Assembly: GCA_000708835.1 (NCBI GenBank)
Contig: DF237532.1
Location: 1 to 55,146, forward strand
Length of the DNA: 55,146 nucleotides
Direction of reading: 5' to 3'
From: Klebsormidium nitens
Lineage: Eukaryota > Plantae > Klebsormidiophyceae
The notes beneath the pieces are model-generated. The model had not been told where the DNA came from, did no database searches, and worked only from the letters and a program-made list of their open reading frames with translations. The stretch's first letter is position 1, and every line of letters starts with the position of its first letter. Positions 1 to 55,146 of the stretch are shown piece by piece. Position numbers and translations under genes: made by a program.

Positions 1-1477
1 AGTTTCGTCGTTATCCTGCCAGCACTTCGCTTAAGCTGGCCAACCGTCACAATCAGTCACTTCTTTGTGCGAGGGTGACGGTTTCGGTTGTTTCTTGATC
101 TGGATTGGGCATCCTTGTTTTCAGCATTTTTCTGTTCGCTCGGCCCGACACTTGGAGTTACACTGTGTACCGGACAGCCTAGACCAGATATGACAAAATA
201 TTGCTTCTTGTTTTGGTTCATTCGGTTCACATTTGAAAATTGCCTGTAGCCAATGCCTTCCTGAAAATCTGCAGGCCTAAGTTGTGGGTCAGTGTGCCTG
301 CGAAGTTGCTTGCTGGCCAATGTTTCTCGAGCGGATATGCACACCCAAGACTTTGTCGGCATGTCCATGTCCGGTCGCTACTGTCTACATTGCTCAGGCA
401 GAAACTTATACGGTAAAGCGCGTCATGATGTTGTCTTTGTAATTGGCAGCCAGAGTCACGCCCACTCAGCTTCTCCAAACACTGGCACGGTAATTCATTC
501 ATTCAGTGCAAGTTCAACTTTCAGACGACCGTCCTGTCAGCATCCCATGCATCTGTCGATTTACGTGCATACGTATGCCGGCCGCCCGCGCTGTCTATTT
601 CATGCCGTAGCACGTGGAACAGCTTGAGGGGTCGAATGACGCATAGTAATTACGGTGACGATTTCTATTTTCTGCGCAGCGCTAAATTGACCCTTGCAGG
701 TACGTCGTCTGTCAATCAAAAAGAACAATTGCAAACGGTAACATATATACAGTACACGTGCAAAAACTATCTGCCCCAAAGTCAGAAGAAAGTTTAGACT
801 ATATATGGCATTCCTTCGCATCAAATCCGGTGAGTACTTTTGGGACCCTGGTCTGCTGGCACTAGAATGTGTCCGTTTCCTATAAAATCTGTACTCTCGT
901 AAGAGTCTGCTGCCAACAAATATTAGCAGAGACGACATCCGGTGGATCCGACTCTTGGCAAACCTTCAAACCCTTCACTTGATCCAAGAGGTCGTCACGG
1001 CCTCGAGAGGGTTGATACCAACGGGCGCGTCACGGCCCTGAATGAGACCTGTGCAGGCAGGCCAGGGAAAGAGCAACCCGTTCAGTTCCTTCCAGAAATG
1101 TCGCCAAGTTACTGAACAATACCGACGGGGCGAACAAACAGACTCTGTCACCAAAACCTATGCCGTTTTCGCCCGAGCCCCAAACCGCTGACGTTCCTTG
1201 TGTCGTCAGCCACCGCCTGAGGTTTGCGCCGCGCCCTGCACTAGGACCAATGGGTACACCGCTGCTTGCAATTGCGTTCCGCGGGGAATCTTCTCCCATG
1301 AGGACTCCCTCAGCGGAACCTGGCACGTGTCACCGAGCGGAATCCGTTCGCTCGCCCGGAAGACCGATGCTCCCCCCCCTGAACACCGATGGCCCCCCCT
1401 CTTTGCCGTTTCTCACTGGCACATCCGTTTAACCCCTCTCCGATGCTGTCAGGGCCGCGAGCATGCGCGCGCGCAAT

Positions 1478-2104
1478 CTAACCGCCGCCCGTTTCCGGGC
1501 TCCCCCATCTCGCCAGGTCTTTCGTAACCCGGTTTTCCAGAGCACTCTGCATGACCCTTCTCAGCTCTTTCGTCAGCAACGCATCTGCCGCATCTCGGTG
1601 GTCGCTGATCTTCCGAACCTCCGACTCGTACGCACGTGTCAGCTCCTTCACCTGAGCGCTGATCGCTTCCGTCGCTCGCCACACTTCCGCTTCTCGTCCC
1701 GCGGATTCAACGGCGAAGGCTTTGAGAATACGGAGCTGCTCCGCGGCTCGCACGACCAAGGGCGCCCGCCGGATATCCTTAAACCCGGCAATCGTGGGCT
1801 TCTCGACTTCGAGAGTCAACCTTTCGAGAGCAACCGCTCCACTCGCGGAACTTCGCTCCAAAGCCCTGACCACTTCTCTTCTTTGCCCAGGCTCCGCCTT
1901 CTCTTTAGCCAACGCGCTTCCGATTTCACCCAACGCAACGCGCTGTTTCTGTGCCTCCGCTTCCCTCAAACCGACGGCTTCCAACGCTTCGCTCACTTCC
2001 TTCTTCTTCTCTGCGAGTTTCCCTGTTTCCCTGGCCTCTTCAGAGGCGCCGAAAGGCGCTGCCCAACCGCCCTCTGCCAAGTCCTGTCTTTCCATTGGAA
2101 GCAA
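1478..2104 (-). CDS. Unknown coiled-coil-rich ORF (208 aa), possibly a transposon gag-like or pseudogene fragment
   Basis: The ORF is rich in E/A/K/L/R with a helical pattern (LAEKKKEVSEALEAVGLREAEAQKQRVALGEI) and has a long antisense shadow ORF (1463-2203). I recognise no family motif and could define no splice structure. Confidence 0.4.
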   Translation of the reverse strand: MLPMERQDLAEGGWAAPFGASEEARETGKLAEKKKEVSEALEAVGLREAEAQKQRVALGEIGSALAKEKAEPGQRREVVRALERSSASGAVALERLTLEVEKPTIAGFKDIRRAPLVVRAAEQLRILKAFAVESAGREAEVWRATEAISAQVKELTRAYESEVRKISDHRDAADALLTKELRRVMQSALENRVTKDLARWGSPETGGG

Positions 2105-2719
2105 GAAGAACGGTTTAGCGCTTCGTGGATGAAAGGGTACTTATCTCCGAGTCGTGATTACGGGAACGCTTCCTACACTTTTATCACTAGTTTCTGTAAA
2201 TAAGAAAGGTGCCGGCAAAGAGAGCATCAGCCAGAGTGCTTTTGGTAGCACAAATCAGGTTCTCTGGACCTTTCGAGCCGCACTCCTTTCGCATGATTCT
2301 CAGATCGACACTCGTCTTGCCCATTGTCAATACCGCGTGTGGCCAATTGATGCGCACGTGCCTCCTTTACTTCGACATGCACCCCGGCTCCTTGTACAGC
2401 CTGGTGTCCTGCCCATTTTGAGTCTTAAAGTCGACGTCCTGACTGATTCCTGATTTTTTTGACAGCCACTACTCCGAGTCGATCCGTGCAGCTTGCTTGC
2501 ATCTTGTTGATTTTCGTCTGTATTATTGTTCCCCTGGTACGTTTGAAATGGTGAGATCGAGTTTCTTGGGTTGGTTTTCTGATCAAAGACGGGTAAGGGC
2601 ACAGTGCGTGCTTAAGTCCTCATACCGGCCATGGCGTGCTTTCGCTTGCCGGCCGCGGTGCCCTTATTCTTCATTCTGTCCGGACTCCGATCGCCAACAT
2701 ATCACTGACCACGCAAACG

Positions 2720-4800
2720 GAAAAGACTCGTTTGCCGATAGGCAAGCAGCCGGGAAGCATACGGAAAACAGGCAATCCAGCGGCAGGTGAGTTCTTGGCG
2801 GTTGGCTACCTGAGTCATGGCTCTGCCGAAAAGAGAATAGAGCTCTTCAGGAAGAGCTTTCTTTTCGGCTACACCTGTTTCGAAGGCCGACAACCTTGGG
2901 TACAGTAGTAAACGCTACAAGAACCGACTCCGTAGAATCAGGGGCTGTGGCACCCCAAGTGGGCCGAGTGATTCTGCCCAAACTCGCCGTCTGTTCAGAA
3001 AAACGGAGGCAGCCTCAATTCACAGCCAAAAACAGCTCGTACATCCGCTTTATTCCCAGATCATCTGAAGTACTTAAAGGATCAGGGGAACACGTATTTG
3101 TTCAAGCCGAGGCAAAGAAGAACCACACACTAGCGCGTCGGCAGCGGTAGTCACGCCAGCCCGTCATGCCAGCCCGTCACTCTTGTGACGAACTCTAAGT
3201 CACTGTACGTTTGGTAGTTTGGTGTTCTGTAGTCTGGTAGGAGAAGCATAATTGCCTTAAATTCTTCCTTCCACGGTATCCAAATGGCTCTTTTTGGGTG
3301 GAGGCTGCTTCAGAGAACTACGTTTGTCGCGGCGGGATCTGAGAGCTGGTGCGATCAGATTGTACTACATACCGGGACGGAAATTATCAGTCCCATTCAT
3401 TCAATTGAGACTCTGATTGGTGGCAAGGACAAAAAGCACCCTGGCGGCATCGCCAGAGGAATGCCAAGTAACTGGAGCTACTACTACTGGATTTTATGTT
3501 TTCTCCTCGCAGCGCCTTACATCAGTTAACTGCTCTGGATCAGCACACGGATCAGGTGCCCAGAACAACGGAGGCCCTTTCAGGCTTGAAGTGGGTCGGC
3601 TGCATGGCTTGACGTCATTTTATGCTTACGTTTTCGTTCAAACTAGTTTCCCTCGTGGCTGTGGGTCTCACATCCGCACGCTATCCGACCCCTTCCGTGC
3701 GTTGCCAGGTCGCGTAAACTTGGGGCTTCTTGATCGATGCGGCTCGGTCGCATGACGGAAACCCGAGCTGTTTAGTGTAAGTAAAGTCTCTTGACGTAGG
3801 CCTTATCAACTCTTGCGGATAAGCAGTCACCTCGTGAAGTGGAAGCACGGCGAGGAGGTGGCTTTTGCATTGGCTTCCCAAGAAGTCACTCTCTTTCGGT
3901 ATATATATAGCACCGTCTAAGCCGCCTGAATTCACCTCCATCGATGTTGGCTGCTAACTTTATCTCAGTTTCTAGTCATGTCCATTTTTCTAGGCGTCTT
4001 TTGGGGTCGGCAAGCTTGTTACAACTGCTATTTCATGGTGAATAATTAGTCCTTGTTCACGGGACTCTTAGGACTCCGTTTCTCCCTCGCGGTTGACATC
4101 TGCTTCCTGCGAGGCCTGAGAAGCGCTGCGGAAGCCGTCGCAGAATGTTAACATCACAGAACGGGGTTCGTTGCTAACCAAGCTTGTTAGGAGAAGTAAA
4201 ACCGGGCACCTCACATTAGAAGAGACTCAAGACGGTTGCGGACAGCGGGCTTCGCTTTCCTTGTCGGACGGTGCCGCCAAGACACTTGGCGAAGTCCGGG
4301 CCGTACTGGACGAGCTGCGAACGGGATCGGAAGCAAGTCGGGCGCGTTCAGACGGAACTCGGACGGTATTTGGGCGCGAGCTGCGGGCGTCGGATCCGGA
4401 CGGATCCGGCCGGACGCCTTCCGTTCAACGGCCACTCGCGCGCGATTGCTTTTGTGGGCGCTGCCACGACAGCGACCAGCTTTCAATTCTCATGCAGAAT
4501 GTCCGGCGCAAGGATTTGGGGCACCTCGAATTTTTATTATTGATCAAAGATTTAGCGTGCCATCTTCAAAGTGCGCCAGACAAGGCGCCAAGCGACGCGT
4601 GCGCTGTCCGATACAAAACTGAGAAGTGGTGGCCGAGAGCCAATGGGCCCGAACATGCCACGTTTTTGATTTCATTTACGCCACGCAAAACTTATTGTTG
4701 ATCACGGTAAAGCGCGAGTACGTGAAGGACTAAGTCCGCTCTTCGGGCAAGTTGCTCGAAAGCTTAGAACGGACACGTCTCAAATAGCGTAAGAGCTATT
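2720..4800. mobile_element. Dispersed repeat, copy A (probable decayed or non-autonomous transposon); direct-orientation homologue of 20330-23035
   Basis: Colinear anchors shared with copy B: GGGGCTGTGGCACCCCAAGTGGGC 2941-2964 vs 20555-20578 (1 mismatch); GGCAAAGAAGAACC 3111 vs 20719; CGTGAAGTGGAAGCAC about 3833 vs about 21459; GACACTTGGCGAAGTC 4281 vs 22177; GTGAAGGAC-AAGTCCGCTCTTCGG-CAAGTT 4722 vs 22955. Boundaries are approximate. Confidence 0.7.
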
Positions 4801-5812
4801 CGCCGGATCACCTTAGTGATTCAATGATTAATCAAATTGTCACGCCCAATGATTTCCTCAAAAAATATATGATGACATGGTTCTTCCTTCAGTATCGATG
4901 ATATATCATGCTTCATCGTGTGTATCATATAATAGTATCCTCGCACAACACAGTCCGGCTTTCTAAAGTAACGGTCAAAAACGACGTACATGACTAGACT
5001 TGTATGCTGCCAGAGTGTGTGGCTGTTCGACCTGATTTACACGGAAGTCGACGCTTAAACTTGATCTATAAAACAGTACGCGTCGATCAATAGTTGACTG
5101 CCGAAAGTAATCTGCCACCAATTGTCGAGGCTAACCAACCAGATTGAGCTGGCGCGTGGTAGCAGACCATGCCGTTCTACTCCATAATATACCAAAATCC
5201 TTAATAGCGAGGTGCGTATGATTATCGGATGGATTCGACCCCTAGCTTCAATCCTGCACTTCGAAGAACAAAGACTACCAAGATTTTGTTCCTAGTGATT
5301 CGACACCATTAAAGTTGATTGCAGCATTACATTGTTGAACCAGTCCAGTAATTACGCTGTAATTTACCAGCTTAGATAGTAACCACTGCCTATCATTTGC
5401 GCGCTTTGACTGACACGAAGCTAGCAGTAAGCGACCAATTTACCGGATGTCCAGCCAATATTTTTCCAACATATAATCTACACCAGTATAGCGTGCGGTG
5501 ATCGAGGATAACAACTCGATGCTTTTGACTCGCAATCCCCAATCGATCCCTATTCTTCCGGAAATTTACCTACCCCAAAATCGCCGCATGGAACAGTTCA
5601 CTTTTGTTGATTTGCAACCAATGCAATCACCTCCATTTCCGATTGATCTCCATGCGTTCGCCCACAATCCTTTAATCGAGTAGTCTGTCGGTCTGCTCAA
5701 AACCTTGTGGACATCGCTTTCAAATCCCTTTCGAAAACATCCTTCCGGCCGAACCTTCCATCGTTTGAGTATCCATGTATCGACGTCGAATCTCGAAAAG
5801 CCTCAAACCCGC

Positions 5813-8800
5813 CTAAAACACCGGGCACCCTTCGACAACAATCCCCGGCGCGGTCGGGCACGACGCAAGCGGGCAGTGGTCGGTCGTGGTCCCTCCGTTA
5901 CCCCACCAACTGAGGACCGTGTTCTGATTCTGGAGCGCCGCGAAGATTATAATGCCCATGAAGGCGACCCCGGTGTCGAGCGCCGCGGAAAGCACGTAGT
6001 TGTAACGGGACCACCAGCCTTTGTAATACTTGAAGATGAGGTAGTTAAAGATGAAACCGGTTAGGATCCAAGACGAGTAGTTGACGGGCGTCGCGGGCGG
6101 CAGCAGCGCGGTCGCGCCGAGGATGACCGGGACATTCACCTTGCGGAGCCACTGCAGAAATAAGAAAGTCATTTGCATTGGCACGCAAAGACTCCTTTTT
6201 GAACCTGTTTTGTAAAAAATGTAATGAACCGGTCGCGCCCAGGATGACCGGGACATTCACTTTGCGGAGCCACTGCAGAAACAAGAATGGTTTCTTTCAA
6301 TCGGAGCCCAGAACCAACGAGATCAGGCGGCGAAAAATATGAACAGAATCAGGCACTTCCTCTTGGTTCAGACAGGTGTTAGCGAGCCCAATTGATAATC
6401 TGCAAAACCACATCCAAAATGTCAGATGTAAATAGGTATGCGGACAGATCGTTATGACTTTGAATTGACACACAAAATGTAAAGACTGTTTTCTTGTGAG
6501 TTCCTGTCTTTTAAAAGATGCAAAGGACCGCTTTTGGGTTTTCTGATTACTCTTTTCAGCCTCGCACGCATGTGCAACTCCTAAGACAGTAACCGGGGCC
6601 TCGATCAAGGGTCGATCTTTCGGGCAACTTGGATCGGGCAATTCCCGCTTCATCCTCGGGTCTGCAGAATTGCATGGAAGTTTCCCATCTAACACAGTGT
6701 ATATACGAGACTGCTCTTTACCCGACAAAAAGCGTTCCAATACACGTATTTGCGCTGCCGCATCGAAAACTTGCTCTGAAGCTACCGCGGCTGCCAGCCC
6801 ATTCGACCGTTGCATACGTCTGATTACGGACTCGGAGTTTCTTCTTGTCTTCGTACCCCACTGCTAATCCCATGTTGAGGCCCGAATCTAAGCACCGAAG
6901 GGGAGCCTGCCTCAGGCGGATACGACGCAAAATCCCGCCCTGCTAGTTGACCCTTTACCGTGATTTTTGGCGGTTAACCTCAGTCGATTACGGGCTGGTT
7001 TGGTGCTGGTACTCAACTGTCTAATGACCATACTCGAGCAGTGACCAGGTTCTAACCACTGTAAATGATAGCCCGGTTTAAGATCGTTGTGAGGCCGCTT
7101 CGATCTTAAACCTATTCAGATTTTCAGGCTATTTTGGTCTTAAACGTTGTGTCAGACCATTTTGATCTGAAATGCTGAATTTCTGAGATCAAAACGGCCT
7201 CAAAAAACGATCTTAAACCGGGTAATGATTTATTGTTAACATGGTTACGACGCGATTGTTGGCCAAAGAACAAGACTCATGAAGATTGGTTAGCGAACGT
7301 GGTTAGCAGCCAAACCTTCCTGTGCTTCTCACCTTGACCTTCGGGAAAACCTGCGCCGCCGCCCAGAACGGAACCGGAAGCAGGAAACCCGCGAGGAAGA
7401 ACCAATTGAGCGCGCTGTAGTCGCCCAAGCTGCCGAAGATGCGCTTCGGCCCGATCACCCCCCAAATGATCGACGCCGAGTAGAAGACGTTGGCGGACGG
7501 GCAAGTCCAGGGAGACCCGTCAGGCAAAAGATTTGTGTTGCAAATGTTGTTAATGGAGCCGTAGAGCCAGAACGCGACGGCCAGGTTCATAATCCCCGCG
7601 ATCAGGGTGCCCACCACCTGTATAGGGGAGAAACCGCGGTTAACCGTACCTGGTTAGGGTTTGTTAGGTGTTCTTTTAGAAGACAAGACTGGTTAAGGGC
7701 CGCTCCGTTGGTTTCGCTGATAGAGCCAGAATTGGTTAAGAAATCAGTGGGCGGCGGACGAATTTGTAAACACGGCCCATATGCAGGCACAGATCGAGCA
7801 CACGCACAGCGGATTGTTGAGAGCATCACCTTTCTTGTTTTAAAAGATTGCAGGTTAACATGCATCGTGCACACACAGGGCGTGAAGTGATATCTGGATA
7901 CTGATGTTCGTGGGGAGAGGACGTCATCCCGCTTCGCTGGAATGAATGAAGTGCTGGCAGACGGACACAGGTTGCCTGGAATCGGTTCATGACAAAAACA
8001 TTTTTTTTTCTGTATAAAGGGCAGTTGCTTTTACTTCGAAACAAATACCTGAACATAAAGTTAAGAAAGGAAGGGCCCGCTAACCTGAACGATGAACATG
8101 GGGCGCGGAGGGATCTTCATGTATTGCCCCAGCTTGAAGTCTTGCAGGAACGAGATGGCTTGCGTCATGCTGATGTAACCATACGTCTTGAACACCACGT
8201 TCGCGATGGGCTTGCCCGGGAGGATGAACCCGATCATAAACTCCGTAATGATGTTGAGCCCGGGGATCTGCACCGGGAACGCCACAGGTAAGTCGGTGCT
8301 AACAGGGGCGATAACCCGACTTTAGGGGTTAAGTTTTAAGAAATGGCATCGGCTTCTACTTCGAAGTTTTCGAAGAAGACCCGGTCGCATTCTGGCCGGG
8401 AGCGAATATATGCTGCAGGCCGGACGCTTCTACATCGCAACCGTAGAAGACTACAATGATCAGGATTTTCACTTGCTGACGTGTTGGCTACTGACACGTG
8501 GCAGGGAAGGCAGTTTAACCAGTGGTAAAAAGTTAGTGTGTTGAAACCCTCCGTCGCTGAAGCACTCGGGGAAACGGCGCAATGAAAAGGCGCCGATTCC
8601 GTCGGATGAGTTCTGCTGAGTTTGGTCGGAGCAGCGGAATTTACGAAGTGAAGACAGGCACTGCTTTTCTTAAGCGAGCTTCACTCCCCCAGAGTCCGCC
8701 AGCACTGAGCAGCGACACAGGAACTTTTGGTTGCTAACCAGGCTCATTAGGAGACTCGAATTTCAGGTTACTGAACAAATAGCCGGGCTTTTATCTCGTC

Positions 8801-11800
8801 CTAGGGCTGGTTACGGCTCAAGTCCGGTCAATGGACATTTACCCACTTTTAACACCTCATAACCAGCCCATAACCATCCATGGGTGAGGGCCAAAACCTT
8901 CCATGTGCGTACAGAAGCCCCCAATGATGGGCTCTTTTCTGGCGACTAGGAACCGTTCTCACCTGATTCGTGGTCGCCGCGATGACCCCCACCGGCAGCG
9001 TGAAGAAGATCGCGAGCGCGGTCGCGAGCAGAACGCCCCACCAGGGCAGCTGTAACCCGAAAACTTCGCAGGTAACGATGGACAAACCCACGGTTACGAC
9101 CAGAAGGATAATGAACCAGATCCAGGGGATGTCCTGGTAGCGCTGCATCAGGCGCGTGTGGATGTCCGGCATACGCTCGCCCACTGCACAGAAACGTTTA
9201 GAGGTTTTTGAGGGCTGTTTTCCCTCTAAAGCTGGCAGAATGGACGTTACAAAAGCTCCGTGCGTTTTAAGCGGTCGCGAAAGGACGCTCGTGCATCGTA
9301 GTCCTGAGGAGAAAGGTTCGACTGTCCCTACTCAAACTTGACATTGCGTTCAGCGACCAAGATAAACCCCGTGTTGAGTTATCTTGTCGCCTGAGGGGAG
9401 ACCAGTTCCTCTACGCCCTTTTGAAGAAGCGGGGACGAGCAGTCGGGGGCGTATACGCAGAGTACGGTAGAGTGTAAGAGCGCGCGCGCACTCACACGAT
9501 GAGCGCGCGCGGTGGTAGATGTCCCGCCCGTGCCACAGCAGCAGGTGGCTAATTGTCGCGGTTAGCGTGGCAAACCCGACGCCGTAGGTTATGGCGAAGA
9601 ACCCGGTGAGGTGCGGCTTGCCATAGGCCGCGTATTTTGCGTAGTCGACTTGCAGGTTGCTGTCCAGGATCTGCACAAAACAATCGCTAGAATGTTTCGA
9701 CGTCGAACATACGATCTCAGCGAATGGATAGGAAATGAGTCCTGGCGTGTAGCAGGTCAACAAAGACGACTCGCGGTTCCAGGAAAGGAACTAGAAGGAC
9801 CTAGAACTTATGACTTTGGAGAGCCAAACACGTCTCGTGTGAAGAATTCTTTCTTTGCTAGTTCTACTAGCCAAGTTTGAGACTTCGACTCAAGTTTCTC
9901 GAAAATAAAAGGAGGTCGAAGTGGGAATGAGTCGCCCCTCGACTCACGAGCGGAGGTAATCAGGAACTAGAGCGGTCGGACTTTCTTCTTTATCACACGC
10001 TTGATTGGCCGTTTCCGCTCAGAACTCAACTGTAAATCATCGAAACAAACTCCAAGTCTACGACATCACCCCTGTCGCGTAAAGGCTACTCAAAATAGAT
10101 TCGACCATCATACTGAGATGTCCAGACAGAACTTTGTCAAGTGCTAGATTAATCTGGATGAATGCATGCGCGCGCGCTCCCGACCAGTGAAAGAGCATGA
10201 CTCATTTTCGGACCTGGACAACAACTAGAGGCGGCGCACCTTGCTTGTGACGTACGGCTGACCGGTTTTGAGAAAGAGGCGAGACGACAGGATCGGGTAA
10301 TTCTTGGCGTCGTATATGTTGTTCCAGTATACAATGGGGACGATGACGTATGTGACCAGAAGGAAGCCGACCAATACGTTGGCAATCGCGAACCTGCGCA
10401 TAAGCGGGAAAAAGAAGAGGTTTTCGTTCCTAACCAACCCTCGCTGAAGGTTATATAACCAGCTCTTAACCAGCTTCATTTCGTCGAAGGGCATCTAACG
10501 GGGCACTAACCGGCAAACCGGGCTCCATTAACTTCGCTTTTCCCCTCTGCGAAAGCGAACACGCTTAAAGTACCAGGCCGCGTTCATAGAACTGGTAATG
10601 TCGATGTCAGCGTACCGATGTCCGAATGCATAAATGAAGGCTAACACTTCAATGCATGAGGGAATCATAAGGGAGACAGCTTCAATGCGCCGAATTCACC
10701 GAGTTGCTTTGCTAACCGGAGTGGAAACAATTTGGAAATGGAGAAGCGGCGCTTCGAAAGAGTTTTTCAACCGTCCCGGCTCCGAAAACTTTGGAAGTCC
10801 AGGGAACTTACTGAAAGCATACAAGTCTCGAACAAACGAAAAGACCGCTCAGGGATTTCAAAGCAGACGCTCAATCCTAAGCCGACAATAGAAACGCTAT
10901 GCAAGGGTCACGATCCTAGTTTCTAGCTGCGAGGCGAGGCTCTTACGCAGAATTCCGACCCGATTCGCACAAACCACGAGCTTACGCAAAGTACGTTCTT
11001 ACCAAGGAGTGGCAAGCGGCGAGAGGAGGAACGCTGATATGGTCGCCCAGTCCAAAGCGAAAGCACCGAGCCCGAGTCCTTCCAGACCTGCAAAACATGC
11101 AAATTCGTTCCGTTTCCGCTTCCGTTCTGACGATTCAGCGGATGAGGAGCAACTCGCGGCCGGCGGCTGCGCAATGACTCCTACTTGAGATCCAGGAAGG
11201 CGACCTACGAAAATGGGCATAAAATGCATCCACTAACCTCCTCACTAAACCAGGGTTAAGATGCTAACCCACCTGAGCCGACCTGCTGCGCGGTAACGCT
11301 CTTCTTGAACGCCCAGCAGATCCAGGAGAGTGACGTCATGATGGTCATGACGTAACCGGGGACCATGTACCAGATGAAGCTGAGGAACGCCGCGATAAGG
11401 AAAAATTTGATGCGGGTCATTCCCCGGCCCGTCTCTTTCTCGTGGAGAGTCCTGAAAGTCACAAAGGGTGAAAAAATGTTCATTTGATCTGCGCGCTAGT
11501 AGGGCCTTCCAAGCGCGCCGTCAAGATTGTTGCGGAATTGGAGGAAAAGCGAGCCGGGCAAAGTTATGCGGCTAGATCGTTGCTCGCTACTTCGTCACGT
11601 CGCCCGGTCGCATATCTCCCAACGCTGGCGAGCTATACGAAGAGAGAAACGACTTACGTCGAGTTCGAAACTCCAACAAATCATCGCTGATGAGAGTCGC
11701 GCTTGGCGTTACTGAGTCAGAGTTGGAGACCCCAAAAAGCACAAGGGCTGCTGACTCATTTGGCATAATACAGCCTGGTCATCGGACACATAACCAGATT

Positions 11801-14053
11801 TTAGGCAGCACTACACCGACCATAGTTTACCGCCGAAAGGCTCTTCGGCTCACCGGAAAAGCGACACGTTGACGAGGTTCGTCAGCCACCAGAACTGCGC
11901 GGGCTCCACCAAACTTTTGCGCATCACTGCCCAACATATAACCAGATTCTAACCCGCCCTAAACCAACCACAGGTTACTGCCGAAAGGCGCCTTTGGCTC
12001 ACCGGAAAAGCGACACGTTGACGAGGTTAGTCGGCCACCAGAAGTGCGCGGGCTCCACCAGGAACTTGCGCATCAGCCCGGCAAATCCGTAACCCACGGA
12101 TTGCGTCGTAACCACGAGCAGAACCGCGGCGCCGAAGTTCAGCTCCTTGCCGTAGAACTGGCGCATGATCGTGACGATGTCGATAGCGTATGCGTTCCCG
12201 TTGCCGAAGGAGTAGCCACAGTTTGCGAAGATGGTGATCAGCACGTGCTCCTTGACATTGAACGGCCCCGGGTTAAGGTTAACCCCGAGAAAACGCCGCG
12301 CCGGGAGGATCTTGTGCATGAATCGCCCGAGCGGGAGCGTGATGATCTGGAATGCTAGCGCGGAGACGATAAGGGGCTCCGTCCTGAAAAGCGGGTTAGG
12401 AGACGGGTTAGCAGATATGTTGGGTTAAGGTCAGGAAGGCTTGGGAGGGGTAGAGAAGCGGGTCAATCGATCAAAGGGAATATTGTTGATGGGAGAGGGT
12501 TGAGAAGCAGATGAAAAGAGTGGGAGAGAGGAAGTTGCATGATCAAATATAGAGACGCGTGCATAAGGAGATAGAGCGTGTCGGTCAAGGCTCGAATTGA
12601 GAGACACGAACTCGCAAGAATTCAAAAACGTATTGAACGGAAAGGTACGGGAATGGAGAGACGCGTCGACATCAAGGGCTAGCGCTCTTACGAGCGGACA
12701 CGAAAAGGAATACAAGCGGAAGAAAGTGCAAGGCGCCCAAAGTACCGAAAGACGTCCGCTAAAAAGTTCGGGTTCAGAACAGGCACTGTCAATCAAAGCC
12801 AACTTTCATAACCACTTTTCGATACGGGCGGAGAGGGTCGAGTTCTCGTCATGAAAACGAGCTCATTTTTCAAAGCGCATATGTGGCCTCAAAAAGGGGA
12901 CGTTGGAAGCGCTCTCAGAGTCCGCCGCTAAAAGGTCGGAATTCAAACCCGGCCTAAGAACAAACCCGGCCTTAATTGGGCCTTAAAACCCGGTCCTGAT
13001 CCAAAGTAAGGTGAGCTGTGGCAAAGGCCTCAACCGACCCGATAACGCAAACACAACCGTTGAGAAAGATATCAGCTGGTTCAAATCTCAAATCAGCTTT
13101 GCGGTGCACAAGATTTATGGCGGTCAAAGATATAGTCGGTTACGCGCTGGTTCCAGAGCTGGGAACCAGATTCGAGCATTAACCACGTTCTCACCATGGC
13201 TATAACGAGGATACTGGTCAAAGAACCACGTTGAAGTCTGGTAAACGTTTCTGTGCATGCGTGACACACCTGAACCAGAAGAACTGGTTGACGAAAGCCA
13301 GCACGGCGCACGACAAGATCCCGAGGACCCACACCCGAATGGTCCACACCGGAAGCGTGTAGTCGTCCGTGTTGGGGACGGTTAGGTTGACCTCCTCAAT
13401 TGGGGACATGTCGTCGTCAATAACCTGGGATAAACATACGATAACCAAGAGAGGTTATGCTTCGCGGCAAGGAGCTAGGGTCTTAACCAGTGTCGGTCAC
13501 GGCCTGGTCAAAAGCTGGTTACATCACCAGTGGCCAGGCTCGAGCAGGAACCAGTCTTTCACCATGGTCGCACCCGTTTACTGAACCAAAAAAGACGGAT
13601 TCTAGCTCTGGTTACCGGGTTAGCAGCCTAACCCTTCCTGGCTAGCTTCTCAATCGAGCAGTGAGCAGGTTTTCAACACGGCTTAATTGCAAAAACATAT
13701 CTCGGTTCCAAAACCCACACTAAAACCCTGGTTACCGAGCCTGGTCAGCAGACAAAGCTTCCTGTGCCTGAAACCCAAACCCTTCTTAGCCCCACCTCTG
13801 TTGCATCTTTTTCCGGGTCATTCACTGCGCGCTTGCGCTCGTGCATCTTGTGCAGCTCCGGGCCCGCGATCCGAGGCATGCCGAACTCGGGGGCCGCTGA
13901 CGTCAGCCCCACGCCCGCGGGGTACTCGCGCATCTCCGTCCCGTCCGCTTCCCCGGCCTCGACCGCGGAAAAGCCTTTCACGCTGCTGGGCTTGCCGTTG
14001 TCGAGAGTCTTGTCCGATAGGACGTTCCCTGCGCCATTCTCCAGGCCCGCCAT
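5813..14053 (-). CDS. OPT: Oligopeptide transporter (OPT family, plant PT clade), 11 coding exons, 804 aa
   Basis: Exons 14053-13796, 13424-13270, 12383-12003, 11451-11273, 11087-11003, 10393-10240, 9670-9496, 9183-8963, 8267-8085, 7617-7333, 6151-5813. All introns are GT-AG with compatible phases, total 2415 nt. Family motifs: [42 protein letters not shown]-terminal [11 protein letters not shown]. Confidence 0.95.
6230..6295 (-). repeat. Tandem duplicate of the last OPT acceptor plus the first 43 nt of the exon
   Basis: TTTCTGCAG|TGGCTCCGCAAAGTGAATGTCCCGGTCATCCTGGGCGCGACCG starts at 6272, 121 nt upstream of the real exon start (6151). Using it shifts the frame and gives a stop at 6045. Confidence 0.9.
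7072..7222. mobile_element. 151-bp fold-back MITE-like element in OPT intron 10
   Basis: Perfect 17-bp terminal inverted repeat CCCGGTTTAAGATCGTT / AACGATCTTAAACCGGG, with imperfect complementarity continuing over most of both arms. The TSD is ambiguous (TAG/TAA, or degenerate AAATGATA/TAATGATT). Confidence 0.75.
11830..11930 (-). repeat. Tandem duplicate of the 3' end and donor site of OPT exon 3
   Basis: It encodes [24 protein letters not shown]|GTGAGC versus the real [24 protein letters not shown]|GTGAGC, at an offset of 149 nt. It has a possible upstream CAG, which would give a 73-nt out-of-frame pseudo-exon (11926-11854). Confidence 0.9.
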
Positions 14054-14500
14054 TGCGTCACCTGTAACCCAGGGGTTTTTGGAATCTAACCATGGGCGGT
14101 TACGAGCTGGTTACAAGCTGGTTATATGTCTATTGAGCAGATTCGTATCGAGGGCTTTGTCTGATGGGTCCCCCGCGCCGTTCTTCAGGCCCGCCATCGT
14201 GCCTGCAAGAGAACCCAGGGTTCTTCAAAGTGAACCATGGGTGGTTACGAGCTGGTTAAAGCTGGTTATAAGCAGACTCGTATTGAGGGTCTTGTTCGAT
14301 AAGACGTTCCCCGCGCCGTTCTTCAGGCCCGCCACGCGTCACCTGTAACCCAGGGTTTTTGGAAGTGAACCATGGGCGGTTACAAGCTGGGTAAGAGCTG
14401 GTTATATGTCCAATAAGCAGAATCGTATCGAGAGTCTTGTCCGAAAGCACGTTCCTCGCGCCGTTCTCCAGGCCCGCCATCCCGTCACCTGTGCCTGCAA
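14020..14500 (-). repeat. Four tandem ~140-bp copies of acceptor + start codon + [18 protein letters not shown]
   Basis: Start-codon positions are 14480 (ATG), 14335 (GTG), 14197 (ATG) and 14053 (ATG, the real start), spaced 145/138/144 nt. Each is preceded by a CAG acceptor. Confidence 0.92.
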
Positions 14501-16737
14501 GGAAACATAGGGGTTTGGGCAGTTAAGCATGGGCGGTTAGTACATCTCAGGATCTCCTATTGGGCAGTGAGATTTCTCGTCGTCAGATTTGAAGTGTTGG
14601 ATACTTGACGGAAACAAACTTGGAATCTACTCAGGAATCCTGTACCTTTGTGACAAGGTCGAGATCAGTTCGGGATAGAACTAGCTGGCAGCAGAGTTGT
14701 GAACAGATCAGAGGTAAACAGATGTTGAAATGCTTCTATTGGTTGTGGCCATTGCGGGTTTGCGCAGGCCAATATAAAGTGCATGTATCTTTTCTACTGA
14801 CATGACTGAAATGAGCCCACGTTATCATAATTGCCACCTGGATGGCATATAGTCAAAAGCATTTGCCAGATCAGATCGCACCCTTGTATAAGCGATTTGT
14901 CATTTATGGAGAATGTTGAACTCATTCTAGCAACTTGAAGGGCCCATTTACCTTGCTCGGGTTAGGACAGATAGATTGTTGGCAACGTACACCCCAGCTC
15001 AATCTGCAATATGAGGCAGCGAATTTCCTTAAGAAATAGTCACGTGATGTGACCCATGCAAGAGTAGGTCTATTGCAGGGCTAGAGAAATACCTTCGCCT
15101 GCGCCCATGTCAAAAGTTGTATGAGAATCTGTGGTCTTTCATTCTAAGCTTTCCAGCGCTTACGACCCTGCTTGAATGTAAGGACGTCCTTGCAAAAAGG
15201 TTCTCCAAGAAGGATAGGAGAGTCCACATGCCCTTGACTTCACAAGTTTCCGAGTCAGAGTCAGTCTTAGAGAGCTTGAATAATGTTACTGGAATGCAGA
15301 AGAAAGACAGATGCCAACCAGAACTAGAATACGTTCTTTCAAAGAGAAGGTGGCACTCAATTCCGAGGCAGGTGTGTGAACAAGTACAGCTGATTTCGGG
15401 AGAGCGCAAAGCCAAATCAAAATATATTGGCTTGATGGTGTGAAGTTCAAACCTTCTTCCAGCACCACCCCTTTACAGCCAGCTACTAAGTACCAGCTGT
15501 TCACATTGAGAAGTATACCATGCACTCAGCTTGATCAAGAAAGAAGTCTCCTTTACGTGCTATAAGCTCTTCTGGAGTAAAGTTGGAAGATTACGTACCA
15601 GGCACAGACAAACCAAAACCGCAAATCACAAAGGATCATATGCCCTCCCACCCCAAAGATCAAAGTAGCCCCAGCTGTTTTTAACCTTCAAAAGAGTACT
15701 CAGAGAAGCTTGGTTCCCGCAGAAAAGAGGTTTCAAAGCGAGGCAAGCACTGGCAAGCCCTATTCCTAAAGGATCTATGAGAACCACTACCTTTTCAAAC
15801 TTTGCATTCGTAACCTCTAAGTTGAAGCAAAACTCAAGGGACATGATACTCACCAACAAAGTAAGCTTGCTGCTTATTCTCAGCAAGAAACGCGTGGTGT
15901 GCCCAAGTCACTTTATGGCCAGACAAAAGAAGGAGTAAAGTATTCAAAGGTATTATCCCCCATGGGTAATTCAGCACCTCAACTCCCTTTTGGAGGCCAG
16001 ATTGCTCCAATTTCTACAGTTGGAGCTGTCCTTGAGTGGAAAAACGCCCAAAAACAAAAGGCTTACCAGCTCGCTAGAACGTCACCACTGCCTTTCTGCA
16101 CTTGGAAGCTCCAACAGCGATCAGCCCACACGAGTTAGGCAAAAACCAGTGGTCGCCAGCTGATCATGTGCCACAGAGGCTGGTCCTATGGGGTTCTTTA
16201 TGTGAAGAGCTGTAGCCTGAGGTCCCTCGCTGCGCTTGGCGGATCAGGCGCGTGAAAAAGTTGCAGCTTGATCTGTTACGTGCTCCTCGCAGTTGAGAAG
16301 GGCAAACTTTAAAACGACACCACTTTACTGTTGATCAAATGCTTTCTCGGATCAGGAACATATGTATGAAAGAAGTAACTTTTGCAGCTGAGCTAGCGAT
16401 CAAAGCTTGCTCTGGTGAAGCAGATGCCGGCACGTGTGCAAGTACTGCTTCCAAGCTGAAACGCGGAAAACCTGGCAAGGAAGCTTTATGTCCGTGGCTG
16501 CTCAGGACGCCTTCGACTGATCCCGCTAGTTGGCTGTCCAGTCCTCCGACGTGATGGTAATATTAGGTGTTAAAATGTGAAGCCAATGTGGGCCGTCGTG
16601 TTGCTAGTGAAACGCAGTGTTTCTGCGTCGCAGTTGAGCTCATCATGAAATCATGCGCCATGATGCCGAGCCTGCTGAACAGCTCTGTCTGAGCGGAGCG
16701 AATATGAGACGCCGAGATTGTGCACGCTCCGCCGTAA

Positions 16738-17032
16738 GGCGGGTCGAATTTAATTCCCGGGTTCCGGTCCTACCCCCTTTTGGGTGGGTCGGTCGGTCGG
16801 GAAGAAATAATAGTTGGTTTTTTGCTAGTATGTTTGAAATATGAAATAATATGGAATATTTTTGGGGCAAAAACTTCATTTCTTGGCCCAGATTTCATTA
16901 TTTTCAATCCAAAATGACCCAAAATCGGAAAACTTGGGCCAAAATGCTGACTATATTTATTATTTTGTTCCAAAATCCTTCGGATTTTGGGTCGGTCGGG
17001 GACCGGAAACCGGGACTTAACTTCGAGTCGCC
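16738..17032. mobile_element. 295-bp PIF/Harbinger (Tourist-like) MITE
   Basis: 33-bp TIRs GGCGGGTCGAATTTAATTCCCGGGTTCCGGTCC and (reverse complement) GGCGACTCGAAGTTAAGTCCCGGTTTCCGGTCC, 28/33 matching. TAA target duplication at 16735-16737 and 17033-17035. The interior is AT-rich and non-coding. Confidence 0.85.
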
Positions 17033-17165
17033 TAACGGTATCCAGCTCGGAACCGGACACGTGTGAAAGTGGTTCATGTGAGACACGTTACATGCCACGT
17101 GGCATAGATCCAGACGCCATGCATGGTTCCACTTCGAATCCTAATCTCTGCTACCGGTATAATAG

Positions 17166-17540
17166 TCCGAGTCTCGAGACTTTGGCTACGTGGCGGACTG
17201 GCGCCGTACGGACAAGTACGGTTTTCAGTACGCCGCCCAGGCAGCGCTCAACACGATTTTCGATTCCGTCGGCTCCGAGTCCAGGCCGATTATTGATCTA
17301 GCTCCAGTTAAATTCGTCAGCTGGATTGCCAATTATCAAAGAACCGGTCGGCTTGTGACTCTGTGGAAGCCAATCAACCCCAAATGAAGACCTCAATTCT
17401 GTCGCGGTGCTGTTCGATGGACACTTCTACGTGCGTATCGACGTCGCCTCCGGCCGGGCGGCAATCCCGTCGCCTACGGCTCGTGTCGAGCCGCTTCCAA
17501 ACTCCACAGGATTCCCATTCCCCTTTAGTAAAGCTGTCTG
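17166..17540 (+). pseudogene. Frameshifted coding-like fragment, family unknown
   Basis: It follows a possible acceptor (AATAG|). SESRDFGYVADWRRTDKYGF...LWKPINP continues after a 1-nt shift as EDLNSVAVLFDGHFYVRIDVASG. The composition is protein-like, but I cannot assign it. Confidence 0.3.
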
Positions 17541-18946
17541 AGCGGCGAAATCAGAGTACAGTCGAACATGCATCAGAATCGAGCAGACAAAGTCTTAACG
17601 TTGCTTTTTGTCCTGACAGAGTTATTTATCCTTACCTCGAAGGAAACGTTCCTTTGTAGACGGGTATGGGGGTGTATGCGAACCGGTCGCGAAGACTTAC
17701 AAAATCATGGGCCACACAGAGCCTTTTTGTCATGACATTCAATGCCACAGATGCCAGGAAGCCGACACCGATATAAAAGCTGTCTTAATTGACCGGCGGT
17801 GTTTTACACAGGGATTGGTGAAATACGATGACTTGTATACATAGCAGCCACGCCGCCTCAGACTATGAACAACGCGCATCCGATAATGGATTAACAGCAG
17901 CGCCTTCAAAGGCCATCTAGTTTGGCGGTTTCGCAGGCGGAGATAACCTTCCTCGCGGGGCTGCTTTGAAAGCTGCAGCGGAGTTCTACAGTACCGTTCA
18001 TCTCGGTCCATCGACATAAGCCCCTGCCATCGACAAAGGCGCCAACTGTACATGTTGAATGAACACCAGACAAGATAGACAAGGACTTACAAGCTAATGA
18101 TCACTTTTCTACTTTTCGCATCTTTCAAGCGGCTCAGCGGAAGCATGCTTGCTGGTTTCTAGCTTGGGTGGCCTCAATGGAACGGCCATTTTGACGTGCT
18201 AAAGCAGTGCCACTCTTGCAAGGTCATTTCTTACACAGAAACGCGACTCCGCGAGTTGTGCTTGAGTCCGTGCCGGCACGAAGGCCTTCCAGGAACACTG
18301 CAATCAAAGACGTCGCGATCTGCTGACTAAGCTTGATTGAATATCCAATTCCACCAGCACTTGCCCGAAATGTACTTACGAGTGGGGACAATTCGCATCG
18401 ATTTTCATTGAAGCGACGATATGGCACAGCTTTCAGCATGCCGTGTGCGGACGTCCACTCAAAAAACCAAAACGCAAACGGTCAAAATATCAGACAGTGT
18501 GTCTCACTCTTCGAGGACCCATCCGAGGAGTCCTTGCCAAGCTTGCATTCAAAACGTCGGAAGCGTACTCATTACACGCATGCCGCGATTTTGCCAGACG
18601 GAGTATCGGCTTCTGGCCGTGTAGTGCTTGCCCAATAGCAAAAATATATTTCGAGGTAACCCGGTAGATCAAAGCGCGCAGGCGGTCCAAATATATCGGA
18701 GGCAGGCTGGAGATCGCAAGCCCTATCGGAGCCAAATCTTTGAACTCGTCTCAGCTGGATACAGTACGCTTTATGCATTTGCAACGGAGCGAGAAATTCA
18801 AAAGAAGAAAGCAAAGAGGCCAAATTGTCCGAAGTGGTCAACCGTCTAAAGGCTCGAGACGTCCTAAATCTGCGCCGTCGGCCGCAATGATCAGGTTTTC
18901 CGAAGCTGTTTGTCCGACAGAGTCTGGTTAATCCTCACTGGTACCG

Positions 18947-19026
18947 TTCCGCCCTCCAGATATTCCGCCCTCCAGATATTCCGCCCTCCAGATATTCCGC
19001 CCTCCAGATATTCCGCCCTCCAGATA
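18947..19026. repeat. Perfect minisatellite (TTCCGCCCTCCAGATA)x5
   Basis: Five identical 16-bp units read directly from the sequence. Confidence 0.97.
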
Positions 19027-20329
19027 CCTAGTCACCAAGGATTGGATTCGACAACCTGCAAAGTAGCCGACGTTACAGGGTTGATCATTATACGTAGCAC
19101 CCGTGGCCGATAAGACCCGACTTTCTTCCAACGAAGTTGGCTTTTTCAGGGTTCATCTTGTTGTGGCCTTTGTAGAGCCGACGTTTAAGTTCTCTCTAGC
19201 TCGATCCGAACAGGCCAGGCGACTGGTTGAAAACTTCACAAAACGGTGGCAGGGGATTGACCTAATAGGACCATAGATACTTTTGTAGATGAAAAGCCAA
19301 AATTGCTCTTTCTTTGAATGGTTACCGCACCCATTGGTTATGAAGACCAGCAAATATACTCAGATCGCATCAAAGCTGCCAAAGCGAGAATGAGGCAAGG
19401 CCCAGCGCATAGAAACCGCCTCAGCACAGACTTCATCTTTTGACCCTCTTCTGATTGCATTCATCGGGTAGGCTGGGTATGTTTGCGGATGCGTGCAGGC
19501 CGGTTTGTTTGTATTCAAATGCCTTCGCATAGTCACTGAAACGTGCCGCATGGTAGGAAGCAGCTTTTGACAGGGTACGTTCGTCCCCGGTACTTCTATG
19601 ATGCGTTTTGAGCACGTTCGTCCTTCCAGGAGTGTCTCGGTCTAATCTTACCATCTACCCAAGAGCCCAGTCATAGGATAGACCTGTCTGAAGTTTTTGG
19701 CCCAGCATCTCGTGAGCTAAACGTTTGGCGCACTGTGTAGCTGGAAATCGCCCCAGTACATTGTCGGTTTTTGTGCTCCTGTGTCGCCCCCTTCAAGCCG
19801 TGTGCGACGTGGGCCCATGCGTTTGACGGATTCGAGCACGATTCGTGTTCCTTGTGCTTTGGCTTTCACTTGCCCGAGGGAAGGGGAGTACTGTTTTTGC
19901 GGCATTGAGCAGAGCAATGTGCTTCTAGCAGCACACTGGACATCTTCGATTTGGAGCCGCGTTCCTGAATGAAAGTTGTTCAATCATGGCACGAGTAGCG
20001 TCACTTGTCTTCGCGCGCAAAGTGGTTCTTTCGCGTTCTTCCGCCTTTTCGATTTCACACCATCTGATCCAGCCCCGTAATAATGCTGCTGCCGTCAGTC
20101 CGCCCGGTTTTGAGGTCCTTGGTGTATCTGTAAGGATTCTGGATCTTCCTGGTCCTAGAAATGTTCCCAGGGATCCCCCAAAAGTAGTGAGCGAATGACA
20201 TCCAAGAAAAATAGGCTCGTGGCGGGACTTCGACCGTTTGGTTTGGAAACTGCTGCTGAGTGTCCTGAAATGGTACTAATTGTGAGCATTGGCTGAATGT
20301 ACGTCGATATCATTCTGATAAAAGCAAGC

Positions 20330-23035
20330 AAAAAAGACTGTGCCGAATGACAATCTCGCGGGAACCAGGAGAGCGGCAGGCAAAAGCTTGGCGTCAGCTA
20401 GCCGGCGTTCCTGGCTCTGCCGAGAGAGGTCTTTTTGGCATAGACCTCCTTATTCACCCCTTTTTTGGAAGTGGCAACGAAAAATAGCTTGGGATTAGTA
20501 CTATTTACTGCTACAAGAAGCGACACCTTTGGTTTATTCCACCTATGATTAGTAGGGGTTGTGGCACCCCAAGTGGGCTTACCGATTCTTCCCAAGCCCG
20601 CGCGCGCGTGGTCTGTCCACACAAATGGAGCCAGCTTCAAACCGCATCCAATTCAAGCTCGTACTCGGCTTTGCATCTTCTGAAGTACAAGCATCAAAAA
20701 AGCACATCGGTTTGATGTGGCAAAGAAGAACCCTGAGCACAGTTTGGCTGGCGCGTCGGTAGCGGCCGTCATGCCAAATAGCAATCACTTGGACGCACTC
20801 TGAGCCTTAGTACTATTTTTTGGTACTTTTCTCGTCTGCCATCTTTTAGCTAGCAAACGGAGAGTCACTGTTAAAGTTTAGCTTCTTGATTGTAAAGGCG
20901 CTTTCTTGATGTCGACGCCACTACGAAAAAGTGCGTTCCCACGGCGTGATTTGAGAGTCGGGGCGCGCGTTGAGCCAAGCCGAAATTATGCATGGAAACA
21001 ACTTGGATGGGTGGCGAGGACAATAATCATGCTGGCGTTGGAGCATCGCCAGACATTCTTTGAAAGTACGGGAACTTGGAGCGACTAATGGGAGTTTTAT
21101 TGGCTTTTCCCAGCTGGCGCGGCAGCGCCGCCATATAATCAAACCGCAACGGCATCAGAGTTCTACTGCCTTTAACAGGAATGCCCAAAACCTGGAGGCC
21201 CTTCTGTGCAAGTGGGTTGCCGCTGCATGCATGGCCTGAAGTGAATCTATGCCTACTTTTTCCTTCAAAACTGGTCTTATTCGTATGACTGGGTCCCTCA
21301 CATCCGGACATTATTCGTAACCCTTCCGTGCGGTAGCACTGCGGCGCGGGTAAGCTTTGGGCTTTCTTAATATCATTGCAGCTCGGTCATATGAGAGAAA
21401 CCCGATCTTAATTAGAATCTTTGTTCTCGATCGAAGTCTTGCAGAAACAATGTCACATCGTGAAGTGGAAGCACTGGCGAGGAGGACGCTTTGCGTTGGC
21501 TTCGCAAGAAGTCACTCTGCTTTTGCGTAAGAACCGCTGAGCCACAAAGTATAACATAACCTCCACCGATGTGGGCCGATTGAGACTCCACCATAGTTTC
21601 TAGTCAGGTCCATATTTCAAAGGTCCTTTGTAATCGGCAAAAGGATTACACTTGTAATCATGGTGGTAAATGAATGTTCGTAGATCACGGGAGTCTCGGA
21701 AATCGGTTTTCCCTTGGCTGTTGACATCTCCTTTCCGCAACGTCTCAGAAGCGTTGCGGAAGCGCAACGTCTCAGAAGCGACGGTTGCGGAAGCTTGTTA
21801 ACGGAACTGAAACCAGTTATCGAACCAGGCTGTCACCATGTCAAATTCTGGTTGCTGACCGATTCCGTTCATTCGACGCTTGAGAGGCTACTAACCGCTC
21901 ATCAGCGGCGACCAGCTTTGACTGTCAAGAACTCCCTGTGCGTGAAGTTCGACTTTCCTCATATATGCGCGCAGGACCGCCGCACCGCCTTTATAAGTTA
22001 TGTTTCGAATTATTTTCAATCAACTTGTTCTTCCGGGTGCTTAGACGAGCTTTGGCGGAACCCGGACGGTATCCGGACGGTGTCGGAAGGTCTGCGAAGG
22101 GACTCAGAGGCAGTCCGGGCACATTCGGACAAACTTCAGGCGGTCGCGCGCGGACAGCTTTTGGACGGTTCTGGCGGACACTTGGCGAAGTCAGCGGCGT
22201 GTTAGATGAGCTCCGGAGAATTCTCGCGTCCGAACGAAACCCGGACGGTTTTGGACAACCTTCGAACAATCCAGACGGATTGGTCGATTTGTGGGCGCGG
22301 GCTGCCACGACAGCGGCCAGCCTGAGCTTTCCATTTGCACGACGCCCTTGGTGCAAGAATCCGGGGCACCACCGTGATCAACCATAGATTTAGCGGCCAT
22401 CTTTAATGTGCGCCACACAAAGTGCTAAGCGAGGCGTGCGCTGTCCCAAGGTTCTGAGAACTGGCGAAGAGTCTGGGCCGAATATGCCACGGGTAAATTT
22501 GAACGTGTGGCATATTCGCTATTGCGAGCGAATGTGAACTTCGAGGCACGTGACGTGTCACTAACTTTGAGCATCAACGCAGTCATACTTGACCATGTTG
22601 ATGCGATTGATAGTGACAAGAACAGCCCTGAGTGAATTTGAGCGAGCAAAACAGCTCTGAAACGTGAATGTGAAGACGAAGCCTCTCATTTCCAAGCCTC
22701 TGCCTCCAAATCCTGCGTTGCCAACGCAAGGCAACGCTTCTCAAGCTAGTCTCCTCTTTCGAGCTTTTCCCCCTTACCCATCCCGCTTGCACGTGCACGT
22801 GCACGCCTTGCTTACGCTTTGCTCCCCTAGCACAGTCAGATGTCAGAAATTGCTGCGCAATACTGCACCCAACCTCAGAACTTCTCCATATCTGAAACAT
22901 TTCATTGAAATAGTTAAGCTAGCGCCACGCAAAACAGCGAACACTCGAACGCGAGTGAAGGACGAAGTCCGCTCTTCGGACAAGTTCTCAAAAGCCCAGA
23001 AATCAAGGCACGTGTTTGTGCGAGCAAGAGCTTAA
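20330..23035. mobile_element. Dispersed repeat, copy B (homologue of 2720-4800, with extra insertions)
   Basis: Same colinear anchors as copy A, a CGGA/TCCG-rich block at about 22050-22330, and an internal duplication GCAACGTCTCAGAAGCG near 21736-21780. Confidence 0.7.
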
Positions 23036-23929
23036 GACGCGCGAGCTTGATGATCTCTTAGCTTGGCAAATGCGCGTGGCCGGTTCTGCGGCGGCGGTCT
23101 TCGGTAGCCGGGAGGACTCCGGATACCGGCCGTACCTTCAAAACGCCGAGCGAATTCAGCGCGAGTTTTCCCAATGTCCCAGTCCACCGAAGTCGCGGCT
23201 TCAATCAATTCGGGGCTGTCCAACTTCAGCAGACAGATTTTTCTACTTTTAGGATTGGTCCGTTTTGTGCTTTAACCAGTGCTCGTATAGCTGCTTCTGC
23301 TGACAACGTCTCGAGGGCTTGGCGAGAAGGACGTTTTGCTCTGGGTTCTGTCAGGGAGCCATATTTGGCTTTTGTAGCGTGCACGGCTGACTCGCCAACC
23401 TACCTGCATGTTAGCAGCGACCTTTTGTCCATGTGGGCTGCTTGCTTAGTCCGCGGTGGATCAAATCCTTTGTTGTAGCCGCTTTAGCTTGGCCGACGAG
23501 GGCGTTTTAAAGTACCTGAGCTCGCTGGTCACTCTAAGATCTTCTCAGGACTCCTCTTGAGAAGATATCCGTCTAATCGTCTACTTTCTCTTTTCAAACC
23601 GCGGCGGAAGCTCAGCCGCAGAGCGTTGGAAAATGGCTTTGGCTGCTAACGAGGCTTGGTAACCAGGATTGATCCTGGATTTGCAAATCAGGCCTGGCCA
23701 TTGAATGTATGATCAACTTCTAAGCAGCTCTGAAATGTCCATTCTTTTTGGTTGCAGAAGTCCCTGTCCGAAGGTCCCTTGATGGTTTCTTTGCAGTGAT
23801 TATCCGCAGCGCCCCCGTCACCGCCATTGCTTAAACGTCAAAGAAGTTTCCTACGTTCCGAACGAGTTCGAATGAGAAGAATAAGAACCTCAATGGTGCT
23901 GGGCGACCTTTTGACGGGAGCGGACAATG

Positions 23930-24300
23930 CTCCGCTCAGTCGGACGGAACGCGGACGGTGTGAGACAGGCTTCGGACGGGTCCGGCCGGACTGTGCGCGC
24001 TGTCGGACAAATGTGGAACGTGTCGGAAATGCTAGCTGCGGACAAGACTCACAGAAAAATTGGCGCACGGACGAAACCTGAACGAATCTGGACGGGCTTG
24101 GACAATTTCGGACGGGATCGGAAGGAGTCCGAACGCATTGGAACGGATTCCGGACGCTGCTGGCGGGTTGCTGGAGAACTTGCGGACGGCCGGTCCGAGC
24201 GGACATCGAACGCGTTGGGAAGGCCATGTGCGCGCCGCTTTGCGACCGCTAGCGGCGCGAACGTCCGATCCAAGACGGATGCGGGGTCGCGTGCGCGCGC
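23930..24300. repeat. CGGACG/GAACG-rich block related to the repeat A/B core
   Basis: Dense CGGA motifs; shares ACGGGATCGGAAG with 4321-4333. ORFs here are stop-poor shadows on all frames. Confidence 0.45.
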
Positions 24301-25514
24301 GCACGCGCACACGAACCTGAAGCGCGAACAACTAGAGGTGGCGGCCCGGGGGGCGGGAGCTTGGCGCGCGCGCCATTGAATTAACAAGGTGATAGCGCGG
24401 CGCGCGCGCGGTTCGGAAACTTGAAAACAATGGCGGGGTATAGAGAAAGTTTTGGGATGCCGGCTTCGTACATGTGTTTGAACACGTCCACGCTACAGCT
24501 GCCCAGGCAGTCCCTGCGCAGGTTAGAAAATCGTGACGAATATCCAGCTTCAAGGCCCTTGCATCCCTAATCCGGTGTGCAAGTTGGAGCGCCCATGTCT
24601 AGGATATGTATGATGAGTGTATACAGGCAAACGTTTAGAGCGTCCCCTAAACGGACAAGCTAGTGTCCGAAAACGAGTCCGAGCTGAGGCGCGAGCCCGA
24701 TCATGGCCGGGCAGGTGCGCGAGGACTCGAGATTTGAGGGCTTTGATGCATGAGCGCGCTCCGACACACATTCCGAATGAAGTTCATGATCAGAGTTCGT
24801 CCTCTGGCAATGATGCCGGACGCGACGAGAGGATGCATGTGTCAGGTTGAGGTCGGGCCGGTGGCCCAGCATGGATGAAACGTTGGAGCAGCGTAGATAT
24901 GACCGGACAGCGGTCCGCAGCTAGGCCGCCCAGGTGCACTAATGTCTGGAATTGAAGACACGCAAAACTTTCATCTATGTATAGCTAGCTACATTTGGAC
25001 TCGTTATGCAGCACGATGATGCACAATTTTATAATACTTCGACATGCACATCGCACAGTGCTCACATGTATACTGGGAATGACCTGACATTCAGGTTTCT
25101 CCTCTGTCAAGGATCGGATCCTCAGTGAATCCGGTGCAAGCGGCGGCTTGAGCCTGGCGGTTGTGATGGTAATGCATATGCATGAATCAAACTACACGGT
25201 TCTCGAGCTGAAACATCAGCATGTACACCATTGGCACTCACTCTCGTAGCTAGACCTGGTACAATGTGTCCAGGTGTATAGAAATGTGGTCCAATATGCC
25301 ATCCAACATAAGCAACACTAGCCTAGTCAAAAGCGCTTTCAAAAACAACCTTTGACGGATGAGCAGCGTCTACCTCAACACATGAGCCGCGTTTTTCCTA
25401 AGGGCGGTATTTTACCAAGATGAAACCTTCGTTTCAATGGTCAACGCGTGTCTAGATCAGGCCTGCACATAATCGTCCGATGGTGTAGCGAATGGCTGCC
25501 AAAGCTCCTCACGG

Positions 25515-28500
25515 CTAAGGGCTCTTTTGCGGGTTCTTGATGACGATAGTTGCCGCCTGCAGAGTGAGAGACATCAATAAGCACCATCTAAGAAGCAATT
25601 CATGCGACGAACGTCGAAGCAAGTGATTCGACGAACAGATCCAGACCTCAGGATTCAGAATCTGCGAAGAGAGCCAGGTCAGCGCGAAATGCATCACATT
25701 TTGGAGAGGGCAAATAAAGGCCCCCAATCATTGCTTTGACGGTGTGGGCAGCGGATTACAGATATTCGGGCCCCTCAACTTCGCACACAAGATGTGGTTC
25801 TCAATGAGGTGTCCAAGATTTGGAACAAGCAGAGAGTAAGGTGCATCGTCGAACTCCGGGAAGTTCGCACCTAGACTGGCCCTTCATTATCTTGGGTGCG
25901 AGTTTTAATTCGGGGCCCGAGATATGGCAACGAGTTTTCTCCTGGCTGGTGGGCTGGTGACCAACATAAAGGGGCCTTCCCTAGGTAGTCTTGTCCGACC
26001 TACTTAGTGCTGAGCTCTTTCCTGCGGCTTCTGAAACAAGCTACTCGAGCTCATCAACTCGTTTTGTGTATGCAGAATAAACCTCTTCTCTTTAGACGTT
26101 GAAGGAGCGGAGGCTTTCGTACTCCGAAAGACACGACTGGTCCAAACCATCGGTGCAAGTGTTGATGCTTGAGCCCCGCCGCACGCTCGCACCCGAAGAG
26201 CACGCGTCAGAGACGGGACCAAACAGGGGAGTTGGACGGCCGTACCTCTTCCCCAAAGAAAAGCGTATCTCCGTCGCTCAACTTGTATTGGGTCCCGGGT
26301 CGCAGCCGAAAGCTGGCAAAAGCACAATCAGCGACTCGTCAGCAACTGCCCATAGAATGAAAGGATGCACTTCATGGTTACCCCTAAACGGTCTTATGGC
26401 TGCTAAGGATACCTGCAACGATCTCAAAGTTCATGCATTGCCCCGCAGAAGAAAAGAGACGATCACGTGCAATGATGACGGCTTTTGGGTTTTGCAGTTT
26501 CAAGAATTTTCGCTTTCGCTTTCAGAATTTTCATTTTCCGGTTTCAGGCTTTTAGGGTCCGAGGTTGAAACAAGACAGAGATCATGACTGTACTCAGGCT
26601 GGAGTTGCTATTGGTGGCAATTGGTGAAAGTGAAATGTCCTTTGGCAAACTTGCCATGCCCATGCTGCGCTCACAGGACTCGCTTCAAATTCGGAAAGTG
26701 GATGCTCGAAGCAAGGTGAAAAGCAGGATTGTCTTCCAGTCCTGAATGGATAGATTTTTCCGCTTCGAGCACCTCCGCAGGTAGCGTGACCAGTCCAGAC
26801 GGCCGACCCCCAGTCGCGAAGGCCGGATGACGGGAAAGTTTGCACTTTTTGAATAGGTCATCGAATCCGAAATAGCCTTGACTTGGCCAACGCCTCTCCA
26901 ATGCTCTGGTACGATTGAGTGTCCTCATCAAAATCAGTTGCGGCCCACATTGCACTGCCCCCAAGCGCTTAGATATCCTTATCACTGAGTTCGACAGAGC
27001 TTCCTGTGAGTGCGCTAACAAAAGGTCGGCTCTGTCGCAGGAGGTTCTGGTTGTTAACCATGGATGGTTAGGGGCTGATTATGGTTGGTCAGAGAATGGT
27101 CATATGTCCAGTGACAAGTCTTGGGCTTTAACCAGCGCCGGAAAAAGGTTAAAGCCCGGGTTATCTGTCCAATACCCTGAGACTCAGTCTGCTAATCAGC
27201 CTGGTTAGAAGCCAAATCTTGCTTTGTGTGACGAGAACCAGATCTTCACCAAACCGCCAGCCTTGGGAAAAGCCTCGATGCACAGCGCGCCACTTCCCGG
27301 ATACGACCAAAGCTTTGACGGACTCACTTGTTGTTGCGACGCACACCGTTGGTGCTCTTGAGATCTACCACGAAATACGCGCGCACATACTCGCCGTAAG
27401 ACATGACCTCCTTGGCAAAGATCTTGGCGTGCACCCCCGACACCTGCGCAACGAGATGTGGATTACGGGATTGTTCAGTATCACGTATCATTATGCGTGA
27501 TACGTTCACCAGTATCAGGATCGACGCAATCCCCAGTGGTTAACAGCCTTTCGCCCCTCAGTGGTTAACAGCCCTTCGCCCCTCAGAGTGTTACACTCGT
27601 TCGCAAGTCGTAATGGATCAGTGCGGCTTTCCGAATTGGAAGTTGTCATGGACCCATGGCATCTGATTTGATGTCTAGGTCCGCTGCAAATGGCGGAAGA
27701 GGGCCGCCCAATATCTAACCCGGCTGGGCTAGCTCCGTAACTATAAGCCATCTCGCACAGTTCAGAAAAGGGTGGCCAACGCTGGGCACCACTTTTACAA
27801 ATCACATGCTCTACTTCGACTATTCACTGCTGTATGACTGCTTCGCTCGTTCTTACACTGAGTCTGCCGAGGAAACATTATGTCTGGTCAGTGAGTAGCA
27901 CGAGCTCTCCGTGCCAACTCTCAGGTATGGACTCCTGTGATCGCAGTATCTGAAATGAGGCGCACGAGTCTGAGACCCTTTGACCTTTCGTGGCGCTCTG
28001 CTTTTTCTCGGCTGCCGCCCTAAGACTCGTGACGCGCCTTTTGTCATACGAAGATCAAAAGACAGAACCCCACTGTCAGACGGCCAAGAGTGGCAGTCCC
28101 TGCATCACATCAAACCACGAAACTTTCTTCACCGGCCAATTGATGCAAGAGGCGAGCCTCACCGTTGGATAATCCAGTTTGACCGGAACCATGTTCTCCG
28201 CATTGCCGACCTCAGCACCAATGATGAGCGGCGTCTTGCCGATGCTGATCGGGGGCTCCTTTCCATCGTTCCGGACGAGCGTCCACACGGGTCCGTACGG
28301 CGCCAGCCCCAGCGCGCGTTTGGTGGCCTCCCGCTCCTTGATCCACCTGGCAGGGAGTGACGTCAGCAGCTTGCGTCAGCAGATATTAAGGGGACTCTCC
28401 ATTCGGTTCCCGCTCCTTGATCCACCTGGCAGGGGAGTGACGTCTGCGGCTCCGTCAGCAGATATCAAGGGGACCCTCCGTTCGATTCCCGCTCCTTGAT

Positions 28501-31500
28501 CCACCTGACAGCGGGTAACGTCAGCAGCTTGTTTCAGCAGATATGAAGGGGAACCTCCATTCGGTTTCGGCTCCTGGACGCACTCGATAGGGAGTGACGT
28601 CAGCAGCCGGCATCAGAACGCTGTAAAGTAGACGCTTTGTTGGTTCAATAGGATTTCGTTAGTTGGATAATTGGTTAGGGCGCTTGATCACAAGCAAATA
28701 AGACGTGGGCGGAGTCGAAAGCGTGCTCGATGGCTTCCTCTCCAAAGCCAACCTGCAGTGACACAAGCTGACGTCAGACATTGGCAATGGCTGCTGACGA
28801 AATAAGACCATGATGACCCGATGGTATGAGCAATGCACAATAGAGCTAGTGAACCTGTTCCGGGGCGAGAGCGTACAGAAATGTTGACGACAGCGGTTCG
28901 AGGAAAATTGATTAACGGTTTTGGCTTGCTCAATCAAAGTCGGCCAGATAATTACTGACGTGTGAATCTTTCAAGGGGATATTGTTGGACAATGGTAACG
29001 TGGACAGGAGATTACCACTGCCTGAGAACCCACGACTCTCAAGAAGCTCTCTCATTTGAGCTTGGCGGTACGGCGCAGGAGGCGAAAGCTGACACGTGAC
29101 GGGTCATTGTAAAACAAAGCAAACCTTTGACGCAGCCAGGGCCCTTTAAGAACCCTGTTTAGTCCGCCCTGATCGCTGCCAAATCAACCGCAAAACCGTC
29201 TACATAACCGGTCAGTTTCAACCTTACGATCCTCCAAACCCCTAGCTTCCATCATACTGCAGGTTTGATCAAGATTGGCGCCTAACGTAAGGACTGGGCA
29301 GTTCAATCGATGGTAATCGGTATCCACAAGGTTTGTGATAGGTCTAAGTCGACCGTGAGTGAGGCAACCAAGCCTGACTGGATGTGCAATCACTTTTGTC
29401 CCTCTTTTAAAAACCACACCCTAAAACCCTAAAACCCTAGAAACTTTACAGGCATTCTCGTCGCTCTAGACATGGTCGGACACCCACCACTTCCTCATCT
29501 CGGCCCGCCCCGCGTCCATCGTCCTCTGCCGTTCGGCCCGCCTTCTCTCCGCCGCCTCTCGTTCTTTTCGCATCTCGATCTTGACCAGAATGTCCAGCGG
29601 CGTAGGCAGCTTCTGCGCCCCTGTGGTGTCCGCGGTGACCGTCTTCGATTCGGACGGCGCTGGACGCTTGTCAGAAGTGTCTAGCGGCGAGGGCAGCTTT
29701 TGCGCCCCTGCGGTGTCCGCGGTGACCGGTTTCGATTTGGACGGCGCCAGACCCTTGTCAGACTCCGCCCCCTTCAGCTCTTGCGCCCTTGTGGTGTCCG
29801 CGGTGACCGTCTTCGATTCGGACGGCGCCGGACCCTTGTCAGACTCCGTCCCCTGGGGCTCCTGCGTTTTTGTGGTGTCCGCGGTGACCGTCTTCGATTC
29901 GGACGGCGCCGGACGCTTGTCAGACTCCGTCCCCTGGGGCTCCTGCGCCTTTGTGGTGTTCTCAATGACCGTTTTCGATTCGGAGGGCGCCGGACTCTTG
30001 TCAGACTCCGTCCCCTGGGGCTCGGGCGCCGGTTTGGTGACCTCCTGCTCCTTGATCCACCTGGCAGAAGGCAGCTGACGTCAGCAGCTCGCGTCAGAAA
30101 ACATCAAGGAGACTCTACGTTTGGTCTATATCCTGGACCAGAGCGAGAGGGAGTGACGTCAGCAGCTGACGTCAGCAGGGTCAGAAGGTGGTAAAGAAGA
30201 CGCTCTGTGTAACAAATCGACTTCGGTTTTGAACCACACAGAGGGCGCATAATTTGCACGCAAGAAAGGCGTGGCCGGATTCGTAAGCGTGCTTCATGGC
30301 TTTTTCTCGTACCGCAATCTGCAGTGACAGAAGCTGAGATCAGACATTGGCCATAGATGCTCAAGAGTCTATAGATGCAGATTGGAGATATCATCTTACT
30401 CTGTGCAACAGAGCCATTGTACCTGAATTCACTGACAGTGGAAAGAGCACCGAAACGTCGACGGTGGCGCTTCAAGAAGGACGATAGACGCTTGTGGTTT
30501 GCTGGTGAAACAGCCGGCCAAATTTTGAGGTGTGCATCACGAAGCAGTCAAATGTTGAAAGGATACACGTGGACAGGGATTTCACAATTGAACTCAGCTG
30601 AAAGCCTCCGATTTTTATGAAGCGTCTCTCCCACTTAGAGCTTGAGTCGACAGAAGTGACGGGTTATTTGAAGCCAAAGCGAAACCTTTGGCACGGGCAA
30701 GGGCCACTGAGGAAGACTTTGATCCGCTCCGTGTGCGCTGGTCCTTTAACCCGATTCTGTCTTCGTCAGCAGGTCAGTCACAGGGCCTCCAAACTCCTGG
30801 TCTCCCCCGTACTCTAGGTTTGGTCAATCCTGGCCGCCTGACCCAAATCTAAACCCAGCAAATCACACGACTGGGCCGTTGATACTCGGGTCATCGAAAG
30901 CTAAGAGTCTGCACATCGGGCGAAGCCTTACATAGGCTAGAAGTCGGTCTTGAAGCAGGGAGCTAGGTTCACCGGTTGTGCCATACGTTCGTCCGTCTCC
31001 AGAACCAAACCTAAACGTTTTTCTCGTTTTTGACGTGATTGAAAACCCACCATTCCCTCATCTTTGCCCGCCCTGCGTCCATTTTCTTCTGCCGTTCGGC
31101 CTGCGCCGCCTCTTGTTCCTTTTGCACCTCGGCGCTGACCGGATCGTCCACCGGAGCAGCCGGCTCCTGCGCCTTTGTGGTGTCCGTGGTGATTGACTTC
31201 TCTTCGGACGGCGCTGGACGCTTTTCGGACTCCGCCGCCTGGAGTTCGAGCTTGCGCTTGGCGGCCTCTTGCTCCTCGGTCCACCTGGCACGGAATGACG
31301 CCAGCAGCTTGCGTCAGTAGGGGAACTTCCCGTTTGGTTCCCCGCTCTTGAACCAACTTGGGAGGAAGAATCTTCACTCTAGCAAAAGTAAGCTTTAGCA
31401 ATAGTAAGGTGCCCAGCCTGGGACGGATAGGGTTAGTTTGGGGGTTTTGGTGGGTTCGGGTGCGGAGCGGGCGATTCTGTGGGTTAATTCTGTAGTGCAG

Positions 31501-34500
31501 GGGCTTACTACTGCTAGAGCTTACTTTTGCAGATTGAAGAAACATCTTGGGAGGGAGCGAAGACAGCAGCTGACCGACGGCAGGTTCAGAAGGTGGTTAA
31601 GTAAACGCTATGTATGTGGCAAACAGGCTTCGGTTAACTGTCCGCGAAGGGCGCATGATTCGCAAGCAACAACGGCGTGGGCACACTCGTACGTGTGCTT
31701 AATGGCTTCCCCTTCTACTCCAATCTGCAGCGACAGAAGCTTTAGTCAGACGACAGGTACCAACTTACTTTGCGACGACTTAATGGTACGGCAATGCAAA
31801 ACAGAGCCAGCATAACTGACTCCCAAGACAGCGGGAGAGTACAGAAACGTTGATGACGGCTCTTCGAGAAGGGTTTGGATGACGCTCTCGGCTTACAGGA
31901 ACAAGCCGGCCGAATGCCTAACGTGTGAAGCTTTAAGAGGAGAATAGGAACGTGGACCGGGGTTACCAACGACTGTGAGCCCCCGATCCTCAAAAAGTGT
32001 CTCCCCAGATTGTAAGTGTGTACTACTGAAAGATCAAAACTTGACAGATGACGCGTTGGCAAACAAGTAATCGGAACCTTTGACCGCCACAAAGCAGACC
32101 GCCCTATTGCAACTCGTCTACATCACCACATCAGGTCGAGACTTCGAGGCCTCCAGAATTTTCGATTTCATCATGCATTCGCCTCTTGTCAGAAGGGAAC
32201 CCTACACATGTTCTAGTCAGACCCGAAAGATTGCAAACCCACCACGTCCTCATGGTTGCCCGCCCCGCGTCCATCCTCCTCTGCTGTTCGGCCTGCGCCT
32301 CGGGCGACATTTTCTGCGCCGCCTCTTGCTCCTTCTGCGCCTCGATGCTGACCGGGACGTCCGCGGGAGTACCCAACTCCTGCGCCCCTGTGGCATCCGT
32401 AGGAATCGTCTTCGTTTCGAGCGCGCGCTTGGTAGCCTCCAGCTGCTGGGTCCACCTGGCAGGGAGTGACGTCAGCAGCTTACGTCAGCAAATACTAAAG
32501 GGACTCTTCATTTGGTTCCCCTCCTAGACCCATTTGACAGGGAGTGACGTCAGCAGCCACTATCAGAATAACTAAACGCTCTGTGTGGGAATTAGCGATT
32601 TGGTCTGGTTGAAATCCTGCTAGGGCGCATGTTACACGAGCAAGAAAGTCATGTGAGGCAGTCGTAGGCGTCGACTCCTGCTCTGCAGCGGCGACAGAAG
32701 GTGACGTCAAACATTGGCCAGAGATAGTACCATCCTACTCTGCGCGTGACCCGATGGTTTGGGAGATGCATCTAAGCCATCGAACCTGATTCCAGATTGA
32801 CAAGGGCACAAAGAAACGTCGACGGTGGAACTTCGAGAAAGGACTGAAAGCGCGGTTAGCTTGCCGAAGCCGGCCAGTTGTCCAACTTGTGAATCTTTAC
32901 GGGGAAACTGCTGAAGAACGGGAAGGAGGACACGGCATTTCCAGTGATGAAGAGCTCACAATCCTCAATACGTGTTTACCCCAATTTCAGCTTGGCTTTA
33001 CGTCCCAGATGGGGGTCAAAGTTGGCACAGACGCGATCGATTGGCCAATGACAAAGCGGACAATTTGTCACGGGCAGGGTCCACTGAGAACCACACTTAG
33101 TACTTTGAGGCTTTCAGAGTTCTCGAGTCCTCGTATGTCCGCCTTCTGTCGGTCGTGAACCCTACACACATCCCAGTCAGTCTTGACGAGTTGCGCACTC
33201 ACCATTCCCTCATCTTTGCCCGCCCCGCATCCATTTTTTCCTGCCGTTCGGCCTGCGCCGCCTCTTGTTCCTTTTGCACCAGATCGTCCACCGGAGCGGC
33301 CAGCTCCGGCGCCGTTGTGGTGTCCGTGGTGGTTTCCTTCACTTCCGACGGCGCTGGACGCTCTTCGGACTCCGCCCCCTGGAGTTCGAGCTTGCGCTTG
33401 GAGGCCGCCTGCTCTTGGATCCACCTGGTAGGGAGTGACGTCAGAAGCTGGCGTCAGAGAGTGTTAAGGGGCTCTCCGTTTGGTCCCCGCTCTTGGATCC
33501 ATTTGAGAGGGAGTGACGTGAGCTGGTGTCAGCAGATGGTAAGCAGACGCTTGTTGTGGGAGAAGAAATGTTCGGTTGGATTCCTGTTTCGGCGCACAAT
33601 TTGCAAAGCAAGAAAGGAATGAACACTATCGTAGGCGTCGTTCCCTGATCTGCAGCTATAAAAGCTCTGCAGCTATAGAAGACGTCAACCATTGGCCACG
33701 GATGCTGACAGAAAGGCAGCATCTTACTGGCTTGTGACCCAATGATACGGGGGATGCACAACAGAGCCAATGAAACCTGATTCTAGGATGGCGAGAGCCC
33801 ACAGAAACGTCGATGATGTCACTTCGAGAAGGATGTGAGGGCGATCTGGTTCATTGGGACGAGTCGGCCAGATAATTTTGCGGTTTGAGTCTGGAAAGGA
33901 ATTCTGTTGGACGAAGTACATGTGGGGAGGCGAACTCGACTGACTGAGAGTCTTATGAATGTTTCGCAATCTTAGTTCGTTTACGGTCGAAGAGTCAAGA
34001 GTTGACAGACGGTGTACAGGTTAGCAAACCAGTCAGCGGAACCTTCTGAGAACCATGTTTGGTTTGCTCTGTGAGCGCTCTCCCCGTGACTGTGATCTAC
34101 GTCTACCTTACCAGGTGAGGTCCAAATTTCGCGGCCTTCAAACCCCTCGATTTCATCAAGTTGTTGTCCCTTTTCAGAAGCAAACCCTACGCATGTATTC
34201 GTGAGTGTTGACAATCTGCGAACTCACCATTCCCTCATCTTTGCCCGCCCCGCGTCCATTTCCTTCTGCCGTTCGACCTGCACCGCATCTTGTTCCTTTG
34301 GCACCTCGGTGCTGACCAGAGCGTCCACCGGAGCAGCCGGCTCCTGCGCCCCTGTGGTGTCCGTGGTGATCGTCTTCGATTCGGACGGCTTTTCGGGCAC
34401 CGTCCCCTCGACCGCACGTTTGGAGGCTTCCTGCTCCTGGGTCCACCTGACAGGGAGTGACGTGAGCAGCTTGCGTGAGAAAATAGTGGGGGGACTTTCC

Positions 34501-37500
34501 GTTTGGTTCCCGCTCCTGGACCCAATTCAGGGGGGGTGACGTCAGCAGCGGATGTCAGAAAGTGGTAAGTAGACGCCCTGTGTGGTCAAAACAATTCAGT
34601 TTGGTTGGATCCTTGCGAAGGGCGCAGCAACTACAAGCAAGAAAGAAGTCATAGGCGTGCTTAACGGCTTCCGGCGTATCCCGATTTGCAGCGCCAGAAG
34701 CTGACGTCAGACATTGGCCTTAGGTACTGACCACTGAGATAGATTCACTCTGCACATGACCCAGTCCTATGGAGAACATTTGCAGTAATAGAACCATCGA
34801 ATCGGATCTGAAAACGACATGAGCACACAAAACGTCGACAATGGCACTTCGATGGATGACGCTCTTGGCTTGGTCTGAAAGAAGTCGGCCAAATGCCTGA
34901 CGTGTGAGTTGTGGAAGAGACCTTGTCGAAGTGAAACGTGGACAAGGGTTACGGACTGACTGAGAGCCCGCAATCCACTTGACTTTCTTTGCCACTTCAG
35001 CTGAGCTGTACGGCGGGAGAATCAACGTTGAAAAAAGTGACAGACTACCAGGTTTTGCAAGCGGAGGTGTGCCACGGCCACGGTTTAGTGAGAGCCATGT
35101 TCGGTCCTCTCTGCACGAGCGCTGCCCCTTGGATTGTAATCTGTCTACATCAGCAGAGCAGGTTCAGCGTTACGAGGCCTGCTAAGTCCTCGACTCCACC
35201 ATTCTGCAGGTTGTTGGAGTGAAAACAAAGAGAGTCTTCTATTTCAGCGCAGCCCACTTCCTATCGGCATTCATTAGTGGTACTGGCGTGCCCCACCTTG
35301 TTCATAAAAAACATAGAAAGAAACGAAAGAAAAACTACTGAAAAGGGGAAATAAATCAAACTCAGTGATCCTGGCCGCCTGACCCAAACCTGGTCTCAGC
35401 CGATTGGGACTGGTCCGCTCAAGTGATGGTATTCAGGAATTCGAAGGTCCAAGTTATGGGCAAGGGCAAAACTTTTGCGAATGGCTCGAAGTCGGTCTGA
35501 AGTCAGGCGGCCAGGGTGAACCCGTTGTACAATACCTTTCTCTTTTACCAGAACCAAACTTACACGAGCTCTCGTCTGATTGTAAACCCACCAATTCCTC
35601 ATATTCGCCCGCCCCACGTCCATTTTCCGCTGCCTGTCCGCCTGCGCATCGACGCTGACCGAATCGTCCAACGGAGTAACCGGCTCCTGCGCCCCTGTGG
35701 TGTCCGTGGTGATCGTCTTCGCTTCGGACGGCGCCGGATGCTCTTCGGACGCCGTCGCCTGGAGTCAAAAGCGAAGTTAAATGTTCTCATCCCACAGGGC
35801 CGCATGACGGCGAGGAGGCAGGGTCAAAGCCAGAGCCGGATGACTATACGTGTACACTTTCCATGGATGGAGGACAGTCCAGGGCAGGACTGGAAGTGGC
35901 CATCAGAAACTTGCTCAAGCGTTTGAAACAGGACACGATTGTGAGCAGCGAGCTTGTGAGAATGCGCAAAGAGAAGTGCGAAGAGCGGGAGAGGGCGCTC
36001 AAGAGCACACAGGACAAGCTGCGGCTGGAACGAGACAAGAGGAGGGAAAAGTCGCTCGTTTTTTCCAATTACGATTTCTCGATATTCAGCCTTGGTGAGA
36101 CACTTGTGTTCTACTTGAAAGTCCAACTATCTGCATGCAGAGGTCTACACATGTGCCTGTTAGCTACAAGCGCATGTCAATGGACCACATTTAAAGGGAG
36201 TTTTGAACCCTGTGAATCTTCACATGGGAGTGGAGGCGGCTTTCTTTGTTGAAAGCGACCCTTGCCCTTTTACTATAAGTCCCCAATGATTCATATAGGG
36301 AGCAGAGTCCAGGGTCTTATCGCTGGCCAGTAAGTTCACGCGTTAAACTGCCCTCCGGCAGATTGATCTGAGTTCAGTGTCAAGGGCTTAAAGACTGATC
36401 CAGTTCAGCAATTGCCAGGTCATGGCCATACAATTGACATACCAAAAGTAGCATCGGATCATTCTTCTTGAAACAGAGCAGATCAATCTTCTCACCAGCT
36501 CTTCCTGCCGTCCGGACGGGACCGTTTTCGCTTCGGCAACCGTAGTGGCTTGCTTGGGGGTTGAACTGGGACTGCGCCGTACGGGAAGTGCTCTGCGAGT
36601 GCGTTTTACTTTTGGCAGGGGCGGACGAGAGGGGTCGAGCGCTCGGAGTCGGTGGTCGAGCCACCTGCAAGCAAGTAGAAGCTGTTTATCGCATGCACGT
36701 ACAAGAGACCCAAAACAGCAGAATGTTTCTAATGGTAAGACCTTGAAACCGGTTTAAACGGAAACACAACCGAGGGTGATACTGATGAATATCGCCGGTG
36801 CCGTGACGGCAGCGCAGCAAATAAATAAGTCGAGAATATCCAAAAGGGACGGCGAGGCTCTACAAACCCGGCTGCTGTGCGGTCAACTTTCTGTGGGTTT
36901 GAAAATTGTGAGACGACTTGCTGGATGCGGAAGGCCGCTCTATTTTGAACCGAGGAGAGATTGTAGGGGGCTTAAGTTACGTCAGAATTACTGTGTCATG
37001 GACTTGGGTGTGCCCAGAATCAGCCGCTCACCACGGTTGTCTAACAAGCAATTTACTGTAAGTCGTAAGCAGTATTCATCTGACTGTCTGCAGCTGTAGT
37101 CCAACTTGAAGCAGGCCGAGGTGCCCTTTTGATACGAATATCAGATTTGCTGTTTCTAGCGTTGATATAACCGACTTATATGCGTCTTGCAACGTGGGCC
37201 GCTGGCTCAGAATAGCTGGTACTCGGGAGTGGAAGTAACTAGGAAGAGGCATAATGTATCAGAATGCGGTGTCCCAGCAGAGTCATTTAAGAATGATGGG
37301 ACTCCTTGTGCTGGCTCCTGACCCTGCCAAGAATGTACCACATGCTCCAAGGGTCACAATGCTCAAAGGAAAGAGGAGCGGTTTACTGTGCAACTCTTCG
37401 GACCCGAGGAGAACCAAAAACATGAGCAACAGGCTGGGACGTCGAAACCACCGGACTCACCAGACTCTCATCACTGCCCTTCCCTCTTCCATCTCAATCC

Positions 37501-38518
37501 GACGTGCAAACTCTCCTGCTTCCGGGGCATCGCTTGAATCGGCGATCTCAGCTGCTTTCTCTGCTTTTTGCACATGCTGTATATACCACCTGCAAAGACA
37601 AATAAAATCCATGTCGTGAGAAGTACACTGTGGCAACACTGGCAGGGGGCCTTTGCATCTTGAAGGCGAAGGGATTAGGTGTCAGGGATGAACAGAGGCA
37701 GCTCAGGAGGACACTAGGCAAACATTCCTGCACCGGCCTCAAAGTTGGTTGCCCAATTTTGATTCAAGGACCGCTACATCTTCTTTGTGCCCTGTTCTTC
37801 GTATGCTGAGTCGCCACATAGCTTGGGACATGGCAAGGACTGTAACACTAGCTGACAAGTAGATTGGAGCGTCCTGCTATAACGGTTGCAGCAATCTAGC
37901 AGGATAGCGGTAAAATGTCCTCCGGTCCATGTTATGACCATAAGATGTGACCAACAGGTAAGCTTCATTGAATCAGCGCCAGTTTTGCTGCTTCTTTTTG
38001 AACACTTGCAACGTCGAATGCAGTGGTAGACTCAGGTTCCAGATACGGAGAGAAAGATACTTGGAGAAATAAGCCTAAAGAGAAAGGCAAGACATTCCTA
38101 TGACACATGACACTGATTGAATGTGAATGACTCCCACCGTTAATGGCATGAAACGAATGTGATCCTGTCAACCAGCGTATGGCATTTGCTCTATATGACG
38201 CCGAAAGCGGTATCTGACAAAGTCCCTTGGTGCATTTGGCAATGTGCCTTGCCATATGGCTTACCATGTCCTCATTGAGGCCCGCCCTTTCTGCATTCGT
38301 GCCTCCTGCAAAAGGCCTTCGAGACTGCTTTTCACAGACCCTTCTATTGAGGGTGAGGCAGCAGCCAATGCAGCTCGAGTGACCCCATGCTTCGCTGATC
38401 GGTTTGCGTAGCGCTGACTCAGAAGAAGCAGATTCGTAGGAGTCTCCAAACATGCTCTATTGAAGGAACCAGCGAGCAGGAAGGACTTCTGTTGGATGCA
38501 GAGCTGCGTGGACGCCAT
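25515..38518 (-). CDS. Putative plastid-targeted protein with 8 tandem MDxGRAxMRxWW helical repeats and a C-terminal FHA domain, 13 exons, 862 aa
   Basis: Exons 38518-38265, 37589-37461, 36664-36496, 35758-35592, 34446-34228, 33424-33203, 32455-32243, 31284-31051, 30060-29488, 28346-28163, 27443-27328, 26312-26246, 25556-25515 (last exon least certain). All GT-AG, phases compatible, no internal stops, total 2589 nt. FHA hallmarks: LIIG..., PT|VSGVHAKI, VDLKSTNGV, RLRPGTQYKLSDGDTLFFG. The N-terminus MASTQLC...VTRAA is S/A/R-rich and poor in acidic residues. Confidence 0.85.
28325..28620 (-). repeat. 79-bp tandem array (3 clear copies + 1 decayed) of the acceptor of exon 10 of the FHA gene
   Basis: CAG|GTGGATCAAGGAGCGGGA occurs at 28346 (real), 28425 and 28504. 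The two upstream copies read WIKEREPNGESP* and WIKERESNGGSP*. Confidence 0.9.
28560..35760 (-). repeat. Tandem array of ~1-1.6 kb intron+exon units forming the repeat region of the FHA gene
   Basis: Recurring intron blocks (GGGAGTGACGTCAGCAGC, GACGTCAGACATTGGC, AAACGTCGA) next to homologous exons, whose donors lie at 29488, 31051, 32243, 33203, 34228 and 35592. Confidence 0.9.
29613..30023 (-). repeat. Coding minisatellite, 5 x ~81 bp (27 aa, EPQGTESDKRPAPSESKTVTADTTKAQ) inside exon 9 of the FHA gene
   Basis: TCAGACTCCGTCCCCTGGGG recurs at 30001 and 29920 (81 nt apart) and further on. The reading frame stays open through all copies. Confidence 0.92.
35798..36093 (+). other. Antisense exon-like coiled-coil ORF inside intron 3 of the FHA gene
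   Basis: Open frame PHDGEEAG...EVAIRNLLKRLKQDTIVSSELVRMRKEKCEERERALKSTQDKLRLERDKRREK, bounded by CCCACAG| and |GTGAGA. Origin unknown. Confidence 0.35.
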
Positions 38519-39607
38519 GATTCGCCTTATAATCAAGTGGCGAATCTCCTGTTCACAGTTCTTTCGGGAGCCAATCCTGTAAATCCTAACTACAACCAGG
38601 TGGTTGCACTAGAGTAGGGAAGAAATTGTAGGAGACGACTTGCTCAGTGACGCAACTTATCGTTTTAGCTGGCCGGCCACCAACTTGACCCTCTCGTCCG
38701 ACCTAGCTGAAATTGCAAGGTTTTCACAAAAATTCACCCCGCAACTAATTTCGACGTTTCGTATCGAAGTTGCTCACTCTGAGGCAGATATTAGGCTGGG
38801 AATGATTTGTGCAGCGACTTAGCTCCGCCGTCGAAAGACATTCTGGATTTAATTTGAGATTTCCAGAATGGATAATGTTCTCGTCATGCCTCAGGCTCAA
38901 GAGTCGCAGAGCAGCTAAGTTCTGGGCCCTGGCCCTGGCCCTGGGCCTGGGAATGGGTGGACGGTGCATGCGGGGGTGCCTTTCACAAGTTTCAGACCGT
39001 CCGATCGCCAGGAAGGTCTTGCTCATCTTGCGCACTCCCTCTCCACTCGTCCAATTTGCCAGCAACAGGCTGGCCCAAGGCTGACGCTCGTTTTCAGAGA
39101 CTTTCTTTTGAAGATGGTCAGGCAACGAGCTCAGAAGGAGCTGGAGAATGGCATAGGTGGTCGCTTTCGGGTCCCTGCCTCTTACTATCTGGTTTTCCAA
39201 ACTCTGTCCATGTAAAACCAAGAAGTGCATCACTTCTACCACCTGCAGTTTGATCGTTTATTTCTTAGCAATGAGCATCTTCGACAGCACCCTTCCATTC
39301 ACAATCCAACTCTTGCAGAGTAGCTCATAAGGTTGCACCTCTTGATTGATCCACCCAAAGGAATGTCGACCTCAAGGGATTGGATGTTAAGAAGCGCCTC
39401 CCCAAATATGGAAACTTGCGGCCTATCGCTGCCGGAATTCATAAGCTCCTGCAATGGGTGTCACGATGACCAGTATGTGGCCGCTTGTATCGACAGACCG
39501 CAACGACGTCGCAGCTGTAGGCTGGATTTCGGGAAATTCTGGCACGCACAAGAGCGGACTAATTTGAGAGGGCGCGCAGGCCGCCAACACCAAGGTTAGA
39601 CAGAGAC

Positions 39608-39763
39608 ATGAGCTCGCCTACCGGCTTTGGCCCGAGCAGCAGGACGTATAGCTATGAGCAGCTCATGGAGCAGACCAGGAGAGTTGCGGAAGGCCTAGAG
39701 GAGCGAGGAGTAGCATCGGACGACGTGCACGTGGTCATGTCTCCAGCACCGAAGCTGCCTGAG
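39608..39763 (+). pseudogene. Orphan N-terminal exon of an AMP-binding (acyl-CoA synthetase/4CL-like) enzyme
   Basis: RTYSYEQLMEQTRRVAEGLEERGVASDDVHVVMSP..PE|GTGAGT resembles the TYxEL...RVAxGLxxxGVxxGDVV...PNxPE segment of adenylate-forming enzymes. I found no downstream exons. Confidence 0.45.
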
Positions 39764-42599
39764 GTGAGTTTTCATGCGGTCGATGGAGCAACTAGGAGCG
39801 GCCGGGGAGTCCAACAAACTCTGATTCAGGGGTTTACGCAATTGGGGGCGGAAACTTCTTGCAGCTTATAATCTGGGCCCCGAATACATGGCACCAGTGC
39901 GTCAAGAGGCTTGGATTGTGTTAGAACTGCAATTGCCGGCAGTACAGATGCCAGCATTTGTGCTCAAAGTCTACAAATCCAGGAGCACCAAGGACCCCAT
40001 TCTGCTGGCCGATGGGCTGTTCCCACGTTCAAACGCACGGCCCACTTGTCGAACATTCAGCCTAACCCTGAGATTCTACGGCCCTTACAACAGCTCTCTC
40101 TCTCATGCAGCAAGTCAATAAATTCTAGCTGCTTGTCAAACTTGCAAGGTGGGTTCGCATCTTGCATAAGTTTTGTCTCAGCTGATTATTGAAACAACAA
40201 TGGTTCAACAAGAGCAAGATTGGTTTGATCTTAGACCTAATCACTCCCCTTTCGAAAAGCAATTTCGGTCCTTCTCGAAGACTTGAAAGAAGACGCGGGA
40301 AGATTCGCTAACCCTTTAAACACTTCGTCCAGGTTAACTGAACAAGCCAGGAGCCAGCGCAGCAGCCCTTGACAAGGAACTGCTGGTTTTGAACTTTTCA
40401 AAGTCGTAGCAAAACTATATACACATCCAATAACACCAATCAAACCCTGTTGGCGGCAATCAACAAGGACGGCTGGTTGCTGACGTGTGACGTGGCAAAC
40501 GTCAGCGAGGGCGGGGAAGAGTTTCTCATGGATCGCGTCAAGAAGCTCATCAAAGACAAGGGCTCTCAGGTCAGCCTTCATAGCTTACGGGGCTCAGCAT
40601 AGCCTATGTTACTTGTCATGGCTTCCGGCACTTAATGTAGTGTACACTTACCGGTTGACCACGGCTCAATTGCTTGAAGTTCTTCCAGGCGTTTGATCAT
40701 GTCGAGAGGTCAAAACTTTAGAATGCACGTCTGCGCCACGCCTGGTACTCTAGCAGGTGTGAATTACCCTGGGCGTTGACACGATGAAGGTTATCGGACC
40801 CCGCTCGCAACTTGACCTTGTTCGGCGTCTCCTTGATGAATCCGGATGGCCAAGCTTTTTATTGGCCGTTCTTGAAACCTCGTTCCTCTTTGGATACTTA
40901 CTGCTCGCCAGATTGCTTACATTGGATGCTCGAAAGGTGGCCCTGGTCCCTTGGTCATCGTGCTCAGGTAAAGGTGGGCACTTGCTGCTATGAAGAAGAG
41001 CATTTTCGTACTGACAGTGAGAGTCGTTCCGCTCATTCCGCAGTTTTTCGTTCCTGACGGACGGAATGCGTTCCTCTTCCAGGTTCCGGTGGAGCTGGAG
41101 GCTCTCCTAGTCGACCGCCCCGTAGTCGTGGACGCAACAGTTATTGGGTAAGAACTGCGTCATCAAACACGCAATCAAACAGATTGCTGACGTCAGCTAG
41201 CTCGAGATCTGAGGTCATTGCTTACTGCGGTCCATGTGGCGGTATTGGGTCACTGATCCGATCGGTGGCGAACTGCGGCGACTGCGGCGACCTTTGGTCA
41301 ATTATCTAGAATTTTCTTCAGAAGGGCGTTCGACTTCAGGGGGACCCAATTATTGCGCACTCGATGTCGCAGAAGTTCTACCTCGCTGTCATTTAAATAA
41401 AGGAGATTGAAACTCAACGGGCCGGCAATCAGAACCCGAAAAATGTTTGTACAGTTGGGCTCGAGCCTCAGGTTTGCAACGCAGCGCGCGTGACTAGAAT
41501 CCTAAAACCGCTGTGGCTCTTCCAACCCTGTATCCGAAAGCCGCTGCCAAAAGCCACGTTGCGCTGCAGAAGTCACGACGGTTTGGTATTGATTCTTCAG
41601 AGTAATTGTAACGGTGTTAGCCTCAAAAAGGGTGGCTTAGCTTGGGGATCGGCGCGGAGCAGGTGAGCTAGGTTGCAGCATTAAGTTGGTAGGTTACGCT
41701 TTTCATCACTCACTCTGCTTTAACATGATACGTCATTTGCCGCAGAATTTGGGAGAGCCGCACTGGGCTTCTTCCGAACAGCAGATGGGTTCACGTTCAC
41801 CGAGGAGGAGGTACATCGCCAAGCAAGTGAGGCCCTCCCAAACCTCGGAAACTATTTTTGCTTTGAGTGTTGATTAGCGAGGAGTCAGCCAGACTTTCAG
41901 CACGCCAAGTGGTTTCAGCAGCTTTGTGAGGAGGTCGATGTGGAGACGAGTGAAGGATCCGCCATGTGGCACTTCTTCGTTGGTTCTGGTCTTCGTTGAA
42001 CGCTTTGAAGGATGGGGTTTAAGAGATTCTATACCAAGCACCTAGTCAAATGGACCGCGAGAACAAACAAGCTTGCGTTGGCCCGATTCAAAGCAGCACA
42101 CCCTGTGCGGCTGTGCTTTTGCAATCTAGCGGAGTTGGTTAAGCAGACCGCTTTGGTCCCACAAACCCCCTTCTTAGGCTGGCGGGTCAAACGTATCAAG
42201 TGGACAGCTGAGCGGGTTTGCTCCACGGCGGGTGTCCAGTGACCAGAAAGCGACAATCGAGCTACCGCATTTCCTGTCGGTCTGGGTTGAGAACCATCTA
42301 AAGCTCAATCCCGGGCAAAATCTAATCAGCGTCGTCTTTGAAAGCGTTTCCTGGCTCTCGGCCGTCAGATCGACCCCATTTTCCCGACACGCAAAAGTGT
42401 TCGAAGTGATCTCGAGCCGTGTGTCTATTTCCTGATCTTTAACCACTCCTTTAACCCGGCCTCTAACCACTCCTTCAACCCTGCCTATAATCCTGTTTCT
42501 GAACCTTCTGTCTTAGTCCTTTCGTACTGTGATTATTGTCCAGGCCGTCTACTACAAGAGGCTGAGCGCAATTGAGTTCGTAGAGAAAGTTTCGATTCC

Positions 42600-42760
42600 G
42601 ACTGCGGGTAAGATTCTGAGGAAGGGAATAAGGCCAAGGTCGCAGCAAGGATCAGGACGAGCAACGTGTGACCGCAGTCCGTGGTTAATCATACCGTCGG
42701 ACTCATTCATGTGGGCTCTACAATAGCCGCTAGACCTGAGGTCTACAATATTGGGCCAAA
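42600..42760. repeat. Degenerate dispersed repeat, copy 1 (homologue of about 50850-50990)
   Basis: GGCCAAGGTCGCAGCAAGGATCAGGACGAGCAAC (42632-42665) vs 50886-50919, 32/34 identical, with weaker similarity on both sides. Confidence 0.7.
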
Positions 42761-44369
42761 GCGTTTTCTGTCACTAATAGCTCCTCAACAGTGCTTGCGC
42801 GGGTTTTGTCGAAACGAGTTCGCTTCATGATCTCATGAGAGGCAATGTATATTCGTACAGCGAATAGGACTTACTGATCGGTAGTGCGTTTGTCAAAAGA
42901 CGCGACGCGAGAAGCAATGGGCTGCCCAGACGGCCGACTTGAAAACAAATATATTGTATGATGTCAGTCGGCCTCATAATCAGGGACACGCATGCAGCTA
43001 GCCATAGTTAGGCTCGATGGCCCGCCGCCCCGGCCAGAGGGTACGACGGTAGGATACTCAACGGACTCAACAGAAACGTTGGATCTTGAATTCAATATTG
43101 CTCCATCATGACATCGTACGAGCTGAGTCAGACTGAATCATTGGTATGCCGTGCCGATGACCTGTTCATATAGCTCGTCGCGATCGACAATCGAATAGCC
43201 GCCGAACGCTTTAGTATGCTAAGCAGCAGCCTGAGTCCGCGCGAGTCGATCCGAGATCGGTTCGATCTACATTCTACTAGAATGTAGGCTACACATGTAC
43301 TAGCGGTGGTACGTTCTGATCGAAGCACATCGCCAGAGATCATGCATGTGCAAAGAGCCAAACCGCGAACTTCAATCAAATCAAGGTCGGACTGATCCGA
43401 CCGTCAGATCCATGATCGATGCTCAGTGCACTAACTGATTGGAGAGTGCGGTAATTCTGGCTAAAGGGATTGAACTAGAGCATTTCCAAAAAAGGAATCA
43501 AGCACCACCTCCAAAAACAAAGCTCGCCTGTAGAGAACCGACTAAACCCCAAGTAGACTCATTGCATGCCCTGGTGTGCATCAAGCATCATGTATGCAGG
43601 GTTGCGTATCGGAATTCGTCGGATCCGATATCTAAATTGTATTCGCGCAGCCAATGGCCTAACGTTCAATAATGAGAGAGCGCGCGCACTAGTGTGAGAG
43701 ACAGAAGTACTCTCGCTGTTGAAAGCGGCTGTTCGCAATCATTACATCCGCTACTCAGAGCTCGTGTGTTCGTCTGTACGGATCATCCAGTAGACTGAAA
43801 GGCAACGTCGAGCTTCAAAGCGGAAAGCGGACTCGACCAAAAGGAGCTGTGACGAAACCGACGTGTCCACATTTCTCCTGCGCCGCCGGGAAGAAGATTG
43901 ACGATTTTGCGTCAGTTCTGACACTGACATAGCCCATAAAGGCAAGCGCGCACTTACTGCTTCGTCGACTGTGCATGGCGGGCGCCCCCGTATCACAGCC
44001 TGCCACGTGGCGCGGGCATATGGGCTGCTTCGCTTTTCTTGCATGGGCCAGTGTCAAACTGCAAGAAGTCTGCAGCTCAGCTACTAGCCTAGTAGAAGAA
44101 GGAAGCGCAAATACCCCTAAGCATGAAGCGAGGAGAGCGTCACTTAACGTAGTCATTGTATCTGCAGGCAGCGTCGTTGCTTGCGTAGACTTGCTTCGTC
44201 TAAGTCCTTGCTTGGAAAGAAAAAGGCAGGCGCCAATCCTGCCAAGCTGGCCCAAGAATCGGCGAGCAAAAGTGAACTCCAGAGCTGAAGAATGTTTCTA
44301 AGGGTCCTTGGGAAGAAGAAGGAAGGCGCAAACACCAAACCAGCGCCGCTCTTTTCGATGCGCGCAAAC

Positions 44370-47300
44370 ATGGCGATATCTGAAGCAATCGAAGCACGGC
44401 TCTCCCCAGCGGTGACCTCTGACGGCGTTCAAAAGCGCGCGCGCCGCGTCCGTTTCGCGCTCCGCTCCCAGCATTCCGGCGACCTCGCAGTGGAACCCCG
44501 CCCCCGGAACCAGGACAGACCCGCCCCAGTGGTCGCCCGGAACGAAGACCATCTCATTCTTGACCTGAAAGACGGGCAGCCTTGCACCATTTGGACCGTC
44601 TTCGTGATCTGGAGCATCTTCTTCTTTCCCTACAGCTCGTTCTTCCCGGCCACCATAGCCGCTGCGCTTTACATAGCGTACCGCCAGCTGGGCTATAGCG
44701 TATGGGTCGCTTGCGTCGCTCTGTGCCTCTTCTCACTATCAGTCCCCCTGTACTACAACCGCGCGTTCCGAGACGTGTACTTCCGGCGCTTACACATCAA
44801 GCTCGCGCACTACGCCAAATCGAGCAGAGCTGTCATTCCAGCCAAGAAGTACCCCCCCGGAAAGAATTACGTTTTTGGGTTACATCCCCACGGGCGGGTT
44901 ATGTACTCAACCCTGCTTCTCAGCCAGCTAAACGACGTTTTCCGGCGGGTGCTTCCGGATGGGGGGGGTGACGTGTTCGGGGGGGTTGCGGCCACGTTCT
45001 TCTACGTTCCCATATTTCGAAGTGAGTTTTCAAGGCAGCTCCTGACAAAGCTGGTGAATTTGTGGATTTCACAAACCTTCTCGCCATGTTCTTGGCCTGG
45101 GTCCATTTTCCTCCCTTGTTCACCGTTCCGAAACGAGTTTTAGGATCAGCCCTTATGGCTGGAAGATACCTTGATTATTCTCGAATTGAATCCCGCATAT
45201 CTTGCCCTGGGCCAGATCCTTCCGCGTTCGTTGGTTTTCCTGAGATTGATTTAAGTCCGCTCCAGGGCTGGGTCAGGGTGGGCAAAAATGGTCTCGCATT
45301 CAGTGTCCTGGATAGTGGTTTACATAAAACACAAACTTAACAGATGGCAATGGATTGATCGACATCCACCATAGCCGCCCGGGAAACGCTAGCGTGTCCA
45401 GGTGTGACATAGCGTGTCCAGGTGTCACATGATGGTCGAAATCTATGTCGAGAGGCATAAACCTTTCTGAAATTGCACCTTCACTCACTGCCTTCCCCTG
45501 ATTGTTCGGAACCGGGTTATCGATCGAAGCATTGTGGTCAGTGACTAACGAAAAGCTGCTCGTTACGGATGGGTCATCAATCGCATCAACTCTTCTAAAG
45601 TGACTTTAAGACTGTTTACTCTGTGAGACAGCGAGCTTTCAATGGATGAGACCTGGAAGGACCGAGCTACTTTCAGAGTCCCTACTATATGCAGGCATGT
45701 TCTGGGTGCTTCAGTCGGCCACGTGGCACTTTGCGGGTATAAGATGCCTGACTAAAGGATCCGTGTGCGCTCCACAGATTGGTGCTACATGTTGGGAGCA
45801 TTCTCTGCGACGAAGACCCTGATGCGAGCGCAACTAGACCGGGGAAACAACGTGAGGACCAGCCTCTGACCTTGATGACGTCTTTGCGGACGTGGTCTAA
45901 GTTTGCGGACCTTCGAAACACTTACACCGAGTCAAATGAAGCACAGCTAAAAGTCCCGCGATCCTTATGCCCCTAAGAATCTGCTGAACGGAACATCAAG
46001 GGCTGCTGTTTGTTTGTGAGAATAAGTTCCCTCGCTTTGGTTTAGGTCTTTCTATCTCGATCACTCTGTTAGAGCCTCTCATACAAGGGTTTGGACCTCT
46101 GCTCCGCTCTCCGCTCTAAGGAGCGGTTTTGTGGAGCGGTTCTAAGGAGCAGTTTCCGTTCTTTGGTGATCACAAACCCCGCGGAGAGCTTTGAGCTGCT
46201 TTTAATGACGACGTTCGCATGACGTGTCACCCGCACGCGTTCCATGCTGCTCTTTGACCTTGGATCTTTTGTCGGGCGGAACCTGGTTGAGCAAAACGAA
46301 CAAGTCTTTTTCAATCCTTTGATTCTAAAGTTGTGGTAATTTACATCGGACAACTGTGAAAGCGATCCATAAAAGTCCCGGTAGTGCAATGACGGAACTC
46401 CTGCACTTCTGACGTCGGCATCAAAAGCGCCCACGTAACAGGCTGCACGCCCCATCAGACTTAGTAGTTCTTTCAGTTTCTCTAGAAGTCTGCGATTTGG
46501 GAAGTCGTTTGAAGGATTTTCGGTTAAGGCTCCGATCGGGGTTGTCGCCCCCCCCAAGTTCTTGGGTGCATAACCGATTCTGTACATGTAGCAAATTTCG
46601 TTTGTCGGCACGAGTTGCGGTCACTCGGGCGGTATTCTGGGTAAGCTTGGACCTCATCATAATTCGTCCTTCTTCGAGTGCGAAGGCGGGTCTGATTAGC
46701 CTAACCCACTCTCCTTATCTTTGGCAGGTTGCGATGCTTGTGGGTTGCTCCAAGTTATTCCGGGTTGAGCTCGGCTTGTCCGTCCCTCTTTGCACAAACC
46801 GGTTTCCTTATGAAGCATAGAACCTTTTCCTGGCTGGTCGCAATCTCACGTCGGTGCATGCCTCGGGTCACTCAAGCTACTTCTTTTTGTATACTATAAC
46901 CTGGTTTGTTAACCCGACCAAATCCCTGTTTGCCGCCACAGGTTACGGAAGCCGTGGGCGGTGTGAACTTGGAGGTCTGCGTAAGCTTTGGGCCGGCTGT
47001 GCGACCTTCTACATGCAAGACCTGATAATTTTAGTCAGACTAACCCAAGAGATTCAACCCTGGCAGGTTGCGGTAACCGTGGGCGGTGTGAAGGAGGTGT
47101 GCCTGCCGACGTACGACGACAAAGACGTCTTGTACCTGAAAAAGCGGTGGGTTTGCTTGCGTTTACAGAAGGGTTTGCCTGCTAACCAGGCTGAGCAACC
47201 CGACCTGAACCAGACTCTGCAACCAATGTAACCGAGCTGCGACTAGGTGGAAGTCTGATTGATGGTCGTTTCTGCTGTTCATTGGACGTTTGACCAGCTT

Positions 47301-50300
47301 CTAACCAACCCGCAACCAGCCATGGTCAAGAGCCAACAAGCCGGTGGCTCTGCGATTTGTGTTTCGCGTTCCGCCCTTGCTCGCGTGTGAACATCCGCTG
47401 TTTGCGGAAACTTTGAGAGGAGCAAGCTAAAGAGCTTCATCTGACGGCTGTTTGAGCGGATAGCGGCTCCACGGTTCATGGAAGAGCCTATTATTCTGGC
47501 TTTGCACGAGAAAGATGAAGTTTGTCGTCGAGCGACCACTTTCACCAGCAAAGATTCGTAAAGTCGTTTCTCATGATGGCACTTCCCGCAGTCTGCAGAT
47601 GCTGAGCGTGATGACACCGTGTGAATTGAACACCAGAGATTGTTTCGGATCTGATCCCCACTGCCTTCCAGTTTTACAATGACGGAAAAATTGTTGCGGA
47701 TTCCTTCTCCCAGATCATTCCATTACAATTTGAAAACCTCAAATTAACTAAACGCAAAAGCTGTCGTAACCTCACGGTGGACTTGTGAGATTGTCTCGAA
47801 TCCTCGTGCGTTGGACTACGGTGTTCAAAACTGAAAGGTTTGGTTTTGGGCTTTCTACAGATTCGGGTTCGTCAAGCTGGCCCTAGAAGCAAAGGCCGGA
47901 CTAGTCCCAATCTACTTCTTCAACGAGAACTCGGTAAGAATATAATCGCATAGACCTCTGGATTCTAGCAGTAAAGCGTCGGTCGGTGACGGGCTGGTTC
48001 GAGAGCTGGTTAGAAGCTGGTTAGAAGCTGGTCAAGTATTCAATAACCGACTCGGCGGGCGGTAGTCAGAGTTAACGCCGGATTGTTGTCCAGTAACCAA
48101 TGTTCGGAGGCTGTATTTACTAGTCCTAGCTGATTAGAAATAAAAACTTCTATGAATCAAATGTGAAGAAACTCCAAATTCAAAGTATAGCTGTTCAAGC
48201 CCGATTTGCTCTTGAATCTAGAACTCTGGGAAGCCGTGAAACGTTCCTTCCCCGTTCTTGACGCCTGTATGTCTGTCTGGTACCGAGACTGAGGGCTGGT
48301 TAAGCAGCGTGGTTAGCAGTAAAACCTACCTGTACATAACAAAGTTCTTTTTCTACATCTCTATCTGCTCTTGTCTCTCGATCTTTGGGAGGCCATGAAT
48401 GATCCCGTCTCCATTCTCTAAGTCCGCTTACCTCTCCTTACCCACTGCACCCTGGGCTGGTTAATTATGCGGCGCGGCTAGCAACACAACCATGACGACT
48501 CGAGAGTTCCGCTAACTTACTCATCTTTCAAGCACGAGATGCCGCTCTTCTTTCTGTGAGGCCGTGACCAGTTACGATTCGTATCACTAAAACCCGGGTA
48601 TCTGTACCGTACCAGACTTAGAGCTGGTTACTTCCAGGGTTAAAAAGCAAAACTGAGGGAACTTTCTTTCGAACTGCAGCTCTTCAAGCACGTACGATCC
48701 GCTGTGGTTTCTCAAGTTTTGGGAGGCCGCAAACCGCTTCGTCTCTATCGTGAAAACCCGGTTACCTTGCCCGTACCCACACTTGGAACGGGTTACATTC
48801 CTGGTTAAAATCAAACCCTACCTATAATAGTGAATCTCGTCTTTTGATTACAGCTATTCAAGCACGATCCGCTGTGGTTTCTGAAATTCTGGGAGGCGGC
48901 GAACCGTTACGTCCCCATCGGTGTGCCTCTGTTCCGCGGGATCTGGAACCTGCCCTTTCCATATCGCCGGTAAGCTCCCTATCAAACGCGGGGCCCGCTT
49001 ATGCTCCTGCTTATTGGACTATTCATCGCCCGTGCTACTAGTCACCGTTCTGAATCGCAGAAGAAGGGTGGGGCTGCTTTGATGTAGTCGTCAAGCGCCC
49101 TGTTCTCACCTTTCTCGTACCGGTGCTCAGCCCTCTGTGTATCTGAGGAAAAGGGGGCCCGCTTATATAGCCAGATCTGACCTCGCACCTGGCAGTCCGA
49201 CACTTTCGACAGCCTTGGCAGTCGCCCTCTTACGCGGGTTCCGGTGCTCGTGTATACAGCCACACTCTGCTCAATCTCGTCTTTCTTGGCCGCTTTGGAG
49301 GCCGTCTTTGTTACGGTTGGGAGAGTCTGGTCGTACTTGGCAATCCCACGTGGAAGAGATACTCCTAAAGCTTGACGCGTCAGGAGGCATTCATACTCGA
49401 CCTTCCAAGCGACCATTCGGCTTGGGTCTTGCGGAAAATGGTCGCCCTGCGAAAGGCCGTCTTGTGATTGCGAAATTGGGCGCTTCTCGCGTATTCAATT
49501 GGATCCACATTTCCCCCGAGTCAGGCACATCGCACATCGACAGGTTCACAGAAGACAGCGCTTCTGCCACGCGCCTTTTTTTCAATAAAGCTCCAGATTC
49601 GAAGAGGTTCGAAGAGACGAAACTAGCTTCAACTGCAGTACGTCTTCGAAGGATGGCCAATTTACTCGGCGCTAAGGAGTTGCAATATGATCGACACCTT
49701 CGCATTCTACTGTGTCCGTTTGAGCGATTCAGTTTGAGCTACTTCATTGAGACTTGCAGGGATCAGCTGAGGGGATCGGGGACTCTCCACCTTTCTATGA
49801 ACTCAAAATCAACAGCCTAAACGTCTGAAAAGTAAACTAGGTACGTGTTTTGAGTACCGTTCTCGTCGGGCACGTGTCGTGCAGGGATTTGCTGAAGGCG
49901 TTCGGCGAGCCCCTGTTTGAATAACTTGACTTGCTCCATCTCAAAAAGTGTCCTAATTTCTGACGGTTCGTGTCGGACGTGTGTCGTGCAGGGATCTGCT
50001 GGCGTTTGCGCCGGAGCCTCTTTGAAAATTTATGCAACTTTGAGAGCTAAGTTCTCTTTTAAAGATTCTCAAAGTTGTTTGGGCTCGACACATGTGGTGC
50101 AGGAATCTGCTGAAGCCATCCGGGAGCCTCTGTTTGGATGGACAAACCTATCTTTTGACAACTTCATTCTCTGGGATGCATCTCTGACCGTTCGTGAGGG
50201 ACACGTGTCATGCAGGGATCTGCTGATGGCGTTCGGGGAGCCACTGTTTGCTGAGGACGACGAGAGCGTGGAGGAGTTCCATGCTCGGTACACGGAAGCG

Positions 50301-50369
50301 GTCAAGCAGCTGTTTGACAAGTACGTGGGAATGTCTGCCGATCCAAAGCACAAGCTGGTAATCGTGTGA
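44370..50369 (+). CDS. DGAT2: Diacylglycerol/monoacylglycerol acyltransferase, DGAT2 (DAGAT) family, 6 exons, 382 aa
   Basis: Exons 44370-45021, 45778-45851, 47067-47146, 47861-47933, 48854-48969, 50216-50369. GT-AG, phases compatible, total 1149 nt. Motifs: YVFGLHPHG, GNN|VAVTVGGVKE, KRFGFVKLAL..KAGLVPIY, AFGEPL, plus an N-terminal hydrophobic hairpin. Confidence 0.92.
46930..46986 (+). repeat. Upstream duplicate of the DGAT2 exon 3 acceptor
   Basis: CACAG|GTTACGGAAGCCGTGGGCGGTGTGAACTTGGAGGTCTGC|GTAAGC vs the real CAG|GTTGCGGTAACCGTGGGCGGTGTGAAGGAGGTGTGC, at an offset of 125 nt. Confidence 0.8.
48670..48752 (+). repeat. Upstream duplicate of the DGAT2 exon 5 acceptor and 5' half
   Basis: CTGCAG|CTCTTCAAGCACGTACGATCCGCTGTGGTTTCTCAAGTTTTGGGAGGCCGCAAACCG lies 174 nt upstream of the real exon and has a 4-nt insertion. 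More decayed echoes lie near 48220-48560. Confidence 0.85.
49865..50250 (+). repeat. Four tandem ~110-bp copies of the DGAT2 last-exon acceptor
   Basis: TGCAG|G(G/A)AT(T/C)TGCTG starts at 49885, 49992, 50103 and 50216 (real). The upstream copies read DLLKAFGEPLFE*, DLLAFAPEPL* and NLLKPSG...*. Confidence 0.92.
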
Positions 50370-50849
50370 CGCAGTCACGTAGCTCTACTTTGAGATGAAG
50401 AACGTACGTCGCTCAAGTTGTTTTGTGTTCAACTTGAAGTTCCACATCGAGAGTTAGTGGTGACCGTGAGCAAGAGCTTTCAAGAGATACGGGATGCATT
50501 TACGTTCAGTGATCAAATAGAAGTTCGATAGTAGAAGAGCACATGATTGAGGGCACACTGAATAAACGGATTCATCTATGTCCGATTTGTCAGAGCCTCC
50601 TAGCTCTAGTATCATGATGTAGGGAAGTACGTGCTCGAGCGGCAATCTGTATGAACCTCAGTGTAACCATGCATAGCAACAAAACGTACATAGACGTCAG
50701 ATGGTGAGATAGGCTCAGTGATCGAGCTGATCAAACTCGAGCTGATATATAGATCCCGTATAGATCATGCAAACGTAAGGAGGATTGCATCTATTCCATA
50801 CTAGCTATGTTGCAAGGCGGTCATATAGGTCCCAGCCGGGCCACTGTAG

Positions 50850-50990
50850 CGCGCGGGTTAGGATTCGAGTAATTAAGGAGTTGAAGGCCAACGTCGCAGC
50901 AAGGATCGGGACGAGCAACTCTAGCTTGTGATCAAAGTCCTGGTTACTTTAATCGGCTCCGAACTCATTATTGAGGGCCTTAGCCTAGAC
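50850..50990. repeat. Degenerate dispersed repeat, copy 2 (homologue of 42600-42760)
   Basis: See copy 1. On the minus strand both cores encode LLV(L/P)ILAATLA. Confidence 0.7.
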
Positions 50991-51720
50991 ACAAACATAA
51001 TTGTATTTCACGAGAAGCCTGTGGCCGCACTCAGTGGCTTAGTATATATGGCGTTATGAAAAAGGACCGTCATGTCTCACTGCATGCCTACAGCCACACA
51101 TGTCAATGGCCTCGCATGGGCATTAAAGAGGCGTGAGCCTTTTGACTTTATGAGCTTAGCTGCCAGCTAACCGGCCCACGTTGAGTTGATCGTGCTTAAT
51201 TACGGGGCCGGTCGGGCCAGCGCTAAAAAAATGCGTGATTGAACAACTAGCTATGAATATGAGTCTGGTTCGCTGGCTTGACCTCTGGCTGCAATTATTA
51301 TGCGCACTGGATAACGAGCTCGGCATAATTCACCGTTCATTGTACGTGGATGTAGGTATTACCACAGCCGCTCCTTTACGAGAGTTTTGGATACCATGTG
51401 CCAGACGACTCAATACTTGCATATCTGACTTCTACATGACACGCAAGATCGGCACCCACCTTGCAAGTTGCATACTCAGAACAATAGAAAGGTGACGTAC
51501 CGGAACTTTGGACGCGATCGCACTAGATTTTCTCGGACAATCTGATCCATACAGGACAGCTAAAGCTGACGGGCCGGAACTCGACAAACTTGAAAACGTC
51601 TACCGCTCGAGGACCCAAATCAGCCAGTCAAAGGGTCAATGGCCGCACTGACACAAAGACTAAATGACGTATTGTATGGAAAAACCACGGTAAATCGCAT
51701 GACCCCTCGTTAGGCCGCAC

Positions 51721-52210
51721 TTAAATGAATCCGGTCGTGGCGATGGCACATTGGATCACGAGGTACGGTTGCAAGTTCCCATGAGGTTGCGAGCCCCCGG
51801 CGACCGACCCAAGCGCTGTGCGATACAATTGCCCGTTGGAACTGACCCCCGGGCCATTGTCATCGTACGGTACGACGACCGCTTGTTGGCCCGGCGGGAG
51901 TGTGGTGTCAATATTCGCAGGGCTCTGGCCCGCAGTAAAGGTCGGAGGCAGGGGGCTGTCGAGGCCAACGCCGTGGGAGTGGCTTGGAAAATGGTTGACG
52001 CCCAGGCTCACCGTCTCGGATCCCAGAGTGTTGCCAAGCGCATCTGGAGTTGCAAAATTGGGAGTTTTGTAGAAAAGGGCAGATTTGCGACAAGGGAAGG
52101 AAGACCCCGTCGTCAACTTTGCCCTTTGCTTCGTGCAGCGCTTCCCATACGGTGCGCATGTCGATCGTAGTGGGTCCTTCTGAAGCGAGCCCACTCAGAG
52201 AGCTGAGCCT
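51721..52210 (-). pseudogene. Phage tail-collar domain / microcystin-dependent-protein-like gene, frameshifted
   Basis: The C-terminal half has the family motifs GSETVSLGVNHFPSHSH and GGSQPHGNLQPYLVIQCAIATTGFI*. Upstream, DDGVFLPLSQ (other frame, shift at about 52084) followed by SALF...NFATPD resembles CDGQLLPISQNTALF...TFALPD with deletions. Confidence 0.75.
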
Positions 52211-53464
52211 GTTTTTGACGATCTAGGCGAATACGGTCCTTGTATGACCACTAGATCCACGTACGGATTCAAAATTTCAGTGGAGCTAAGGAACTATGCA
52301 GCGAACCGGATCACAGACTCGTTGCTACCTACAACTTTGTCAAAGTTTCAACTCGGACTGCACAGAAGGCAACTAGCACAGGGAGCTGTCGCAGCTAACA
52401 AGGGTCGCTAACCTGCTTCTATCCAGACCCTCACAAGAGCAATCTGACTAGCGACCTAACCAGGTGTGTTTAGCTGTGAAAACCTCTTCCAAACTGCATC
52501 GAGCCTGGTATTGACCTCGAAGATAGGGCTGGAAGTGATTGAGCTGATTTTACTCACAGCCTCCTGCACCTCCATTGTGCTCAATCGTACGGCCGCGCAT
52601 GTCTGGAACGGCGAAAGTACTGACGCCATTCCCGCCTTAGGCAATAAGGATCAAGGGGTTAGCGTCCTCTGTTAATAACACTGGTCATGCATCGTGCAGT
52701 CTTACAAAGACCACTCTTGCCGCTTTTATACGCATTTTCTGAAGCGCAGGAGACACTGCCAAGAAGGTCGCGTTCTAGCTTTGCTGCTGACGCATGTGCC
52801 AGCTCCGAGGCCTCATGTAAACTAGTTTTTGATTAAGCTGCCTGTGACCAGACTTGTCAAGGTGCCTGCAGCATTTTGGCATATCTGTGACCGGATTGGG
52901 TTACACTTAGGTTAGTGTGCGATGCGTTCATCTTTGCTGAGAAACGTATTGCATGTGCAAAGCACTTGAAAGATGCCCCAGTCCCTCAAGGCTCTGATCG
53001 AATTTGCTCCTTCCAACATACAAACACTCCAAAGGGCGGTGTGCTGGCTGAAAGGTTATAAGCACCTGAGCGGAGCTTCAACAGGCCTCCTTTGATACCG
53101 TCGTGTGATCGTTCTGACTCAGATCAAAGTGGATGCAAGAAAGGTTTAGCCAAACCGCAGCGCACAACCTCACATAAGCCATTCAGCCTTAACAGGTGAC
53201 GCCCCCCTGGGTAGAGGAACTCCACTCAATAGAGTTAAGATAACGCTCGTGTAGCAAATACAGGAAATAGGTCACCATATTGTGTGCCGATAAGTCGAAA
53301 CAAATCTCCATACTCGGCAATGCTCAGCAAGCGCCCATCGAGAGGGGCGAATCCGCGTGGCGTAAAGGGGAAGGCGAAGCAACATACCTCCCCAATGTAC
53401 GGGTTTTCTCCACCTGTGATTGCGGGCTGGGTTTGTTACACTGATTTACGTTGTTGACAGGCGG

Positions 53465-54052
53465 TTACAATGTGTCAAGGAGGTTGAAGGTCTTGCGGAT
53501 TGTTACGAGCTTGTGCGACCATCGGTTTGCTAGGGACCATGTACGAAGACGTACTGATGTGAAGTAAGGCCTTGTTGAATGAGACATCATGAAGATCTTG
53601 CAAGTCCCGTGAAACAAAGGATCTCAACATTTGACCACCGTATATAACACTCGGAACTTCATCAGCAATATAGGAAGGTCAGCCGGTTCTTTCACGCTGT
53701 GAAGGTCCATCTACTCTTTCATGCTGACGGGGTCGCTCAAAGTGGCTTGTCTAATGTTGATGACAGTCTGTTTAAGCACCTTGTTCGGGGCCGTGCAGTT
53801 GAAATCAACGGTCTCCTTCTCAAAGATGCCTTTGCAATTGCAAGCCACCTGGTGAGCCTTGGCTCCCAAAGCACTGATCTCTAAGAAGCTGGCCACACCG
53901 TCAGTCAAAAGACCCAAGCACGCGTCAGATGGAGCCTCACATTCAGCTCCAACCAGCATCTTTTCTGGTGAGAAGACCCCCAGGCCGAGCAGCGTAGCAC
54001 ATATGAGTCTCCTCCACACTTTCCAGCTGGGGGGCCCAATGTAACAGGCCAT
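53465..54052 (-). pseudogene. Decayed ORF (~195 codons, two in-frame stops), family unknown, possibly transposase-derived
   Basis: A single frame reads ...KQTVINIRQATLSDPVSMKE*MDLHSVKEPADLPILLMKFRVLYTVVKC*DPLFHGTCKIF...RWSHKLVTIRKTFNLLDTL*. Further protein-like fragments lie at about 52460-52830. Confidence 0.3.
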
Positions 54053-55146
54053 TTTGTAGTCTGCTGCTTTTGCCTATATCACGTATTGCGCCACAAGCTC
54101 AAACTATTGGTCTGCTTTGAAATAGCTGCTGGGAATGGATCTTTTTGACGAAGTGCTGCTTCCAAAGACTCCTGCCACACCCAGAAAAGCGGGCCCTGAG
54201 AAAAGCATCAAAGATGGGTGGGCCTTCCCTAAGACTGTGTGGTGGACCCTATGGAGGTGATGATGGAGAGAAGCCAGCTGGGTGGCTCCGAAACTCAGAC
54301 GCTGGACCTATTAATCAAGAGCATCATTGATGCAGCAGGATGCACACCCACACACAGCAGCTAATCAATAGTGACCGGCACATAACCACATTGCTTAAGC
54401 AGGAGACAGGCCGGCAGTTCCGCGGCACCTGGACTTCACAGCGTCGTTGGCGCGACGGGCTGGGTGCAGAGTAGCTATGAAAACGGAGGAAACTTGGTTG
54501 TCCGATGCCTACTACTGCCTAGATGTTGCAACAGCTTGTAAGCAGCCGCCGCTTCCTTCAGTGCCTTCAGCTTCAGCGGCAATGTGATGTCCAAGCAGAA
54601 GCGCTTTCATGCAAAAATGCACGCACAACGTGAATGCCTGTGGCGATGAGAAGATGATGGCGCCAGGCTGCCCTCAAGTTCCTTGTGTGCACGAGCTCCC
54701 AACTCCGGACTCGCGGCCGCGGCGACCCTCCTCGAGAATCAAATTTGGTCCCGGTACTCAATAGGTACCGATGTCAACAGCGTACAGAGTCAGCGCGTAC
54801 ACACAGTAGTAAGTACCGTACCGAAGGTACCGTACGAAAATACCGGTACTGTTATAAAAATCATACGGATTTTGTGCCTGACAGCCCACAAGTTGGCCAC
54901 AGCTGTACAGCCGCCAGCGAGTACAAACCGAGGGCGGCGGGACGCCGCGGGAGAGCGGCAGGGCCAGAACAGTCTGCCACATGTGGGTTGGTTTAACCGG
55001 TACGCAACGTGTGCGTGGACAGTACAGCGAGGACTCGCCGAGGAGGCAGGACGGTACCTGAGCTGGTATGCCGTCCGTACGCCGCTTTGTTGACGGTACA
55101 TAATCAGTCATTGTGGGAGAGGTAGCTACAGGCGCAGAGGCGCAGA

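Follow-up and report, generated by a model that had tools for sequence, protein, structure and literature searches.

An expressed Klebsormidium gene encoding repeated Trp-Trp helices and an atypical FHA domain: a candidate organellar docking scaffold

Introduction

The closest described systems for the protein reported here are the Rubisco linkers EPYC1, CsLinker and PYCO1, which, like our protein, display short helical stickers that recur between disordered spacers, are lineage-restricted, and are probably plastid-targeted; known linkers of the EPYC1 type are strongly basic. A second point of comparison is DDL (Arabidopsis DAWDLE), human SNIP1 and yeast Pml1, nuclear RNA-processing factors with a C-terminal FHA domain. 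Phosphothreonine binding by FHA domains, as in Rad53 FHA1, involves the Arg of the G-R loop, the Ser and His of S-x-x-H, and the Asn of the (S/T)-x-N-G loop. At2g21530, presumably a plastid FHA protein, is described in the literature as a protein of unknown function. Under the FLIPPer criteria, linkers are largely disordered, with repeated structured elements spaced 20-120 residues apart, and conservation of EPYC1 stops at close relatives (PMC11570498); its binding is controlled by phosphorylation, and a 2026 review reports no linker for streptophyte algae (PMC13655443).

Here we analyze a gene within a 55,146-nucleotide stretch of Klebsormidium DNA (the window). Its product has no motif in common with EPYC1, CsLinker or PYCO1, is acidic where these are basic, and, unlike them, has a folded C-terminal FHA domain; moreover, its family is conserved across algal classes, whereas EPYC1 is limited to close relatives (PMC11570498). 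On balance we favor the view that the product of this expressed nuclear gene is a multivalent docking scaffold targeted to an organelle, most likely the plastid.

Results and Discussion

Gene structure and transcript evidence

On the minus strand, 13 exons, all separated by GT..AG introns, join into a reading frame of 862 aa that runs from a start Met at 38518 to a stop codon ending at 25515 (Table 1). Re-splicing the window reproduced exactly the exon number, protein length and eight motif strings of the preliminary description. When the window is translated in six frames, the pattern M..GR..MR.W matches eight times, always on the minus strand and within 25515-38518; by chance, roughly 1e-4 matches would be expected in the whole window. 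Each match is followed by TG/GT(G/A)(A/G)G (the slash marks the splice point), and eight CAG/GTGG acceptors lie in register downstream of the motif heads.

Contigs from four runs, belonging to four studies, contain the joints 25555/26245, 26312/27328, 27440/28160, 28342/29484 and 30056/31047. These are the five 3'-most junctions, and all have CT..AC ends, corresponding to GT..AG on the minus strand; two of them connect the last repeat exons with the FHA exons. Read depth is 50-600 in exons and 0-16 in introns. The runs were assumed to be RNA, GT..AG joints and such an exon/intron contrast being the signature of spliced RNA. Because of these joints and the contrast in depth, we conclude that the repeat exons are spliced to the FHA exons, as originally proposed, and that the gene is real and expressed. 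Sampled words of the region 28000-37700 are present in the runs at a fraction of 0.20-0.23, close to the summed exon share of 0.22, which lends support to the upstream junctions too. The junctions from exon 1/exon 2 to exon 7/exon 8 are predicted from canonical splice sites and homology, in a phase identical to that of the contig-confirmed junctions, so that the proposed exon chain is seen in transcripts for its 3' part and predicted for its 5' part. The annotated K. nitens homologue has the same exon 2/exon 3, exon 3/exon 4 and W/W junctions; the donor of exon 3 (GAGCTG/GTGAGA) was picked by phase and by homology to this K. nitens model. In intron 9, each copy of a 79-bp tandem array repeats the exon 10 acceptor and first codons (WIKERE...), and the RNA contigs use only the last copy, at 28346.

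Word-indexed protein searches returned no Klebsormidium family member of 325-1034 aa. The full-length protein thus appears to be absent from public protein sets, and the annotation of the locus needs repair. Neighboring long ORFs of the window had no Pfam matches, as expected for intron-rich genes.

Table 1. Exons and one tandem array of the Trp-Trp/FHA gene in the window; for exon 13, only the coding part is given.
Feature	Position	Strand	Content and evidence
Exon 1	38265..38518	-	Start Met (38518); presequence-like N-terminus of ~55-73 aa; motif 1 head (38296-38264)
Exon 2	37461..37589	-	Motif 1 tail; short helix-rich spacer; motif 2 head
Exon 3	36496..36664	-	Motif 2 tail; basic Pro/Arg-rich spacer (KVKRTRR...)
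Exon 4	35592..35758	-	Thr-rich linker; motif 3 head
Exon 5	34228..34446	-	Repeat exon: motif 3 tail, linker, motif 4 head; phase 2 at both ends
Exon 6	33203..33424	-	Repeat exon; motif 5 head
Exon 7	32243..32455	-	Repeat exon; motif 6 head
Exon 8	31051..31284	-	Repeat exon; motif 7 head; donor joint 30056/31047 in contigs of 4 runs
Exon 9	29488..30060	-	Long repeat exon (191 aa); motif 8 head; both junctions in RNA contigs
79-bp tandem array, intron 9	28329..28607	-	3.5 copies
Exon 10	28163..28346	-	Motif 8 tail; connector KRALGLAPYGPVW; first FHA strands; G-A replaces canonical G-R
Exon 11	27328..27443	-	FHA core (VSGVHAKI...DLKSTNG); Pfam FHA 19.5 bits alone; joints in contigs
Exon 12	26246..26312	-	FHA strands (RLRPGTQYKLSDGDTLFFGEE); joints in contigs; dN/dS 0.04
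Exon 13	25515..25556	-	Last FHA strand and stop codon; joint in contigs

The Trp-Trp motif

Aligning 34 motif copies from across the family gave the 19-residue consensus M-[DE]-x-[AG]-R-A-x-M-R-x-W-W-x-x-[QE]-x-x-x-K, in which M, R, M, R, W and W are invariant or nearly so. The WW pairs of the window protein lie at residues 85, 128, 240, 313, 387, 458, 536 and 727, giving spacings of 43, 112, 73, 74, 71, 78 and 191 aa, six of the seven within FLIPPer's 20-120 range; the recurrence every about 40-190 aa noted earlier is thus borne out by measurement. The linkers are of low complexity, rich in A/E/T/K/P/R/Q/S, and the element K-T-I-T-T-D-T-T recurs in the Klebsormidium spacers. A phase-2 intron splits every motif within the first Trp codon, at a position identical to that in a Closterium homologue.

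Across the family, spacers range from 20 to 191 aa and cannot be aligned; a conserved motif combined with such variable spacers suggests that the motifs act as stickers independently of one another and do not build a single folded domain. AlphaFold models of homologues run helices through the motifs, assign pLDDT <50 to spacers (including those of the K. nitens copy) and N-termini, and show no compact packing (pTM 0.26-0.41), in agreement with the layout of multiple helices on disordered linkers first read from the sequence. Comparison with the K. nitens copy reveals purifying selection, with dN/dS of 0.29 overall and 0.04-0.25 for the FHA and motif exons (0.12 for exon 2, for which a homologous exon is annotated in K. 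nitens), while the exon 3 spacer is poorly constrained (~1.15).

The preliminary description did not recognize the motif, and we also find no Pfam family, PDB structure, ESM Atlas entry or paper that matches it. Searched as single exons, the repeats had no Pfam match except for one sub-threshold, mucin-like score from the Thr-rich linker, which we rejected as compositional; the repeat region alone had no match in the ESM Atlas, and the motif strings were absent from literature search results. The Trp-Trp helix motif is previously undescribed.

An atypical FHA domain

The proposed C-terminal FHA domain is well supported by the homologues, which score 43 (K. nitens), 53 (Chlorokybus) and 39 bits (Closterium) for PF00498 against a cutoff of 20.7, whereas window exon 11 alone stays just below the gathering threshold; over exons 10-13, the window is 75-92% identical in amino acids to the K. 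nitens homologue. The AlphaFold model of the latter has 11 strands at residues 178-286 (pLDDT 75-88) that form an FHA sandwich, and Foldseek relates it with probability 1.0 to ~50 solved FHA domains (target-normalized TM <=0.82). The family retains the FHA Gly, Ser and His and the S-T-N-G loop, but judging from the alignment the domain is atypical in having lost the phosphate-clamping Arg: this residue is Ala in the window protein and Chlorokybus, Ser in K. nitens and Netrium, and Leu in Closterium, and thus in all aligned members is replaced. While the fold is that of an FHA domain, its ability to bind phosphopeptides is uncertain, and anchoring via phosphothreonine is doubtful because the canonical Arg is missing.

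Homologues and distribution

The family layout of a presequence, 4-10 motifs, and a last motif that always abuts the FHA domain via a conserved connector was found only in Klebsormidium, Chlorokybus, Closterium and Netrium, in proteins annotated merely as 'hypothetical', 'unnamed' or 'FHA domain-containing'. The algal classes that share it diverged, by our own estimate, >500 My ago. The nearest relative is K. nitens KFL_008960020 (GAQ91978.1; 'hypothetical protein / FHA domain-containing protein'), in which exons 1-4 and 10-13 are collinear with the window at ~76% nucleotide identity in most exon matches, and which has the same W/W introns and C-terminal FHA domain. It lacks the five extra repeat exons 5-9 and has three annotated motifs, or four with an unannotated first exon, versus eight; its repeat region, at pI 10.3, is basic and not acidic. 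Flanking genes do not match between the window and the K. nitens scaffold, and we therefore regard KFL_008960020 as a paralogue or a diverged-strain copy.

The proteins of Closterium (CAI7860941.1 and relatives), Netrium digitus and Chlorokybus atmophyticus (Chrsp27S04245) are only ~30% identical overall to the K. nitens copy. As in the window protein, they have a presequence-like N-terminus, 5-10 motifs, and an Arg-less FHA domain joined to the last motif; their spacers, in contrast, are 20-60 residues long, Gln/Ala-rich and largely helical, compared with 70-190 residues, Thr/Pro/Glu-rich and disordered in the window protein.

A repeat-exon profile searched against 1.84 billion representatives gave eight matches, among them a Mixta inverse autotransporter that we rejected as a low-complexity false positive. 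Beyond the algal family, word-indexed searches returned only generic, mostly bacterial-looking FHA proteins, and with the whole Chlorokybus protein the ESM Atlas returned only generic FHA clusters, including a 390-aa Chlorophyta cluster that also ranked by shape. No land-plant or chlorophyte members were found in the word-indexed searches, a weak negative given their length windows and 5-mer index. The family appears, so far, to be confined to streptophyte algae.

Predicted targeting

Transit peptides typically occupy the N-terminal 40-80 residues, are unstructured and net positive, contain much Ala and many hydroxylated residues, and have almost no acidic ones. The N-terminus, originally described as transit-peptide-like, does look like a presequence: the first 50 residues contain one acidic residue, S+T+A amount to 32%, and the net charge before motif 1 is +3. 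The K. nitens locus has a conserved counterpart of this N-terminus in its own, unannotated exon 1 (dN/dS 0.52). All full-length members have a presequence-like N-terminus, that of Chlorokybus being the least clear, and those of Closterium (S+T+A 40-44%, net +6/+7) and Netrium (pLDDT ~30 over residues 1-89) resemble classical transit peptides. The protein is probably chloroplast-bound, although the presequence may instead be mitochondrial or stay uncleaved.

A proposed multivalent docking scaffold and its alternatives

Following the cleavable-looking presequence, the chain would present eight polar helices on acidic, Thr/Pro/Glu-rich disordered spacers, each helix with a small conserved patch of Met, Met and Trp-Trp flanked by two Arg and a Lys, and would end in a long helix that carries the last motif and is fused directly to the FHA fold without its phosphate-clamping Arg. 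We suggest that every Trp-Trp helix would act as an independent docking site, with one partner type for all, and that the FHA module would be the single fixed or regulated anchoring point of the chain. Alternatively, the repeats could make up a rod or coiled-coil that serves a structural purpose instead of independent docking sites, as in the models the Netrium and Closterium motifs may lie on one continuous 150-residue helix.

In the reading put forward initially, the partner is found in the pyrenoid; in the version considered here, the Trp-Trp helices would bind Rubisco or a Rubisco-associated structure multivalently, condensing Rubisco or tethering the matrix to membranes or starch, while the FHA domain couples this to phosphorylation. 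Multivalent helices on disordered spacers, mostly at spacings within the FLIPPer range, together with an organellar-looking N-terminus fit this proposal, as does detection of the family only in Chlorokybus, Klebsormidium, Closterium and Netrium, all of which we take to be pyrenoid-bearing. Absence from land plants is weakly established, coming from searches of limited sensitivity. A phospho-reader domain would also suit a system in which EPYC1 binding is controlled by phosphorylation, and streptophyte algae have no reported linker (PMC13655443); none is reported for Klebsormidium in the pyrenoid-linker literature surveyed. Nonetheless, we consider the pyrenoid reading unlikely, and found no direct evidence linking the gene to Rubisco or the pyrenoid. 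Regular-expression scans gave zero matches to [D/N]W[R/K]xx[L/I/V/A] (EPYC1, SAGA1, RBMP1/2) in the window protein and four homologues, as anticipated for a motif unlike the EPYC1 consensus, and the diatom KWSP motif is also absent. The repeat region has a pI of 5.0-5.4 in every long family member, in line with the earlier remark that the linkers look less basic than EPYC1; Closterium motifs are packed every 20 residues without a spacer, and the FHA domain lacks its phosphate-binding Arg. The literature search yielded no link between FHA domains and pyrenoids; in PMC8894945, FHA occurs only in a reference title. We hold it quite improbable that the family as a whole is a multivalent pyrenoid scaffold of streptophyte algae, with Trp-Trp helices that bind Rubisco or the RbcS tail, an Arg-less FHA domain that anchors or regulates the matrix, and loss with the pyrenoid towards land plants. 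If true, it would be a new, anciently conserved, acidic class of pyrenoid organizer, unrelated to EPYC1, CsLinker, PYCO1 and RbcS-STAR.

We give a similarly low chance to self-assembly, where the FHA domain of one molecule would bind another molecule, either at a Trp-Trp helix or at a spacer Thr cluster (ITTDTT) in phosphorylated form, resulting in a branched homotypic meshwork or condensate. One FHA domain with 4-10 repeated elements throughout the family, the invariable fusion of the last motif through its connector, and the recurring Thr element in Klebsormidium are consistent with such a network, but the Thr clusters are Klebsormidium-specific (absent in Closterium, Netrium and Chlorokybus) and the canonical Arg is again missing.

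Trp and Arg commonly anchor proteins at membrane interfaces, and thylakoid lipids include anionic ones, so the helices might serve as amphipathic anchors on the thylakoid or envelope. This too seems rather improbable, and the thylakoid binder considered at the outset is weakened: all eight helices are weakly amphipathic, with hydrophobic moments of 0.21-0.37 and negative mean hydrophobicity, and they lie within strongly polar, acidic sequence.

The least probable reading is an FHA adaptor that, like DDL, SNIP1 and Pml1, would work in the nucleus, or else in the cytosol, whose N-terminus is not a transit peptide and whose KVKRTRR is a nuclear localization signal; the basic cluster is not conserved outside Klebsormidium (dN/dS ~1), and the N-termini of Closterium and Netrium argue for an organelle. 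Among solved structures, DDL, SNIP1 and Pml1 match best in both sequence and fold (kanadaptin is also close), and they share with the family a C-terminal FHA domain, with an insertion separating the S-x-x-H loop from the S-T-N-G loop, behind a long disordered or helical region. Their similarity falls short of orthology: alignment is limited to the FHA core (E 4e-9 to 1e-3, 22-28% identity), the matches are generic (E ~1e-9 by sequence and ~1e-7 by Foldseek) and no stronger than those of many unrelated FHA proteins, and their aligned portions contain no Trp-Trp motif repeats.

Repeat number and exon duplication

The gene defines an uncharacterized family that combines 4-10 copies of a conserved 19-residue Trp-Trp helix with an FHA fold lacking the phosphate-clamping Arg. 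If its partner is Rubisco or another plastid assembly, it would open a first molecular route into pyrenoid or plastid organization in streptophyte algae; otherwise, the family would still contribute a new docking motif of multivalent type whose binding face can be tested. The gene also illustrates clearly how valency evolves when symmetrical exons are duplicated: one repeat is one exon, both here and in Closterium, and the W/W intron position is common to these two algal classes. In the docking scaffold that we favor, valency would have been tuned over evolution by duplication and loss of such phase-2 exons. Exons 5, 6 and 7 align to one another as members of the DNA repeat family D1/D2, exon 9 holds an 81-bp (27-aa) tandem repeat of 5.1 copies at 29609-30030, and the Netrium isoforms differ by exactly one repeat. 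A Logan fragment (P0001) from a relative is, by visual comparison, ~88% identical to exon 7.

A spliced gene with eight Trp-Trp repeats and an FHA domain

The preliminary description had read the minus-strand gene at 38518 to 25515 as 13 exons encoding an 862-residue protein with eight copies of a Trp-Trp (WW) motif, and this observation is confirmed: joining exons with GT..AG borders throughout rebuilds the model exactly (Met at 38518, end of the stop codon at 25515), and the eight motif strings in the rebuilt protein are identical to those described. In a six-frame translation of the whole window, M..GR..MR.W has eight matches, for a chance expectation that we roughly estimate at ~1e-4; all eight lie on the minus strand, from 38296 to 29487. 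Directly after each match stands a TG^GT(G/A)(A/G)G donor (^ marks the cut), so that the first Trp codon is cut after its second base, and eight CAG^GTGG acceptors restore the missing G and supply the second Trp codon. The resulting WW pairs fall at residues 85, 128, 240, 313, 387, 458, 536 and 727; the sequence between motifs is enriched in A, E, T, K, P, R, Q and S, and the repeat region is acidic (pI ~5.3-5.4).

Parts of the stretch occur in 20 runs from 7 studies of one organism, and contigs from four of these runs, each of a different study, were placed on one 6-kb stretch, 25450-31350. Five splice joints are present in all four runs (25555^26245, 26312^27328, 27440^28160, 28342^29484 and 30056^31047), all with CT..AC ends, that is, GT..AG on the minus strand; after cut shifts they coincide, base for base, with the exon borders of the model. 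Transcripts thus splice the last two repeat exons at the W^W intron and link them to the four FHA exons, and the check that the preliminary description had set, transcripts joining repeat exons to FHA exons, is passed in the contigs of all four runs. The records of these runs say no more than 'RNA?'; we take them as RNA because of the spliced GT..AG joints and the contrast in contig depth between exons (50-600) and introns (0-16) over the same 6 kb. Directly seen junctions are limited to this stretch, and those from exons 1 and 2 through exons 7 and 8 lie outside it, supported by form, homology and word share: their splice sites have the same form and phase as the contig-verified ones, the annotated K. 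nitens homologue has the same junctions between exons 2 and 3, between exons 3 and 4 and at W^W, and the cleaner runs account for a fraction of 0.20-0.23 of the words sampled from 28000-37700, close to the 0.22 that exons 2-10 make up.

Contigs at depth 3-17 (exons 50-600) also cover most of introns 9-12 (25582-29444) in all four runs, which is consistent with unspliced precursor or DNA traces. One contig of run X5 has a 115-nt AT..GC skip at 27077^27193, with unmatched ends.

Relatives of the Trp-Trp FHA protein

A profile of the repeat exons (alignment A1), scored against 1.84 billion representative proteins, gave eight matches only; the true relatives were K. nitens KFL_008960020, one Closterium and one Chlorokybus atmophyticus protein, and short Klebsormidium-like fragments; Netrium digitus and further Closterium copies came from a second search. 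All full-length members have a presequence-like N-terminus, about 5-10 motifs, and a last motif followed by a conserved connector and the FHA domain. The preliminary interpretation is partly supported: the claimed repeat-plus-FHA architecture holds, and the scaffold function is a proposal. Over 34 copies the motif consensus is M(31)-[DE](33)-x-[AG](32)-R(33)-A(27)-x-M(33)-R(33)-x-W(34)-W(34)-x-x-[QE](28)-x-x-x-K(22). Nothing covering this motif came up in searches of Pfam families, solved structures (PDB), Atlas clusters and the literature. The protein adds a new variant to the architectures of FHA proteins, and its motif is an undescribed, anciently conserved, putative docking motif.

A K. 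nitens copy, on the public scaffold DF237845, is collinear with window exons 1-4 and 10-13, most of the matching exons being ~76% identical in nucleotides, and is without exons 5-9; its flanks do not match the window. The public model of this copy, KFL_008960020, begins inside motif 1 (MRAWW...), and since an unannotated upstream exon encodes a homologous N-terminus (see table), the public protein is N-terminally truncated. The dN/dS between the two copies is 0.29 overall; it is 0.04-0.25 in the FHA and motif-2 exons, and reaches 0.52 in the presequence exon and ~1.15 in the exon-3 spacer, as one would expect if free linkers connect stickers and a domain that are both conserved. The dS of 0.66 indicates old paralogues or copies of diverged strains. 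A word-indexed family search of public proteins returned no Klebsormidium protein of 325-1034 aa, so public protein sets seem to lack the full-length window product.

The FHA module

Pfam FHA scores above threshold in all full-length homologues. AlphaFold models the K. nitens copy with a 52-residue helix (117-168) that carries the last motif and runs into an 11-strand sandwich (pLDDT 75-88; spacer below 50). With a probability of 1.0, Foldseek matches this model to FHA domains; SNIP1, DDL, kanadaptin, MEK1 and Pml1 are the best of them, and a sequence search of solved structures agrees. The domain fold is FHA, and these individual matches are generic (22-28% identity). Aligned members retain the signature Gly and the S-x-x-H and S-T-N-G loops, and all of them have Ala, Ser or Leu in place of the Arg that should follow the Gly. 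In Rad53 FHA1 the Arg at the equivalent position clamps the phosphate; with this Arg lost, though the fold is FHA, phosphothreonine binding cannot be assumed.

Repeat helices and compartment

The conserved helix face carries a small Met/Met/Trp/Trp patch between two Arg and a Lys, a pattern typical of helices that dock to proteins. All eight window helices have a negative mean hydrophobicity, and their hydrophobic moments, 0.21-0.37, are low for membrane-surface helices. The N-termini of the Closterium and Netrium proteins look like classical transit peptides, and that of the window protein is net positive, with a single acidic residue among the first 50; a plastid location is thus likely, judging from the N-terminus.

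The preliminary description had gone on to propose a plastid scaffold, possibly a Rubisco linker of the pyrenoid. Multivalent stickers on spacers and the probable plastid location fit such a role, as does the detection of the family only in pyrenoid-bearing streptophyte algae; the lack of land-plant or chlorophyte members is a weak negative, coming from word-indexed searches that required shared 5-mers within length windows. A further point in favour is that no pyrenoid linker is known for streptophyte algae (PMC13655443). We nevertheless consider a pyrenoid role improbable: a motif scan of the family proteins found no known Rubisco-binding motif, the repeat region is acidic in all long members, the Closterium array is without any spacer, and the FHA domain is without its Arg.

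As for the putative docking helices themselves, AlphaFold places five Netrium motifs on one 150-residue helix (pTM 0.26) without compact packing and with a disordered N-terminus. A coiled-coil stripe is ruled against, since the motif spacings would not put the Trp pairs on one face.

Repeat units as exons

Window exons 5-9 are in phase 2 at both ends, which allows repeats to be added or dropped with the frame intact. In Closterium each repeat occupies one exon of 60-72 nt reading W...MRxW, with the intron at the same position as W^W in the window; this shared intron is therefore older than the divergence of Klebsormidiophyceae and Zygnematophyceae. In Netrium digitus, one 31-residue repeat is the exact difference between the isoforms P0019 and P0027, of 558 and 589 aa, as would be expected if single repeat exons can be skipped.

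Repeat features and motif spacing of the Trp-Trp FHA genes
Feature	Coordinates	Strand	Description
Unannotated first exon of KFL_008960020	L001 9700-10013 (DF237845)		84-aa N-terminus MASSQLCIQQRSF..., homologous to window exon 1
81-bp coding tandem repeat	29609-30030	minus (gene)	5.1 copies, 85% identity; lengthens exon 9
79-bp unit	28329-28607	minus	3.5 copies in intron 9; each with CAG^GTGG acceptor and first exon 10 codons
Decayed copy of exon-6 start	33501		CAA^ATGG, WIQERGPNGE; 78 nt upstream of real acceptor
Motif spacing, window protein			43-191 residues
Motif spacing, Chlorokybus			50-62 residues; 91 before last motif
Motif spacing, Netrium			27-42 residues; 89 before last motif
Motif spacing, Closterium			mostly 20-27 residues; last two gaps 57-109

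At the DNA level, repeat families with a period between 0.9 and 1.5 kb span the exons and parts of the introns. The exon 9 array encodes 27-aa units (…PQGTESDKxPAPSESKTVTADTTKxQE…) and stretches one spacer to 191 residues; a K-T-I/V-T-T/A-D-T-T element is found in most spacers of the window protein and not in the other genera. Copies of the intron 9 unit read WIKERESNGG and WIKEREPNGE before the real WIKEREATKR, and the last copy holds the only acceptor used in the RNA contigs.

The introns hold two further features. TGACGTCA occurs 16 times in the window (0.83 expected), 12 of these in introns of the gene (28358-34709), and four copies begin 12-16 nt upstream of repeat-exon acceptors (28358, 30076, 32467 and 33436). 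A CTGAC within the surrounding GCTGACGTCA agrees with the branch-point consensus CTRAY, so a duplicated branch site may lie behind part of the excess. On the opposite (plus) strand of intron 3, 35863-36252 holds a 129-aa ORF, charged and coiled-coil-like (…LKRLKQDTIVSSELVRMRKEKCEERERALKSTQDKLRLERDKRREK…), which could be due to chance, an antisense gene or a nested gene.
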